From an uncultured virus (IMG/VR IMGVR_UViG_3300013728_000001) (Duplodnaviria; Heunggongvirae; Uroviricota; Caudoviricetes), in the IMG/VR virus record IMGVR_UViG_3300013728_000001: a stretch of DNA of 64,000 nucleotides. One strand, written 5' to 3'. The notes beneath the pieces were generated by a model. It saw only the letters and a program-made list of their open reading frames with translations. It did not search any database and was not told the DNA's origin. Each line of letters begins with the position of its first letter. Position 1 is the first letter of the stretch. Shown here one piece after another: positions 1 to 64,000 of the stretch. A program made the position numbers and the translations under genes.

Positions 1-100
1 GTCAGTAGCTGAACAGGAGGGACAGCTGATAGAAACAGAAGCCACGGGAGCACCTCAAAAACACCATCATACACTAAATCAGTAAGTTGGCAGCATCACC
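1..100 (-). mobile_element. IS1-family insertion sequence, left end (partial; continues beyond the window start)
   Basis: Reverse complement reads GGTGATGCTGCCAACTTACTGATTTAGTGTATGATGGTGTTTTTGAGGTGCTC..GTGGCTTCTGTTTCTATCAGCTGTCCC, i.e. the IS1 IRL and the start of insA (GTG at 45). Confidence 0.95.
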
Positions 101-659
101 CATCTTTCCCTTTGATATGTACGTCGTAATCTATCTCATGCTGAGGAGCAAAGCTTTTATCTACTCTGGTTTGTGAAGTTGCGCTCGTTGAGCCAGCATA
201 AGATGAGCCATATTTTAGCTTCTCAGTAGTGGCTGCATAGGCAGCAATAAGAGCGTAAATAAAAGAAATGTACCACATTATAGAAAAGGCTCTCATTTCA
301 GAAAGGTTGTACCCTACAACGCTCACTTTTGTAGCATACAAAATCAGCAAAGAAGCCAAAATTAAAGTGCGTCTTTTCCATTTGGTCAAAAATTTGTGTG
401 AGTATCTAGCATAAGCACTTAGCGCAATAATGAATAGGAGGCAAGACAATAACAATACCCATAATGGAGGTGAGAGGAATCGCTTATCGAAAAAAGCAGC
501 AATCGTGAACGAAGCTCCGATAAAAAGTATAGAGGTAATATATAAACGGATGGCAACCCCTATCTTTTCACGCTTATCAAGCTTTAATAGAAGAACCGGC
601 AATATAGCCAATACGTTTATGGGCATTGTTGACAAAATAAGGATCAAGTATTCTTGCAT
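96..659 (-). pseudogene. Multi-pass membrane protein, probably 3'-truncated by IS1
   Basis: About 5 hydrophobic segments, AT-rich; the stop codon lies inside the IS1 terminal repeat. Confidence 0.6.
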
Positions 660-741
660 GCTGACACTTCCACCATTGTTCCATTTGGTTGATTTAAAAT
701 AAAATTATCTCAGCTACTACAAAATTATTTTTAGCTAGCGA

Positions 742-1074
742 TTATTTGCCGTAGAGATTAACGCAAAAAAAATCTTTGTCAGAATCTTCGTATGGTACAG
801 CCCGCGTAGCTCTGCCAAGATTTTTGAAGAAAGCTAACGCTTCGGGAAGCGTTTTGTATTCATCTTTGTAAAGGCAGAAAGAATCACTGGATGGAGTTCC
901 AATCTCATAGGCCTGTATTCTTACAAAGTATATAAATTCACTATTATCTTCTTTGTTTTTTTCTTGTCTTGGTATCACGTTATCTGAACGTTCAAAACTC
1001 AGTTCTGCTATGTACTTAAAAGTAACACCATAATTGTCCTTCGCCTGCCACTTGTTCCGTGCAATCGCGCCCAT
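742..1074 (-). CDS. Hypothetical protein
   Basis: 110-aa ORF with upstream AAGGGA RBS. Confidence 0.6.
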   Translation of the reverse strand: MGAIARNKWQAKDNYGVTFKYIAELSFERSDNVIPRQEKNKEDNSEFIYFVRIQAYEIGTPSSDSFCLYKDEYKTLPEALAFFKNLGRATRAVPYEDSDKDFFCVNLYGK

Positions 1075-1150
1075 TTGATTTCCCTTTTATTTTTCTGAGT
1101 TGGTTATAATAACCGACTGGTAGGTTTAGTCTACTGGCTTAAACCACACT

Positions 1151-1801
1151 TTATGCATTAAGTGATAACCCTGCGAGACTATACGCTTTATCCATTAGTT
1201 CTTTTTCGGTTCCGTTAAGCCTGGTGAACTCCGCTTTGCCGCCTGTTATCCCGTCCGCATGTACCGGCACCAGCCAGGGAAACTCCACACGGACGTTTTC
1301 AGGTGCGGCGTGCTGGTGGTGGTAAACGCAAAGGGGGATCTGCAGCAGGTGCGCGCCGGGTTTTGTGCGCCCCTCAATATGATGGAGGCTGATTCGCGGC
1401 GATTCCTTCCCGTGCTGCAAGCAGGCAATGCAGGGTAGCTTGCCTAACGCATCCATAACCACGCGCTCTGCTGTCGTGGGCGTTCGCCCTTTAAGCCCTT
1501 TTCCTGACGCGCTGGCGCGCGTTTGCGGCTTTGCCGTTATCCGTGCAGGCTTTTTCTCCTTTAGGCGCTCAGAAGCGCTTACAGCGCGTTTTTCTGCTTT
1601 GGCTTTTTGCTCTGCTTTCCACTCCGGGGAGCTGCGACGTTCAATCTGCCTGGCGAGCATCCTGCTGGCGCTGGCCTGCTGCTTATCGTACTGCTGCTGG
1701 CGGTACTCCGGATCGGCCTGCTTTGCCGCCTGCCTTTCACGCTGTCGCTGCTGCATTCTGGCCTGCTTTTCCCGTGCTGCCTGATACTGTAACGCTTCCA
1801 T
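1151..1801 (-). CDS. ref: Ref-family recombination enhancement HNH nuclease
   Basis: Basic/charged N-terminus, then KGRTPT..E, LPCIAC..HG, ISLHHIEGRTKPGAH, LC..HHQH motifs as in P1 Ref. Start reassigned to ATG at 1801. Confidence 0.9.
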   Translation of the reverse strand: MEALQYQAAREKQARMQQRQRERQAAKQADPEYRQQQYDKQQASASRMLARQIERRSSPEWKAEQKAKAEKRAVSASERLKEKKPARITAKPQTRASASGKGLKGRTPTTAERVVMDALGKLPCIACLQHGKESPRISLHHIEGRTKPGAHLLQIPLCVYHHQHAAPENVRVEFPWLVPVHADGITGGKAEFTRLNGTEKELMDKAYSLAGLSLNA

Positions 1802-1972
1802 AAAACACCCAATTCTAAATATTTGATTTAGAATTGTTGATCGTTTGCAAGGCGCTGTAAAGCAATATGAAATTGCCCAGTGGACAATCTGCATGCTCTG
1901 ATTTAGTAACGTGCGTGTTACCTTTCTTGCCAGAAGTGCCACACATTCAGGATTTTAAAAAAGGAGCGGAGC

Positions 1973-2422
1973 ATGTTTGTTTACCCGGTACGGCTCGTTC
2001 AGAACACGTCAGCGAGCGTATACGCTATTGCCTGCCGCGATCTGCCTTTCGTGCATGCCACAGGCGATTCGGCAGACAAAACGCTGCAGAACGCTTCTGA
2101 GGCGGTAATTCTGGCGATCAGCGCAATGATGGGAGAGCGGCGCATGGTGCCAACGGGCAGTAAGGCGCAGAGAGGGGAGCATCTGGTCAGCATCCCGGTG
2201 CTGGTGGCCATGAAAGTAGTTTTGCACAACACGATGATTGAGAAAGGCATGCGCAAAGCAGACCTGGGGCGCAGCCTAAACCTGAAGAACCCGCAGATAG
2301 AGCGGCTGCTGGATTTGCACCATTCCTCAAAGGTGGAGTTAGTTGAAAAAGCTATCCACCAGCTCGGGCGTGCAGTAAGACTCACTGCCGTTGAGGTTTA
2401 CGCTCCGAACCGGTCAGTATAG
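1973..2422 (+). CDS. HicB-like antitoxin with C-terminal HTH (no adjacent hicA)
   Basis: YPV..., RDLP...T.GD...NA.EA HicB core; RKADLGRSL...QIERLLDL.H.SK HTH tail. Confidence 0.75.
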   Translation: MFVYPVRLVQNTSASVYAIACRDLPFVHATGDSADKTLQNASEAVILAISAMMGERRMVPTGSKAQRGEHLVSIPVLVAMKVVLHNTMIEKGMRKADLGRSLNLKNPQIERLLDLHHSSKVELVEKAIHQLGRAVRLTAVEVYAPNRSV

Positions 2423-2432
2423 AGCGCTGGAA

Positions 2433-2530
2433 TGTGGGTAACTGCATATTCACATCGGTTATCCACTTATCCACCGGATAGATCCAATAATAGTACCGTA
2501 TAGATCCTTCTTTAAGATCCAACAGATCCC
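2433..2530. promoter_or_regulatory. oriR core: DnaA boxes and Dam (AGATCC) repeats
   Basis: TGTGGGTAA at 2433, tandem TTATCCAC at 2459/2467, four AGATCC repeats at about 2480-2529; same layout as P1 oriR. Confidence 0.85.
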
Positions 2531-2572
2531 CGCAGCCTTTAGCCTTACTGCCACAAGGGATTAGAAGGGGTC

Positions 2573-2678
2573 AGGGTGTGCCGTGAGGGGAAAAAGGTGT
2601 GCCGTGGGGGGATGAAAGGTGTGCTGTGGGGGGAGAAAGGTGTGCTGTGAGGGGAAAAAGGTGTGCTATGAGGGGAAA
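2573..2678 (+). repeat. Five origin iterons (incC-like), AGGTGTGCYRTGRGGGG
   Basis: Direct repeats at 2575, 2596, 2618, 2639, 2660 (21-22 bp period) just upstream of repA. Confidence 0.92.
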
Positions 2679-2719
2679 GCATGTTATTTTCATGTATAAC
2701 TCATAATCTGTATGGCTGA

Positions 2720-3589
2720 ATGCGTAAACATATGAAAAGTAAAATGTTAATCTCTGATGTTCTTTATGCTGATACATTGAAGAAAAACAAAGAGCTCACA
2801 GTTAACCAACATAATACCGTTCAGCCGGTAGCCATAATGCGGTTAGGTGTGTTTGTACCTAAGCCAGCCAAGAATGCTGCAATAAGTCCGCTGGTAGATG
2901 CCTCTGAATTACTGAAAGGGTTATCTCTTGCACGCGCAGAAGGTTATGACAGCATTCAGATCACAGGCCCGCGTCTGGATATGGATACAGATTTTAAGGT
3001 TTGGATAGGCATTGTTCGATCTTTTCATGACCACGGTCGTCAGGGAAATTCAATTTCGTTGAAGTTTACTGAGTTTGCCCGTAATTGCGGTTTCCCTTCC
3101 AAAAAAATTGACTCTGAATTACGTGAAAACATTCATCAATCTCTGATTAAAATACGTTCCAAAACAATAGCTTTTAAGCGGGGCAAGACAGCTATTGCAG
3201 GTTATATAACGGGGCTACTAAAAAGCGGAGGGTACGATTCCTCAGAAGATACAATTGAGCTTGAGGCTGATGAAAGACTATGGGAACTGTATTACTTTGA
3301 TCATCGAGTATTGCTACAGCAGCACGCTATTAAGGCATTGCCGAAGAAAGAGATAGCGCAGGCTTTGTATACATTTATTGAAAGCCTTCCTGCTAAACCT
3401 CAGCCTGTATCTTTTGCTCGTATTCGTGACCGGCTATCACTTACAAGCCTGGTAAAAGAGCAGAACAGAATGATTAAAAACGCTGTGAAGCAGCTACAAG
3501 ACATAGGTTATCTGGAAGCATCTGTTGTAAAAGAAGGCCGGGAAAATTACGTTTTAATTCATAAACGTAACCCAAAGTTGAAGCCTTAG
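2720..3589 (+). CDS. repA: Plasmid replication initiator RepA (P1 RepA/RepFIB family)
   Basis: NTVQPVAIMRLGVFVP, EGYD.I.ITGPRLDMDTDFKVWIG and AQALYTFIESLP motifs; flanked by iterons. Confidence 0.95.
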   Translation: MRKHMKSKMLISDVLYADTLKKNKELTVNQHNTVQPVAIMRLGVFVPKPAKNAAISPLVDASELLKGLSLARAEGYDSIQITGPRLDMDTDFKVWIGIVRSFHDHGRQGNSISLKFTEFARNCGFPSKKIDSELRENIHQSLIKIRSKTIAFKRGKTAIAGYITGLLKSGGYDSSEDTIELEADERLWELYYFDHRVLLQQHAIKALPKKEIAQALYTFIESLPAKPQPVSFARIRDRLSLTSLVKEQNRMIKNAVKQLQDIGYLEASVVKEGRENYVLIHKRNPKLKP

Positions 3590-3600
3590 CCTATGACTCA

Positions 3601-4140
3601 AGGTGTGCTGTGAGGGGATAGAAGGTGGTTGGTTAAGGGAAAAAGGTGTGCTGTGGGGGGAATTTTTAGCTCGCTTCCTCCAATAATCAGATACATGATA
3701 GAAATGCGCCTGTTTTTTATACTCCGACGAGCACTTATTGATTATGATTTGCACTAAAACCTACTCGCTTCAACACATCCATCAAGCGCCTCCCCTTACA
3801 GCCCACCTTTTTCCCCTCACAGCACACCTTTATGTGATGGAACACGCAAAAAACGACACATTGGATCAACCTTAAAAAATAAATAAAAACAGTGATATAG
3901 TCAGGATAAGGTGTGCCGTGAGGGGAAGTGAAGGAGTTAACCGATAAGAGGCATTTTTGATTATTAAAAATGTAGAGAATAAGGTCGCCTAACAACAATT
4001 TCAGGCATTTAAACGCAGGTATGAGGGTGGACATGATTATGATTTGAGCTTTGGAGTAGTTTATGTGACCGCTCTCCTTTTCAATCACGCCTTTTTTCTC
4101 CTTTGAGTACTGTGGTTCCCCCCACGGCACACCTTTTTCC
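3601..4140. repeat. Downstream copy-control iterons (incA-like), both orientations
   Basis: AGGTGTGCYGTGRGGGG copies near 3601, 3644 and 3909, plus inverted copies near 3812 and 4118. Confidence 0.85.
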
Positions 4141-4282
4141 CTTTATCACCCACCATCTATGGAAAAAAACATTTTTCTATCAATATCATATGAAGCGTTT
4201 GAAAATCATAGCTGAGGGCAATCACTACACATTACCTCTGGGCTAATACTGCCGCGGCTGGTGGTGCAGAACGCTGGCAATG

Positions 4283-4793
4283 ATGTTTGCAAACATGATA
4301 GCCACCAGCATTTCGCCGGAAAGTGTTTGTAAACATGATGGACGCTGCTCAAGCACGATAAACCGCCCTGGCGCAATTGAGCTGGTACGCTCGTCAGCAT
4401 GTTTATAAACACTTTTCAGCCTGGCACCCGATCCCATCATGTTTATAAACACTGTTAGTCTATTCATGGCAACGGCTGACGCCTGCCATGAACCAGCAAC
4501 ACGGCAGCGATTGGCCGTTCAGGCCGTGAGGGCAATTTCTACACTTCTCACATTTCCACAATCGGCCCTGCCGCTGGTGGCTACCATGTTTGCAAACATC
4601 GTTAGTCTATTCATGGTAAATGTTGCTGGTTTCATGGTGAGTGTTGCTGGTTTCATGGTGGAGGCGCGCGCAGCCACCAAATGTGTTCGCAATATGTACA
4701 GATTGAGCCTGTTTACCATGAATAGACGAACATTTGCCTGCTGATTAAGCGGGCTACCATGAATAGACTAACGTTGCCATGAAACCAGCAACA
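4283..4793. repeat. Array of TGTTTRYAAACA palindromes and YGTT-N6-TTCATGG repeats; function unknown (candidate centromere)
   Basis: Palindromes at 4284, 4324, 4400, 4440, 4587. 17-mers at 4453, 4600, 4621, 4642 and inverted at about 4486, 4716, 4757, 4777. Confidence 0.75.
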
Positions 4794-4883
4794 TTAGGTG
4801 TTGTAGCCAGATAAATGCATGACACTTTAATCATTACGCCAAAAAAAACATCTTAACGTCATGCCATTACCAAAAGAGGTTAT

Positions 4884-5099
4884 ATGAAAACTATCGATAG
4901 CACTTCTGCGCATGCAGCATGGGACGCTACGATCGATACTGCGCTGAATGAGCCAGTAAAGATAACCCGGCAGGGGGAAAGCGTTGTAATGGTGTCCGGG
5001 AGCCTCTATGAGACGCTGCAGCAGCTGCTACTGGAAAAAGATATGGAGTATCTGCTGGAACGTCACGCAGGCACCTTTAAAGCGCTGGCTGACAGATAG
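4884..5099 (+). CDS. phd: Phd/YefM-family antitoxin (no doc downstream)
   Basis: MKTI...A, EPVKITRQG..VVMVS...YE and C-terminal L..R resemble P1 Phd. Confidence 0.8.
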   Translation: MKTIDSTSAHAAWDATIDTALNEPVKITRQGESVVMVSGSLYETLQQLLLEKDMEYLLERHAGTFKALADR

Positions 5100-5121
5100 A
5101 GCCTGCGCTGGCCACCAGCAT

Positions 5122-5148
5122 AAAAAAGCCGCATTTAGCGGCTTTTTT
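5122..5148. terminator. Bidirectional intrinsic terminator
   Basis: AAAAAAGCCGC-ATTTA-GCGGCTTTTTT. Confidence 0.8.
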
Positions 5149-5155
5149 GTTGGGC

Positions 5156-5377
5156 TCAGGATATGGTTTTAAGCAGTGGATAGAGCATGACATTAGAATT
5201 AACTGCTTTTCCTCTGTCGTCATATGACACCCACTGCTTTTTCTCAAATACAATGTGATAGTCACCGCGATCAATGCGTAATGGCTGCTCTTTCACGCGT
5301 GAATCCCGGAATCCTTTTGCTCTCCAGTACCCGCGCCACTTATCCAATTCAATCTTCTTTAAGCCCAAACAAATCAT
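5156..5377 (-). CDS. Hypothetical protein
   Basis: 73-aa ORF converging on the terminator. Confidence 0.45.
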   Translation of the reverse strand: MICLGLKKIELDKWRGYWRAKGFRDSRVKEQPLRIDRGDYHIVFEKKQWVSYDDRGKAVNSNVMLYPLLKTIS

Positions 5378-5459
5378 CAGAAAAATCTTATTAATTTAGA
5401 ATGGCGCGCATTCTCGCCTGAAATCATCCACTGGTCAATTCCCGGCGCTTAATCTTATA

Positions 5460-5475
5460 CTGTATTTTTATACAG
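5460..5475. promoter_or_regulatory. LexA (SOS) box
   Basis: CTG-TATTTTTATA-CAG immediately upstream of the umuD RBS. Confidence 0.9.
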
Positions 5476-5491
5476 GCAAAAGGAGGTGGAT

Positions 5492-5935
5492 ATGATGCGA
5501 TTAGAACTAATAGCCAAACCGGCACACACCGCGCCACGACAGGCGTACTTACAGTTTCTGGAGAAGGTAGCAGCAGGTTTTCCGTCGCCGGCAATAGGCT
5601 ACGAAGATACACCGCTGGATCTGAATGAGTACTGCGTCCGGGCTAAAACGGCGACTTATTTTGTCCGCTGCCAGGGCGAGTCGATGATTGATGCCGGTAT
5701 TTTTGACGGCGATTTGCTGGTGGTGGACAAGTCGCGCACGGCAGCAGACGGGCAGATCGTGATTGCCTCAGTAGACGGGGAATTTACGGTAAAAAAGCTG
5801 CAGCTGAAGCCGGAGCCAATGCTGCTGGCGATGAACCCGCGCTATAAGCCGATCCCGATTGAGCCGGAGTCACTGGAAATATGGGGCGTGGTCACTTACG
5901 TGATCCACAGTACTGACAATGTTTCTTCACAGTGA
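5492..5935 (+). CDS. umuD: DNA polymerase V subunit UmuD (S24 autoprotease)
   Basis: AAGFPSPA cleavage site, GESMIDAGI and EFTVKKL motifs; AGGAGG RBS. Confidence 0.95.
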   Translation: MMRLELIAKPAHTAPRQAYLQFLEKVAAGFPSPAIGYEDTPLDLNEYCVRAKTATYFVRCQGESMIDAGIFDGDLLVVDKSRTAADGQIVIASVDGEFTVKKLQLKPEPMLLAMNPRYKPIPIEPESLEIWGVVTYVIHSTDNVSSQ

Positions 5936-7184
5936 CGTTAACGCGTTCTACGTGTCCGCCGAGCTGGCATTCAGACCGGACCTGTACGGGCGCCCGGTGG
6001 TGGTGGCGACGAACAATGACGGGTGCATAGCCGCGCTAAACAAAGAGGCGAAAAACGCAGGACTGAAGCGGGGCGATCCGCTGTTTAAAATCCGCGACAC
6101 AATCCGGCGCTATGGCGTGGTGGTATTCAGCAGCAACTACACGCTGTACGACGCATTCAGTAAGCGCTTTCATTCCATTGTGGGTGAGCATGTTCCTAAC
6201 CTGGAAGCATACTCAATCGACGAGGTATTTGGCTCTCTGGATGGCATGTCAAAGCTGATGGACTATCAGGCGTTTGGAGAGGAGATCCGCCGGACCGTCA
6301 TCCAGCACACCACGATGAAGTGTGGCGTAGGGATAGCGGAAACCAAGACGCTCTGTAAGGTTGCCACGCACGCAGCAAAGACCTGGCCGAAAACAGGCGG
6401 CGTGGTAGTGCTGACCGACCCGGCGCGGCGTGACAAGCTGCTGTCGCTGCTGGACGTGTCCGAAACGTGGGGAGTAGGGAGCCGGATAGCCGCCAGGCTG
6501 CGCATGATGAACATCAAGACGATGCTCGACCTTGCCCGCGCTGATACAACCACGATCCGCAAAACGTTTAATGTGATGCTGGAGCGCACGGTAAGAGAGC
6601 TGCGCGGCGAACGCTGCTTTGAGCTCGAGGAGAACCCGCCTACGAAACAGCAAATCGTGGTGAGCCGGTCCTTTGGCAAACGCCTTACCAGCCTGGACGA
6701 AGTGAGCAACGCTGTTTGCTTCTTTGCCACCAGCGCCGGCGAAAAGCTGCGGCGTGAAAAGCAGTATTGCCGGAATATCACGGTATTCATCCAGACCAGC
6801 AAACACGATCCGAACTACCCGTATTACTCGCGCGGCGCCAGCCATTCGTTTACCACGGCCACACAGGACACGCGCGATCTGATTGATGCCGCCGTTCGCG
6901 GCCTGCGGGCTATCTGGCGCGATGGCTACCAGTATGCAAAGGCAGGCGTGATGCTGGGGGAGTTTTGCGGCTCAGAGCAGCAGTTAAACCTGTTTGATGA
7001 AGCGCCGCCGCGACCCGGCAGCGATAAGCTGATGGCTGTCATGGACAAACTGAACAGCTATCAGCGCGGCACGCTTTTTCTGGCAGGGCAGGGCGTGAAT
7101 CCGGCTTACCAGATGAAACGCGAAATGCTCTCACCGCGCTACCTCACGCGATGGGAAGAATTGCCAGTCGTGAAACTAAAATAG
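5919..7184 (+). CDS. umuC: DNA polymerase V subunit UmuC (Y family)
   Basis: D.NAFYVS, SSNY.LY, YSIDE, SRSFG and C-terminal MKREMLSPRY motifs. Confidence 0.97.
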   Translation: MFLHSDVNAFYVSAELAFRPDLYGRPVVVATNNDGCIAALNKEAKNAGLKRGDPLFKIRDTIRRYGVVVFSSNYTLYDAFSKRFHSIVGEHVPNLEAYSIDEVFGSLDGMSKLMDYQAFGEEIRRTVIQHTTMKCGVGIAETKTLCKVATHAAKTWPKTGGVVVLTDPARRDKLLSLLDVSETWGVGSRIAARLRMMNIKTMLDLARADTTTIRKTFNVMLERTVRELRGERCFELEENPPTKQQIVVSRSFGKRLTSLDEVSNAVCFFATSAGEKLRREKQYCRNITVFIQTSKHDPNYPYYSRGASHSFTTATQDTRDLIDAAVRGLRAIWRDGYQYAKAGVMLGEFCGSEQQLNLFDEAPPRPGSDKLMAVMDKLNSYQRGTLFLAGQGVNPAYQMKREMLSPRYLTRWEELPVVKLK

Positions 7185-7369
7185 CCGGGATTAATCCCTG
7201 GAATTACAGTAATTTAGGTTAAGTGTATTCAGCCATTATGTTATTCCGATTTATTTGCTGAAAGAGCCGATCAAATGTTGATCACCTTTTAGAATGTGCA
7301 TACAATCAGAAAAAACTGAAAACGTACATTTTGAGTGCGTTAATTTTCCGGACAGGGAGTTTTACGGAT

Positions 7370-7507
7370 ATGGCTGATATTTTATACACTGCGATGATGG
7401 GCTTTTATGCGCTGCTGGCGCTGGCTTCTTCTGTAGTTATGTGCCGATTACCCGGCATGATCAAAGCATTTGATGCCGAAGTAGCAAAAAATAACCTGTC
7501 TGCCTGA
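7370..7507 (+). CDS. Small putative membrane peptide (45 aa)
   Basis: Read manually: MADILYTAMMGFYALLALASSVVMCRLPG...; GGGAG upstream. Confidence 0.4.
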   Translation: MADILYTAMMGFYALLALASSVVMCRLPGMIKAFDAEVAKNNLSA

Positions 7508-7731
7508 TCACCGCTTTACACATCGCGTAACCCCTCATTTTTCTCATTCCCGGCTGGCTACACGTTGCGCCAGCCGGAAATGACGCCTCATTTCGTCAAA
7601 AAATAACACTAACAAACAAAATTAATTTAGAATCCACATTACCAATTATGAAATTGACCAGTGGATTGCAGAACTTGACCAGTAAAAGTACCTCTCTTGC
7701 TTTAAACCAGCCGGCGCTTATCGGGGCCATC

Positions 7732-7860
7732 ATGTCAGAAATTGGCAATCAGCAACCGGGTGCCACCATCAGCGCCGCACAGTTCAAAGCGATCACCAAA
7801 GCCGCTAACAAGGTTATCGACGCTTTCAGGCCCGAAACCGCTGAACAGGCTGGTGGATGA
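7732..7860 (+). CDS. Small hypothetical protein (start uncertain, 7648 or 7732)
   Basis: Stop overlaps the next start (ATGA). Confidence 0.45.
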   Translation: MSEIGNQQPGATISAAQFKAITKAANKVIDAFRPETAEQAGG

Positions 7861-8507
7861 TGAACAAACGCTTTTACATGATCTGCACCAGGGAAACCGT
7901 TGGCAGTAACGCCTCTTTCTGGTGTCACAACGGCAACGGCTACAACTCCAGCATTGATAAAGCCCATGTTTACTCACTGGAAGAAGCGCAAAGTCACTGG
8001 AACACAGGCCGGGACATAGACCAGCCCGTATGCGCTGACAGCGTTGATGCGCTGGCTATCGTCCACGTTGACCACCAGCACGTACCCTGCGAAACGATAA
8101 TAGAACCCGGCTGTCACCAGTATGTCGCCTTTAAAAAGGGGCAGTGGGACGGAAACGATCTGTACTGGCTGCGCAACGGCGCTCAGCCAACCACTGATTT
8201 TATGCAGGCGGCGTTATTCAATAAGCCCGGCGATCCGACCGAACTGGTCTGGTTGCCTTTTCACGTCGCTGATGCGGTAAAGCACCGCACATTCCCTTTA
8301 GCCATGCTCGATCATCGCCGTATGGTGCAGGCCGCTGGCCTGCGCGTTCCGGCTCACATTCAGCGCGCACGCAGACGTAAAGCCGGGACAGGTAAGGTGC
8401 GCTTCAACTGTACGGACTGCGGCCGCATTCACTGGCAGTTAAACCCCCATGAATTTGAAGGCTGCAATGATATCGGCTGCACCTCATGGAGACGTGGTTA
8501 TGCATGA
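7857..8507 (+). CDS. Conserved phage hypothetical protein, C-terminal Cys motif
   Basis: Two internally similar halves (G.Y...IDKA / G.PTTDF.QA); CxxC...C...C tail; coupled operon. Confidence 0.7.
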   Translation: MMNKRFYMICTRETVGSNASFWCHNGNGYNSSIDKAHVYSLEEAQSHWNTGRDIDQPVCADSVDALAIVHVDHQHVPCETIIEPGCHQYVAFKKGQWDGNDLYWLRNGAQPTTDFMQAALFNKPGDPTELVWLPFHVADAVKHRTFPLAMLDHRRMVQAAGLRVPAHIQRARRRKAGTGKVRFNCTDCGRIHWQLNPHEFEGCNDIGCTSWRRGYA

Positions 8508-9414
8508 ACTCCCAGTTTCTCCAGAGCGCGAGCCGCTGGTGGTGAGCTTTTCAGGCGGGCAGTCATCAGCGTTTATGTGCGACTTTCTGATACAGAATTA
8601 TGCAGATGCGTTCGACTTTTACTTTGTCTTTGCCAATACAGGCCGAGAGCACCCTGAAACGCTCATATTTGCCGACAAGGTAGATAAGCTGTTTGGCCTT
8701 AACCTGATATGGCTGGAGGGAATTACCAGCCCAATACACGGCACTGGCATGACTTACAAGGTTGTGACGTTTGAGACAGCAGCACGCCATGGCGAACCTT
8801 TTGAGCAGTTCATCAGCGTGGAAGGTATTCCTAACGTTTCCCGCCAGAAGTGTAGCGACTACCTGAAAACGCAAACTATCCGCTCATGGATGCGTGCTAA
8901 TGGGCTTGCCCGCCGTGGCTGGTCTGCTAAAACGGCTATCGGTATGCGTGCTGACGAGCCACAAAGGGCAGATATGGATAAAGCCTCAACCAAACGCTAC
9001 AACCTGGTTTATCCGCTTTGCCACTGGGGCGGATTCACCAAGCGCGACGTTAACGACTTCTGGGATGACATGCCATTTAAGCTGAACATCCCGCCGCACT
9101 ATGGAAACTGCCTTACCTGCTTTAAAAAGAGCGACGCCAAGCTGTTTCTTATCGCCCACGAACACCCTGAATGGTTCTCATGGAACAACGACATGGAGAA
9201 GCGCTTTGGCAGGGTTAAAGCGGCTGAGGGGCATAGCTGGTGGCGCAGGAAGCGCGGCACCGATCAGCTGATGGAAGAGGCCGGACTGCATGACCACCAG
9301 CGCCTTATCTATCTGACTAAAACCGATCCTGACGACGGTGACGGTTGCACCTCTTCGTGCGATGCCTTCCAGAACGTCGTAGAAGATGAATTTGAAGAGG
9401 AGGGCGCAGTATGA
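8500..9414 (+). CDS. PAPS-reductase-family (PP-loop) protein
   Basis: VVSFSGGQSS PP-loop, FANTGREHP, IGMRADE, YPL, GNCxxCF and GCxxSC motifs. Confidence 0.85.
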   Translation: MHELPVSPEREPLVVSFSGGQSSAFMCDFLIQNYADAFDFYFVFANTGREHPETLIFADKVDKLFGLNLIWLEGITSPIHGTGMTYKVVTFETAARHGEPFEQFISVEGIPNVSRQKCSDYLKTQTIRSWMRANGLARRGWSAKTAIGMRADEPQRADMDKASTKRYNLVYPLCHWGGFTKRDVNDFWDDMPFKLNIPPHYGNCLTCFKKSDAKLFLIAHEHPEWFSWNNDMEKRFGRVKAAEGHSWWRRKRGTDQLMEEAGLHDHQRLIYLTKTDPDDGDGCTSSCDAFQNVVEDEFEEEGAV

Positions 9415-9716
9415 GCCAGGCAGTAAAACATTACCCGATGCCGGTTGTGCCGGCGGAGCTGGTGGAGCCTTTAATCCGCTTTCTGTCCGACCGTGAGGAG
9501 CGTATCGAGTTTCCACCTCATATGTTTTCAATACTAAACGCTTTGGGGGAGGAGATCGCGCTGGCCGCACTGACTGCAAAGCCTGCCGGGTACACGATTG
9601 TTACCGGAGCAGGTAACACATTATTCAGGAAGCATAGGCCAAGACTTCGTGTAACCAACGAAGCCCCCGTGCCGGTTTATACCGCTCCACCAGCGTTAGT
9701 GAGTACCGGGCAATGA
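9411..9716 (+). CDS. Hypothetical protein
   Basis: Translationally coupled; ends in the phage-typical PVYTAPP. Confidence 0.65.
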   Translation: MSQAVKHYPMPVVPAELVEPLIRFLSDREERIEFPPHMFSILNALGEEIALAALTAKPAGYTIVTGAGNTLFRKHRPRLRVTNEAPVPVYTAPPALVSTGQ

Positions 9717-10069
9717 ACCTGCGTAAATTCTTTCGCCTGAAAGCGCCCTGCGCAAATTGCCCGTTTTTAAAAGTGGGTGGCATAGAACTGCACCCCGGAC
9801 GGCTGGAGGGGATCAAAGCTAACCTTCTGCGCGATGACTTCAGTTCGTTCTACTGCCACAAAACCACGCATCTGACAGGCGAGGAAGAGGACCAGGACGG
9901 CGAACAGGGTTACACCGCGTCCGGCAGAGAGGCACACTGCGCCGGTGCTGCCGCCTTTCTGCTTTCCCGCGGCCGTCAGAACATTGCCATGCGCCTGGCG
10001 TTTGCCGAAGGGATAGTGAAGCCCGCTGATTTTGAACCGGCGATTGCCATGATCGACACGAAAGACTGA
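9713..10069 (+). CDS. Hypothetical Cys/His metal-binding protein
   Basis: PCANCPF, FYCHKT and HCAGA motifs. Confidence 0.7.
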   Translation: MNLRKFFRLKAPCANCPFLKVGGIELHPGRLEGIKANLLRDDFSSFYCHKTTHLTGEEEDQDGEQGYTASGREAHCAGAAAFLLSRGRQNIAMRLAFAEGIVKPADFEPAIAMIDTKD

Positions 10070-10079
10070 GGACACCACC

Positions 10080-10382
10080 ATGATTACCGATCGCATCACC
10101 GACGACGAGCTGAAATTGTTCGCGGCAGAGCCTAAAAACAATCTGGCGCTGATGCCTAATCACGCCATGACGCAGAAGATGGCCGCAGAGCTGCTGGCGC
10201 TGCGACACGCTGCCGCTGAGCTAGTGGAGATAACACGGGCAGGGCTGGAATATATCGACGCGATCCCGGCGGACACAGCCAGTAAGTTTGAGGCAATGCC
10301 GGGATTCAGCCGTGACTGGGCGGAGGAAACCATCAGCGAGGCCAGGCAGCTATTGCTGAGAGGTCACCTGCTAAAGCAATAA
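10080..10382 (+). CDS. Hypothetical protein (Ead/Ea-like phage accessory)
   Basis: GAGG RBS; MA.ELLALR and DAIP...A.PGF.RDWA motifs. Confidence 0.6.
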   Translation: MITDRITDDELKLFAAEPKNNLALMPNHAMTQKMAAELLALRHAAAELVEITRAGLEYIDAIPADTASKFEAMPGFSRDWAEETISEARQLLLRGHLLKQ

Positions 10383-10562
10383 CTGCAACAAACATAGCCA
10401 CTTTGTACGATCTTAATAGGATTGAGTCCATCATCACAAATTTAATAAAGTGTTAGTAAGCTGTACAGCCTTATATAGAAAGCTGGAAAGCGAGAATTAA
10501 AATCAATTTAGGCGTCTCGCTTCAGCCTAAATAGGAGCGAACTTCTTTAGAGGAGTATCCTA

Positions 10563-10901
10563 ATGATCACTGATACTAAAAGGAACCAAACAGAAGAAAG
10601 ATGGACCGCCCCTCATATATTAGGAACCAATGGCTTTGATAAAGGTGTAGGCGTTTTTGCTGTTGCTGATCCTGAATCTGATGAACCGGATGCATTGAAG
10701 AAGATAGTTATAGAGGATCTCTCTTATCAGGATTGCTTGACGAGGGGGGAGAACTGCATTGCTTTCAAATGGCTTCCTAATAAGGTTGTTGCAGTTGTTG
10801 GCGGTGCTAGCGGCTTAACTTCTATGTGTGACGGGTTACCATGTTCAGGTAGCTGTTTAGGCAATAGCACATGCATGTGTGTCAGGGGAATTTGCAGATA
10901 A
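10563..10901 (+). CDS. Small protein with a six-cysteine C-terminal tail
   Basis: AGGAG RBS; ends CDGLPCSGSCLGNSTCMCVRGICR. Confidence 0.65.
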   Translation: MITDTKRNQTEERWTAPHILGTNGFDKGVGVFAVADPESDEPDALKKIVIEDLSYQDCLTRGENCIAFKWLPNKVVAVVGGASGLTSMCDGLPCSGSCLGNSTCMCVRGICR

Positions 10902-11073
10902 CCTGCTTCAAATGGATTAAAATAAGAACCACATGGCTTTCGCCTGCGTACTAACGTTAGACGAGAGCTATGTGTGGCCTTTAAATGCAACTTTTATACA
11001 AATTACAGATGACCCACCAGCCTCATTATCTGTTTGTAATTGATGCGTTTAAATTAATTTTTTATCCTGATTA

Positions 11074-11625
11074 TCAGGCATTGCGGCGGCGTTTTATCAG
11101 CATATTTGCCATAGATTCCACTTCCTCAAAATCTCTTGAGGCTGCGGTTCTCAGTATCAGGTTCCATTTGCTGAGTGTACGCGCATTTTTAGCCAGATCG
11201 CTTCCTGCTTTCACGCGTCCACTTTCTTCCAGCCAGGCTGCTACTTCTGACCAGTCCCAAAGGGGAGACTGGCCTTTTATGCGCTGGACGGGGCAGGGAA
11301 AATTGCCGTTGCCGCGCGTGCCGTCTTTGAGCATGGCGATTGCCTGGCGTGACATTTCGGTATTATCTGCAATGTCGCTTAGTCCCACCAGCGCTGAATC
11401 GACAGACGCTACTACAGCGCCGATTCCGGCTGATTCAACGTTTTCAACCGCTGACATAATGGCTTCATGGAGGGATTCTGCTTCGCGGTCAAACTCCAGA
11501 TAAACCGATTTGCCATAGGCGCAGATAATCGCATCGCTGCAGCCGTTATTAAAAAGCGCATCCTCTAATCCTGGTGTGTCATATGTCACTCCAGAGAGCG
11601 TTAAAGCAAAGTTATATATCGCCAT
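11074..11625 (-). CDS. HicB-like/AlpA-type HTH DNA-binding protein
   Basis: N-terminal FDREA.SL..AI.SA..NV; C-terminal LVGLSDIA...SRQAI...FP.P...LW.W.EV. Confidence 0.7.
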   Translation of the reverse strand: MAIYNFALTLSGVTYDTPGLEDALFNNGCSDAIICAYGKSVYLEFDREAESLHEAIMSAVENVESAGIGAVVASVDSALVGLSDIADNTEMSRQAIAMLKDGTRGNGNFPCPVQRIKGQSPLWDWSEVAAWLEESGRVKAGSDLAKNARTLSKWNLILRTAASRDFEEVESMANMLIKRRRNA

Positions 11626-11813
11626 AAGACCTCTTCATCAACACATGTTGGCAAGTGCAACAATGCTATTAACACTGTTGACCGCCGTCAACAGATTAGC
11701 GTTAGCAGTTTGAAGAATCGCCTTCTTATTGACCGGTTGTAGCACTTAAAGCTAAAGAAGTTGTTTTCTGATGCATTTAATGATGTATAATTGCATCAAT
11801 AAGGGAATCAATA

Positions 11814-12029
11814 ATGGAGATCATCATGAGAACTACTGTAACTATTGACGATGGGCTGTACGCGCAGGCACTGGAGATGGCTGATCCAGATATGGAGAAA
11901 GCTGATATTTTCCGTGAAGCCATGAAAACCTTTGTGCGGGTTCAGGCCGCTAAAAGACTGGCCTCACTTGGTGGTGCGGCACCAAATATGGAATACATTT
12001 CCCGACGCCACCAGGAGCCAGCTGAGTAA
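11814..12029 (+). CDS. vapB: VapB-type antitoxin
   Basis: [14 protein letters not shown] motif and RLASLGG; overlaps the PIN gene. Confidence 0.85.
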
Positions 12030-12406
12030 TGGCTATCCTGGTTGATACTTCTGTTTGGGTAAATCACTTCAAAAATCCAGAAGCCGAACTGCAACGTTTG
12101 TTAAATACCGATTTGGTACTGATGCACCCGATGATACTGGCTGAAATAGCCTGCGGAACACCGCCAGCGCCACGGCAGGTCACACTTTCAAGCCTTGCAT
12201 TATTGTCGCAAAGTTCGCAGGCAAGCATCGCTGAGGTAATGCAATTTATCGAAGATGAAAAGCTTTACGGGCTGGGTTGTGGATTAGTGGACTTCACTTT
12301 GCTTGCTTCGACTTTGATTACGCCAGGCGCACGGCTATGGACGGCAGATAAACGACTGGAAAAATTAGCACTTCGTTTTGGCATAAATTACCCGCTGACA
12401 CACTGA
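12029..12406 (+). CDS. vapC: VapC PIN-domain toxin
   Basis: ILVDTSVW, E.ACG, GLVD..LLAS and LWT.DKRL PIN motifs. Confidence 0.9.
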   Translation: MAILVDTSVWVNHFKNPEAELQRLLNTDLVLMHPMILAEIACGTPPAPRQVTLSSLALLSQSSQASIAEVMQFIEDEKLYGLGCGLVDFTLLASTLITPGARLWTADKRLEKLALRFGINYPLTH

Positions 12407-12423
12407 CAAAAAGCCCGCATTTT

Positions 12424-12756
12424 TTGCGGGCAAGGATTAGAACACCAGTGATTAAACAGGAAATCAGGGCGCTGTTTCTGGCGCACGGCTTCAAGATGGA
12501 GCCGCAACCTGACGGCAGTACCGATTTTGACCCGGCGTATTACAGCGTCGCTCAGGCGCTCGCAGAGCGTTTTAACGATATCTACGGGCAACCAGTAGGA
12601 AACGTGGAGATCGCCGCTGCTGGTGGCGCAGAAGCACGCACAGTGCCGCTCTTTCACGATAAGGCAGCGAGCATTGAGTTTCCCGTGTATGTCATGCGTG
12701 AACCGGCCCAAAAGCCCGCGCTGGCCACCAGCACCAATCCGGCGTTCGCGCGCTGA
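12424..12756 (+). CDS. Hypothetical protein (start uncertain)
   Basis: IR..FLAHGF....Q.DG..D motif; stop overlaps the next start. Confidence 0.55.
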   Translation: MRARIRTPVIKQEIRALFLAHGFKMEPQPDGSTDFDPAYYSVAQALAERFNDIYGQPVGNVEIAAAGGAEARTVPLFHDKAASIEFPVYVMREPAQKPALATSTNPAFAR

Positions 12757-13118
12757 TGGACGACCGTTTAAGGCAATACGGCTGGGGCTCGTTTGAGGGC
12801 TGGCCGGAAAATGAAGTGCGCGACTTTCTTATCACCAAATGCAACATCATCCACGCCCGCCAGCTACCCGATGGCAGCTGGTGCGGGCTGCTGCAGCTGC
12901 TGTACACGCTCAGCGTCTGCATGGGGATCACGCCCACTGACGCTTACGTGTACCGCTGGTGCTTTGAAGATCCGATAGAGGCGGCACACTTCTATAAAAC
13001 CGCCGTGGAGTATGACGAAATTCCGGTGCGCCGGGAGTCGCTGGTGGGGCATCGGCATACAACAGGCATGCCGCTCTACGTGGAGTTTGACCAGCTCGGC
13101 CTGCCAAAGTGGCGTTAA
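12756..13118 (+). CDS. Hypothetical protein
   Basis: 120-aa coupled ORF. Confidence 0.65.
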   Translation: MDDRLRQYGWGSFEGWPENEVRDFLITKCNIIHARQLPDGSWCGLLQLLYTLSVCMGITPTDAYVYRWCFEDPIEAAHFYKTAVEYDEIPVRRESLVGHRHTTGMPLYVEFDQLGLPKWR

Positions 13119-13190
13119 CACCTTTTTACTGACCACCAGCTACCCGGCTGGTGTCAGTGTTTCAATAACAGCAATACAGAATGGTAAAAA

Positions 13191-13622
13191 ATGGAAATCA
13201 GGATTAAATGCCCGCACTGCGGATCAGGGAGCGTCAAAAAGAGCAGGGCGGTTTATGAGCAGGGAACCTCAAAGACGCGCAGCGTAAGCCACACGGGCTG
13301 GATCTCAAATCGGGGATCGGGCGGCAGCAGGCGGCAGGGCAAATCAACGCGCCAGTCAGTAGCCGCATCGCGGAACGCACCAACCGGGGGAGGATTGGAA
13401 GGCATGGCTTTTATCGGTTCATTCTTCCTGTTTACCTGGCTGGCTCTTTATATACCGGCAACCACGCTTATGATCTCGTTAATCATGGGCTTTATTCTTT
13501 CGTTGTTGTTTACAGCGCTGGTGGCTCACCTGAACCGGCACAACCGGCGCAGGGCGCGGGAAGATTACGAAAGGCAGTGGTATTGCAGCAAATGCGGCGA
13601 CACATTTTTACGCGGTAGCTAA
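13191..13622 (+). CDS. Membrane protein with split zinc ribbon
   Basis: CPHCGS at N-terminus, CSKCG at C-terminus, two TM helices between. Confidence 0.7.
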   Translation: MEIRIKCPHCGSGSVKKSRAVYEQGTSKTRSVSHTGWISNRGSGGSRRQGKSTRQSVAASRNAPTGGGLEGMAFIGSFFLFTWLALYIPATTLMISLIMGFILSLLFTALVAHLNRHNRRRAREDYERQWYCSKCGDTFLRGS

Positions 13623-13768
13623 TTCAGAGCATTAAATTAGCTTCGATATAGTTACCCACCTCAATTAAATCAGGCGCTTAGTGCGCCTTTTCAATGGTTG
13701 CTCTTGGTATATCGCATCCCTAGAATGCGGCCACCTTTACGTTTATCAGACAATCCTCATACGGACTC

Positions 13769-14845
13769 ATGACACAACAGCTCAAATCTATTCAGGCGCT
13801 GCGCGGGCTTGCCTGCCTTGCCGTCGTAACTTTTCATTTTCGCTATCAGATCAAAGCGCACTATCCGGCGTTAACCAAAGTGCTTTCAACCGGCGCTATT
13901 GGCGTGGACCTGTTTTTCATCCTCAGTGGCTTTGTTATCACGCTCTCCGTGTCGCGCATGGGTACAGGGTTCGCGGCAGCGGGTGACTTCCTGAAACGCC
14001 GCGCGCTGCGCCTGCTGCCCGCCTATTTCATCCTGCTGCTGATCAACTTCCTGTTAAGCGGCGCTATGGCGACGTTTCACTATGCGGATAAGACTCAGGC
14101 GCTGATTAGCGCGGCAACGTTCTCCGTCTACCTGCCGCAGCACGCGCCGTTTTACGTGGACGACGGCGGGTTTATGAACGTGCGCTGGACGCTCAACTAT
14201 GAGTTTCTGTTTTACCTGATGATGGCCGTCTGCCTGCTGGTGCGCGCGCGCTGGGTGGCGCTGGCCGCAATGCTGGGCGCGGTGCTGGTGGCGGTACCAA
14301 TGGCAGCAGGCCACCAGCCGACGCTGCTGGTGCACGGCTACGACATGGGTTACGCCTATCTGAACCTGATGACTAACCCGATTATCTGGCAGTTTGCCGC
14401 GGGCGTGCTGATTGGCCTGGTTTACCCGTACATGGCGCGCCTGCCGGTGGCAACCCGTGTGCCTTTCCTGCTGGCAGCGGTTGCCCTGTTTGTGCAGCAC
14501 ATTATCAGCCACCAGCATATCGGGCATGGTCTGATGGCGTCCGGTACCGTGCTGGCGCTGCTGCTGGCCGCTGTGGCGTTCAATGACAGCTGGTTAGGAC
14601 GCATCACGCCGCGCTGGCTGGTATTCCTGGGGGATATCTCTTTCTCCGTATACCTGATCCATATCGTGACCAAAGACCGGTTATCAAAAGCCTTCACGGA
14701 TCAGGGTATGACATTCTTCGTGTGCAACGTGCTGCTGGCGTTGCTGGTGGGCTGGCTCAGCTACCGCTACATTGAGCCAATCGGCCAGAAGATAGCGCGC
14801 CGGCGCAGAGAGAAAGCGCTCCGCACTGCAAGCGACGCCGCATAA
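13769..14845 (+). CDS. Acyltransferase-3 (OafA/Oac-like) membrane O-acyltransferase
   Basis: SIQALRGLA..AVV.FH, GVDLFFILSGF, RR..RL.P, WTL.YE..FY, LGDISFS.YL.H and YIE motifs. Confidence 0.92.
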   Translation: MTQQLKSIQALRGLACLAVVTFHFRYQIKAHYPALTKVLSTGAIGVDLFFILSGFVITLSVSRMGTGFAAAGDFLKRRALRLLPAYFILLLINFLLSGAMATFHYADKTQALISAATFSVYLPQHAPFYVDDGGFMNVRWTLNYEFLFYLMMAVCLLVRARWVALAAMLGAVLVAVPMAAGHQPTLLVHGYDMGYAYLNLMTNPIIWQFAAGVLIGLVYPYMARLPVATRVPFLLAAVALFVQHIISHQHIGHGLMASGTVLALLLAAVAFNDSWLGRITPRWLVFLGDISFSVYLIHIVTKDRLSKAFTDQGMTFFVCNVLLALLVGWLSYRYIEPIGQKIARRRREKALRTASDAA

Positions 14846-14921
14846 CGCCGCAACCCTTCTGCCGCATGGCTTCAGGCCTGTCAGCTATACTTAGTGGACA
14901 GGCTCAACAAAGGAGTAAGCG

Positions 14922-15128
14922 ATGAAATGTCCGACATGCGGTGCAGAGGCTTTTGTTTATGACACGCGCGACGTCCAGCTGAATACGGGCAACCCGGATG
15001 ACATTGTAGAGGATGTAAAAGGGAGTCATTGCCTGGCCTGCGGAGAGGTGATCGTGGATATGTCAGAAATCGATTCTTTCATGCGAAAGATCAGCGCGCT
15101 GGAAGCTGCAGCGGCACACAATCATTGA
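14922..15128 (+). CDS. YgiT/MqsA-type zinc-finger protein (no HTH, no adjacent toxin)
   Basis: MKCPTCG...DTRD...V.G.HC.ACGE; AAGGAG RBS; followed by a terminator. Confidence 0.8.
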   Translation: MKCPTCGAEAFVYDTRDVQLNTGNPDDIVEDVKGSHCLACGEVIVDMSEIDSFMRKISALEAAAAHNH

Positions 15129-15290
15129 CCCAACAGCCCGCATCAAGCGGGCTTTTTATTGCCTCACAATCCCACCAGCGCACATCTGCACATCATCTGA
15201 AAATCAGCATGGTAAGCCAGTTTCCATAGTAAGCCGCCTGTACGCCTGGTATCGTGCCGTTACAGACGAATTACAATGAATTGAATAATA

Positions 15291-15968
15291 ATGAATCGAC
15301 GCGCCTTTAAATTTAAACAAGCCTTCGCTGTAGAGACAGTAAAATTATCAGAAGAGTTTACGGGGTTAGAGGCTGTTTGCGATTATCCCGAGAGCAAGAT
15401 TTATCGTTATTTTGATAAACATACAAGACAATACTTTGCCGTTATTAACATAACGGATTTTATAATTACGGTTTCTTTACTGGATAAAAAGCGGGCTTAT
15501 ACCTTTGGGATGGCAACTCAGAACCCGTTAGAAGATATAGAGGCTTGCGACGACGAACAGTCTGAAATCTGGGAGCATAATATGCTCAGGCACAGCAACA
15601 ATGGGCCGGTTGAGGAGTGCTACTACTGGGATTGGCACAACTTTAAGGAAGAAATAGACTTGGAAGTGGCTAACTGGAAGTGTCAGGTTGAGGCTGCAGC
15701 TGATCCGGAAGATAAGAACAACACTGCAATAAATGCTTTCTCGGATGCAGCAGCAAAAGCCAAAGACGTGATTGATGTAGCGCCTTCGCTGGCTGATGTA
15801 ATGATCAAATATGATGGCTGGGTAAACTCAACTTTTCAGTTACCAGAGACAGTGCCGATCGATGATTACGTGGTGTGGGATAAACAGTTTATCCGCGCGC
15901 TGGCCATGATTTATAAATTAGCCCTTAATCCACCAGCCAAAACCCCGGAATCAGTAGCTGCAGAGTAA
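15291..15968 (+). CDS. Hypothetical protein
   Basis: 225-aa acidic ORF followed by a terminator hairpin. Confidence 0.65.
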   Translation: MNRRAFKFKQAFAVETVKLSEEFTGLEAVCDYPESKIYRYFDKHTRQYFAVINITDFIITVSLLDKKRAYTFGMATQNPLEDIEACDDEQSEIWEHNMLRHSNNGPVEECYYWDWHNFKEEIDLEVANWKCQVEAAADPEDKNNTAINAFSDAAAKAKDVIDVAPSLADVMIKYDGWVNSTFQLPETVPIDDYVVWDKQFIRALAMIYKLALNPPAKTPESVAAE

Positions 15969-16014
15969 TAGTTTAGCCCGCTTTGCGCGGGCTTTTTGCA
16001 TCAGAGTAGATAAG

Positions 16015-16335
16015 TCAGTCGCACTTACCTGTCACATCAAACTCTTCTACAAAGTTACCGAATTTTTCACTGGTGAATGCCTTAACATGACGGCATTCCT
16101 CTTTGTCATTAAGCATGTAAGTTACGTCGGCTTCAGCAGCAATACCTATCATGCTTGTTTCATAAGAGGTGATATCAATATCTTTTGTTTCTGTGCCTTT
16201 AAACTTGTAGCTCTGATCTATTGCCCGCTCAATAACATGCGTTGCCCTTCGCTCAGCGGCTTTATTTTCCATGTGATTTTTGTACAGATAAAAACCAGCG
16301 ACAGCACAGATAACAACCAGAATAACCTTTTTCAT
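16015..16335 (-). CDS. Hypothetical membrane-anchored/exported protein
   Basis: N-terminal MKK plus hydrophobic helix. Confidence 0.65.
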   Translation of the reverse strand: MKKVILVVICAVAGFYLYKNHMENKAAERRATHVIERAIDQSYKFKGTETKDIDITSYETSMIGIAAEADVTYMLNDKEECRHVKAFTSEKFGNFVEEFDVTGKCD

Positions 16336-16500
16336 TACAAAACATCCATTTAGCGAATCAAAAGTAAAAAATTACTATCGGTCGCTAGCCCTGCTACTTT
16401 AGTGAAAAAAATAGAAAACATTACCCTTAACCAGACACTGAATTTACTTAGCAAATTACAAACCGCTTACCCTGGCCTCTTTGACTTTGAGGCCACCAGC

Positions 16501-16932
16501 ATGAATAACGATACCTTCTCACCTGCTCCGATCGCCGCCGGCGAAATGCTTTCCGTCAGAGAGGGCATCTGCCTCTCTTATCCGCTCGCCCCGGTGCCGC
16601 TGGTGGTGACGCTAATCGGCAACGATGGCACGCGGGCTCAACTTACAGTGAATAACGGCATGGTGACGTTTGAGGGCGATCCTGACACTGCAGCGGAGAT
16701 GTTTATCGATGCGGTAACGCGCCGGCACGCGCAGCAGTGGACCGAACAGCAGGAGAGGCTGGATAAAGCGCAGGCGCAGCTGGCGGAGTATGCGCACCAT
16801 AACGGCCTGATGATGCTCTCACAGCGGCTGGTGGACGCACAGAAAGAGTGTGACACGCTACGGGCAGAAGTTAGCCGCCTGCGGTTGGCCGGTAACGTTC
16901 ACTGTAATCAGTGTATAAGCTGTAGTGAGTAA
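16501..16932 (+). CDS. Hypothetical coiled-coil phage protein (start 16402 or 16501)
   Basis: TFEGD.D.AA..FI motif and coiled-coil C-terminus. Confidence 0.6.
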   Translation: MNNDTFSPAPIAAGEMLSVREGICLSYPLAPVPLVVTLIGNDGTRAQLTVNNGMVTFEGDPDTAAEMFIDAVTRRHAQQWTEQQERLDKAQAQLAEYAHHNGLMMLSQRLVDAQKECDTLRAEVSRLRLAGNVHCNQCISCSE

Positions 16933-16951
16933 CAGGCGGCAGCTAGAGAGC

Positions 16952-16974
16952 AAAAAACCCGCATAAGCGGGTTT
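16952..16974. terminator. Intrinsic terminator between convergent genes
   Basis: AAAAAACCCGC-ATAA-GCGGGTTT. Confidence 0.7.
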
Positions 16975-16975
16975 A

Positions 16976-17713
16976 TTACTTAGAAACGATTAAGACTATG
17001 TGATTGCATCTTGTTATCTGAAACGGGTAATTTACCCAGCGCCCCATCTTAAATACATACGGGTTTTCAGCTGAATTTAAATCCCACGGCACAAACCCAA
17101 AAACGCCCAAGCCTTTTTCACCAAGCTCCTGGATATACTGCTGAGCAGCGAAATCATAAATGTCTACTCTACCCACGACATCACGTATTGTGCCTGCCCA
17201 CAAAGCCGCTCCGTATTCAGTCTGTACGTTATCGCAAACCAGATGGTCATGAGCCAAAACCAGCTGACGATAGATTTGACCTGCCAGACCGGTACCAGAG
17301 TTTTCATCGCGTACGAAAGCGCCCCGGATTTGTATTCCTGACACCTGCTGCTTATGAATATTCAGGAAACTTATCGGATCGTATGCGAAGCGCGCAACCA
17401 GAATGGCCTTAGTTCCATCTTCCATTTCCAGCGCCATGATCTCTTGGGTTATTTCTTCGTCACTATCACCGTCATTGCGTAAGCGATTAATGTGAGGATT
17501 TATGAAAGTATTCTGCTCGTAAAACCCAAGCTCATAAACTTCTGCAATGTAGCCGTATTCAGCGCCGTCATATTTCTTTTCGACAATACGGTAAATCAGT
17601 ACGTCTTCAGGTGCGATGAACTCATAAGAGTTACAATGAGAAACCCCGCCTGTAACAGACGGGGCTTTAGATAAATCTTTAAAAAAATGAGTGCTGCTTA
17701 CCGAAGGTGCCAT
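16976..17713 (-). CDS. Hypothetical protein with GNAT-like motif
   Basis: IRGAFVR....G.GLA.QIY...L.CDNVQT..GA.LW resembles the acetyl-CoA-binding motif A. Confidence 0.55.
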   Translation of the reverse strand: MAPSVSSTHFFKDLSKAPSVTGGVSHCNSYEFIAPEDVLIYRIVEKKYDGAEYGYIAEVYELGFYEQNTFINPHINRLRNDGDSDEEITQEIMALEMEDGTKAILVARFAYDPISFLNIHKQQVSGIQIRGAFVRDENSGTGLAGQIYRQLVLAHDHLVCDNVQTEYGAALWAGTIRDVVGRVDIYDFAAQQYIQELGEKGLGVFGFVPWDLNSAENPYVFKMGRWVNYPFQITRCNHIVLIVSK

Positions 17714-18120
17714 TCCTTTATGCCGTCCTGATAAGTGTCATTACTAATAAAAATTTTCTTATGAAAGCAGTTCTGCATAAAAGCGGCAACTGAATGCTCA
17801 ATCATGTGAAGAATATTATCGTTCACGCACAGGTTTGGGTACTGCTTTTGCGGTTTCAAGGTAAAACGGAGTTTGTCGCCGCGTATAGCCAGTTCGGCAA
17901 AGGGCTTAACAACCTCTGTATCCTGAGCACGGTTTACGTCACTCAGTAAGGTTACGATGAAGTGCTGAGATTCTTTGTGAGAACGGCTAAGCATTCTGCG
18001 CACTTCAACAGTGTCAGAAAAATGAGAGCGCTGAGGTTCAATCGTATCGATTACACGGGTGTTATCCATGATCGTATGAATTGAACGCTGGCTTTTCGTT
18101 TTTGCTTCGCTATGTAACAT
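17698..18120 (-). CDS. Hypothetical protein, partner of the GNAT-like gene
   Basis: Overlaps the downstream gene start; AGGTGGG RBS. Confidence 0.6.
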   Translation of the reverse strand: MLHSEAKTKSQRSIHTIMDNTRVIDTIEPQRSHFSDTVEVRRMLSRSHKESQHFIVTLLSDVNRAQDTEVVKPFAELAIRGDKLRFTLKPQKQYPNLCVNDNILHMIEHSVAAFMQNCFHKKIFISNDTYQDGIKEWHLR

Positions 18121-18524
18121 TTTCCCACCTTAGCCGGAATACGCATGTATTACCTGGCAGACACTCAATCTAATGAGCTGATAAAGACGGCTGACGAAAA
18201 CGTCAACCGTTTACTAAATCTACTACGCCTGGTGGTAATCTGCAATCAGAGAGGCGCAAAAAGCCTTATGGTTATTGGGAAAACGCAGATTTTGATGCTG
18301 CTGCTGGTGGATGTTTACAGGCTCGTTTTAGCGTAACCAGACAGTGAAATCTCCCTGCAACCAATAGCCAAAAACGAATAAAAAAAAGCCCCTGTTACGG
18401 GGCTTTTGGCAAGGCTACATGGGTCACTTAATCAAATGCTATAATCGCATATAATTTAGATAGTGGGGTAGTTAATATACCCCAGCTCCGTACAATTCCT
18501 GATGCTGGTCAGCGTTACCGGCGC

Positions 18525-19325
18525 TTATTCCGCTGTCGCCGGCGCAGCCTCTGCCGCTGCGGCCACCAGCTCCGGCTCAGGCTGTGGGGCGTCAGTTTTC
18601 GCCTTTCCCAGCGCAATCGTGCGCAGCAGCTGCGCTTTTTCAACTGCTTCCTGCACCAGATCCTGATCCATACCCACTACAGCATATTTATCCAGGCCTT
18701 CCATGCGGTGACGGTCGAGCTCCGGCACGAACTGCAGCATGTTCTTTTCGTTATCCGGAGTCAGGTAGACCAGCTGCCCCTGCGCGTCCGCGCCGGCAGG
18801 GAACAACACGTAAGCACGCTGGCCCACACCCAGGACCTGCAGGAACAGCAGGGCAACCGCCAGCGGCAGGGACTGCGACGCGCAGCTGACGTGCTGCTGC
18901 CTGTTTACCAGCAGGCCGTGGCTCTGCACGTCATACGGGTTAAAGCGGGAAACGGTCTCCGCGCGCCACTGGCCCGTCAGGGAGCCCGACACAAATGCCT
19001 CGCCGGTTACGTTCATCGGCAGCTGGCTCATGAGGTGCTGCGCAAAGCTATGATCCATTGACGGCATCAGCAGACGGGCGCCTGTTTTCTCATTGATGGC
19101 TTTTACCGCTGCAGCGCGTTCTTCGTCGTGCGCCGGCAGCGATTGCTCATGCGCCAGCCAGAACGATTTATCATCATTCTCATGGCTCCAGACGGTTATG
19201 CCTTCAACGTTTTGCGGCGTAAAACCCATCGTGGCCAGCAGGGCGATTTCCAGATCGGCAGGGCTGATCTCGCCTTTCTCGTTAAGCTCAATGGACGTTT
19301 TGCTGCTGAGAATATATTTGGTCAT
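18525..19325 (-). CDS. Hypothetical phage protein (possible ABA-sandwich-like domain)
   Basis: Co-oriented with dut; PS.D...A..L and S.PLAVAL motifs. Confidence 0.65.
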   Translation of the reverse strand: MTKYILSSKTSIELNEKGEISPADLEIALLATMGFTPQNVEGITVWSHENDDKSFWLAHEQSLPAHDEERAAAVKAINEKTGARLLMPSMDHSFAQHLMSQLPMNVTGEAFVSGSLTGQWRAETVSRFNPYDVQSHGLLVNRQQHVSCASQSLPLAVALLFLQVLGVGQRAYVLFPAGADAQGQLVYLTPDNEKNMLQFVPELDRHRMEGLDKYAVVGMDQDLVQEAVEKAQLLRTIALGKAKTDAPQPEPELVAAAAEAAPATAE

Positions 19326-19334
19326 GGTCTGGCC

Positions 19335-19979
19335 TTACTTGCTGGTGGTTTTCTTGGTAGTCGTGGTGGTCTTGGCCTCTTCAGCTGGCTCAGCATCCGA
19401 TGACTCTGCAGGGGCATCCTGCGACGTTACAGGCACGTCGATTGGCGCTGGCTCCTGCGAAACTGCTGCGGTGCTGTCGTCGGCCGGCGTGCTGTCGGCA
19501 GCAGGCGTCGGATCGGTTTCCGCCGGGGTGGTGGAGCCAAAGCCGTTGTCGCCGCGGTCGGTTTCGGACAGTTCATCAACTTCTGTCCAGGTGACAGGCT
19601 CCACCTTCTCAATCACGGCCTGCGCAATGACCATGCCCGCCTTCGGCTCGATGGCCAGACCGCCTTCGTCGGCAATCATGCGCAGCTTGATCTCGCCGCG
19701 GTAGTCGCTGTCGATGATGGCCACGCAGTTAGACGGGCGCAGGAAGTTAGCGGTACCCAGCCCGGAACGCGCGTAAATCTTCATGCAGTAGCCCTCGGGG
19801 ATCTCCACGGCCAGCCCGGTAGTGATCCACCACGCGCGCGGCTGGCGGGCGCCGCCCTGCGTCTGTACAACGTTGAGTTTCACGTCCAGCGCGGTGATAT
19901 CCCACGCTGCAGCGCCTTTTGAGCCACGGAAAGGCAGAACTGCATCAGGGGTGAGGCGTTTAATCTTTACTTCAGGCAT
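19335..19979 (-). CDS. dut: dUTPase with low-complexity C-terminal extension
   Basis: AAAWD, RSGL, IDSDYRGE, IAQ and RG.NGFGST (motifs I-V). Confidence 0.95.
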   Translation of the reverse strand: MPEVKIKRLTPDAVLPFRGSKGAAAWDITALDVKLNVVQTQGGARQPRAWWITTGLAVEIPEGYCMKIYARSGLGTANFLRPSNCVAIIDSDYRGEIKLRMIADEGGLAIEPKAGMVIAQAVIEKVEPVTWTEVDELSETDRGDNGFGSTTPAETDPTPAADSTPADDSTAAVSQEPAPIDVPVTSQDAPAESSDAEPAEEAKTTTTTKKTTSK

Positions 19980-19982
19980 GAC

Positions 19983-20459
19983 TTACTCCGGGTTTTTGAA
20001 GGTGTAATGACGGCGGTAGCTTGTCGAAAGAGGCGCAAGCGGGACGTCGTGAAATTCCACCAGCCCGCGCTCAATCAGGCGGCGGACGGGTTTAAGAAAC
20101 TGCGCGCGGATCACGCCGTACTCGTTGAAAACGTCTGATGCAGTAATGACGTTTTTCTGGTTGAGCAGGGCGAGAATGTTGTTTTCCATCTTGGACATGC
20201 GGACCGGCGCAAGGGACGCAATAAATTTCACGGGGCGCGCCAGGCGATAGCTTTTCTCCGGCGACAGTTTGATCAGGCCGATATCCATCAGATCGGCCAG
20301 CGACTCGCGGATAGCGCAGGCGGACGTGTCAGCGGGCAGGGCGGCGGTAATGCCCCGGCGCAGGGCTGATGGCTTCTCGGTCAGCAGCGCCAGAATAGCG
20401 GAAGCGGTTTCCGGGTACCTGGCGCGAAAAATACCTAATTTAGTTAAAAGTCTGCTCAA
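19983..20459 (-). CDS. Putative tandem winged-helix DNA-binding protein
   Basis: Two repeats of a IL.LL...L...GL(I/V) pattern. Confidence 0.55.
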   Translation of the reverse strand: MSRLLTKLGIFRARYPETASAILALLTEKPSALRRGITAALPADTSACAIRESLADLMDIGLIKLSPEKSYRLARPVKFIASLAPVRMSKMENNILALLNQKNVITASDVFNEYGVIRAQFLKPVRRLIERGLVEFHDVPLAPLSTSYRRHYTFKNPE

Positions 20460-20565
20460 AGTTCTGTTATCCTTGCCAATGGTTTATTTCAGAATCCAAA
20501 ACCCAATGGTTATGAGTAAACCCGATTGAACGGAATCAGGGAGCCAGCGATGGCTCCCTTTTTCT

Positions 20566-21024
20566 TTAGTCCTGCGTCCACTTCTCGCCCGTATCAGCAC
20601 ATACCACGCCATGACACACGCGCCCCTGATCCAGACGATAGGCCATGCCGCCCAGCTTTATGCGCTTGCGGCAGTGCTGCGCGCCTGACAGATAGGCATG
20701 CGGAACGGCGGAATCAATCGCCCCTTCCTCGGTGCACAAGCCGTCCTCAGCATCGCTGTAGCCGCGGGCAAACTCGTCCAGCACTTCGCGCCGATCCTCA
20801 AAACGAATTGTTTCGCCCCGGTCCTGGCAGCGGGCGTACTCAATCGCGCCATACTTCGCCAGGCTGGCAATGGTTTTGGGGTGCCTGAAAATCTCCTCGC
20901 CCCAGTAATGCCCGGTGCAGGAGTCAACGTAAGAGCCGTTGGAATAGGTGCCGATAGGATTAGAGACGTCGTGTGCGGTCGCCACTGCGACGAAGAAGTT
21001 AACGACGTTGCCGGTAACAGACAT
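20566..21024 (-). CDS. Hypothetical phage protein
   Basis: Coupled to the upstream gene; terminator downstream. Confidence 0.65.
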   Translation of the reverse strand: MSVTGNVVNFFVAVATAHDVSNPIGTYSNGSYVDSCTGHYWGEEIFRHPKTIASLAKYGAIEYARCQDRGETIRFEDRREVLDEFARGYSDAEDGLCTEEGAIDSAVPHAYLSGAQHCRKRIKLGGMAYRLDQGRVCHGVVCADTGEKWTQD

Positions 21025-21356
21025 TATTGCCCCGCAAAAAGCCGCTGGCGGCTGCTGAACATGGTTTTACCCTGCTGGCTGAATGCGTCGTCCACCAGCC
21101 CGACAAATCCGGCAAATTCCTTTCTGTAATACTCCAGGAGTTTATTTGCGGCGCGGTCGGTGATGTTGGAAACGTAGTAGCAGGCGCTGTGTCGGTCGCG
21201 GTAGGTCTTATCGAGGGTCAGCAGCGGGGCTGCTTCTGACAGGGTGCTGACACCAAACTCCACCAGCGCAACTCCGCCGCGCATAATGGCGGTAAAGCTC
21301 AGCTGGTGGGCGTCTATGTCAAAGGTGCGGTGCAGCAGTATCTGTTGTGTGGCCAT
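21024..21356 (-). CDS. Hypothetical phage protein
   Basis: 110-aa ORF downstream of cre. Confidence 0.6.
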   Translation of the reverse strand: MATQQILLHRTFDIDAHQLSFTAIMRGGVALVEFGVSTLSEAAPLLTLDKTYRDRHSACYYVSNITDRAANKLLEYYRKEFAGFVGLVDDAFSQQGKTMFSSRQRLFAGQ

Positions 21357-21450
21357 CGTTAATCGCAGGTGCGGGACGGCCTGAATTGTGGGCTAAAAAA
21401 CGCCAGGTTACAACGGTAATTTATTTAGAATTATGTGTGTTTCATATCGG

Positions 21451-22482
21451 TCATTCTCCGTCGAGAATCCCGGACATTTTGCCTTTCTGGCTTTCGGAGC
21501 GGCGCAGGTAGCGCATAACGGTTTTTGGGTCAGTCCAGGTGCCTTCCTGCATGATCTGCGTGATGGTAGCGTCGCGCTCCGCCATATCCATCGCCGCGCC
21601 CACGCGCGCACTATGGCCGGACCATTTCGTGTAGCGCCCTTTATTGTCTTTAACCGGATCTTTACCCAGCAAATCCCACGCATCTTTGAAAATCTTCTCC
21701 GTGGCCGGGGCGCTCATGGGCTTTTCCGACACGCCAGCCGTGTTGTTGTGACGGACGGGACCGAATATCACGGCATCGGGGCAGTTAATCAGCCCGGATA
21801 CGTCCAGCCAGCGCAGCAGGTGGCCGGCGGCAGATTTGCTCAGGTGCTTTATCACGCCGGCAGCGGTCACCATCGTTTTTGTGTGGGTCAGGTTAACGAT
21901 CACATGGCCGCTTTCGTCGATATCCAGATCGCGCACCCGGATGCGGCTCAGTTCGGACATGCGGCAAAGGGTGTTGTAGGCCAGGTAGAGAAACGCCAGA
22001 TTGCGCATATCGGTCAGTTTGTCGGATCGCCCCATGATGTGCGACAGCAGCTGCAGATCCGGTAGCCGGAACGGGATAGCCTGGCCGGTGCGCTCGCCGC
22101 CCACCACGGCCTCGCGCTTGATGCGCTTCATGGCGCGCTGCACGTCCACGTTCAGCAGCAGCTGCGGCAGGCCGCACTGCTTGCACAGCATGTTCATCAT
22201 GGCGTAATGCTTTTCGATCGTGCTCGATGCAAGCCCGCTTTCCGCCATGGACAGAAAGTAAATGCGGGCCAGCTCCGGATCGATTGGCAGATACGTCAGG
22301 CCGCGCGCGCTGCACCACGTCGCCCAGCGCCGGATCACCGAAAGCAGGTCACGAAAGGTGTTCTCAGAATAAGCGCCTTTATCCGCAATAAAGCGGCGCA
22401 GATTATTAGCGACGTCCTGCGGCGTTAATGTGGTTAATTCCGCCGGAATCACGCTGCTTTTAATTTCCGCTAAATCTTTCAT
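21451..22482 (-). CDS. cre: Cre/Dre-family tyrosine recombinase
   Basis: 343 aa; AYSENT.R.L, AYNTL.R..E..RIRV.D, HTKT, WSGHSARVGAA.DMA and VMRY.R as in Cre. Confidence 0.95.
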   Translation of the reverse strand: MKDLAEIKSSVIPAELTTLTPQDVANNLRRFIADKGAYSENTFRDLLSVIRRWATWCSARGLTYLPIDPELARIYFLSMAESGLASSTIEKHYAMMNMLCKQCGLPQLLLNVDVQRAMKRIKREAVVGGERTGQAIPFRLPDLQLLSHIMGRSDKLTDMRNLAFLYLAYNTLCRMSELSRIRVRDLDIDESGHVIVNLTHTKTMVTAAGVIKHLSKSAAGHLLRWLDVSGLINCPDAVIFGPVRHNNTAGVSEKPMSAPATEKIFKDAWDLLGKDPVKDNKGRYTKWSGHSARVGAAMDMAERDATITQIMQEGTWTDPKTVMRYLRRSESQKGKMSGILDGE

Positions 22483-22684
22483 TTATATATTTTCCTTAAA
22501 AAACGGCATGGCGTCGCTACGCAAAAGTTATCAAAACGTCAGGGGGGTTATGCGTCAGATTTCACGTAGCGGCGTCTGACTATGCCTCACTGCCGTATAG
22601 CTCAGAATCTGTACAGAATGCCACGTTTTACACCAACTGATCATTTGATCATCCAACTACTGATCAAGCATACATGAAAGCTAT

Positions 22685-22718
22685 CAAACTTTATATAAGG
22701 TTAATTATTTAAAGTTTC
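22685..22718. other. lox-type recombination site (rox/pox-like, 34 bp)
   Basis: CAAACTTTATATA-AGGTTAAT-TATTTAAAGTTTC: 13-bp near-perfect inverted arms with an 8-bp spacer, about 200 bp upstream of cre. Confidence 0.85.
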
Positions 22719-23091
22719 ATTTCCCGGCCAAAAACAGGCGCGGCGCGTGCTGAAGCGTCAGAAAAGTGTAAAATTTAGAATCCGGGAGGTTTTTCCGCGT
22801 GATCGGTCTCAGGGCTTCATATATGATCATCTGGCAGTCTGGTTTGTTACTTCGGGTTATAGTTCTGACTCGTAACATTGCAGGTAACATAAAGCGCAAC
22901 GGCGGCGATAACACCTGTGAGAGACGTGCGGACTTGTAGATAATTTATAAGGTCACTAAATACGGACTATTCTTAATATAGGGGTTTCTAAGAAGTTATC
23001 GTTTTACAGCATTTCTTTGCCCGTCTATATTTCCGCTTATTAAGTCCAGAGGGACTGCACAGCTGCCGCCTAAAAATTTTTGGAACACATT

Positions 23092-24168
23092 ATGCCTAAG
23101 TTTAGCGACGTAGAATTTGAACAAAGCTATAAACATTTCCTGCAGGTTCAGCGTGAATGGTTCGGCCTCATTACACCTCTAATCGTGTACTCAGAGGAAA
23201 ACGCCAATGGCGAAGATGCACGCCCGATTGCCTTCACGAACGACAAAAAGATCCTGGACCGCGCACAGCACCTGATTACCGAATGGCAGCGCTTTGCAGA
23301 CCTGGCGGACGCCAAGCGCGCAGAGACCCAGGCTAAAACGCTGGCCGTCCATATCTCGGGCTACTCGCCGGTACCGACGATCATGGTAAACCCGCGCAAG
23401 GTAACAGTAACCCGTTTTCCCGGAACGTCATCAGGCAAAGCCACCCGTGAGAGCATTCTGAACCGCTATCACCAGCAGCTGCGTAAGCTGGATAAGGTTC
23501 CTTTTGCTGCCGGCGCTATCCTCTCACTGAAAGAGGAAATGAAGGCCTTTGAAAACGCACCGGAAGGGGCGCTTTACCGCCTGCGCATGAGCAACTACTT
23601 CGATACGCAGGTTATGGCGCGGTTTGATAGCCCGAACGATGAAAGAAACGTGGATAACTACCGTTACGGCGCTCACGGCATGCTGATTTACAGCGAGCAC
23701 ATGGATCTTAAAACGGATTTCACGGCAAACCTGAATCCCTCCAGCGGTGCAGTATCAGTATTTGACCTGATAAAGCCGCTGCCATGCGCCGTGCTGCCGT
23801 CCGCCACTGTTTACCTGATGGACGACGTGGACGCCGCCAAGCTCCACCACAAGCAGATTTACGTCATTGAGACGGCTATCTACCAGCGCGAACGCCTGTT
23901 TAAAAAGCGCAGCGAGGCGCTGATGCTGCGCTCCGACACGCAGGAGCAGGCGCAGAAAGCGCAGGAGAAGATTAAAGCTGGCGCAGAAGCCGTTGCTGAA
24001 CTGAATGCCATGGATCGTGAACTGATGAACATGAAAACAGCAGCCGGCGACACTGAATTGCTGACCGTGCCAGAAATGCGCGCGCGTTATGCAAATGAGT
24101 TTGGTCGCCGCAGTGGCCATACTCTGCAGCAGCTGGTGGAGCGTGCGCAGAAGCTCAGAAAGGTATAA
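23092..24168 (+). CDS. c1: C1-like primary repressor
   Basis: YSPVPTIM..PRKVT and S.FD.I.PL.C...P.A.VY.M.D match recalled P1 C1 segments; pacB-c1-lox-cre synteny. Confidence 0.8.
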   Translation: MPKFSDVEFEQSYKHFLQVQREWFGLITPLIVYSEENANGEDARPIAFTNDKKILDRAQHLITEWQRFADLADAKRAETQAKTLAVHISGYSPVPTIMVNPRKVTVTRFPGTSSGKATRESILNRYHQQLRKLDKVPFAAGAILSLKEEMKAFENAPEGALYRLRMSNYFDTQVMARFDSPNDERNVDNYRYGAHGMLIYSEHMDLKTDFTANLNPSSGAVSVFDLIKPLPCAVLPSATVYLMDDVDAAKLHHKQIYVIETAIYQRERLFKKRSEALMLRSDTQEQAQKAQEKIKAGAEAVAELNAMDRELMNMKTAAGDTELLTVPEMRARYANEFGRRSGHTLQQLVERAQKLRKV

Positions 24169-24180
24169 CCGGACAGCATG

Positions 24181-24206
24181 AAAAGGGCGCACAAGCGCCC
24201 TTTTTT
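24181..24206. terminator. Bidirectional terminator between c1 and pacB
   Basis: AAAAGGGCGC-ACAA-GCGCCCTTTTTT. Confidence 0.8.
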
Positions 24207-24222
24207 ATTGCCTGGCTGGTGG

Positions 24223-25733
24223 TCACGCCAGTAGCGCGCCCAGCTCCTCCAGCTCTTTGAGTTTGCTCTCCGCAAAGTCTGCCATGCCTTCGTCAATCTC
24301 TGCCTCTGCCGGACGGTAACCAATCAGGAAGATAAAGCAGTACGTGTCCCAGCGGTCAGGCGACTTGATGTTGAGTTTCTGGCGCATCTGAGGCTTCGGC
24401 ACCATCATGATCCGCCCCATTTCATCCATGTAATACGGTATCTTCGATCCCTGCTCCGCTGTGTGCTGAGAGGCGTCTATGCGCATCCTGCCGGACCGGA
24501 CAGCATCAGCGGCCATGATGTTCGCCCAGGCGCGCTGATTCTTAAAGCGTTCCCGCACCTTCTTACTGAACGGCGGTTGCCCCCAGCGGATATTGACCGC
24601 ATTCACGCCCCGGCGCTCCAGCTGCTTCAGCGTGGCAGAGCCCACGCCATCACCATCGACGGCAATCGTGATCCCCGGATAGCGCTCCTGCGTGCACTCG
24701 TTAGCGATGAAGTCACCGAAGGATATCGGGTCCATCGTGCCAGGCATTTCCACCAGCTTAAACGACACCACGCGCCGCGCATCACCATGCCCGGACACTC
24801 TGCAGATGTTGAGTATCGACTTATCGCGCCCGTTACCGACGTCAGCGGTAGCCACCCAGCCCCAGCCTTTCTCCAGGTATACTTTGCGCCGTGCAGCGCG
24901 ATCGCACTCGTCACGCCCCAGCAGATAGCCGCTGATGTTGCGCGGGAAGCGCCCCAGCACCTTCACCATGTACTCCAGAGAGTCGCGCCCGCCGTACTCC
25001 AGCAGCTTTTCCCTGATGAACTTCAGGGTGACGTGCGGCGCCTCCTCAGAATTGAGGACAATGGCATTCCAGATCCCGTCCGGGTTATCGGGGTTACGGG
25101 CTAACGAGTGGTGCGAGTCATAGAAATAGCCGCTTGGCCGCGTGGGCTGCGACATCATCAGCATGCGGTTATCGGTCTCTGTCAGCGCACCACGCATGAT
25201 AGCTATTGCTTTATCAGAGATACCTGACGCTTCATCGAGGATCAGCAGGATATGCGCGGCGTGCTCGCCGGCCAGCGCTTCTTCATTACCCAGGCGGAAG
25301 CCCTTACAGAGCACTTCCCATATCCCCTTACGCGACTTCTCATAAAACATGGTGTCCGTCAGGGTGAAGTAGTTTTGTAGCCAGGGGTGACGTTTGGCGG
25401 CGTTAGCCCAGTAGGTTTTGACGTATTTGAATACGCCCGTTTTAACCTGTCCGATTTTGTTGGCCACGATGATTACGCGCGCATCCGGGAACATGATCAT
25501 GTAAATCAGCAGCATCATAGCCGTCAGGGATGATTTGCCGGTACCGTGGCCGGACGTTACTGTAGTCTGGCTTCCGGTCTCCTGTACGGAGTTAAGTATC
25601 TCTTCCTGCTGCCAGGTGGGGATAAGGCCAAATAGCTCGACTACCGCCGTCGCCCAGTCATAGCGATAGCGGATCACCATATCGCGCCAGCGCGGGTCCG
25701 TGGTGACGCTCCTGATGCGTTTTTTTCCGCTCA

Positions 25734-25734
<1 letters not shown>
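24223..25734 (-). CDS. pacB: Terminase large subunit PacB
   Basis: SGHGTGKS Walker A, ILDEASG Walker B, ADVG.GRD nuclease motif and SPD..D. Confidence 0.93.
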
Positions 25735-27047
<1,313 letters not shown>

Positions 27048-27080
27048 GGTTTATCGTTCAAATGAGGCCAATAAACCGGG

Positions 27081-27101
27081 ATGGTAAGGAGTCTGTATTT
27101 T
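27081..27101 (-). promoter_or_regulatory. Candidate late promoter of pacAB
   Basis: AAAATACAGACTCCTTACCAT, shared with three other late-gene upstream regions. Confidence 0.6.
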
Positions 27102-27232
27102 GCAATGATCACAATAATGATCACGAAGCGCACAAACGCATCTGAATTTGTCAGATGCAGAGACACTTTTATAAAAAACTGTGTTATTTTTATGTCTCAA
27201 TCGAAGTACGAAATTAACCATTGGGTAAATAA

Positions 27233-28360
27233 ATGTCTAACAAGAAAGCAGTTTTAGTAGCAGTGGATGCTGGTTCCGGAAACGTGACTATCGCCTATGA
27301 GGAAAAAGGTCAGTGGGTCTCTCGTATCACGCCATCCCTCGTTGAAGTAGGCCACCAGCAGTCTATTTCTAGCAACGCCTCCTCTATCTGGCTGACAGAA
27401 GGCGACTTTGGCAAAGAGACCGCATACACCGTCGTTAAAAAGGGCTTTACCGACCTCTACGACACCTGCGACCCGGACTATCAGATCTCCGCGCCTCACC
27501 GCGTGCTGGTGCATGAATGCCTGAAACGCGCGGGTATCGTGGACTGCGATGTTATTCTTGGTGAGACGCTGCCTATCGGGCAGTACTACAGCGGCAACGG
27601 CGTGATCAATCAGGCGCGCATTGATAAGAAAGTTGCCAGCCTCAAAAAGCCTGTGCGCAACTACAGCGACGACGTACAGCCGGCGCGCATTAAGCACGTA
27701 CAGGTATTCCCGGAAGCAATCCCGGCTATTCTGGCGGCTCAATCTGAGTTCCCGGAGCTGGAAGAAGAAGCGCAGACCATTCTGGTAGTGGATATTGGCC
27801 GCTTCACCTGTGATATCGCTATCGTGGATGAAGAACTGGTTCCAATCAAAAAGGCTAGCTTTGAGCATGGCATTCAGAAGATGATCAACCGCGTTCGCGT
27901 GTTGCTGCAGGAGTTTGAAGTCACCTCTGGCCGCTCTTTTAATGCAGAAGAGATCCCGCCAGGTGCAATCGACGACATTATCCGTCAGGGCTATATCGGC
28001 TCACGTCTGGAAGCAGCAAAAGCCAAGCGTATCGACGTCACCAGCGTAATTAATCAGGCCGCAGGCGAGCTTGCAGCGGAAATCTGGCGCGACGTGCGCT
28101 CTCTGCTGCGTAACGCCATTGCGGTTGATGCAGTGCTGGTGGTAGGTGGCGGCGCTAACTATCTGGCTGGCCGTCAGGAAGGGCTGACCGACTTTACAGC
28201 GGACTGGCATGATGTGGTCATGGTGCCGGAGAACCCGGAAGAGGCTAACGCACGCGGCGTATTCATTGCACTGATGGATGCAGAAGATGAATTGCGCGAT
28301 ATGGTAAAAGACGCCAGCAACGTCAGCGATATTACCAGTCGCGTCAGCGATAAAGGTTAA
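27233..28360 (+). CDS. parM: ParM/StbA actin-like partition ATPase
   Basis: VDAGSGN, V.PE.IPA, VVDIG..T.D and LVVGGGA actin-fold motifs. Confidence 0.9.
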   Translation: MSNKKAVLVAVDAGSGNVTIAYEEKGQWVSRITPSLVEVGHQQSISSNASSIWLTEGDFGKETAYTVVKKGFTDLYDTCDPDYQISAPHRVLVHECLKRAGIVDCDVILGETLPIGQYYSGNGVINQARIDKKVASLKKPVRNYSDDVQPARIKHVQVFPEAIPAILAAQSEFPELEEEAQTILVVDIGRFTCDIAIVDEELVPIKKASFEHGIQKMINRVRVLLQEFEVTSGRSFNAEEIPPGAIDDIIRQGYIGSRLEAAKAKRIDVTSVINQAAGELAAEIWRDVRSLLRNAIAVDAVLVVGGGANYLAGRQEGLTDFTADWHDVVMVPENPEEANARGVFIALMDAEDELRDMVKDASNVSDITSRVSDKG

Positions 28361-28362
28361 TC

Positions 28363-28956
28363 ATGAGTCAGGTATTAAGAATTGTAGGCCTGGAAGAAGA
28401 TGGGCTTTTCGGTTCCGCCGTTTTAAAGTCATACAATGGTCTGGCAAGCCACAGCCATAAGCGTAACTATCTGGCGCGCATAGTGCGCAACGGGTACGCA
28501 GTGGATGAAATGGGGCTTAGCACCCTTATTGAGCTGATACAGACGACTGACGGCAAAAAGTTCATGAAGATGAACCAGCGCGACCGTATGAAGCGCCTGT
28601 TGAGCCTGATTAACGTCGTTATGTGTGAAGATGTACCCGAGCTGCCGGAGTCAGACGTACAGCCTGCGCCAGCGCCAGTGGTAAAGGCCGCGCCAGCCGC
28701 TGCAGAGCCACCAGCTGCAGCCCCGGTATCACAGCCGGAACCCGTGGCCACTGTAAGCGAGCCAGAGCCAGAGCCAGAGCCGGACCCGGTGCCACCAGCA
28801 GAGCCGGTAGCTGAAGCCAGCAATCCTGAAGAGAAAACGTCTGCATCAGTTGCCCCTGACGCAGATTCGGAAGGTGAAGCGAAGGTGTTTGGCTCAACGC
28901 GCAAAAAGTCGGGTAAAGGGCGCAGTCTGATAAACCCGGCAGGCGCGAAAAGCTGA
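28363..28956 (+). CDS. ParR/StbB-like partition adaptor (putative)
   Basis: Directly downstream of parM; folded N-terminus plus Pro/Glu/Ala-rich tail. Confidence 0.6.
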   Translation: MSQVLRIVGLEEDGLFGSAVLKSYNGLASHSHKRNYLARIVRNGYAVDEMGLSTLIELIQTTDGKKFMKMNQRDRMKRLLSLINVVMCEDVPELPESDVQPAPAPVVKAAPAAAEPPAAAPVSQPEPVATVSEPEPEPEPDPVPPAEPVAEASNPEEKTSASVAPDADSEGEAKVFGSTRKKSGKGRSLINPAGAKS

Positions 28957-28976
28957 TCCTGCCTTCTCCACCCCGT

Positions 28977-29384
28977 TCACATGAGCGGGGTGTTTTCTAT
29001 CCTTCCCCGCATACACCTGTCCATCAGTTCCCTTGCCATCACGCATACAGAACGTAGCTCCATTTCTTTTGACTGGAGGCGGCGCTTCGTGGCGCTGGTA
29101 ACAATCAGCGAATCGTAGTCAATGTCCGGGCGTCCGCGCGCTTTGAAGGTGTAGCCTTTTAACGCATCCAGGCGGTACTGACGTGGATAAGCGTCAGGGT
29201 GTACGCAGCATTGCGCAAAAGGAGAGCGGACAAAAGAGCGCAGAATATTAGTGATGATACCGGGATTGACTAATAAGTGCGGGTACTTTGCTTCCACCAG
29301 CCGGGTAACCTCTGCTACCGTCATATAATCACGATTGCGAACCAGCAGATCCGCCACCTCTATACTGCTCACCTTTTTGACCAT
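28977..29384 (-). CDS. lpa: Lpa-like late promoter activator
   Basis: DYMTV.E.T.LV..KYPHL.V...R.FV.S resembles recalled P1 Lpa; position upstream of pacAB. Confidence 0.7.
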   Translation of the reverse strand: MVKKVSSIEVADLLVRNRDYMTVAEVTRLVEAKYPHLLVNPGIITNILRSFVRSPFAQCCVHPDAYPRQYRLDALKGYTFKARGRPDIDYDSLIVTSATKRRLQSKEMELRSVCVMARELMDRCMRGRIENTPLM

Positions 29385-29947
29385 GTATCGCTCCGCTACG
29401 AAAATAATACATGCAATTCTAAATGATGTGAATTTTGCGTGGATTACAAAACGCGCATTTTAGAGTTTTCCCATTCAGATTTTCTTTGCGCTATGAATTT
29501 TTTACGTCTGGCTGGTTTAAGGTTGGTTAAGGTTAAGGGCTGTTATGAGGGATGGAAGCAGAGCGTAAATAGTGCTGTGCGGAGTGAATTATCTAAAATT
29601 AGTACCAACTAAAATTGAATTTTTCTACTTTGGGGTATGTGTTCCCTAAAGACTATTTTAGAAACCTGTATTCAGGGCTGGTTCGGCCAGCCCATCCAGA
29701 TCAGCGGTAGCTTTTCAGCAGGTGGCTAACAGTGTTCGACCAGTTGGTTACAGTGTCACGGGCTAAGCGGTGGTCAACCTCGCTGTAAAGGTTATCCGGC
29801 AACGGTTACCCGGCTTCATCCTCAAACCGTAATCCTTCCGTCGTGCCTGACTTACTCATATTAACGCTGTAATCAAACTTACCCTTTGCCCCGTAAACCC
29901 TGCTTAGTTTATGAACTTAGCATCGGTAAAATATGAGACGCGGACAT

Positions 29948-29979
29948 AACGTCCGCTATGTGCCAAAAGCGGACGTTGC
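29948..29979. repeat. Hairpin element AACGTCCGCT-N10-AGCGGACGTT (left border of defence cassette)
   Basis: 10-bp stem; inverted relative at 36461-36489. Confidence 0.7.
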
Positions 29980-30169
29980 AAACATCTGCATGTAATAATC
30001 TACGGGGAGCAGGTCATATCTCAATCAGACCTAATGAAGAAACGGGTTATTGTCAATAAAACGAATTTTAGTATAGAGTGCTTTTTTTTCAGCATAGTCT
30101 CATTGCTTAAGCCGGAATTGAATGTGCCCATCAATTCATAATTAAAAAAATTTCTCAAGGAGTTGTGGC

Positions 30170-32857
30170 ATGGCTATCACCCAAGCTCGCATTATCGAAT
30201 CTATGGAACAAGCTTGTTCCAACGTTGCACCATCGGAATTTATCTTCGCTTTCCTGGATGCTTACGGCTTTTCAAAAAACACGATTTCACGCCTTCGCAA
30301 GGGTGATGACACACGTAACGTTGCAACCGGCAATGACATTGCTGTTAAGAAAAAAATCTACTTTTCTCCGGTTTCTGTTGGCTCAGATATCTATGCTGTT
30401 GCCGACCAACTGAAAGTTTCTAATATTGTTTTCAGGAACGATATTCGTTTTGTGATCGTTACCGACTTCACTCGCGTTGTTGCGTTCGATCTGGCTGCTG
30501 AAGAGCGTCTGGATGTTTCGATGTCCGAGCTGCATAAAAACTATGCTTTCTTCCTGCCGCTTGCGGGGTACGAAAAAGCGGTCATGTATACCGAGCATCC
30601 AGCCGACGTTAAAGCGTCTGAAAAAATGGGTGACCTGTTCGATCTTATCCGCGAACGTAATGACCTCTCAAAACTAGAAGACATTCACGCACTCAACGTG
30701 TTTTTAACTCGCCTGCTCTTCTGCTTCTACGCTGATGACACGGGCATTTTTGAGCGCGACCAGCTGACTATCGCCATTCAGGCTTACACGAAAGAAGACG
30801 GCTCAGACGTAGACCAGTTCTTTACTGACCTCTTTGCCGTGCTGAACCTGAAAACCACTGCGCCTGAACGTCAAAGCCTGCCTGTTCACCTTCAGGCTTT
30901 CCCATACGTTAACGGTGGCTTATTCAAAGCGGATGAACCTATTCCAGAGTTTGGCCGCAAATCTCGCCGCATCCTGATTGACTGCGGCTCAATGAACTGG
31001 TCTGAAATCAACCCAGACATTTTTGGTTCAATGTTCCAGGCGGTGATCGACGAAAACCAGCGCGGAAACCTCGGCCAGCACTACACCTCAGTTTCAAACA
31101 TCATGAAGGTGATCCAGCCGCTGTTTCTAGACAAGCTCTATGCTGAGCTGGAAAAAGCGCGTAAGAGTGAGCGTAAGCTCACCGAGCTGCATGTGCGTAT
31201 TCAGCAGATAAAAATCTTCGACCCTGCGTGTGGTTCAGGTAACTTCCTGATCATCGCTTACAAAGAGCTGCGTAAGCTGGAGATGGAAATTGTTCGCGCG
31301 ATGCGTGAATTAGATCCGCAGTCGATTCACCTGCCAAACCTGTCACTGTCAAACCTCTATGGCATTGAGATTGACGACTTTGCATGTGAGATCGCTCGCC
31401 TTTCTCTCTGGCTGGCTGAGCACCAGCTGAATAGCCAATGGGAAAAAGAGTTCGGCTATGCTCCACCAGCATTGCCACTGCGTGACAGCGGCAAGATCCA
31501 TCATGAAAACAGCCTTCGCGTTGACTGGCAGACGGTTTGTGCCAAAAAACCTGATGATGAGGTGTATCTGATTGGTAATCCGCCATTTTTAGGAACCGCT
31601 GGGCGTACTGAAAAACAAAGAGAAGATATGCAGGAAATTTTCAAGGGTTTCAAATCACTCGGTTATCTTGATTACGTGGCCTGTTGGTTCTGGAAAGGCG
31701 CGCAATACATTAAAGACTCTTCTTCGGAAATGGCTTTAGTATCAACAAATTCTATTTGCCAAGGCGAACAAGTTTCTACACTCTGGACTCCGATGTTTGC
31801 TTTAGGGTTGAATATTTCTTTTGCTTTCCCAACATTTTCCTGGGTTAACAATGCCCGTGATGCAGCAGCAGTTCATGTGATTATCATAGGTCTTTCAGCT
31901 AAGAAACTTCAGGCAAGGCTTTTCAATAACCTCGGTGGAAATTGGCATAGCAAAGTTGTTTCCAATATCAGCCCATATCTTATCGAAGGAAGTAATACTA
32001 TCGTTACTCCTGAAAAAAAGCCTTTAAATAAAAAAATATCACCACTTCTTTTTGGGAATAAACCTACTGATGGCGGGAATCTTTTTTTAGATAGAGCTGA
32101 AATGGAGCATCTTATCGCTGTAGAGCCGCAAGCTAAAAAATGGATTAAAAAAATCCTTGGCGCAGCTGAATTGCTTAATGGTAAAGAACGTTGGTGTCTC
32201 TGGCTTGTTGACGCAACCAAAGAGGATTTAGATGCGATGCCTATCGTGTCTCACCGCATCGCTCGTGTTAAAGAACTTAGAATTAAAGCTGGACACCCTG
32301 CCGCTCTGAAAATGTCAGAAAAACCTCATATGTTTATCCAGGTAAGTCAACCTAAAACTGGAAGCTATATTATGGTCCCTCGCGTTTCTTCTGAACGCAG
32401 AGATTATATTCCAATGGGTTTCTTTAACAGTGACACTATTTGCTCTGATGCAAACATGTTCATCCCTAATGGAACTCTTTATGAGTTTGGTATTTTGGCG
32501 TCAATGATGCACAATGACTGGATGCGTCTTGTGGCTGGTCGCTTAAAAAGCGATTACCGCTATTCTTCATCTGTTGTTTACAACACATTCCCTTGGCCAG
32601 AAGTCACAGATACTCAAATCTTAAAAATTGAAAGTTTAGCTGAGGATATTTTGATGATTCGTGAAGATTTTCCAGAGAAAACTCTTGCTGAGCTTTATGA
32701 CCCAAGAAAAATGCCTGAATCTTTGCGTAACGCACATCAGGATCTGGATCGCTCAGTCGAGAAACTGTATCGCGATAAACCATTTAAAGACGCTGCAGAG
32801 CGCCAGTCACACCTGATCGCTTGCTATGAAAGCTCTGTTAACAAAGGAGCAAAATAA
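30170..32857 (+). CDS. MmeI/YeeA-like N6-adenine DNA methyltransferase with target-recognition domain
   Basis: FPYVNGGLF, IFGSMFQ, G.HYTS, FDPACGSGNF (motif I), GNPPF (motif IV), GRLKSDYRYS and YNTFPWP. Confidence 0.93.
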   Translation: MAITQARIIESMEQACSNVAPSEFIFAFLDAYGFSKNTISRLRKGDDTRNVATGNDIAVKKKIYFSPVSVGSDIYAVADQLKVSNIVFRNDIRFVIVTDFTRVVAFDLAAEERLDVSMSELHKNYAFFLPLAGYEKAVMYTEHPADVKASEKMGDLFDLIRERNDLSKLEDIHALNVFLTRLLFCFYADDTGIFERDQLTIAIQAYTKEDGSDVDQFFTDLFAVLNLKTTAPERQSLPVHLQAFPYVNGGLFKADEPIPEFGRKSRRILIDCGSMNWSEINPDIFGSMFQAVIDENQRGNLGQHYTSVSNIMKVIQPLFLDKLYAELEKARKSERKLTELHVRIQQIKIFDPACGSGNFLIIAYKELRKLEMEIVRAMRELDPQSIHLPNLSLSNLYGIEIDDFACEIARLSLWLAEHQLNSQWEKEFGYAPPALPLRDSGKIHHENSLRVDWQTVCAKKPDDEVYLIGNPPFLGTAGRTEKQREDMQEIFKGFKSLGYLDYVACWFWKGAQYIKDSSSEMALVSTNSICQGEQVSTLWTPMFALGLNISFAFPTFSWVNNARDAAAVHVIIIGLSAKKLQARLFNNLGGNWHSKVVSNISPYLIEGSNTIVTPEKKPLNKKISPLLFGNKPTDGGNLFLDRAEMEHLIAVEPQAKKWIKKILGAAELLNGKERWCLWLVDATKEDLDAMPIVSHRIARVKELRIKAGHPAALKMSEKPHMFIQVSQPKTGSYIMVPRVSSERRDYIPMGFFNSDTICSDANMFIPNGTLYEFGILASMMHNDWMRLVAGRLKSDYRYSSSVVYNTFPWPEVTDTQILKIESLAEDILMIREDFPEKTLAELYDPRKMPESLRNAHQDLDRSVEKLYRDKPFKDAAERQSHLIACYESSVNKGAK

Positions 32858-34908
32858 TGACGGACTTACTGACAGTAAACTATAAGCAGACTGGTAAAAG
32901 CGCAAACCTGAACAGCATGGGCATGCGTGAGATGCAGGCTCGCGCTTTTGATTCTCGCAATGCTCAATACCTTCTGTTGAAAGCACCACCAGCATCAGGT
33001 AAATCCCGCGCGCTGATGTTCTTGGGGCTGGACAAGCTCCATAACCAAGGCGTGAAAAAGGTCATCGTGGCCGTGCCTGAGATGAGTATCGGCGGATCGT
33101 TCAGAGACACCGACCTGAAAAGCGGCGGTTTCTTTGCTAACTGGACCGTGTTGCCGAGCAATAACCTGTGTATTCCTGGCGGCGAAAACCAGAAGGTTTC
33201 AGCGTTCGTCAACTTCATGCATGACCCATCAGCTCAAACGCTGGTTTGTACCCATGCCACATTGCGCTTTGCCTTCCAGCAGCTCTCGCCATCTGATTTC
33301 GACGGCATGCTGCTGGCCATTGACGAATTCCACCATGCATCAGCCGGTGAAGAAAACCGCTTAGGCGCTATGATTGACAGCTTGATGGCCGAATCAACCG
33401 CTCACATCGTGGCAATGACCGGATCGTACTTCCGTGGTGATGCTATCCCTATCCTGCTGCCCGAGGATGAAGAGAAGTTCACTCAGGTGACGTATTCGTA
33501 CTATGAGCAGCTGAATGGCTATCGATACCTGAAATCCCTTGGCATTGGATATCACTTCTACACTGGCCGCTACTTTGACGCGATCCATGAAGTGCTCGAT
33601 ACCTCAAAGAAAACGATCATCCACATCCCTAATGTGAATTCGATTGAGTCCACAAAGGACAAGTATTCAGAGGTCGATTACATCCTAGACGCTATCGGTA
33701 AGGTCGTTTCTAAGGATATGCAGACCGGCATCATCACCGTCCAGGATAAGACTGGCCGACTGCTTAAGGTTGCTGACCTGGTTGATGATAATCCGTTGCG
33801 TATTGAGGTTCAGAACTACCTTCGCAATGTGAAGCATCGCGATGATATGGACATCATCATTGCCCTGGGCATGGCGAAAGAAGGTTTTGACTGGCCTTGG
33901 TGTGAGCACGTTTTGACTATCGGCTATCGCTCTTCGCTGACGGAAATCATTCAGATCATTGGCCGCGCCACTCGCGACTCTGAAGGTAAATCGCATGCGC
34001 AGTTCACCAACCTGATTGCCCAGCCAGACGCTGAAGACGATGACGTTAAGGTATCCGTTAACAACATGCTTAAAGCGATCACCGTTTCACTGTTGATGGA
34101 GCAAGTGCTGGCACCTTCCATCACCTTTAAACCTCGCTCACGCATGATGCCAGGTGAGCAGGCCGCACCGGGTACAGTTGTAATCGATGACATAAGCTCG
34201 CCGGTATCAGACAAAGTGATCAAGGCGCTGGAGAACATGGACAACATCAAAGCGGCGATTCTTCAAAAGCCGGAAGTGATTGCACCTACTGTGACCGGCG
34301 ATCCTAGCCAGGAAGTGCTGGAGCTGGTAGAGATCCCGAAAGTGATCGAGACAATGTATCCAGAAATGGACGCAGACGAAGTGCAGACTGTTGCGGAGGC
34401 TGTTCACACGTCAATGGTCGTTCAGTCTACCGGTGGCGTGATTAACGAGGCTGATTTACTTGCTGGAGCCATTATCGTTGACGGGAAAGGCCAGATCGAG
34501 ACGTTCAAGCCTAAAGCACTGCCAGCCAATAACGGTGAGGTAAAAGGGAATCGCGAGTTCGTTAACATTGGCGGCAAGTTTATCAACATCGAAAATCTCA
34601 ATGTTGACCTGATCCGGCAGGTGAACCCTTTCCAAGGTGCTTACGAAATTCTGTCTAAAGCGGTGACGACAGATGTGTTGAAAACCATCCAGGACACCGT
34701 CACCGGCATGCGCTCAACCATGACTGAGGAAGAGGCTATTGTGCTCTGGAAGCATGTACTGGATTTTCGCCGCGACAAAGGTCGTGAGCCTTCTGTAAGA
34801 GCCGCTGATGCCTTTGAGCGTCGTCTTGGTGATGCGCTGGCATTCGTTAAGCGTAAGAAGGCTGAGCAGCTTCTGGCTCAGGCTAAAGAGGCTAACGGTG
34901 CAGAATAA
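32857..34908 (+). CDS. YeeB-like superfamily-2 (DEAD/DEAH) helicase/ATPase
   Basis: APPASGKS, IDEFHH, MTGS, KEGFD and QIIGRATR. Confidence 0.92.
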   Translation: MTDLLTVNYKQTGKSANLNSMGMREMQARAFDSRNAQYLLLKAPPASGKSRALMFLGLDKLHNQGVKKVIVAVPEMSIGGSFRDTDLKSGGFFANWTVLPSNNLCIPGGENQKVSAFVNFMHDPSAQTLVCTHATLRFAFQQLSPSDFDGMLLAIDEFHHASAGEENRLGAMIDSLMAESTAHIVAMTGSYFRGDAIPILLPEDEEKFTQVTYSYYEQLNGYRYLKSLGIGYHFYTGRYFDAIHEVLDTSKKTIIHIPNVNSIESTKDKYSEVDYILDAIGKVVSKDMQTGIITVQDKTGRLLKVADLVDDNPLRIEVQNYLRNVKHRDDMDIIIALGMAKEGFDWPWCEHVLTIGYRSSLTEIIQIIGRATRDSEGKSHAQFTNLIAQPDAEDDDVKVSVNNMLKAITVSLLMEQVLAPSITFKPRSRMMPGEQAAPGTVVIDDISSPVSDKVIKALENMDNIKAAILQKPEVIAPTVTGDPSQEVLELVEIPKVIETMYPEMDADEVQTVAEAVHTSMVVQSTGGVINEADLLAGAIIVDGKGQIETFKPKALPANNGEVKGNREFVNIGGKFINIENLNVDLIRQVNPFQGAYEILSKAVTTDVLKTIQDTVTGMRSTMTEEEAIVLWKHVLDFRRDKGREPSVRAADAFERRLGDALAFVKRKKAEQLLAQAKEANGAE

Positions 34909-36170
34909 TGGCTTTCACACATCATAAAAACAAGGGCGCTTTGCGCCCTACCCTGGCAGACATTTTCAGCAGCGATGATGAGTTTGGCTTACTGAATGTT
35001 GAGGCAAAAAAGGGCAACTATTCATCTTCACCAGAAGTGGCGAAATTTGAAGAAATCAGCGCGTTTGTGGATCAGCATGGCCGCCAACCATCTGCCGACG
35101 GTGATCTGAGTGAGAAGTTGCTTGCGCGCCGCTTGATGGGTTATCAGCAGAATGATGGCATGCAACCGCTGTTGCTTCCTTTTGACCGTCATGGACTGTT
35201 GCCTGACTTGGGTGAATTAGAGGGCGACTTAGGTGAAACCCATGACGCAGTTACGGCGGCGGCTTCCGCTTTGTCAGAGGAATTTACCTCGCTGGATGAC
35301 ATTTTTGCGAGTACATCATTTGATGAGTTTGACCTGGGCGACACCAGCATTCTGAGTTCGGTGAATGTTGAGTTCAACAAGTCAGCCGATCCTGATGAAG
35401 TGGCGCACCGCCGGGTATGCAAAGATTTTTACCAGTTTGAATCGACATTCAAACAACTGCATGACTATCTCAAGTCTGGAAAGGCCAGCGCTATTCGATT
35501 TATCAAAGGCTCCCAAGTTCAGACCGGTGATGCATTTATCATGGATGGCGTAATTTGCATCGTTGATGAAGTTGGCGAGTATCGCGAAGAAAAAGATGGC
35601 CGCTATAACCCTCGTTTACGTCTAATTTTTGAAAATGGCACTGAGTCGAATCACTTGCTCCGCTCTTTGTCAAAGCGACTTTACAAAGAAGAAACGGGCC
35701 GTCGCATAATACAGGATGGCGATTCTGTTGCTGAGATATTCAACAACATTACTCATAAAGACAAACGCTCTGGCCAGATCTACTTTGTGACAACGAAAAG
35801 TGACAATCCGGTGCTGTCTTCAATACCGAACCTCATCAAGATTGGCTATACGGAGTATACCGTAGAGGAACGGACTAAGAACGCGATTAACGACCCGGCG
35901 TTTCTGGAGTCGCCGGTAAAAATCTTAGCTTCTATGGAGTGTTATAACCTAAACCCCAATAAGTTTGAGACGCTGATCCACGGTTTTTTACACTCACAGC
36001 GCCTGAAGGTGACGCTCACCGGTAAGAACGGTAAAGCTTATCACCCTAGCGAATGGTTTTCGGTGCCGCTGGATACCGCCCGCGAGGTGGTTAAGCGCAT
36101 CATCGATGGCTCTATCGTGCATTACCGGATGGATAATACCACCGGAAAGATAGTGATGAAAAAGGGCTGA
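34908..36170 (+). CDS. YeeC-like GIY-YIG (T5orf172/MUG113-type) nuclease
   Basis: GQIYFV...IKIGYT...VEER...E..IH...EWF. Confidence 0.88.
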   Translation: MAFTHHKNKGALRPTLADIFSSDDEFGLLNVEAKKGNYSSSPEVAKFEEISAFVDQHGRQPSADGDLSEKLLARRLMGYQQNDGMQPLLLPFDRHGLLPDLGELEGDLGETHDAVTAAASALSEEFTSLDDIFASTSFDEFDLGDTSILSSVNVEFNKSADPDEVAHRRVCKDFYQFESTFKQLHDYLKSGKASAIRFIKGSQVQTGDAFIMDGVICIVDEVGEYREEKDGRYNPRLRLIFENGTESNHLLRSLSKRLYKEETGRRIIQDGDSVAEIFNNITHKDKRSGQIYFVTTKSDNPVLSSIPNLIKIGYTEYTVEERTKNAINDPAFLESPVKILASMECYNLNPNKFETLIHGFLHSQRLKVTLTGKNGKAYHPSEWFSVPLDTAREVVKRIIDGSIVHYRMDNTTGKIVMKKG

Positions 36171-36172
36171 TA

Positions 36173-36445
36173 ATGCCCAAGGCAGAAGTGGTCATCGACG
36201 ATTTACAGGGTGAAGTCATCGATCTAGGTAATTGTTACGTGGTAGAAGTCGCAGGAGACGAGGCGCAAGGATGCTGCCCGTACTGTGAATCCGATACGCC
36301 GTATAAACATGGCGTTAAGCAACATCATTTCGTTGATATACCCCATGACGGAAAGTCTACCCTTTTGCGTGTTGAGCGGGCGCGCTGGCGCTGTCGCTCT
36401 TGCCGGAAAAGCTTATTTTCGCCTGACCTGCGCCCCGTTGATTAA
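36173..36445 (+). CDS. Stand-alone zinc-finger resembling the ISL3 transposase N-terminus
   Basis: CPYC...YKHG....F.D.P..G....L...R.RWRC..C; no DDE domain follows. Confidence 0.6.
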   Translation: MPKAEVVIDDLQGEVIDLGNCYVVEVAGDEAQGCCPYCESDTPYKHGVKQHHFVDIPHDGKSTLLRVERARWRCRSCRKSLFSPDLRPVD

Positions 36446-36460
36446 TTCACCGTGCTATTA

Positions 36461-36489
36461 GCAACGTCCGCTGTTCGCTCATAGCGGAC
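36461..36489. repeat. Hairpin element GCAACGTCCGCT-N10-AGCGGAC (right border of defence cassette)
   Basis: 26/29 identical to the reverse complement of 29951-29979. Confidence 0.7.
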
Positions 36490-36708
36490 CATTCATTTTT
36501 TCAAGCCTGAAGAATTGAACGCATGCAACTGACTAACACTTTGCACCACTCAGATTCCTGAGCTCAAACACAACGGTCCCCTCCACCAGCATTACTGACT
36601 GCTTCTCACCTGTAGACAGTGACTTATTGCGGCATGCCACCGATGTGACTTTGCAGTGATCCGTACGCCAGCCCAGCAGTTCCAGCCCTTTAAGTATTAG
36701 CGTTTCCA

Positions 36709-37287
36709 TTAAATCAGTCTCCAGTCGCTTGCCAGCAGATCGGCGGTTACGGGCGTCCAGTCAGCCGTTGTCAGCTGCTCAGTATTGGTCAGAACGAACT
36801 GAGGCATACGCGTTACGGACGCCTGCGGATCGTGGTCAAAGAATCGCGCCGGCACGCCGTACATATCGGTGCCGTTTAGCGGGTGCCGTGTGGTGCCTCT
36901 GTTGAGGCGCAGATGTGTTCCCTCTCCCCACGCTTTACGTGCCACTTTTGCGCCGTCAGAGAGCCACACATGCGCGACGGCCATCGGCGCGCCCTCTTCC
37001 CTGAATTTCAGCATGCCCTCGTCTATCAGCTGCTCGTTGCGCAGGATCAGATCGTTCAGCTTCAGCATGGCCAGACAGGCAGCATGATTAAGCGATTCCC
37101 CGCGGGCGGTCATGGTCAGTGCGCCTTTGCTCACCGTGGCTGACCAGTCTGTTGCGGTCTGTGACTGGTGCGTTACCACAAAGCCCAGGTGCTCCAGAAC
37201 GTTCAGCAGCGCCATATAGTCACCGGTATAGTTGCCTGCAGCGCCGGCAATCATGCCAATCATTCCGTTTATTTGTTGATCGTTCAT
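36709..37287 (-). CDS. ABA-sandwich-like domain fused to a DUF2829/Tad2-like domain
   Basis: G.KVARKAW...W.P...DLLASDW C-terminal signature; N-terminal YT.D..A...V.E...A.C.A.LK. Confidence 0.7.
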   Translation of the reverse strand: MNDQQINGMIGMIAGAAGNYTGDYMALLNVLEHLGFVVTHQSQTATDWSATVSKGALTMTARGESLNHAACLAMLKLNDLILRNEQLIDEGMLKFREEGAPMAVAHVWLSDGAKVARKAWGEGTHLRLNRGTTRHPLNGTDMYGVPARFFDHDPQASVTRMPQFVLTNTEQLTTADWTPVTADLLASDWRLI

Positions 37288-37289
37288 CC

Positions 37290-37547
37290 TTAGTAAACCC
37301 GTTTGATTTTGCGCTTGTGGGCGCTCTGCCTGCGCTTCTGCGCGGTCTGCCGTTCACGTTCACGTTCGCGGTGCTGATGCGCTTCTTCCATGCTGGTGGC
37401 CAGACGCTGTATTCCGTCCTCGGCGGTCAGCTGTGGGCGGTCCGGCAGCTGCAGCGACCTGACCTGCAGCACGGGAACGGTTGGCGGCCGGCGCGCCAGC
37501 CAGGTGAGACTTCCCATTAATGCGCCCATCAGTGCGATCTTTTTCAT
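37290..37547 (-). CDS. Hypothetical basic protein
   Basis: GAGAG RBS; Arg/Lys-rich C-terminus. Confidence 0.55.
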   Translation of the reverse strand: MKKIALMGALMGSLTWLARRPPTVPVLQVRSLQLPDRPQLTAEDGIQRLATSMEEAHQHRERERERQTAQKRRQSAHKRKIKRVY

Positions 37548-37687
37548 GCTCTCTCTCTGTCGTGCAGGCGTGCAGAATCCCCGGCGATTGCCGGTGATCA
37601 AAATTCACCTAATTAATTCCGGCGCCGGGTGCGCACGGGGATGTTCTGAGGCCTGTCCCGGCGACTGGCCGGGTGGCTATGTAGGCA

Positions 37688-37789
37688 TTGTGCTGGCCGG
37701 ATTTGAACCGGCGACCTTTCGCTTGTCCCTTTCACCGCCCTGCAGGCCGAATAAAAGAGCGAACGCTGCTGCCGCTGAGCTACAACACA
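37688..37789 (-). ncRNA. tRNA-like RNA with about 36-nt insert in the anticodon loop
   Basis: Acceptor TGTGTTG/CAGCACA, TAGCTCAG D-arm start, TTCGC/GCGAA stem, AGGTC, GCCGG-TTCAAAT-CCGGC T-arm; no encoded CCA. Confidence 0.65.
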
Positions 37790-38423
37790 ACGATAAAAGC
37801 CCGTCTGCCGGTGCTCTTACCTGTTGGCCTGTATCAGCTGGCCACCAGCTGTGCGATTAGCCATTTATGACCGGCAAACAGTCCGGCATTCAGCAGCAGA
37901 TGAAACATGACAAACTGCATCGCTCTGACTGTTTTGGTGTACATGCTGGTGTCCATACTGCTTAAACCCTGATTAACTGACTGAATTGCTCTAATCATGC
38001 CTGAATTTTCATGTCAGCGCTTATGCGTGCGTATCTGTTATGCGTTAGTGGTGGCCGGTGCCATACCCGGCAAGTAACCTCTCAAGCGACTGGTCAACTC
38101 GGTTACTGGCGGCTTAAACCCCTATGCGGTGCGATTGATGAAGCGGGGGCCAGTCTTGCGATCGCAGCAGCAACTGCGAATGCACCACAACGGAGAGAGC
38201 ACTGAGCGGCTAATGCGCTTTCCTGTTGGGGTGTCGTGCTATTTGCGGCGCTTTTTCTTCGCGTCGCTGCGACAGGCTTTAATAACCGTTTCAAAGCCGT
38301 AAATGATCACCAGCGTGTAAATGATGGTGAGGGCTGGATGCTCTGCAGCAAACGCTAAAAACGGCATATCGTGTCCTGTCTGTTAGGGATGCTGGCTCCA
38401 ATGCAACTGGTCTGTACTGAAAC

Positions 38424-38507
38424 TGGCAGTGACGGCTGGATTTGAACCAGCGACCTTCCGTACTCCTGAGTTAAAGCCGGACGCTCATTCCCCTGAGCTA
38501 CATCACC
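38424..38507 (-). ncRNA. tRNA-like RNA with aberrant anticodon arm and 3' CCA
   Basis: GGTGATG/CGTCACT-G-CCA, GCTC/GAGC D-stem, GCTGG-TTCAAAT-CCAGC T-arm; TCCG..CGGA encloses 17 nt. Confidence 0.7.
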
Positions 38508-39227
38508 ATAAACGGGTTGCTGTGATCGGTTTCCGTTAGCGCGATTGTTCAATGAGGCGGGAGAGATACCCGCTTTGCCTTCGCAGCCCATCGCTGACCG
38601 CCGGCGTCGATTCGCCGGCAGGGCTTTCGCCCCGTGGATTGACTCCACAACTCCTACGGTGTGTTAAAGCAATCACCACAACGGCTGAGAGCACTGACTC
38701 CCTGCCCGGATAACGGAGCCTTTACCAGTCTCCGCCCAGTGCTCTCACCGTTGTGTGCCGGTCTTTCCCGGCTGTCACGAACTTTTTTGAGGTCTGCCGC
38801 TGACCTTGCCCTGCCAGCAGCCAAATTAGCCAGTAAGCAGCGCGTCGCCCGGTGTTGGCGTGTAATGCATGGGGGGCTGGTGCCTCCAGCTGTCCGATAC
38901 GGAACCTACGGACGGGGATATTGAACAGTTACCAAGAGTATATATCTGAGTTCCGCCCCGCGTGCGCATAGCCGCATTCCCCCATTTGTGAGCGTGCTGT
39001 CAAAGGTAGTTTTACCCGTCGCCAGGCAGCAAGAGGATGCCAGCACGCTCACAAATGGCGATCCCTTACGGGGATCAGGCGGGAACTTGTTTAAGCCTCA
39101 CGGGGCGTTCTATGCGCGGGATAGTCCAAAACCGCGTTCACTGCCGTGACAGGAGGGGCTACATGCCGTTCACCCTACTCATAACACGCCCGGAAAAGGT
39201 AATAACCGGGAGCGGCCCGTTACGAAC

Positions 39228-39300
39228 TGGTGCATGGGGCCGGATTTGAACCGGCGGCGGACTTAACAACTTCTGCGTTCGGCCTCTTCGCTACCCATGC
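39228..39300 (-). tRNA. Degenerate tRNA (Asn-like GTT loop, poorly paired anticodon stem), 3' CCA
   Basis: GCATGGG/CCCATGC-A-CCA, GCG/CGC D-stem, GCCGG-TTCAAAT-CCGGC T-arm. Confidence 0.6.
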
Positions 39301-39636
39301 TGAATTAGTGCCGGTGCATACCCGGCGCGGACACTTAGGCATCTGGTCAACCTGTCCGCTTGCGAAACAAAAGGGAAGAACCACCCCTGCCAGATTTGCA
39401 TTGCGTCTGCCTCGCTGCTGAATCCTCTCTCCGATTCAGCCGTGAGCACACATCATGCACTCACGGTTAAACCTGAAAAAAAGCCCGAAAACTATCGGGC
39501 ATTAAATGTTACCAACCAATATAAAGCGCACTCACAAAATGCGCTTTAGAGTGGGGAAAAAGACAGGCTAAACAAAATGTTACCGTCCAGCCTGATTGCA
39601 CTAAGTTTTTAAAGACACGATGTTACAGCGAGAAGA

Positions 39637-39665
39637 AATGTACACAAAAATACGGAAACAATCAA
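39637..39665 (-). promoter_or_regulatory. Sigma70-like promoter reading into the ncRNA array
   Basis: TTGATT-17 bp-TACATT on the minus strand. Confidence 0.6.
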
Positions 39666-39724
39666 TTAAAAATGGCTTTCTATTTTAGAAATGAATATGT
39701 TTATTTCAGGCTGCTTTTTGGCCC

Positions 39725-41014
39725 TTAACGACGTCTGGTATTTGGGTTTTTGAGGTTTTCAATATCGCCATTGGTTTTTGACCAGGCAATGCACCAGCTG
39801 TTAACAGCAGCGCGGATCTCGTCTACCGTGGCCTCGCTTAGCCCTTTGACCTTCACCAGTTCCGGCGGTAGCTCACCGCCCACAGCCGCCACCGTGTCAT
39901 AACCGGCTTTTACCAGCGCGTTAAGCGCACGCGCAGGGATAGCCAGCTCGGAGACCGGCGCGGCCTTACCGTCCATGATGCGCTTGTGGAGTCGCGGGAA
40001 GTCCAGCGCCAGGCGGGTCATGATGCGCTCGTGCAGTTCGTCGTTGATGGCCGTGTCCCACATAGGGAGTAAATCAGGCAGGATGCGGAACACCGGATTG
40101 CCCCATATACCCGGCACCACGTCCATTGCCAGCATCATCGCCGTGCGGATCTGGTAGTGGAAATTTGCCGTCTCAATGGACACGTCACGGATGCCGTGAA
40201 ATACGCTGAGCCCGAAGTGGAAGTTATAGATATAGCAGCCCACGTCACCGCTGCCATCCGGCAGCTGCAGCAGGAATTGCGCCACATCTTCCTGCCCGTC
40301 GTGAAACTCCACGCGCTCTTTCAAATGATTGTGCGAGGCAGTGAGTTTAATGAGATCGTTGGCCGTCTCACCGCGCAGGCGACGTTCTTTACCCACTTCT
40401 TTATCTGCAATATTCAGCTTCTGCTGCAGTTCCTGTATCAGTGCGCTTTGCTTTTTGCGGTCGGCGCGGTGCTGAGATATGGTTTTGTCGCGCTCCTGCA
40501 GATCTGCCGCCAGGCGTTCAGGATTCTTGCGGCGGTAGTGCGCAAATTCCTGATTCAGAGTGGTCAGCGCCAGCTGCGCGGTAACCAGCGCATCTGAGTT
40601 GCGATCACGGGCGTTTTCAGCATTGATAGCGCGATTTTCGGCCTCACCTTCACGAATACGGGCTTCCTGAATGGCTTCATCAGCGGCGTTCTTCGCCTCA
40701 AGGCGAATCTGAGCTATCTCTGCGGCCAGCACGGAATGGCCGTCCAGCTCCTGCTGTACGTGCTCCAGCGCATCTGCCAGCACGTTATAGGTATCAGCTT
40801 CGTGGTTAAGGCGCAGGTTGATATCAATCTGCACCTGCTCCAGCGCAGACAGGCAGTTGTCCAGCAGGCGCTTTTCTAGATCGTCGAGTTTCAGGCGCTT
40901 GCGCATAGAACTCAGCTGGCCATAGGCCGTTACAAACGTCTGGTGCAGTACTTCATCGTCAACGGGGCATTCAGGGAGTTGCTGCAGCTGCTTGAGCACA
41001 TTTTGAGAAGTCAT
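39725..41014 (-). CDS. Coiled-coil protein with C-terminal RNAP alpha-CTD-like (HhH) domain
   Basis: L.IPARALNALVKAGY.TV......EL.KVKGLS...VDEI. Confidence 0.7.
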   Translation of the reverse strand: MTSQNVLKQLQQLPECPVDDEVLHQTFVTAYGQLSSMRKRLKLDDLEKRLLDNCLSALEQVQIDINLRLNHEADTYNVLADALEHVQQELDGHSVLAAEIAQIRLEAKNAADEAIQEARIREGEAENRAINAENARDRNSDALVTAQLALTTLNQEFAHYRRKNPERLAADLQERDKTISQHRADRKKQSALIQELQQKLNIADKEVGKERRLRGETANDLIKLTASHNHLKERVEFHDGQEDVAQFLLQLPDGSGDVGCYIYNFHFGLSVFHGIRDVSIETANFHYQIRTAMMLAMDVVPGIWGNPVFRILPDLLPMWDTAINDELHERIMTRLALDFPRLHKRIMDGKAAPVSELAIPARALNALVKAGYDTVAAVGGELPPELVKVKGLSEATVDEIRAAVNSWCIAWSKTNGDIENLKNPNTRRR

Positions 41015-41158
41015 GGTTGGTTTCAGATCCGCTGTAAATTTGCGGCTGATTCTAACGTGAAATTAACCACTGTCTATAAAATGTTTTAGAATTGCGTGTG
41101 AATTTCTGGGGGGAGTTAAGGAAAGAGGCAGGGGGAGATCTCCTGCCTGGTATAAAAT

Positions 41159-41458
41159 TTAGCCTGCGAGGAGAAACGCGCAGTAAAGCGCAGTGGCTGC
41201 AACAGTCAGCCAGAACGCCTGCAGCAAAACGGACGGCGGGCGCACGCGTCCGGTTTCGTATTCCTCCTGCGTCATATGGCCCAGATAACTCATGGCCACC
41301 AGCACGGCGTTTTCGTCAAAGTCGAGCGTTGCGCGCAAATGCTCCAGTGCAGGACGCGTCACCTGGCGCGTGTTCAGGGTAACCACGCCGGATCGCATTC
41401 TTCCTGATTCGCCGGCAAAGCAGACGGAGTGATAGTGGAAACGAGACATACGACGCAT
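41159..41458 (-). CDS. Hypothetical protein with C-terminal TM helix
   Basis: Coupled ORF; SYLG.MT.EEY motif. Confidence 0.6.
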   Translation of the reverse strand: MRRMSRFHYHSVCFAGESGRMRSGVVTLNTRQVTRPALEHLRATLDFDENAVLVAMSYLGHMTQEEYETGRVRPPSVLLQAFWLTVAATALYCAFLLAG

Positions 41459-42012
41459 CAGGTCACCGTATGCCAGTCTGTCATTTCAAAGTCCGGCAGG
41501 CTCGGCTCATAAGGATGTTCGCTGCCGTCAGCCTGATAAAGCACCAGCTGTATTGCGCTCGGCCTGTGGCTGCGTGACTTTTTTCGTCCCATCAGAAAAT
41601 GCCCCGCTGGCCACTCGGTCCGCCTCACGGCAAGCTCCAGATTTTCGTGCAGGCGATTCATGGCGTCGTTGTACCCGAAAAGCGCGACAGGCTGGCTGTC
41701 TACGTCAATGGCACCGATACCAATTTTGCCTAAACCCTCAACCTGAACCGTTGTCATGCGTGCGCGTCCTTCTGTAAATGTTTTGCGTAAAATTAAACCA
41801 ATGCCCTTCACGCCGCCGTAGTAACACAGCGTGCGTTCGCTTAAACCACTGCGGGATTTAAGCTCGTCTTTCGACACTCTCAACGTTCCAGCGTCTGCTG
41901 CCATTTCGGCAAATACCGCCAGCCCAAGCTGCAGGCTTTCCCGCGTTTTTTTACGACGCGCAGCGAGCCGGAAAGCAGGGCATGGCAGAAAAAAATTTGC
42001 ATTAAACAGCAC
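41458..42012 (-). CDS. HTH-like domain fused to a DUF2829/Tad2-like domain
   Basis: S..EL..RSGLSERTL.YY HTH; F.Y.DAM....AVRR..W...YEPS..D....DW C-terminus. Confidence 0.65.
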   Translation of the reverse strand: MLFNANFFLPCPAFRLAARRKKTRESLQLGLAVFAEMAADAGTLRVSKDELKSRSGLSERTLCYYGGVKGIGLILRKTFTEGRARMTTVQVEGLGKIGIGAIDVDSQPVALFGYNDAMNRLHENLELAVRRTEWPAGHFLMGRKKSRSHRPSAIQLVLYQADGSEHPYEPSLPDFEMTDWHTVT

Positions 42013-42600
42013 TTAATTGCTCCAGAACTTTTCATTCTCATGCGCCGGCATGGCTTCGCCAGGCTCAAGCGCCACGTACTGTCTGATAATCCTGATGGTT
42101 TCTTCCGGTGAAAACGAGAGCAGGACATAAAATCCCCCGGCGCGAAGCCGGTTCATCCATGTGACCTGTGTCTCAGCAGGCATCCTTTTGCCGTGCTTTT
42201 GCTCTATCCGCATGCCGTGGTAAATGCCCGCAGCAATCTCAAGCCCCATATCCGGGTAACCGCGCTTGGCCCCTTCGGCTTCAATAGCTGCCGCAGTCGC
42301 CTTTAAACGGAATCCTCCGTTTGGTATGGCAAAAAGGTGATCGTAGATATGGCTGTCTGAACGGTGAAAATGGTCGAAGATAAAGACCTGATCGTAGTGT
42401 TCCTGCTTGCCTTTGCGCTTTTCAGGGTTTTTAACGAGAGCAGCGAGTGCTGTCGCGTGGGCGGAAAGCGCTTTAACCGGTGCTAACCAGTCTGCTGCCT
42501 TGCCTGCTTTCGCTTTTGCCGGAGCCGCTTTCTTTCCTGAGTGAGTGCCTGTCTGTGTTTTCTGCCTATAGGAGTGAAGCCAGTCTTCAGTAAAACGCAT
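42013..42600 (-). CDS. VRR-NUC domain nuclease
   Basis: EH..Q, FAIPNGG.R, EG...G.PD, IE.K and Q..W...L...G. Confidence 0.85.
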   Translation of the reverse strand: MRFTEDWLHSYRQKTQTGTHSGKKAAPAKAKAGKAADWLAPVKALSAHATALAALVKNPEKRKGKQEHYDQVFIFDHFHRSDSHIYDHLFAIPNGGFRLKATAAAIEAEGAKRGYPDMGLEIAAGIYHGMRIEQKHGKRMPAETQVTWMNRLRAGGFYVLLSFSPEETIRIIRQYVALEPGEAMPAHENEKFWSN

Positions 42601-42737
42601 GTCCGGAATCTTAAGCCGTAGATAGTGTTTCTAAAAGGGATTTGCGTCGGGGGGTATTCTTAACGCTTGGAAAGGAAAAAACAAGCCTGTAATTTACATC
42701 TTCATGAAGTTAGCAATTACAGGCTTTTATCAGGCTG

Positions 42738-42899
42738 TTAGTGCGCCAGGTAAACAAAGTAAAGGCTGAAAATGATACCTAAAGTTGAAAGAACGAGTGT
42801 GACAGCCTGCCTGAATACATTAGCCGCGCCTGACTCTTGAGGTGTTTTTGTCTGGTAAACGGTGGAGTTAACAAAGTCGCGCTGTGCAAAATTTTTCAT
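42738..42899 (-). CDS. Small single-TM peptide (53 aa)
   Basis: GAGA RBS; C-terminal hydrophobic helix; flanked by hairpins. Confidence 0.5.
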   Translation of the reverse strand: MKNFAQRDFVNSTVYQTKTPQESGAANVFRQAVTLVLSTLGIIFSLYFVYLAH

Positions 42900-43090
42900 G
42901 ATATATTCTCGTTGTTGTGTGCAGGGGTGCCAGTCGCCACAACTTAACCCCTGCAATTTGTTGAAGCCCGGCCATATGGCCGGGCTTTTTCGTCTGGTCT
43001 CCCCAGACTTCAAATGCAAATCTAAATGCTTGCCTTAGAAAGATCAATATAAATGTGCAGGTTTTTGTATATTTTCAGGCGTGGCAAGGC

Positions 43091-43339
43091 TTACGACGAC
43101 TCTTTCAGGCGCCTGATTGCATCATCCAGCGCTATGTACCATTCCTCTTTATTCAGCTCACGCAGCGTTTTGACGCGCAGCTGTGTAGTCGGGTTGATCA
43201 CCCACGCCCAGGTCTCAAAGTCACCTTCGGCGTAAACGTAAAACACATTTTTAGGCCGGTTAAAGTGTAAAAGTGCTCCCGCTGCGCTGACGTATTGCTC
43301 GATTTCCTCTTGCTTAATGTGCTTATTAATTCGTGGCAC
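43091..43339 (-). CDS. lxc: Lxc-like repressor modulator
   Basis: 82 aa, EEW....D.A motif; darB-ulx-lxc synteny with P1. Confidence 0.6.
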   Translation of the reverse strand: MPRINKHIKQEEIEQYVSAAGALLHFNRPKNVFYVYAEGDFETWAWVINPTTQLRVKTLRELNKEEWYIALDDAIRRLKESS

Positions 43340-43775
43340 GGCGGCTCCTAATTCTTCGTTTTTCTATGGACTCGTCATAACTGACATACAAATACGGCTC
43401 TGTATCGTCCGCTGATAACATAACGGGCAGCAGGTGGTTCGCACTGTATACCGCGTCGTTCTCCGTGCGCTCGTCAGCGTACAGGTGCGCTGCTACTACC
43501 GTCAGGGCTGGCCGGGAGAGCGAGTATATTTCGGCAACGTCGCTTTCGACTACCTGCCCGAATTGAGTAATAGCACTTTCCAGTAAAAGTAGCTTGATTG
43601 CAGGCCACCACGGGCCAAACGCGCGATACGCAAAGCGCGCGCTGCTGACGCGCTTCACAACGTTTTCCAGGTAGTATGCGACAAACGCCTCTTCAGTGCG
43701 CCCGTCCAGGGCAAGCGGCAGCAGGCTTTCAATGTAGGTCTCGGTTGGCTTAATGGTATCAATCAGTGTCGTCAT
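43326..43775 (-). CDS. ulx: Ulx-like protein (DarB incorporation)
   Basis: Immediately downstream of darB; YRAFGPWWPA.K motif; synteny. Confidence 0.7.
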   Translation of the reverse strand: MTTLIDTIKPTETYIESLLPLALDGRTEEAFVAYYLENVVKRVSSARFAYRAFGPWWPAIKLLLLESAITQFGQVVESDVAEIYSLSRPALTVVAAHLYADERTENDAVYSANHLLPVMLSADDTEPYLYVSYDESIEKRRIRSRRATN

Positions 43776-43805
43776 GTGTGACGGCCCTTTCGGGCCGCTC
43801 CTGTG

Positions 43806-46800
43806 TTATGCGTTTTCGATATCCGCGCGCAGCGCATCGAGATCGTGTGAGGAAGGGATAAGCCATGCAGGCTGTGTGAACTCGTTCCCGGCTACCGGAT
43901 CGGCTTCAAAGTTCCAGAATTTCGCGCCGTACTTCTCTTTCATCAGGTCGCGCACCGCTTTGCGCTTGAGCACCGGCTTATCGCTGGTGTCCGTCAGCAC
44001 GTAGGCGCCGCCGGCCGGGAAGTCGATTTTAAAGGTGCGGTTCTTCCACTTGCGCGAGGCCACCAGCTCCAGCTCGTTTTTCAGCACCTGGAAGCCGGAC
44101 GCCTGTTTCTGCGACTGCTCAGCCCGCACGGTGGTTGCCGCTGTGGTGGCCGCAAGGTTCGCTGACGCGCGGCGCTCCGCCAGTTCTTCAGGCGAGAGTT
44201 TGCCGGTCAACAGCGCTTTGTAGTCCGTCCACGTCGGCGCATGATCCCGATATCCGCCCTCCTCCATCTGCTCCAGGAAGGTATAAAGACCGCCCACCAG
44301 CGCCTTAACCGTCCGGGAGGACAGGAAGGTTTCAGCCGTCACTTCTGATTCGCTCAGATCGCCCAGCGCCACGCTGGCGCGCAGGAACTGTGCCGCAGGC
44401 GACTCGGTTACGTTGGCCGCGTTATCAATATCGCCCATCGCTTCGTAGCGTGTTTTATCCAGCACCGTGGCAATGGTCGCCTGGATGCTTTCCGGGGTGT
44501 ACTGGCGGAACTGCTGCAGCGCTGCAGCGGCGTACTGATCAGCCAGCGCCCTGACGGCTTTAACCTTGCTTTGCCCCATCTCGTTGCGCAGCTGGTTAAA
44601 CATCGCCTCGTACTCGTTGCTGTTGGAAAAGCCCCTCATGGCATTACGGAACTGGCGGATGCTGATGCTGTTGCTCCAGAAAAAGCTGTCCTGGCTGGTG
44701 CCTAAGAAGTAAGCCTTTGCCTCAGCGTCTGTTGCGCCGGTCACTTTGCGCCCCTGTGCGTCGCCTGCCTCAAACTCCGCTACCAGCTGGCTGAACACCT
44801 TAACGACGTCCTCCATGTCCGCCTGCTCGCCGTAGCCCTGCATTGCCGTGTTGTAGTTACCGCCAAATACGGCCTTAAAAACGGCCTGCACTGAATACAG
44901 GTTTTTGTTCAGGCTGTACTGATACAGCTCGCGCTTCAGCTGCTCGTCGCCGTGATCCGGATAGAGCCAGTCCTCCGCGTTAATGCTGTCCCGGACGGTA
45001 ATGCCCGCGTGGATATATTCATGCTTCAGCTCGCCGGCCGCGTCGCGGTACATCCAGGCGTCCGCCTTCACGTTCATCACGCCGGCGCGAATGGCGGCGT
45101 AGAAGTCCGCGCGGCTCAGCGTGTCGGCCAGCGAAACCGGATCGATACCTTTTGCCGCCTTCTGCAACGCTTTCGCCTGGTCAGTCGTGATTTCCACGCG
45201 ATCGCCAACCAGATCCGCCGGCATTTCCGCGAATCCGCCAATGTCCGGCCTGGTATAACAGCGAAGCGGCTTGTGGATCAGCTCAACCTCAACCGTGCCT
45301 TTCTCCGGGAAGAATTTGCGGATCTGGAATACGCCCTTTTCCTGCTTATCGTCATCCATCCAGATTTCATAGCACGCCCCGATGCGTACCAGCTGCCCGC
45401 CGGCCAGCTTCATGTACTGCTCTGGCGCGCGCAGCACGTCAGGATCGACTTCCAGCGCGCCGGACAGAATGGCACGCTCAACCTCACCGCGTGAGCGCTT
45501 AATAGTGCTGGCGGCGCTTTTAGAGCGCGTCAGCGCCTTGCGTGCGCCGTTCAGCTCCTGCTCCAGCTTCTTCTGCTTCGCCAGGCCTTCTTTAAGCGCG
45601 GCACGCGCGTTACGACGATCCTGACCGCGCCAGTTGTCCGCAGACCGTTTGCCGTCTCTTTCGAGCTCAATGTTATAGGCCGTTTCGGCGTCTGTGACGT
45701 CTGCACGCAGCCCGTCAATGCTGCCGTTGATTTCGTCAAAGGCGGCTGAAAGGTCAGCGATATTCGCTTCCAGTACCTCTGTCGGCGTGGCAGCGGCAAC
45801 GCTCGCTTTCAGGTAGATATCCAGCGCGGCGGCGGCTTCGCGCTCAGCCTGCTGGCGCTCTGCTTCGCGTTTAGCCTTCAGCTGTGCGTCCACGCGCGCG
45901 CGGCGTTCTTCCGGGTTTGCGGCCAGCAGCAGGCTCTGCTCCTCTTTGGATTCCACATCGCCATTCTTCATGCTGGACACGTCGGACTTCATGACGTCGT
46001 TGATCCAGTTTTTCTTACGCTGCAGCGTCTCCAGGCGGAACTCGTCAAACGAACCCTTACCGCAGTAGTAATGCACGCGCATGCTGTCGCGCTCCGAGCC
46101 CACGCGGGCGCCGCGCCCGTTGCGCTGGTCAATACTGGCCGGCGTCCAGGGCAGCGTAAGATGGTGCGTATCAGCGGTGCCTTTGTGCAGGTTGATCCCC
46201 ACCTCGGCTTTTTTGTTGCAGATGATGATCGGCGTGCGGCCTTCGTTGTAGTCGGCGGCGATCCCCTCCATTCCTGCAAGCGAGGCGTCATTCAGCGCGG
46301 CCTGATAGTCCTCATAGCGCGCCAGCTCCTGATAGTACTTATCCCACGCGCCCTCCTTAAAGCTGCCGTCCGCTTTTTCCACCGGCTCTGCGGGCTTCTT
46401 CACGGGCTTCACCTTCACGCCGGATGCTTTCGCTACCGTCGTGGCGTTGATGATGCCTATCTGCTGCTCCTGCAGGCCCAGGGCGCTTGCGATGATGCGG
46501 CGCAGTTTGTTGTGCTGCGTCTTTTCATCCATGAAGATGATCTGCTTACCGTCCGGCAGGCCAGCTTTGAGGTTTTCTATCAGCGCGGCGTACTTCGGCG
46601 GGACCGGGTGCGAGACGTGCTGCATATCAATGCCGGCGACTGCGATCGCGGCCAGCACCTGCTGCTCCAGCGTGTCGCTTACCACCAGCTCCACGACGCC
46701 CCCGCGGTTCTTCAGCGTGGTTTTGACAACCTTGCTGGTGCGCGTGTCGGTCAGGCCGCTCTCTGCGTCCTCCGCCACTTCCTCCTCGTCGCCCGCCAGC

Positions 46801-49800
46801 AGCACGCCGCCCGCTTCGCCCGGGAGCGCGCGTGCAACCTGCTTCACTTTTTCAAGATCCTCTTCACGGAAGCGGAACGTGATAGCGGAGCGATACAGAT
46901 CCGGGTCAATCACCACCTTATCCATGTCGCGGATTACGGAGAAAATGAAGTCATCATCGTTCTGCACGATGGACACGGTGCCGTCGCCGTTATCCTGCAC
47001 GCTCTCTTTCTGCCCGATGCGGCTGGCGCGCACGCGCAGCTCCTCATAGAGCGCCTGCTGATCGCGCGTCATCGGCACGCCCACGGTTTTCTCGTCCAGA
47101 CCGGGGATTTTCACGCTGTCTTTCACGTCAGCAGCAGATTTAAGCGTCGTCCAGCGGTGGAAGATACCGCGCAGGCCATCAAGGTTTTTAAAGCCCACCA
47201 GCCCCTGCTTATCCTCGAGCTCGCCGGAAATTTTCTGCACGGTTACGGTGTCGGTTTCCCCGAACACCCGCACAAAGTCATCCGGCGTCAGAATCCCCAT
47301 CGCCTTCCACTCTTCCAGCGACACAACGTGGGAGAGCATGTTGAATGCGTCGATCGGAGAGTTAACCAGCGGCGTTGCGGTCAGCATTACCACCCCGCGT
47401 CCGTTGTACTTTTTCATCATGTACTGGCTTTTTACGGCCATATCACGGGCTGTTTTGGAGACGGACGGATTCGGCAGGTAAGCCAGCTGGCCAGCTTCAC
47501 GGCCGGCGCTGTGCGAGTTGCGGTAGTTATGGCCTTCGTCTGCGATTACGCTGTCAAAGTGCATATCTTCAAAGTAGGGGATCTGGCTCTTTTTCTTCGT
47601 GCCGGTATCGGCGGCTTTATCGCGGAGTTTGTTGCGGGACGTGGCGGCGCGGTGCGTGGACTTCATCAGATCCGTGCGGCCATTCTCAATCTGATTAAAG
47701 ACTGCCTGGTTGGAGTTTTCTTCAATCGTCTCCGGGCGCATCGGGATATCGCCAAACTGCTCTTTGGTCATCACCACGGCGCGGTAGTTGGAGACCGGGA
47801 TCATGTTCATGCGCTCAAGCACGGTCGCGGCAGCGGACTCTTTTACCACGTTGCGCATGACCGGCTGGCCATCTTTGTCCAGCTTCGGCTCGTTGTTTTC
47901 GTCGCGCTCCGGCGCCTGCATGATCTGGCCATCATCGCCGCGCACTTCGTCCAGGCCAACAAACAGGATTTTCTCAAACGCCTCGGCGCTGTAGAAACCG
48001 TGGGCTTCGTGATACCAGTTCTGCAGCACGGCTTTAGGCACGACGTACACGGTACGCTTGCTGCGCCCCACCTCGTAGTTATAGGCCTCCAGCGCCAGCG
48101 CGGTTGTGGTTTTACCCAGCCCGGTACCGAATCCCATAATGCCCCGGCCATCTTCCGACAGGCGGCGCACTTCGGCGTTCTGGTAGCTCAGCGGAATGCG
48201 CTTGCCGCTGATCTGCTGCAGCTGCAGGGACGAGGACGAATGCTCAAACGGCACGTAGCCGTTAAACGCGTCGTTGTAGTCGCTGACAACCGATTCAACG
48301 TCCGGATGCGTGCGCAGCCAGTGGTTAAACTGCGCCTCCAGGCCGCTGATGCGCTTCAGGTAGACGTTGGCGTTCACGCCGCGCGGCTTCACACCGTTCA
48401 GGTAGTTTTCCAGCTGGTTGTAGAAGCCGTCTTTGTAGCTGGCGCGCTTAAATTCAGTCACCCCACCTTTGCCGGTGACAGAGCGCACCTGGTAGCCGGA
48501 AAATACGCCGTCTTTCCCCGCGTAGTTGTCCTCTGCGGTCAGGTAGCCGTTTTCGTTTTCCAGATCCTGCGTGTACTTGAAGTCATCAAAGCCCTGGTCA
48601 ATCAGGAACTCTTTAATCAGCCGGCGATCCAGCCAGCGTGCGTTAAGGTTGACCGTAATATCTTCAATCGGCGTGTGGTTGCGCTTCTCGTTGATCGTTT
48701 CCAGCTGGCGGACATAGTTAGCCTTAACCGGCCCGTCCGGCGCGTCGTTAATCAGCGCCGCCAGGCGGGACACCTTGCCGCGCACGTTGCCGGTCGTGGC
48801 GCGCGCCAGCGGCATAATGTTGCCGTTACCGTCGAGCGCAATCTCCGGGAAGGTCGCCAGGTGCGCCAGCAGCGCCTCGTCATCTTCCGGCAGTTCGCCT
48901 TTAAACGCGGCGCGGAAAGCGGCCAGCGCCACCGGTACCAGATCCACATCGCTGAAAAGGTGCGATACCACCTGCTCCGGGCTGGCAAAGTCCACCGCCA
49001 CCGCCTCGCTGCGGTCAATGGTCCCGCTCAGCAGCGCGGACAAATCCCCCTCGCGGCTGACGTTGGCCTGAAAACTCAGCCAGCCTTTGGCGCTCGCATC
49101 AGAGAGACCGGCCAGCTTCAGGCCTTTCGGCGTACCGTACTGCCCGACTTCCTCACTCACCAGGCGCGCGGCGTCAGCAATAATGCCGCTGGCGTCGCCG
49201 CCCAGCATCTGCGTATCGAGCGCGTCGTTGATGCGCAGGCCGATGATCGACGCGCGCATCACGCGCCAGCGATGCCCCGGCTTCTGCTGCATCGCAAAGC
49301 GAATGGCCGCGTGAATGCGATCGTCAAACAGCTGCGGATATTCCACGCTGGCCGCGTACAGGGCGCGGCTGTCCAGCGAGAGCATGCCGTTAATTGTGCG
49401 CGTTTTCGTCTGCAGGTCGCCAAACGTGGCGGCACCGAACCGCTCCGCGTCGAGCCCGCTCGATGCCGTGGTGGAATCCTTAATAAACCGCGTGCCGTCG
49501 TAGGTGTGCCAGACGCCGGCCATCAGCCGCTTATCACCTTCTACCGGCGACTGCCAGACGGCAGCAGGCGTACCCAGCCGATCCCAGTCAATACGGCTGT
49601 CAAAGCGGCGCGACAGCGCGGCTTTCATGGCCGCATTGGTCAGCTGGCCATCTTTTTTGACCACCAGGATGTTATTGAAGTCAGACCGCTCGGTTTCGCC
49701 GTGAACGTAGCGCCGCCCCTCGGTTTCAAACCATTTGCCGCGGATAAACGTTGGCCACAGCACGCTTGCTGCCTCAAGCGACTGTTCATCGCTGTCATGC

Positions 49801-50678
49801 ACCAGCTGCGTCAGCGCCTCGGTGTGCTTTCGCAGCACCCACACATCCACCACCGTTGCGGTACCGCTCTCGGCAAACGTGCCGGACGGCATGCGGTGTG
49901 CGCCCAGGAATTCCGCCACGCGGGAAACGCGATCGCGCAGCTTTTTGTTAGCGCCGCCGCCGTCGGTCATGCCGTTTGGCACCACCAGCACCACCAGCCC
50001 GCCGTATTTCACCTTGTCGATGGTGCGCATCACGAAGTAATGCCCGACGTTGGTTTCATCCCGATAAACCGGATCGAGCTCGGCAAAGCCCGTGCGCGAG
50101 TCGCCAAACGGCACGTTGCCGACGGCATGGTCATAGCTATTGTCCGGTACCGACGCGGCCAGCTTCTCAAACGCGCCCATGCGCACGTCATCTTCCGGGT
50201 GCAGCAGCTGGTTAATACGTCCTGACGTGTCGGAGATCTCCGCGGACGTCATCATTGCGCCGGCGGGCTTGGTTTCCTGAAATACGCCCGTGCCGGCGGA
50301 CGGCTCCAGCATATGACCGCCGGTAATGCCGTAGTCCGCAAACAGATCCCATATTCCCTCCGCCATAAACGGCGGCGTGTAATATTCGTACTGACTGCCG
50401 CCGCCGCCCTCCAGACCACCCTCGCCGCTGTACCCGGCCAGAATCCGGCGCTGTTCATCAGTGAGTTTGTTCCCGTCAAAACCCGCCGGCAGCGAGTTAA
50501 GCAGACTCACTGCGTTATCATTTGCGGTGCGGCGCTCGCGCTGCAGGCTTACCCCTTCCCGTTTTGTCACGCCAAACGCCACAACGGTTCGCTGTTTGTG
50601 CAGACGCATCACCAGGCGGATCAGATCTTCGACCGTCCCCGCTTCCTGTATGGCCTTATTTGCTGAGTTTTCCACCAA
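43806..50678 (-). CDS. darB: DarB antirestriction protein (methyltransferase + SNF2-like helicase)
   Basis: EYYTP, LEPSAGTG and GNVPF MTase motifs; GTGLGKT, DEGH, TATP and QRNGRGAR helicase motifs; 2290 aa; divergent from prt. Confidence 0.93.
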   Translation of the reverse strand: MVENSANKAIQEAGTVEDLIRLVMRLHKQRTVVAFGVTKREGVSLQRERRTANDNAVSLLNSLPAGFDGNKLTDEQRRILAGYSGEGGLEGGGGSQYEYYTPPFMAEGIWDLFADYGITGGHMLEPSAGTGVFQETKPAGAMMTSAEISDTSGRINQLLHPEDDVRMGAFEKLAASVPDNSYDHAVGNVPFGDSRTGFAELDPVYRDETNVGHYFVMRTIDKVKYGGLVVLVVPNGMTDGGGANKKLRDRVSRVAEFLGAHRMPSGTFAESGTATVVDVWVLRKHTEALTQLVHDSDEQSLEAASVLWPTFIRGKWFETEGRRYVHGETERSDFNNILVVKKDGQLTNAAMKAALSRRFDSRIDWDRLGTPAAVWQSPVEGDKRLMAGVWHTYDGTRFIKDSTTASSGLDAERFGAATFGDLQTKTRTINGMLSLDSRALYAASVEYPQLFDDRIHAAIRFAMQQKPGHRWRVMRASIIGLRINDALDTQMLGGDASGIIADAARLVSEEVGQYGTPKGLKLAGLSDASAKGWLSFQANVSREGDLSALLSGTIDRSEAVAVDFASPEQVVSHLFSDVDLVPVALAAFRAAFKGELPEDDEALLAHLATFPEIALDGNGNIMPLARATTGNVRGKVSRLAALINDAPDGPVKANYVRQLETINEKRNHTPIEDITVNLNARWLDRRLIKEFLIDQGFDDFKYTQDLENENGYLTAEDNYAGKDGVFSGYQVRSVTGKGGVTEFKRASYKDGFYNQLENYLNGVKPRGVNANVYLKRISGLEAQFNHWLRTHPDVESVVSDYNDAFNGYVPFEHSSSSLQLQQISGKRIPLSYQNAEVRRLSEDGRGIMGFGTGLGKTTTALALEAYNYEVGRSKRTVYVVPKAVLQNWYHEAHGFYSAEAFEKILFVGLDEVRGDDGQIMQAPERDENNEPKLDKDGQPVMRNVVKESAAATVLERMNMIPVSNYRAVVMTKEQFGDIPMRPETIEENSNQAVFNQIENGRTDLMKSTHRAATSRNKLRDKAADTGTKKKSQIPYFEDMHFDSVIADEGHNYRNSHSAGREAGQLAYLPNPSVSKTARDMAVKSQYMMKKYNGRGVVMLTATPLVNSPIDAFNMLSHVVSLEEWKAMGILTPDDFVRVFGETDTVTVQKISGELEDKQGLVGFKNLDGLRGIFHRWTTLKSAADVKDSVKIPGLDEKTVGVPMTRDQQALYEELRVRASRIGQKESVQDNGDGTVSIVQNDDDFIFSVIRDMDKVVIDPDLYRSAITFRFREEDLEKVKQVARALPGEAGGVLLAGDEEEVAEDAESGLTDTRTSKVVKTTLKNRGGVVELVVSDTLEQQVLAAIAVAGIDMQHVSHPVPPKYAALIENLKAGLPDGKQIIFMDEKTQHNKLRRIIASALGLQEQQIGIINATTVAKASGVKVKPVKKPAEPVEKADGSFKEGAWDKYYQELARYEDYQAALNDASLAGMEGIAADYNEGRTPIIICNKKAEVGINLHKGTADTHHLTLPWTPASIDQRNGRGARVGSERDSMRVHYYCGKGSFDEFRLETLQRKKNWINDVMKSDVSSMKNGDVESKEEQSLLLAANPEERRARVDAQLKAKREAERQQAEREAAAALDIYLKASVAAATPTEVLEANIADLSAAFDEINGSIDGLRADVTDAETAYNIELERDGKRSADNWRGQDRRNARAALKEGLAKQKKLEQELNGARKALTRSKSAASTIKRSRGEVERAILSGALEVDPDVLRAPEQYMKLAGGQLVRIGACYEIWMDDDKQEKGVFQIRKFFPEKGTVEVELIHKPLRCYTRPDIGGFAEMPADLVGDRVEITTDQAKALQKAAKGIDPVSLADTLSRADFYAAIRAGVMNVKADAWMYRDAAGELKHEYIHAGITVRDSINAEDWLYPDHGDEQLKRELYQYSLNKNLYSVQAVFKAVFGGNYNTAMQGYGEQADMEDVVKVFSQLVAEFEAGDAQGRKVTGATDAEAKAYFLGTSQDSFFWSNSISIRQFRNAMRGFSNSNEYEAMFNQLRNEMGQSKVKAVRALADQYAAAALQQFRQYTPESIQATIATVLDKTRYEAMGDIDNAANVTESPAAQFLRASVALGDLSESEVTAETFLSSRTVKALVGGLYTFLEQMEEGGYRDHAPTWTDYKALLTGKLSPEELAERRASANLAATTAATTVRAEQSQKQASGFQVLKNELELVASRKWKNRTFKIDFPAGGAYVLTDTSDKPVLKRKAVRDLMKEKYGAKFWNFEADPVAGNEFTQPAWLIPSSHDLDALRADIENA

Positions 50679-50753
50679 TCATCCTTATCTACAGATTGCA
50701 TAAAGCTAATACACTCCACATTCTAAATAGTTAATGTTTTACAGAGGTATATT

Positions 50754-52448
50754 TTGGCAAAGAAAAATAAAACGCTTTCCGTATTGAGTGCGCTCAGGCA
50801 GGCATTCAGGGGCGCAGATGCTGACGCGCCTGAAAGTTTGCCGTGGAGTAACGGACAAAACGTCGTGGTGTCCCGTTCCGGGCTGGCAGCACTGGCGTAT
50901 CAGGAAGGTAAGGCAGGTGAAATGACCACGGCCGGCGACAGCCTCTACCTCGGCGCAGAGCTGCCGCTGGACCGGCTGCAGCGTTACGCCATTCTTGAGG
51001 AAATGGCCAACAGCCCGACCTGCTCCGCCGCGCTGAATATCCACATTGGCCACGCGCTCGCACCGGACAAAAAAACCGGGCTAGCGTTCTGCATTGCTCC
51101 GGTGGACCCGTCAGACAAAGAAGGTGTGACGCGGGCAAAAGAGCTGCAGGATGATTTGGGCGCGATGATTAACAGACACCTGCCGTCACTGGCTATGACC
51201 ATGGCGATTTTTGGCGTCGCTTATGTGCGTCCCTATGCCCGGACTGGCAGGGGGATCACCAGCCTGGAAAACAGCTATTACTCGCTGCCCTACTTTGTGC
51301 AGGAATTTTATAAGGGCGATCAGCTGGTGGGCTTCGGCGGGGATTACGTGCTGTCACCCGATACGCATACCCGCACGCTTTCCTCGCCCTGGTCTCTGGT
51401 ACCCATGAAAAACCCGTACTGGACGCCCACGCGTAACGTGCAGCCCATAACGTCCGGCAACCGGGGCTATTCGCTGCTGAGTGAAGAGGAGGATAAGGAA
51501 GTTGCGGAGACGCAGAACTACGGTACCAGCTTCCTCGCGCACGCTTATGAGCCGTTCCTGAACCTGACGGGCGCACTGAATGCGCTGAAAGCCACGCGCT
51601 ACAATGCTGCCAAAATTGACCGCCTGATTGCGCTGACCACCAACTCACTCGATCCGGTTGTGGGTGCCAACTACACCAGAACCGTATCGCAGACGCTTAA
51701 ACGCCACGGCGAGGCGCTGCAGAAAAAGGCGGTGAACGGGAACACCATGCCAACCGTGATGAACCATGTAATCCCGGTTATGGGGGATGGTAAAAACGGG
51801 ATCACGATTGATACGCAGTCGATACCCGCGGACATTACCGGCATCGAGGACGTGATGTTTCACCTGCGCCAGCTGTGCGCCGCGCTCGGAATTGATTCAA
51901 CGATGCTGGGCTGGGCGGATCAGATGGCCGGCGGGCTGGGGGAAGGCGGCTGGATTCAGACGGCCATACAGGCGGCGCTGCGGGCGCAGTGGCTGCGCCA
52001 GGGTGCGCAGGAGATGATTTACCGGCTCATAGATATTCACCTGGCGTTCAAATACGGCAAGGTTTACCCGGTGAATGATCGGCCCTACGTTGTACAGTTT
52101 AACTCCATGAACACGGCGATTCAGGAAGAAGAAAGCCGCGAAATGGACACGCGCGCCAACTTCATTACGCTCATGGTGCAGGTTATGGACGCGCTGCAGG
52201 CTAACAACAAGCTGGCGGAGAATGACACGTTCATGCGCTACCTGTTCAGCGATCAGCTGAAAATGGACGGCGGCACCCTGGATAAAATGCTGGCGGAGTT
52301 CAGCAAAAGCCGGGACAAAGCCGACGCGCAGGAGGAAGAGAACGGCAGCATGATGAACGAGTCAGCGCCTGAAGGAGACGATCCGGCCAGCTGGACGCAT
52401 GAGGAGCTGGTGGCGTTTGCCCGGTATGTTGTCAGGCCGGAAAGCTAA
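50754..52448 (+). CDS. prt: Portal protein
   Basis: 564 aa, LP.DR..RY.ILEEM, YG.SFL..AYEP and GIED.M motifs; P1 darB/prt synteny. Confidence 0.8.
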   Translation: MAKKNKTLSVLSALRQAFRGADADAPESLPWSNGQNVVVSRSGLAALAYQEGKAGEMTTAGDSLYLGAELPLDRLQRYAILEEMANSPTCSAALNIHIGHALAPDKKTGLAFCIAPVDPSDKEGVTRAKELQDDLGAMINRHLPSLAMTMAIFGVAYVRPYARTGRGITSLENSYYSLPYFVQEFYKGDQLVGFGGDYVLSPDTHTRTLSSPWSLVPMKNPYWTPTRNVQPITSGNRGYSLLSEEEDKEVAETQNYGTSFLAHAYEPFLNLTGALNALKATRYNAAKIDRLIALTTNSLDPVVGANYTRTVSQTLKRHGEALQKKAVNGNTMPTVMNHVIPVMGDGKNGITIDTQSIPADITGIEDVMFHLRQLCAALGIDSTMLGWADQMAGGLGEGGWIQTAIQAALRAQWLRQGAQEMIYRLIDIHLAFKYGKVYPVNDRPYVVQFNSMNTAIQEEESREMDTRANFITLMVQVMDALQANNKLAENDTFMRYLFSDQLKMDGGTLDKMLAEFSKSRDKADAQEEENGSMMNESAPEGDDPASWTHEELVAFARYVVRPES

Positions 52449-52582
52449 TTTCCGGAAAAACTAAAAAGGCCGCACACAAATTCACAGGGGAATGTGCGGC
52501 TTGATGAAATCCGTCATCGAAAGCAGATATAAAAACTGAAGGAAAATATATCTGCGCTCCGGGATGATTACTTGCCCTACCT

Positions 52583-52891
52583 TTAATTGTTATCCAGATG
52601 CTTTACCGGTCTGAATATCTTTTTTTCGGCAGGTTTTTTAGGTTTTTTCGGGGTATTAAGTACCAGGTATTCATTCTGCCCTTCTTGTTCGTCCGGCCTG
52701 GTAATACAGAACGGACAAACCTTAACGCCCGAAAAGTGTATTCCGGCTACGGTCAGCGCCTGATTCAGCGTATAGCAGCTGCCGATAAAGGTGCGCTCCT
52801 CAATGGTCGGCAGCTGCGGGCAGTCTGCGCGGTGCAGGAGCAACCCGGACGGGAAATGGTCGCTGACATAAAACTTCATAGCCTTGTACAT
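52583..52891 (-). CDS. Hypothetical protein, probable Zn ligand set
   Basis: LH..DC..LP....IG...A...CPFC. Confidence 0.65.
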   Translation of the reverse strand: MYKAMKFYVSDHFPSGLLLHRADCPQLPTIEERTFIGSCYTLNQALTVAGIHFSGVKVCPFCITRPDEQEGQNEYLVLNTPKKPKKPAEKKIFRPVKHLDNN

Positions 52892-53430
52892 GCTTCATCC
52901 TCTTGCTGCGTGCATAAAACTTCCATGTTGAACATGAAACTTTTCAGCGTAAATTTACGCGTGAAAGTTTCCGCAAAAGCTACGTGATGTTTATTTAACT
53001 TCGTCAACACATTAACTAATTTGCGTTAACTAAAAGTATCATCATTAATTTAATTTAAAGAAGCACTTTTTCAGGTCTAAATTAATGTCCAGCCCTAAAA
53101 GAGGGGGGATCAAAATGTCTCTTTTAATGGTACACAATCTTTAAGTGTATGATTTTTCGCGCTTCGGTTACCATTATCGCGCAGTAGTAACCGGAAGTAT
53201 TAGGAAAACCCCCGCTGAAAAAAACCAGACGCTTTCTGAGTGCTTTATTTACCCTCTCGCGCCACGGGCTCACTCCCTCAGTATTTCTGACTTAAACGCA
53301 GGCTTATGAGCAGAATATTTGCCGCTTCACTTTTTCCATACAAAGATGATAATCCACTCTGGCAACAATCTGTAAGCAAAGCCGTTGTGTGGTCAGACCA
53401 TCTGATTAGATAAACTTCTGACTCCAGCTG

Positions 53431-53688
53431 TCACTCTGTAACCCGGATAATCTGCCAGTCCTCGGAAGTCAGATCTGCAGGCGACGGAACGTAAACAGAC
53501 AGCCTGCCGGACTCGTTCATGAAGATGAGACTCAGCAGATCCTGCGCGTCAGCCTGGAAAGATACGTGACGGGGAGTGTTGCCCCACCGTGCGCGGCGGC
53601 AAATAACACCAGCGTTCTCGCAGATAATTGAAATAGCCTGGCAGTACAGATACGCCGCAGGGGGTGGCGCGTGAGGGATATCAGACAT
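53431..53688 (-). CDS. DUF2829/Tad2-like small protein downstream of C4
   Basis: G..CRRARW...YVPS.ADL.SEDW; AGGGAG RBS. Confidence 0.65.
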   Translation of the reverse strand: MSDIPHAPPPAAYLYCQAISIICENAGVICRRARWGNTPRHVSFQADAQDLLSLIFMNESGRLSVYVPSPADLTSEDWQIIRVTE

Positions 53689-53742
53689 GGTGTGCTCCCT
53701 GTGCTTTGAGAAGCGTCACGACAGGAGGTTCCAATCTCCGGG

Positions 53743-53819
53743 TGGTGACGTTGACAGGGTTGGAACTACCGGTGCACAAGAAAACCGGCCTACCCGAAGG
53801 TAGCCCCGCCAACGCCACC
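53743..53819 (-). ncRNA. c4: C4 antisense RNA (immI-type)
   Basis: GGTGGCGTTGGCGGGG-CTACCTTCGGGTAG-GCCGG..CCGGT-AGTTCCAA-CCCTGTCAACGTCACCA fold; complementary TTGGAAC targets at about 53728 and 53893. Confidence 0.85.
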
Positions 53820-54024
53820 ATAGATACGCCCGGAATTTTCCGGACGTGGTAGCGCCGAAGGCACTGTGTGCCAGCTCTCATGCTTTTTCAGGGTTCCAAT
53901 CCCGGCCACTGTTTTGCAGCGGCGCGCACACTATATCCGCCGCGCTGATAAATTTAATATGTCTAATGTGAAATTATCCACTGGTCATTAGATCCACGCA
54001 TGAATCAAGAAAAGTTACCTACGC

Positions 54025-54045
54025 AAATTACAACCTTCCTACCAT
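54025..54045 (+). promoter_or_regulatory. Candidate late promoter of pro
   Basis: AAATTACAACCTTCCTACCAT. Confidence 0.55.
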
Positions 54046-54114
54046 CAGTCCGCGCAGGCAACCGCCAGCGCTGCCGCCGCTTTGCGGGGCATCACCTGTA
54101 GTTATGAGGACAAC

Positions 54115-55119
54115 ATGAAAGCACTCCGCACGGTAACGGATCGTTTTTCACTCATTGATAAAATTCGTCGTTTCACGCCGCAAAATGATCGCAATTACCT
54201 GCTGCGCTCGGTCCGGGAAACGCTCAGCAGCCCGGAAACGCAGGAGCGTATTCAGCTGGGAGAAATGTTCGGCTACTACGGCCACGGACGACGCGCCGCC
54301 TACTACGCGAAAACCGGACGTCTGAACCTGCCGGAATTTGCCGTTGTCATGGTAGACGGCAAGCCGGTGACGATTGAAAACGTGCCTTCAAACCGCACGC
54401 TTGAAGCCAGCGTTGATGATAACGGAGTGGTCACTCACGTTCAGGAGATTCTGGACACCGATCCGGGCAACATTGTTGATGGCATGAGCCGTTCACGCGC
54501 CGGCGGCTGGTCATGGGCGACCGGCGGCGACGATAACGCCGTGTCAAAAGTCACCAGCTTTCACGGGTTCGACTATGTGACCGTTCCCAATTACATCAGC
54601 CTGGAGCATCCATCAGCCATGCTGGAATCAGCCAGCGATCGTGAAAGTATGATTTGCGCAGGGCTGGTGGAAAAAGGGTATTCGGAGAATCAGGCAGCTG
54701 ACATTTTCCAGCACTTTGAAAGCATGCGCGGCCAGGCAGCAATGTTTGAATCGGGGGATGCATCTTTGCTGGAATCGGCGCTGCACATCGAGCATGGCAA
54801 GCGACTGGAGCTGGAGGATCGGCTGCGCAGCGCCAATCTGATGATTGAGAACGCCGGCAACGTGGCAAAAGCCCGCCGTAAAGTTATGAAAGAGGCGCTA
54901 GCCAGCCTGCCGCTGTTTATCAGTAAAGAGCAGACTGCTGCGCTGTGCCGGATGGACACCCCGGAAGATGCGCAGATCGTCGCCGCCATGCTGGAATCCA
55001 TCGGATCGAACGCTACGGCTACGCTTCCTATTGGCGTGCAGCAAAAACATTCGCTTCCGCAGACGCGTCAAAAAGCGACGGAATGTAACCCGCTTTTATG
55101 GATAAATTCAGTAAAATAA
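54115..55119 (+). CDS. pro: Prohead protease
   Basis: GE.FGYYGH..R, H.QE.L.T..G, GGWSWAT and F.GFDYV..PN; several MLES/MFES motifs; P1 synteny. Confidence 0.8.
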   Translation: MKALRTVTDRFSLIDKIRRFTPQNDRNYLLRSVRETLSSPETQERIQLGEMFGYYGHGRRAAYYAKTGRLNLPEFAVVMVDGKPVTIENVPSNRTLEASVDDNGVVTHVQEILDTDPGNIVDGMSRSRAGGWSWATGGDDNAVSKVTSFHGFDYVTVPNYISLEHPSAMLESASDRESMICAGLVEKGYSENQAADIFQHFESMRGQAAMFESGDASLLESALHIEHGKRLELEDRLRSANLMIENAGNVAKARRKVMKEALASLPLFISKEQTAALCRMDTPEDAQIVAAMLESIGSNATATLPIGVQQKHSLPQTRQKATECNPLLWINSVK

Positions 55120-55409
55120 AGGGGATAAGGAGAGTACGCCCTATACAGGGCGTTTCCCTGCGCGGATTCTAAAACACCGGAAAATTCTTACCTGTGTTGA
55201 TCCTTTTACAGATCACGTTTATTATCCGCATCTGACCAAGCCGGCAAGCCTGGTCGGAACAAAAAAAAATCGCCTGCTGGTAACAGTCGATTTTTCTACA
55301 ACTTTACACGGTTTAGCAGACCGTATCGGCGTTGCGCCGCACTACACAAACACAATGAATGCTTACTGGGAGGTAAGTGGTATTCATCTTGTTACTTACT
55401 AGGAGGTAA

Positions 55410-56300
55410 GTGGGATTTATGTTAGCTAAAAACGCCGATCACGGCAACTCTTTTCCCTCATCTTGCTCAAATAATAAGCAGAATTCTGTACGAATTACCG
55501 GGTATGATTTCACCCACGTTATTGAGCTGTCACCTCTCCCTAAGTCACTCACCCGCGTACTGAAATTCGCGTGTAATCTGGCGTGCTCTACGTCCAGATT
55601 TGAGATCATCAAATCTCTCAGCACCCTGGCAGAAGAAGCAGGCGTGAGCGTTTCTACTGTACAGCGCGCTTATCGCCTGGCGGTTAAACTCGGTATCCTC
55701 ACTCATGAGGAGCAACGCTGTAAAAATAACCACAAGTGGAGTAAGCCCAGCAAGTACACGTTCACCAGCAAAGCACTGGCTTTTGTACAGGCGAGTCTGG
55801 CTGAACTGAAAGCGGCAAATCTTCAGCCTGCGGGGCGTCAAAGCCTCGTCCGGAGAATCGTTGCTGACACCTTCTCAAAATTAAATTTCACCCTCGCTAC
55901 CCCTGGTCAGAATGAACAGGCTACCCCTGGTCAAAATGACCAACAAGAAGTAAGAGATCTCTCCAGAACAAGAGAAACACAATACAGTGAGTCAGCAATT
56001 TCCAAATCGAAAGAGATTGCGTCAGAGCCACCAGCGCCAAAGAAAAAATTCGGGATTTATCAGGAATCACTGCAAAGCCTGGCAGCAGGATCAGCAGCAG
56101 CAGACAAAAAGCGCCGCGCAGAAGCATACCAGCGCAACGGCCAGCTGATGCACAAGGTGTACGGCTATATTAAATCCACGTTTAAGCCCAAAACAGCTGC
56201 GGGCCGGAAACCAGAAAGCCGCCGCCAGACGAGTGATTTCGCCGGCGACGGTCTGAAGCACGATAACTACGCGATCCCGGAAGGGTTCAGAGGCGCTTAA
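55410..56300 (+). CDS. repL: RepL-like lytic replication initiator (start may be ATG 55419)
   Basis: MLAK..., GY, NLA.STS, LAEE.G.S.STV.RA.R.AV..GIL and Y.FT...LAF.Q match recalled P1 RepL. Confidence 0.85.
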   Translation: MGFMLAKNADHGNSFPSSCSNNKQNSVRITGYDFTHVIELSPLPKSLTRVLKFACNLACSTSRFEIIKSLSTLAEEAGVSVSTVQRAYRLAVKLGILTHEEQRCKNNHKWSKPSKYTFTSKALAFVQASLAELKAANLQPAGRQSLVRRIVADTFSKLNFTLATPGQNEQATPGQNDQQEVRDLSRTRETQYSESAISKSKEIASEPPAPKKKFGIYQESLQSLAAGSAAADKKRRAEAYQRNGQLMHKVYGYIKSTFKPKTAAGRKPESRRQTSDFAGDGLKHDNYAIPEGFRGA

Positions 56301-56794
56301 TCGGTAACTGTGCCACCAGCATCACGATAGGCAGTCAGCAGCGTTTCAATGGCGTGCGTTTTCTGACCATACGGCGATCCGGTGAGCGACGCCCAGATAT
56401 CGTTGGTTTTGCCAATGGCCGTGCGGATTCGTCCGGCGTGAACGTCGGCATACGCGCCCTGCTCTTTCAGCAGCTGGTCAAGCAAGCGCTCCTGTGACGC
56501 GGGGCTGAAGTCGGGCAGTTTCAGCTGTTTTTTATAGACCGGCCAGTAGCGGTAAAGCTGCTGATAGCGTCCTGCGGCAGTCGAGGCCAGACCATGCTTA
56601 TTGAGCACTTTTGCGCGACGGTTTGAAAACGGGTGATCGGTGAAGTCAGTAAAGATTTCGCCCAGCTTGTCGCCCAGCCCGGTCACGATAACGTCATAGC
56701 CACGCATGCGGGTTAACGGGTGGGTACTGGTGCCTTCTGAGAACGCCAGCATGTCGCCAAAGGCTTTACGGTTTTTCGTTACTTGATTGTCCAT
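56297..56794 (-). CDS. Endolysin, lambda-R-like transglycosylase/muramidase
   Basis: AF.DMLA.SEGT, STAAGRYQ, DFSP.SQ and IWASL.G..YGQ. Start reassigned to ATG 56794. Confidence 0.92.
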   Translation of the reverse strand: MDNQVTKNRKAFGDMLAFSEGTSTHPLTRMRGYDVIVTGLGDKLGEIFTDFTDHPFSNRRAKVLNKHGLASTAAGRYQQLYRYWPVYKKQLKLPDFSPASQERLLDQLLKEQGAYADVHAGRIRTAIGKTNDIWASLTGSPYGQKTHAIETLLTAYRDAGGTVTD

Positions 56795-56826
56795 TGAGAT
56801 TGCCACTACAAGAAAAGGGGGCGGCA

Positions 56827-56847
56827 ACTGTAAGGAGTTTGTGATTT
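56827..56847 (-). promoter_or_regulatory. Candidate late promoter of the endolysin
   Basis: AAATCACAAACTCCTTACAGT. Confidence 0.55.
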
Positions 56848-56908
56848 AATCAGTGATTGGAATCTTGTGATTTTTACTCTTCTTGCCGATTTGGCTTAGG
56901 GATAATTA

Positions 56909-57931
56909 ATGAAAGAGAAAATTGATAGCGCTATCAAACAAGGCGAGCTGTTTTTTATGGGCAGTAAGTTACCAGAAGATTTTTATAGCGGCTTCATTGA
57001 ATGGAGTCAGATAGCAGAAAAAACGCAAGACCCTAAAGCCTTTTATAATATGGGTTATTGTTTAACAAATGGTGAAGGCACTAACAAGAACATTCGAGAA
57101 GCTGCTATAAATTATAGGAAAGCTTTGGCTGGTGGCATACAGGAAGCGGCAGATCGACTTTACGAATGTTATGGTAAGCATCAACTGGCTTACCAAATAG
57201 GACTTTTTTCCAGGCATCACTCACTAAAAGAATTTGAAGAATACAAAGAGCGTGCTGAAAGATTCCTAAGTGTTATAAATGAGTTAATCCAGTTAGGTTA
57301 TACAAAGTTTGAAAGGCAGAAAAAGTATGCCCAAATACTTTTTGATGTTGTCAGCTTGAGCGTTGATTATGTGAGTGATAAAAATAAATTCAAAGCAAAC
57401 GCTGACAGGCTAGCTAAAAGCGGGTATTCGTGGGCAAAAGACTTTAGTTTAGTTACTGACTGCAAAATAATTATCACAGACCACTATGAAAAAGCATGGG
57501 ATTATTTTGAAACCATTGAAAATGGTAACACCCGCATGCACCAACGAAATCCGCACTTTGTAAAGACCACAACTGACGAGTTTTTCAACTCCACAAATGA
57601 AGATATACAACTCTATGCATCTAGTGTGAAAGTTAGGCCTAATGAAAGATACATGTTAGATGCTGGCATTCGTTCTCGGCAGAAAGTTATGAGTAAAGAC
57701 AGTGAGCCGGAAACGTATCCTAATGGGCGTTGGTTTGCTTTTATGCGCATGCCAGAAGTTAATGAAAACTTAGGGTTTAATAGTTCTGTAAGCTTGATTT
57801 CCCTTAACCTCCCAGTTGTTCGCGGAGAAAGCGTCAATAAAGAAAATGCCCGTACAGACAACGTTTGGAATATTATTGGGGTTATTGGAATAATAGTAAT
57901 TGCTCTTGTTGCTTATATGAAATTCTTCTAA
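56909..57931 (+). CDS. Sel1-repeat protein with C-terminal membrane anchor (moron)
   Basis: DPKA.YNMG.C..NGEG..KN..EA...YRKA...G..EA Sel1 repeat; AT-rich; terminal TM helix. Confidence 0.75.
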   Translation: MKEKIDSAIKQGELFFMGSKLPEDFYSGFIEWSQIAEKTQDPKAFYNMGYCLTNGEGTNKNIREAAINYRKALAGGIQEAADRLYECYGKHQLAYQIGLFSRHHSLKEFEEYKERAERFLSVINELIQLGYTKFERQKKYAQILFDVVSLSVDYVSDKNKFKANADRLAKSGYSWAKDFSLVTDCKIIITDHYEKAWDYFETIENGNTRMHQRNPHFVKTTTDEFFNSTNEDIQLYASSVKVRPNERYMLDAGIRSRQKVMSKDSEPETYPNGRWFAFMRMPEVNENLGFNSSVSLISLNLPVVRGESVNKENARTDNVWNIIGVIGIIVIALVAYMKFF

Positions 57932-57932
57932 T

Positions 57933-57958
57933 AAAAAGGCCAATAAATGGCCTTTTTT
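57933..57958. terminator. Bidirectional terminator
   Basis: AAAAAGGCCA-ATAAA-TGGCCTTTTTT. Confidence 0.8.
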
Positions 57959-57961
57959 ACC

Positions 57962-59329
57962 TCATTTCTTTAAGACAGATTCAAACATGGCGAAGTTAAT
58001 TCCTCTACCTTCGCCAAATTCTTCCTCAATTTCTCCTGATACCGCCGTCAGCACGTCATTCAGCGTCAGCTCGCCGCCGCCGAACATATCCCCCAGCGCC
58101 TGCTGCTGGTGTAACAGCTCGTCGTTGATCTTCTGCGCCATCTTTTTAAACGCTGCGCCGATCCGTTTCGCGCTGCGGTTGTTGGCCACGATAAACAGCG
58201 CCAGGGCTTCGGCCTCTTTGCTGGCCTCTTCAAAAAGCCCCTGCTGCGCCAGCACTTCCTGTATCGCCTGCCCGCTGTCCTTCGCCTGGCGCACCAGCTT
58301 AATCGCATCCTGCAGCGCGGCTATTGCCTGCTGATCCAGCCCGTTTACCGACTGCACGCCGTCTACCAGCCCGGTAACAGCCTGGCGGTGAACGTCTCCG
58401 GAGAGCGTCTGCATCTGCGCAAACTCACTGGCCGCGGTATTGAGCGCCGTCAGGATGTTACGCATATCCGGGTCGGGTTCCTCAGATACCAGCTTTACCA
58501 GTCGTTCATCCTTATAGGCGCGGGCAAAGATCGCATTCTGGATGCGGTCAATCATCTGCTTTGTCGGGCGCCCGTCGTCGGTCAGCAGGCCTGCTGTTGC
58601 CGTGTCGCCTATCTCTTTCATGAATGCCCGGATAAAGCCGTCATTTGAGCGCGCCAGCAGGTTGCCGTCATCGGACGGATTGAAGATGGCCATCAGGCGT
58701 TCGTCGAGCATTTCCGCATCCACAAACGCCTTTTCGCTCGCCGCCATTTCCTGCAGATCGGAGAGGTTGGAATCCTTCGCAAACTGCGCCCGGTCAACGT
58801 CCGTCAGGCGCTCGCGCACCAGCACGGGCATATCCATCTGCACGATATCCGACGCCTTCAGGCCATAGTCTTTCGCGTGCTCAATCAGGTACTGGCGGTA
58901 TTCATCGGCCTGCCCCTGCTCATAGGCGCGCGTGATCCCCATTGAGCGCCCGTTGCCTGACTCCACCACGTTATCCGCGCCCACGATTGGCGCACCGTGG
59001 CTGCTCATGCCGGAGTCGGTCAGCTTCGCCGGCCGCAGGTTGCCCGCAATTTTTGAAACCTGCACTTTACTGGTCAGGCGCGTGCGGTCGCGCGGCTGCA
59101 GCTCTGCCGGAAACGCCGGATTAATGGTGCCGTCGAGGTTGTTTGAGATAATCAGGTCGCGGGCATCCACCACCTTAAACGCAGTTTTCACTTCCTGACC
59201 TTTGCCGGTCACGACGTAGGACGATCGTCCTGTTTGGGTCTCTGTTTTGCGCAGTGAACCTACGAGCCCAATCAGGGCAAAAATGCTGCCGGCGTCGCCC
59301 AGCAGGCTCTTTAATTTCTCGTTAAGCAT
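57962..59329 (-). CDS. ddrB: DdrB-like protein (ParB-like domain)
   Basis: NP.FP.ELQPRDR.R, GAPIVG.DNVVESGNGR and PVLVR; position in the dar operon. Confidence 0.8.
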   Translation of the reverse strand: MLNEKLKSLLGDAGSIFALIGLVGSLRKTETQTGRSSYVVTGKGQEVKTAFKVVDARDLIISNNLDGTINPAFPAELQPRDRTRLTSKVQVSKIAGNLRPAKLTDSGMSSHGAPIVGADNVVESGNGRSMGITRAYEQGQADEYRQYLIEHAKDYGLKASDIVQMDMPVLVRERLTDVDRAQFAKDSNLSDLQEMAASEKAFVDAEMLDERLMAIFNPSDDGNLLARSNDGFIRAFMKEIGDTATAGLLTDDGRPTKQMIDRIQNAIFARAYKDERLVKLVSEEPDPDMRNILTALNTAASEFAQMQTLSGDVHRQAVTGLVDGVQSVNGLDQQAIAALQDAIKLVRQAKDSGQAIQEVLAQQGLFEEASKEAEALALFIVANNRSAKRIGAAFKKMAQKINDELLHQQQALGDMFGGGELTLNDVLTAVSGEIEEEFGEGRGINFAMFESVLKK

Positions 59330-59372
59330 TGTGATCCCGGTAATAAAAACCCCGCCGAAACGGGGTTACTGA

Positions 59373-59792
59373 TTAAGCTGCGAGGCCGCTGGCGGCTATC
59401 CAGCTGGCGGTTTGCTCTTTCGCATCGTCCAGCGCCAGATAAACGCCGATGTAGTCACCGACTTTGCGCAGCGTCTCCACAAAATCCAGCTGTGCCTGCT
59501 GCGTGAATTTCCCGGCCAGAAAGTCTTTAACCACTTCCGGGACGGGCTGATCCTCTTTAACAGGGTCCGGCTGTGGCTCCGGTTCCGGCGCCGGGACGGG
59601 CGCTGGCTCCGGTGCCGGATCGGGAGCACTGGTGGCCGGTGCCGGCGCTGCGCCATAACCCAGCTTCAGCATGATTGCTTCCATCTGGTCATTAAGATCC
59701 AGAAGGTCCAGCCCCTTTACCGTCGGGGCTTTGATAATCAGTTCGTCCAGCTGGTCGGCTAAATCCAGCTTTTCAAGGGCGGTTAACGTCAT
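59373..59792 (-). CDS. ddrA: DdrA-position protein
   Basis: Between darA and ddrB; call rests mainly on synteny. Confidence 0.55.
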   Translation of the reverse strand: MTLTALEKLDLADQLDELIIKAPTVKGLDLLDLNDQMEAIMLKLGYGAAPAPATSAPDPAPEPAPVPAPEPEPQPDPVKEDQPVPEVVKDFLAGKFTQQAQLDFVETLRKVGDYIGVYLALDDAKEQTASWIAASGLAA

Positions 59793-61975
59793 GCTGCTAC
59801 CCCTTTACGCTGCACGGCCACCAGCAGATCGCTCAGGTGCTGCACCGCGCCGTTCACCAGCGCTTCGTTTTCATCAAACACGCCTGCAGCCGTCAGCGCG
59901 GCAATCGCCTCGCGCACCTGATTGCGGCCGGCGCGGATCACGTCCATGTCGTCGGTATCAAGTGAGGTCAGCCCCTGCAGGTAGTCGATCGCCTTCTGCG
60001 CTTCAGAGTCTGCTTCCGGCACGGGCTCCGGTTCCGGCTGTGGTGCTGGCTCAGGCTCTGGCTGTGGTTCTGGTGCCGGTTCCGGGGTGTTGAGTTCCTC
60101 CACCAGCGGAATACGCTTGCCGGTGATCATCGCGGTTTGTGCTGCCTTCAGATATTCAGGACTCTGATTAGCTTCCACGTAGTCAGCCGCCTGCTTCAGC
60201 TGCTCACTGCCATAGCCCAGCGCCTCAGCCCAGGCGTTTACCAGGTCAGATGCCCAGCCCACCAGGTCGCCCAAGCGTTTAGCAGCAATCCAGAACGGGT
60301 CTGTGGTTTCACGATCGTCAGTCACGTCGGTCTCTTCTCCTTCGCCTGCTGCCAGCTGCTGCAGCGCGGCTTTGATAGCGCCCGTGAAATAGGCCTCATC
60401 TTCCCCTTCCGGATATGCCACGCCGGTCAGCTTCTTACGGGCCACCATGCGCACCTGTTTGGCGTAGGTGTCCGGATCTTCTACTGACATTTCCAGATAC
60501 TGCGCGGCGTAGTCGCTCATTTTCTCCGCCACGGTCGCGGCCAGCGCATCGAGATCCGCATGCGTCGGGATCAGCTTCAGCTCAAAGTCAGCAATCTCTT
60601 TATCAGTCAGCGGACGGTCGTAGGAAATGATGCCGTTACGGGCAACGCCGCTGTACGGCTCGCCTGCTGCTGGCTGATCCGCCACGGCAGCAAAGTTCGG
60701 CGGTACCGCACCGATACCTGCAGGACGGTTAACCAGCGCATAGCGCCAGACGGTTGCCGGCACAACGGGTTCCGGCTGTGGCTCAGGGGCTGGTGCTGGC
60801 TCAGGTTCAGGCTGTGGCGCGGGTTCAGGTTGCGGGGCTGGCTCAGCAGCAGCAACGCGGTACTTTTCCGCCGCGCCGGTGCGGTAGGCTTTCAGCATCT
60901 TTGTTGCCGTTTTACCCATCTCCGCACCCTGGCTGGATTTAGAGGGCATTTCATACGTGGTGCCGTCGGCTTCGGTGATGATCACTTTGCCTTCCAGTTC
61001 GCCGTTCTGGTCATCGACGTGATAACGAACCGTCGCGCCGTTGCTCAGCGTGGCCTGCCCGTCCATGTTCAGGCGCGCTTTAACCTGAATGGTGCGATCG
61101 CTGAAGGTGTCCGTGTTTTCCGGCTCGCTGGCTTTTGCCTGCTGCAGCGCGGCCAGCTGCCCGGTAAGGTCGGCATTCAGCTGTTTCTGGCTGGCGAGTT
61201 TGCCGCGCAGCGTCTGCTCATTGCCCTGCATCTGCTGCGCGCGTGCGGTCTGAGTGTCCACCTGCTCCAGCAGCGCTGACTGCTGCTCTGCCAGCTGATC
61301 GGTCTCAGCCTGCGTGGTTTCCACTTCCGCGCGCAGCTTCGCCTGTGCGTCCTTCTGCTTCGTAAATTTGCCGCTGTTCTTCTCGATCAGGTTGGAAAGC
61401 GCCTGCGTCACCTGCTGCAGCGACACGTCATGCCCGCCAATCGGCGCAACGATGTGCGTCACGTCGCGCTTGTTGATCAGGAACTGGAAGGCTACCAGCG
61501 TGTCCTGGTTACGGATCTTGCCGTTGTCCGCGGTCGGTGAGTGGAACACCAGCGACACGGTTTGCCCGTCGGATAACGGGATAAGCGCGCTCAGAACCGG
61601 AATGCTGGCCACGCGGCGCACTTTGCCGATCACCGCGCCGCCCACGGTTTTCTGCCCGGTAGTGTCCGCGCCGGCGTCGTCGGTCCCGGCGATAATGTCG
61701 GTGCCGTTCAGGCCACGGTTCAGCGCCTTCACAAATGCGCGCATGGTCTGCGCCAGGCGCATACGCTCCGTGCTGATCGCCTCAAACATCGCGCCCGGTA
61801 ACACGCTTTCTTCACCCAGGTAGGCGTGATCGATATCGTCGATAGTGGCGCTTTCCAGCATCATATCCGCGCTGCTGCCGGTCATCAGGCCGTCGTACAC
61901 CGCCTGCGCCAGCTCTGCGCCCTGCGTGCGGCGCTGGAAGTCCAGCACCATACGGTTTTTAAGGATCTCACTCAT
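59789..61975 (-). CDS. darA: DarA antirestriction/internal head protein
   Basis: LSDGQTVSL.FHSPT, F..NK.DVTH.VAP..G.D..L and coiled coil; MLES/MFEA putative processing motifs. Confidence 0.85.
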   Translation of the reverse strand: MSEILKNRMVLDFQRRTQGAELAQAVYDGLMTGSSADMMLESATIDDIDHAYLGEESVLPGAMFEAISTERMRLAQTMRAFVKALNRGLNGTDIIAGTDDAGADTTGQKTVGGAVIGKVRRVASIPVLSALIPLSDGQTVSLVFHSPTADNGKIRNQDTLVAFQFLINKRDVTHIVAPIGGHDVSLQQVTQALSNLIEKNSGKFTKQKDAQAKLRAEVETTQAETDQLAEQQSALLEQVDTQTARAQQMQGNEQTLRGKLASQKQLNADLTGQLAALQQAKASEPENTDTFSDRTIQVKARLNMDGQATLSNGATVRYHVDDQNGELEGKVIITEADGTTYEMPSKSSQGAEMGKTATKMLKAYRTGAAEKYRVAAAEPAPQPEPAPQPEPEPAPAPEPQPEPVVPATVWRYALVNRPAGIGAVPPNFAAVADQPAAGEPYSGVARNGIISYDRPLTDKEIADFELKLIPTHADLDALAATVAEKMSDYAAQYLEMSVEDPDTYAKQVRMVARKKLTGVAYPEGEDEAYFTGAIKAALQQLAAGEGEETDVTDDRETTDPFWIAAKRLGDLVGWASDLVNAWAEALGYGSEQLKQAADYVEANQSPEYLKAAQTAMITGKRIPLVEELNTPEPAPEPQPEPEPAPQPEPEPVPEADSEAQKAIDYLQGLTSLDTDDMDVIRAGRNQVREAIAALTAAGVFDENEALVNGAVQHLSDLLVAVQRKGVAA

Positions 61976-62592
61976 TACGCTGCCTCCTCCAGTTGGGCGA
62001 TCTGCTCTTTAAGCTGGCGCGTCAGTGCCTGCTCCTGATTAAGCTGTGTCTGCAGGCTGTCCGCACTTTTCTGCGCGTCGTCCGCGCTGCGCGTCAGCTG
62101 CTCCACCTTCGCTTTGGTTTCCGCGATGCCTGACTTATAGGCGTCACGCTGCTGGCGCACTTCGGCCAGCAGCTGCACCGAGGATTTCACGCCGCGCTTG
62201 GGCTGCGCAGTGTCATCGCTGGTGGCAGCAGCACGCGCCATCTTGCGCGCCAGGGCTTTCTGAAAAGCCGTTGAGCCTTTGCTGAATAGCGTGGCCAGCT
62301 GGCGCCCGAGCTCAGGGATCGTGGTGACGTGGGTAAACGGCACGTTTTTCCCGTTCAGCTTCAGGCCGGAAATGTCGCCGCTGTCGTTGACCTGCACGGT
62401 CATAACCTGCTCGTCCATGCCAGTGAGGCTGAAAGTTTTGGTAGGTACGCCGTCTTTCCTGCGCGCGGTGCCGGCGGCGGTGACTTTGGCAATCTCATAG
62501 CCGCCGGTGGCGATCGCCTTCTTCAGCTTCGCCAGGCCCTTATCGTTCAGTTCGTCAAAATTCAGCAGCACGTAGCCTTTAGGATTCGACAT
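61975..62592 (-). CDS. hdf: Hdf (DarA-homologous) protein
   Basis: Q...V.VNDSGDI...KLNGK.VP motif; lydB-hdf-darA order. Confidence 0.75.
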   Translation of the reverse strand: MSNPKGYVLLNFDELNDKGLAKLKKAIATGGYEIAKVTAAGTARRKDGVPTKTFSLTGMDEQVMTVQVNDSGDISGLKLNGKNVPFTHVTTIPELGRQLATLFSKGSTAFQKALARKMARAAATSDDTAQPKRGVKSSVQLLAEVRQQRDAYKSGIAETKAKVEQLTRSADDAQKSADSLQTQLNQEQALTRQLKEQIAQLEEAA

Positions 62593-63034
62593 TGAATACC
62601 CCCTGCTCTGACTTGCTCAGCTGGTACTTTCTGGAAATGGTGTCCTGAAGCGGGAAGATCCGGTAAAGCGGGTTCAGGCGGCTGTTGCCGTGCGTCACGC
62701 GCACGGTAAGCAGCCATTCACCCGGCTCAAGATAACGCGTGTCAATCAGCAGAAATTCCTCGCTCACGCCTTTTGGCGAGAGGTCGAGCGTGCGCTGCTT
62801 GCCGGAAATAACCACCGTCGGATCGTTGCTGTCGCGCAGCCAGTACTCAATTTTTGCGCCCGCCAGCTTGCCGGCGCAGGCGATGTTAAGCCGGACCGGG
62901 AACGCCAGCGCGTTATCACGCACCACGGCGGTACCGCACCCCAGCAATTCCACCTTTTTACGGGCAAATACGCAGCGATCCGCCACCATTGCTGCAGCCA
63001 TCGCCGTAATAAACAGGTTCTGATAATCAATCAT
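62579..63034 (-). CDS. lydB: LydB-like antiholin
   Basis: N-terminal TM helix; NP.YRIFP motif; follows lydA. Confidence 0.7.
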   Translation of the reverse strand: MIDYQNLFITAMAAAMVADRCVFARKKVELLGCGTAVVRDNALAFPVRLNIACAGKLAGAKIEYWLRDSNDPTVVISGKQRTLDLSPKGVSEEFLLIDTRYLEPGEWLLTVRVTHGNSRLNPLYRIFPLQDTISRKYQLSKSEQGVFNVES

Positions 63035-63348
63035 TGGCCGGAGCCTCCTTTTGACCCAAGCACGCCGTTTATTGCCGCAATGAGTCGTTCTTTGAATACA
63101 GTTGAAAGTTCACGCCAGTTGTTGCTCGCCACCAGCACGGCGAGGTAAATCACGATTTCGTCCAGTCCCTGCTGTCGCGCAAAAAAGTAGGCCGTGAGGC
63201 CGGTAATCAGCGCCAGCACCAGCTCAGTGACAAAGTTGAATACGTTCGGTTTGATCCGGTATTCGCGCACTCCCAGCAGGAAAACGCCTGTGCCACTCAA
63301 CAGGGACAGGAGAAGCGAAACCGCGAGCATTTTTTCTACATCGGTCAC
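63031..63348 (-). CDS. lydA: LydA-like holin
   Basis: 105 aa with 2-3 TM helices; first gene of the dar operon. Confidence 0.75.
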   Translation of the reverse strand: MTDVEKMLAVSLLLSLLSGTGVFLLGVREYRIKPNVFNFVTELVLALITGLTAYFFARQQGLDEIVIYLAVLVASNNWRELSTVFKERLIAAINGVLGSKGGSGQ

Positions 63349-63384
63349 ATACCCCCCTTTGGTACCTGGTTATCAGGTGGCGAG

Positions 63385-63405
63385 AGGGTAAGCAGTCTGT
63401 AATTT
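63385..63405 (-). promoter_or_regulatory. Candidate late promoter of the lyd-dar operon
   Basis: AAATTACAGACTGCTTACCCT. Confidence 0.6.
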
Positions 63406-63453
63406 AGAGAGGTAAAGAAAAACAGCGCCCGGAGGCGCTGTTTTTTGAGGAGG

Positions 63454-63999
63454 TTAGCTGGTGGGCGGTACTTCCGGCCAGGCTGCGCTGTCAACCGGCC
63501 ACGGTTCCATGCCTTTAAGCGCCCGGATATAGCTCAGCCAGCGTACGAGCAGCGCCTTTTCATTGTCAGGTAGGATATCCAGCGACAATTCTGCCTGCCA
63601 TTCAGTAATCACTGCCCGCGCCTCATTCAATAAGCGATCGCGCCGCTTATTGAAACGCTCCGTGATTTCTTCCTGAGGAAGTGCGCGCGGTGCAATAACG
63701 CCATTTTTAAACGCCCACTCGCCGTTAGGCTGAATATCAACAGGTACCAGGTTTTCATCCACCTCAATAACGGAATAGCCGTCCGGCCAGAGTTTTGATG
63801 CGTCTTTATCCAGCGCCCAGATACGATCGCCAGCACAAACCATGAGCTTTACGGTATGTTCAGCAAAATGTTTCTGAGCCTCATACCAGCAGACGTTATT
63901 GGCACAACGTGTAAAAGCAATATTGCGCTCAAGTAGAGAGCTCAGTAAGTGGGCTTCTTCTTTTTGCGCATCCGTTGATTCATCCGTAATAACCGCTGG
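63454..63999 (-). CDS. Tail-fibre assembly chaperone (Tfa/gpU-like), 5' end outside the window
   Basis: Frame is open to the window edge; WYE.Q..F...T.KL, DAS.LWP.G.SV.EV and W..YI.AL...WPE.P motifs. Confidence 0.85.
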   Translation of the reverse strand, partial: PAVITDESTDAQKEEAHLLSSLLERNIAFTRCANNVCWYEAQKHFAEHTVKLMVCAGDRIWALDKDASKLWPDGYSVIEVDENLVPVDIQPNGEWAFKNGVIAPRALPQEEITERFNKRRDRLLNEARAVITEWQAELSLDILPDNEKALLVRWLSYIRALKGMEPWPVDSAAWPEVPPTS

Positions 64000-64000
64000 T

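What the first reader, a model, noticed from the sequence alone, without database searches (positions are those of the whole stretch)
37600..39670. About 2 kb non-coding array of tRNA-scaffold RNAs with replaced anticodon arms
Seen: no credible CDS lies between 37547 and 39725. A minus-strand sigma70-like promoter (39637-39665) points into a chain of hairpins. Three units (39228-39300, 38424-38507, 37688-37789) keep well-paired acceptor stems, recognisable D-arms and T-arms (GG-TTCAAAT-CC; two end in CCA). In all three only the anticodon arm is abnormal: shortened, 17-nt loop, or about 36-nt loop. Other units repeat: GCCGGTGC(C)ATACCCGGC...CTGGTCAAC (about 38055, 39310) and CACCACAACGG..GAGAGCACT (about 38183, 38673). 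Known: P1 carries ordinary tRNAs, and C4 is an RNase P-processed tRNA-like antisense RNA. Inference: random decay would not spare three arms and hit only the fourth each time. This may be a polycistronic, host-processed set of small RNAs using tRNA scaffolds as decoys (for anticodon nucleases, TA or Cas proteins) or as guides. The array leads into a Tad2-like anti-defence gene.
Basis: partly seen in the sequence, partly recalled or inferred. Interest (0 to 1): 0.82.

Follow-up and report, generated by a model that had tools for sequence, protein, structure and literature searches.

The report
Phage RNA island with tRNA-derived scaffolds
A P1-like phage-plasmid of Pantoea carries a roughly 2 kb island of conserved structured RNAs in which three tRNA-derived units keep the tRNA body but have non-decoding anticodon arms, probably serving as processing and stabilising modules, not as working tRNAs.

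Summary
Three minus-strand units (39300-39228, 38507-38424, 37789-37688) score 40.9-50.2 bits on Rfam tRNA (threshold 29). All three keep acceptor, D and T arms but have abnormal anticodon regions. Relatives show this is not random decay. Unit 3's enlarged arm is a conserved extended helix with compensatory changes. Unit 2's covariation supports an enlarged arm and argues against ARAGORN's ochre-suppressor fold. Unit 1 exists as two swapped alleles in identical flanks, and two relatives have a canonical tRNA(CAU) in that slot.

Corrections:
- The region is not CDS-free. Two small ORFs (42 and 40 aa) are conserved as proteins.
- The promoter runs into a strong terminator about 150 nt later, defining a separate sRNA.
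- The stretch between units 1 and 2 is about 0.8 kb of conserved, covarying structured RNA. It includes a roughly 105-nt pseudoknot-like element found in all 58 related loci and matching no Rfam family.

Best reading (0.45): tRNA-derived punctuation or scaffold modules, cut and stabilised by host tRNA enzymes, inside a mosaic phage RNA island. Decoy, relic and "large ornate RNA" readings remain open. No expression data exist. I rate it a new variant of a known kind.

The parts
39637..39665 (-). Putative sigma70-type promoter (TTGATT, 17-nt spacer, TACATT) of sRNA-1
   Evidence: Read from the sequence. It falls below the scan's threshold and was not listed. The block TTTGTGTACATTTCT is invariant in 6 of 6 aligned relatives although the flanks diverge. 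It is unique in the window.
39476..39630 (-). sRNA-1: two hairpins, a single-stranded stretch and a strong intrinsic terminator (39500-39476)
   Evidence: Terminator found. Folding of 39476-39620 gives z = -4.37, with 0 of 200 shuffles folding as well. In L002-L005 the stretch before the terminator reads TTGCTGTGTGTAGT, which matches the RprA consensus printed. The window has a different sequence at that position.
39365..39466 (-). Leader or second sRNA-like unit: hairpins 39466-39440 and 39439-39418, a near-invariant single-stranded stretch (39417-39389), and a terminator-like hairpin (39388-39372) with a U tract
   Evidence: z = -3.36. The terminator-like hairpin covaries in 5 pairs (cols 100-119; GGGG/CCCU, GGUG/CACC and AGGU/ACCU types read from the rows).
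39310..39359 (-). Two-hairpin module X (large loop containing GUUGACCAG, then GCCGG-GUAUGCA-CCGGC), copy 1, directly upstream of unit 1
   Evidence: (D10, I4). It is nearly invariant in relatives.
39228..39300 (-). tRNA-like unit 1, allele A: 7-bp acceptor stem, D arm, T arm, discriminator A plus CCA; no anticodon stem (linker of about 18 nt)
   Evidence: Rfam tRNA 40.9 bits. Fold. Alleles A and B compared.
39056..39161 (-). Conserved structured RNA element of about 105 nt with a probable pseudoknot (the 'PK element'), starting 67 nt after the CCA of unit 1 (a conserved stretch lies between)
   Evidence: Model R1 scores 117 bits here, as a single copy in the window. It hits 58 of 58 related loci at 99-121 bits. 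Rfam gives no match at E up to 10.
38522..39054 (-). About 530 nt of conserved multi-helix RNA: hairpin 39054-38986; domain 38985-38869; domain 38867-38776; GAAAGA-loop hairpin 38772-38757; long hairpin 38755-38677; multi-branch domain 38676-38522
   Evidence: RNAalifold predicts 139 pairs in 22 helices. 19 pairs changed on both sides, against 7.0 +/- 1.4 in shuffles (0 of 500) and 4-9 in slid controls. Coordinates. No conserved ORF is annotated here in relatives.
38424..38507 (-). tRNA-like unit 2: acceptor, D and T arms intact, GCCA end, anticodon arm enlarged (4-bp stem enclosing 17 nt)
   Evidence: Rfam 50.2 bits. ARAGORN calls it tRNA-Stop(tta). Homologue comparison. MFE fold. Absent from L002-L005.
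38239..38367 (-). Small ORF-A, 42 aa, hydrophobic core and KKKRRK tail
   Evidence: Annotated as a hypothetical protein in 4 relatives. No Pfam or PHROG match.
38054..38106 (-). Module X, copy 2, upstream of ORF-B
   Evidence: (D10) and the sequence.
37834..37956 (-). Small ORF-B, 40 aa (an upstream ATG at 37998 would give 54 aa), hydrophobic
   Evidence: 80-85% amino-acid identity where the DNA is about 75-78% identical.
37688..37789 (-). tRNA-like unit 3: acceptor, D and T arms, with the anticodon arm replaced by an extended arm (5-bp stem, internal loop with invariant GGGACA, 4-bp helix, apical 3-4-bp hairpin); no encoded CCA
   Evidence: Rfam 45.9 bits. Covariation.
36709..37547 (-). Downstream co-oriented genes: an 85-aa ORF (37290-37547) and the Tad2-like gene (36709-37287)
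   Evidence: PF11195, 43.2 bits. Relatives annotate the latter as MW1434/DUF2829.
39725..41014 (-). Upstream co-oriented gene, PmgS-like, with an RNA polymerase alpha C-terminal-like domain
   Evidence: PHROG 1660, E 1e-93. PF03118, 29.2 bits.

Best explanation
The region is a mosaic RNA island in the accessory region of a Pantoea P1-like phage-plasmid, lying between a pmgS-like gene and a Tad2-like gene and lpa. It holds at least one terminator-bounded sRNA, about 0.8 kb of conserved structured RNA, two small-peptide ORFs, and three tRNA-derived units at the junctions between these modules.

The units descend from phage tRNA genes. They have lost the decoding anticodon stem-loop. They keep what host tRNA enzymes recognise: the acceptor/T minihelix, the D/T elbow nucleotides, and in two cases an encoded CCA.

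Proposed mechanism (inferred, not shown). Host RNase P cuts at the 5' end of each unit. The host 3'-end tRNA maturation enzymes cut at the 3' end. This releases the flanking RNAs with defined ends and yields stable tRNA-shaped RNAs. In units 2 and 3 the anticodon arm is replaced by a conserved extended helix. The unit would then act like a natural version of the engineered 'tRNA scaffold', carrying a payload arm whose partner is unknown.
For: (1) Scaffold kept, decoder lost. All three units pass Rfam tRNA at 40.9-50.2 bits. U8, A14, the GG of the D loop and the UUCAAAU T loop are present. None has a 7-nt loop on a 5-bp anticodon stem.

(2) The replaced arms are themselves under constraint. In unit 3 (17 distinct sequences), the anticodon stem has 3 pairs changed on both sides, and a further 4-bp helix has 2 such pairs (CUUU/AAAG, CCAU/AUGG, CUAU/AUAG). 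GGGACA is invariant. In unit 2, UCCG/CGGA becomes CCCG/CGGG in L054.

(3) The same slot holds a real tRNA in relatives. In L038 and L058 a canonical tRNA(CAT) of 71.8 bits ends in CCA directly before the same downstream sequence AGTTCG..AACGGG that follows unit 1 here. So whatever the slot does needs no anticodon.

(4) Junction positions. The conserved RNA that contains the PK element starts right after the CCA of unit 1. Unit 2 ends 56 nt before ORF-A. Unit 3 starts 44 nt after ORF-B and lies upstream of the next ORF. All are on one strand together with the flanking genes.

(5) Related islands mix canonical tRNAs, tRNA-likes with 126-132-nt bodies, and host-like sRNAs. These include RprA-like at 63.4 bits, STnc100 at 48.1 bits (threshold 47), and DicF-like at about 29 bits.

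[quoted passage not shown] The stable natural RNAs they imitate are processed precisely and escape 3' polyadenylation and degradation (PMC3753655, passages read).
Against: No transcript, processing or stability data exist for any of these RNAs. No promoter was found for the stretch after the terminator at 39476.

A pure processing role does not explain two observations. Unit 1 exists as two sharply different alleles swapped between otherwise close backbones. Unit 3's payload is conserved in detail.

Some copies are decaying. The unit 1 copy in L054 has mismatches in the acceptor and T stems and a UAC T loop. In unit 3 the first T-stem pair is unpaired in 9 of 17 variants and the fourth D-stem pair in 5 of 17.

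Unit 2 is absent from L002-L005. The PK element occurs without any upstream tRNA in 27 of 59 sequences. The tRNA module is therefore dispensable for the neighbouring RNAs.

Single-sequence folding z-scores of the three units are unremarkable: -2.69, -1.64 and -0.90.
Confidence: 0.45

Rival explanations
1. Decoys or sponges. The tRNA-shaped RNAs titrate a host or rival-element factor that recognises the tRNA body or its 3' end, not the anticodon. Candidates (named from recall, not tested) are toxins that modify the acceptor end, or tRNA-binding defence effectors. On this view the island is an anti-defence locus.
For: The island lies in a variable accessory hot spot next to a Tad2-like gene. Relatives insert TerB, DUF3927 or a serine protease/SPFH gene at the same place. 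Unit 1 alleles A and B are exchanged in conserved flanks: 16 A and 14 B among 59 sequences. Unit 2 varies in presence. Such turnover is typical of arms-race loci. The body and CCA are kept while the anticodon is discarded.
Against: No tRNA-targeting enzyme or partner gene was seen among 58 window proteins scanned against Pfam. Anticodon nucleases cannot be the target, because no anticodon loop remains. Allele exchange could be neutral recombination. There is no experimental evidence.
Confidence: 0.2
2. The units are integral parts of one large 'ornate' phage RNA. The stretch from about 39470 to 38420 (about 1.05 kb) would be a single structured ncRNA with covalently linked tRNA-like modules at or near its ends. 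This would be analogous to GOLLD and ROOL RNAs, which lie near or contain phage tRNAs.
For: The 550 nt between the PK element and unit 2 fold into 22 helices, with 19 pairs changed on both sides against 7.0 +/- 1.4 in shuffles. The leader and the PK element are also structured and conserved. The 1-kb block is about 84% identical to L002-L005, against 74-78% for the part that holds the ORFs. No ORF is annotated there in relatives. [quoted passage not shown]
Against: Rfam GOLLD and ROOL do not match at E up to 10. The modules recur separately in other phages. The PK element stands alone in lambdoid prophages, which favours a mosaic of independent modules. A terminator-like hairpin at 39388-39372 lies inside the stretch. 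The structure was derived from the same alignment on which it was counted. Diversity is limited to 22 distinct rows from one clade.
Confidence: 0.2
3. Relics. The units are decaying phage tRNA pseudogenes with no function of their own, carried along in a conserved region.
For: The unit 1 copy in L054 carries several stem mismatches. Allele A looks like a deletion derivative of an 82-nt form seen in L006 and L051. Unit 2 is dispensable in L002-L005. The first T-stem pair is broken in 9 of 17 unit 3 variants.
Against: Acceptor stems are 100% paired across the 17 unit 3 variants, and 93.6% of all cells pair. There are compensatory changes in the very arm that is 'abnormal'. Two independent non-decoding alleles are maintained at the unit 1 slot in 30 of 59 sequences.
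Confidence: 0.1
4. Unit 2 is a working ochre-suppressor tRNA (anticodon UUA) with a long variable region, as ARAGORN calls it.
For: ARAGORN calls tRNA-Stop(tta) in the window and in 7 related loci. The homologue in L054 is called tRNA-Gln(ttg).
Against: ARAGORN's anticodon stem has one mismatch and two G-U pairs here. In L054 it has two mismatches. The alternative 4-bp stem is perfect in both and changes on both sides (U-A to C-G). The 13-nt 'variable arm' forms no stem. The MFE fold extends the arm to a 6-nt loop.
Confidence: 0.03

Closest known systems
Engineered 'tRNA scaffold' for recombinant RNA expression in E. coli (Ponchon and Dardel approach; PMC3753655, passages read)
   Same: Acceptor stem, T arm and D arm are kept, and the anticodon stem-loop is replaced by an inserted hairpin-shaped RNA. 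The host is an enterobacterium whose tRNA enzymes process and protect such chimeras.
   Different: That system is man-made. Here the inserts are natural, short (17-36 nt; 55-60 nt in the 126-132-nt relatives) and conserved, and their function is unknown. Processing has not been shown.
GOLLD and ROOL large ornate phage RNAs (Rfam families; bioRxiv 10.1101/2024.12.08.627333, passages read)
   Same: Long, highly structured non-coding RNA in phages and prophages, next to or containing tRNAs, with unknown function.
   Different: No match to either Rfam model at E up to 10. The host group differs (Enterobacterales P1-like plasmids). The tRNAs here are non-decoding derivatives. It is unknown whether the RNA is one molecule or whether it assembles.
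Phage T4 stable RNAs 'species 1 and 2' in the tRNA gene cluster, and the tRNA-linked small RNAs of murine gammaherpesvirus 68
   Same: Viral non-decoding RNAs are co-transcribed with or fused to tRNA-like units. Host tRNA enzymes mature them.
   Different: No sequence relation was tested. The herpesvirus case uses RNA polymerase III and RNase Z in eukaryotic cells.
C4 antisense RNA of P1/P7 (RF01695)
   Same: It belongs to the same kind of phage. Its maturation by RNase P is recalled from the literature. The window has its own C4 at 53738-53825 (85.4 bits).
   Different: The three units do not match RF01695. They are full cloverleaf-derived bodies, not an acceptor-stem mimic.
Prophage sRNA islands (STnc100, PasD, DicF, RprA-like; bioRxiv 10.64898/2026.05.13.724894, abstract, section 17 and passages read)
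   Same: Related loci carry STnc100 (48.1 bits), RprA-like and DicF-like hits in the syntenic gap. Seeds are swapped on a conserved sRNA frame.
   Different: That paper treats nearby tRNA-like hits as remnants of integration sites. It does not describe tRNA-derived scaffolds or the PK element.
HK022 put antiterminator RNA (PMC9378689, passages read)
   Same: In an E. coli lambdoid prophage the PK element sits about 180 nt downstream of an early-type promoter, ahead of terminators. This is the kind of place where put or nut sites lie.
   Different: put is about 70 nt and forms two stem-loops with no pseudoknot. Model R1 finds nothing in the HK022 genome at E up to 10.

Membership tests
tRNA (Rfam RF00005) | Score at or above the curated gathering score (29 bits), with acceptor, D and T arms | tested here: met
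   50.2, 45.9 and 40.9 bits. Two of the three also pass in gathering mode on the whole window.
tRNA (decoding) | 5-bp anticodon stem closing a 7-nt loop with U33 and a usable anticodon | tested here: not met
   Unit 1 has no stem. In unit 2, covariation favours a 4-bp stem enclosing 17 nt. Unit 3 has a 5-bp stem enclosing about 36 structured nt. ARAGORN finds only 1 of the 3.
tRNA (decoding) | Aminoacylation and use on the ribosome | not testable with these tools
   Needs acid-gel or periodate assays.
Suppressor tRNA (unit 2) | Canonical anticodon arm presenting UUA, conserved in homologues | tested here: not met
   ARAGORN's stem has a mismatch here and two in L054, and the loop sequence changes (CUUUAAC to CUUUGGC). 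The alternative stem covaries.
GOLLD / ROOL | Match to the family covariance model | tested here: not met
   No hit at E up to 10 in 37300-39800.
GOLLD / ROOL | Large multi-helix conserved RNA in phages, beside tRNAs | tested here: inconclusive
   About 0.8-1 kb with 22 + 4 + several helices and covariation, flanked by tRNA-like units. Whether it is a single transcript is not shown.
GOLLD / ROOL | Self-assembly into multimeric cages | not testable with these tools
   Needs native gels or cryo-EM.
C4 / CI antisense RNA (RF01695) | Match to the family model | tested here: not met
   The only hit is at 53738-53825.
RprA (RF00034), for sRNA-1 | Match to the model, and the conserved 3' seed | tested here: not met
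   No RprA hit in the window at E up to 10. The seed-like TTGCTGTGTGTAGT is in L002-L005, not in the window. L007 scores 63.4 bits, below the threshold of 70.
HK022 put RNA, for the PK element | Homology to putL/putR; two-stem-loop V shape | tested here: not met
   R1 has no hit in HK022. The architecture differs.
Natural tRNA punctuation or scaffold (functional class, not a sequence family) | Cleavage by RNase P and 3' tRNA-processing enzymes at unit boundaries; stable product | not testable with these tools
   Only the recognition features are present.

The most novel reading that the evidence does not exclude
The segment from about 39470 to 38420 is one large (about 1 kb) ornate structured RNA of a new class in phages of Enterobacterales. 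It would carry covalently attached, non-decoding tRNA-shaped modules at its ends and a widely shared pseudoknotted core element. Functionally it would be comparable to GOLLD and ROOL, and it occurs in genetically tractable hosts. Units 2 and 3 would display conserved 'payload' arms for an unknown partner.
Probability: 0.22. Interest if true: 0.85.

Novelty: new variant of a known kind. Interest (0 to 1): 0.62.

Why it matters
Phage tRNA genes are usually discussed as codon supplements or as replacements for tRNAs cut by host defences. Here tRNA genes have been converted into non-decoding, tRNA-shaped RNAs. Their altered arms are themselves conserved, and they sit among sRNAs and a long structured RNA.

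If the units are processed as proposed, this is a natural counterpart of the laboratory 'tRNA scaffold'. It would also be a bacterial-phage example of tRNA punctuation.

The accompanying element of about 105 nt is present in all 58 related loci found, including prophages of Citrobacter, Pectobacterium and a few E. coli, and it matches no Rfam family. The structured RNA of about 0.8 kb is also unmatched. Both are candidates for new RNA families, and they occur in hosts where genetics and RNA biochemistry are routine. That would make the open question of what large phage RNAs next to tRNAs do more testable.

Tried and rejected
(1) Phage collection. No match, near or distant, to 37500-39760.

I used pattern scans of contig collections instead.

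(3) put-RNA idea for the PK element. Model R1 found nothing in HK022 at E up to 10, and the put architecture differs.

(4) Pseudoknot test by per-sequence complementarity. 4-bp pairings between the P2 loop and the 3' linker arise in 15-100% of loop shuffles, so a single sequence proves nothing. Support rests only on matched changes between clades: GCUC/GAGC, GCCC/GGGC, GCAC/GUGC, and GCC/GGC against GUC/GAC. The Pantoea-type sequence, including the window, is ambiguous.

(5) Promoter search inside the array. Nothing passes the scan after 39476. The repeated GTTGACCAG module has no -10 hexamer at a workable spacing.

(6) The conserved promoter block and the GGAAAGACC motif are not repeated in the window.

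(7) First count of E. coli prophages. The 450 of 5426 genomes hit matched mostly the part upstream of the PK element. The element itself is in 6 of 5426 genomes.

(8) My own tRNA-like scanner listed 46 distinct sequences. Several are false positives inside coding or hairpin regions: the GTCT...AGACAGCA group and the long 111-200-nt group. I did not count them.

(9) Pfam scan of 58 window proteins found no tRNA-processing, repair or tRNA-targeting enzyme.

(10) Earlier findings of this scan: nothing near, and nothing by sequence. One hit by words was unrelated.

(11) Literature searches found no description of these units, of the PK element, or of an RNA island in P1-like phage-plasmids. The library lacks most subscription papers, and bioRxiv supplements could not be read.
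Full report
**What the window is.** The window comes from a P1-like phage-plasmid.
- It carries C4 antisense RNA (53738-53825, 85.4 bits).
- It encodes DarA, a DarB-like 2290-aa protein, ddrB, Lpa, Ref-like nuclease, UmuD/UmuC-like proteins, a Cre-like integrase and ParM.
- The closest annotated records are Pantoea plasmids of 87-95 kb. One record is labelled Acinetobacter venetianus. There are 6 records in near mode and 10 in distant mode, including Leclercia and Enterobacter plasmids. The phage collection has none.
- The region of the finding lies on the minus strand between a PmgS-like gene (39725-41014; PHROG 1660, E 1e-93; RNA_pol_A_CTD 29.2 bits) and a Tad2-like gene (36709-37287; PF11195).
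- From my recollection of the P1 map, pmgS to lpa is the stretch where P1 itself carries accessory genes, including phd-doc. This was not tested here.

**The observation.** Infernal against Rfam finds three tRNA matches on the minus strand:
- 38427-38507 at 50.2 bits
- 37688-37789 at 45.9 bits
- 39231-39300 at 40.9 bits

The threshold is 29 bits and the E-values are 3.4e-9 to 1.2e-6. Two of the three also pass in the whole-window gathering scan. ARAGORN finds only the middle one and calls it tRNA-Stop(tta). In all three, the acceptor stem (7 bp), D arm and T arm (GGTTCAAATCC) align to the model, and the anticodon region is an insertion or deletion. Units 1 and 2 are followed by CCA; unit 3 is not.

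**Corrections to the observation.**
- First, the lower half is not free of genes. ORFs of 42 aa (38239-38367) and 40 aa (37834-37956) are annotated in four relatives. They are conserved as proteins at 62-64% and 80-85% identity.
- Second, the proposed promoter has a -10 block that is invariant in relatives. About 150 nt later it meets a strong intrinsic terminator at 39500-39476. This defines a separate sRNA with z = -4.37. In L002-L005 the stretch before that terminator reads like the RprA seed. The window has a different sequence there, so this is a conserved sRNA frame with a swapped seed.

**Relatives gathered.** A 24-base pattern from the conserved element after unit 1 found 44 viral contigs and 6 species genomes. 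A unit 3 pattern found 15 and 4. Several loci are the same plasmid seen in two collections, so counts are of loci, not of independent genomes.

**Unit 1 (39300-39228).** The slot upstream of the conserved element holds one of two unrelated-looking alleles, set in near-identical flanks.
- Allele A is 69 nt plus CCA and is the one in the window.
- Allele B is 60 nt plus CCA. Only 11 nt, containing CAU, lie between the D and T arms.
- Among 59 sequences (58 loci plus the window) I count 16 A, 14 B, 2 canonical tRNA(CAT) and 27 with no tRNA there. This comes, corrected by eye for L037, L041 and L054.
- In L038 and L058 the canonical tRNA (71.8 bits) ends in CCA directly before the same downstream sequence.
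- An 82-nt longer form of allele A occurs elsewhere in L006 and L051.
- Against constraint: the allele A copy in L054 has mismatches in the acceptor and T stems and an altered T loop.

**Unit 2 (38507-38424).** It is present in the window and in 9 loci (6 with allele B, 2 with allele A including the window, plus L054). It is absent from L002-L005, where TerB and DUF3927 genes, or nothing, take its place. There are four distinct sequences. The divergent one (L054) changes U-A to C-G in the 4-bp stem that Infernal uses. It adds mismatches to the stem ARAGORN uses, and its acceptor stem changes A-U to G-C. The MFE fold extends the arm to nine pairs with a 6-nt loop. I therefore reject the suppressor reading. 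It rests on a single informative homologue.

**Unit 3 (37789-37688).** There are seventeen distinct sequences in three clades. On my structure (25 pairs), 93.6% of cells pair and 5 pairs change on both sides. These changes fall in 18 cells, against 6.0 +/- 1.9 in shuffles (0 of 500). Slid controls give 0-2 such pairs.
- The changes lie in the anticodon stem (UUCGC/GCGAA, CCCGC/GCGGG, CCGU/ACGG) and in a further helix (CUUU/AAAG, CCAU/AUGG, CUAU/AUAG).
- The apical hairpin also changes (GCC/GGC with a GUAA or GCAA loop, against CCCC/GGGG).
- GGGACA is invariant.
- So the '36-nt loop' is a conserved extended arm.
- Weak points: the first T-stem pair is unpaired in 9 of 17 variants, and the fourth D-stem pair in 5 of 17.
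- Related plasmids carry tRNA-likes of 126-132 nt with other inserts: L017/L023 at 39.3 bits and L007 at 27.4 bits.

**What lies between the units.**
- A conserved stretch begins directly after the CCA of unit 1. Inside it, at 39161-39056, lies a roughly 105-nt element with nested helices, a covarying hairpin and a probable pseudoknot.
- My model R1 finds the element once in the window (117 bits) and in 58 of 58 related loci (99-121 bits). These include about 42-48 kb phage contigs and chromosomes of Citrobacter and Pectobacterium.
- It is in 6 of 5426 complete E. coli genomes and is unannotated there.
- In one E. coli lambdoid prophage it lies about 180 nt downstream of a promoter that follows the repressor-like gene. 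After it come a long hairpin, an RprA-like seed and a terminator.
- Rfam has no match for it.
- The next 550 nt (39055-38508) fold, in 24 aligned sequences, into 139 pairs in 22 helices. 19 pairs change on both sides, against 7.0 +/- 1.4 in shuffles (0 of 500) and 4-9 in slid controls. The structure was predicted from the same alignment, which inflates the paired percentage. The tool's text says the pair-count measure is rarely exceeded by chance.
- The 175 nt before unit 1 contain three hairpins, a near-invariant single-stranded stretch and a covarying terminator-like hairpin.

**Interpretation.** The island is a mosaic of RNA modules that phages of Enterobacterales share and reshuffle.
- Relatives carry canonical tRNA(CAT), STnc100 (48.1 bits, threshold 47), RprA-like (63.4 bits, threshold 70) and DicF-like sequences in the same gap.
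- The three units are tRNA genes turned into non-decoding RNAs. They keep what RNase P, the 3' maturation enzymes and the CCA enzyme recognise.
- They sit at module boundaries, and a real tRNA can occupy the same slot.
- The most economical mechanism is punctuation and stabilisation by host tRNA enzymes, with units 2 and 3 also presenting a conserved arm.
- The laboratory tRNA scaffold has the same design. Such chimeras are recognised by E. coli cellular factors, like the stable RNAs that are processed and escape polyadenylation (PMC3753655).
- All of this is inference. No expression or cleavage data exist, and no promoter was found after 39476.

**Rival readings.** The allele swapping and the presence/absence pattern, together with the Tad2-like neighbour and inserted accessory genes, keep a decoy or anti-defence role open. 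That role could not be directed at anticodon nucleases. The extent of structure keeps open the reading of one large RNA with attached tRNA-like modules, comparable to GOLLD or ROOL. Local decay (L054) keeps a relic reading alive for unit 1.

**Novelty.** Seven literature searches found no description of these units, the PK element or an RNA island in P1-like phage-plasmids. The nearest paper treats tRNA-like hits beside prophage sRNAs as traces of integration sites. The principle of tRNA-like processing modules beside viral small RNAs is known, so I rate this a new variant of a known kind. The PK element and the long structured RNA are candidates for new families.

Noticed in passing
window 30170-36442 (+): A block of about 6-7 kb lies between the Tad2-like gene and lpa (28980-29384). 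It encodes an MmeI-family restriction-modification enzyme (895 aa, all five MmeI domains), a 683-aa helicase-like protein, a T5orf172/MUG113 protein and a small zinc-ribbon ORF. Relatives L002-L005 and L007 have lpa within about 400 nt of the Tad2-like gene. This looks like an inserted defence cassette.
   Followed up: partly
window 39056-39161 (-); L001-L058: A conserved structured RNA element of about 105 nt matches no Rfam family. It was found in 58 of 58 related loci, including Citrobacter and Pectobacterium chromosomes and 6 of 5426 E. coli genomes. In lambdoid prophages it lies in the early-leader position.
   Followed up: partly
L002-L005 about 1440-1500; L007 3394-3496; L059 4445-4495; L015-type loci: Phage and prophage sRNAs carry the RprA-like stretch TTGCTGTGTGTAGT(C) before a terminator. 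L007 scores 63.4 bits on RprA, just under the threshold of 70. These may be phage mimics of a host sRNA seed.
   Followed up: no
L059 4050-4680; window 38757-38772: A hairpin motif with the loop GAAAGA (GGAAAGACC) on variable stems. L059 has 4 exact copies and one with 1 mismatch in the prophage leader (by eye). The window has one copy. It resembles boxB-type hairpins (recalled), so it may be a protein-binding site.
   Followed up: no
L028 (cols 420-600 of alignment A11): One relative has a deletion that joins the long hairpin directly to unit 3 at the repeated CCGTTGTG. This suggests recombination between the three CCGTTGTG(G/T)TG repeats (window about 38690, 38195, 37795).
   Followed up: no
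window 38239-38367 and 37834-37956 (-): Two conserved small hydrophobic peptides (42 and 40 aa) with no family match. Their size and composition recall type I toxins or small membrane proteins. A weak PtaRNA1 hit (19.8 bits, E 0.87) overlaps the second and is not significant.
   Followed up: partly
L008 (CP060164.1): A plasmid 96% identical to the Pantoea one across this region is deposited under Acinetobacter venetianus, which belongs to a different order. This may be a host-label or contamination issue, or a wide host range.
   Followed up: no
L001 3081-4137; L008 3215-4054; L002/L005 2495-3128: Accessory genes are inserted into the RNA island in relatives: a serine protease / SPFH-band 7 gene after ORF-A, and TerB plus DUF3927 in place of unit 2. 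The island is therefore a hot spot for cargo.
   Followed up: partly
window 1973-2419 (+): A HicB-like antitoxin gene (PF15970, 33 bits). I did not look for a partner hicA.
   Followed up: no
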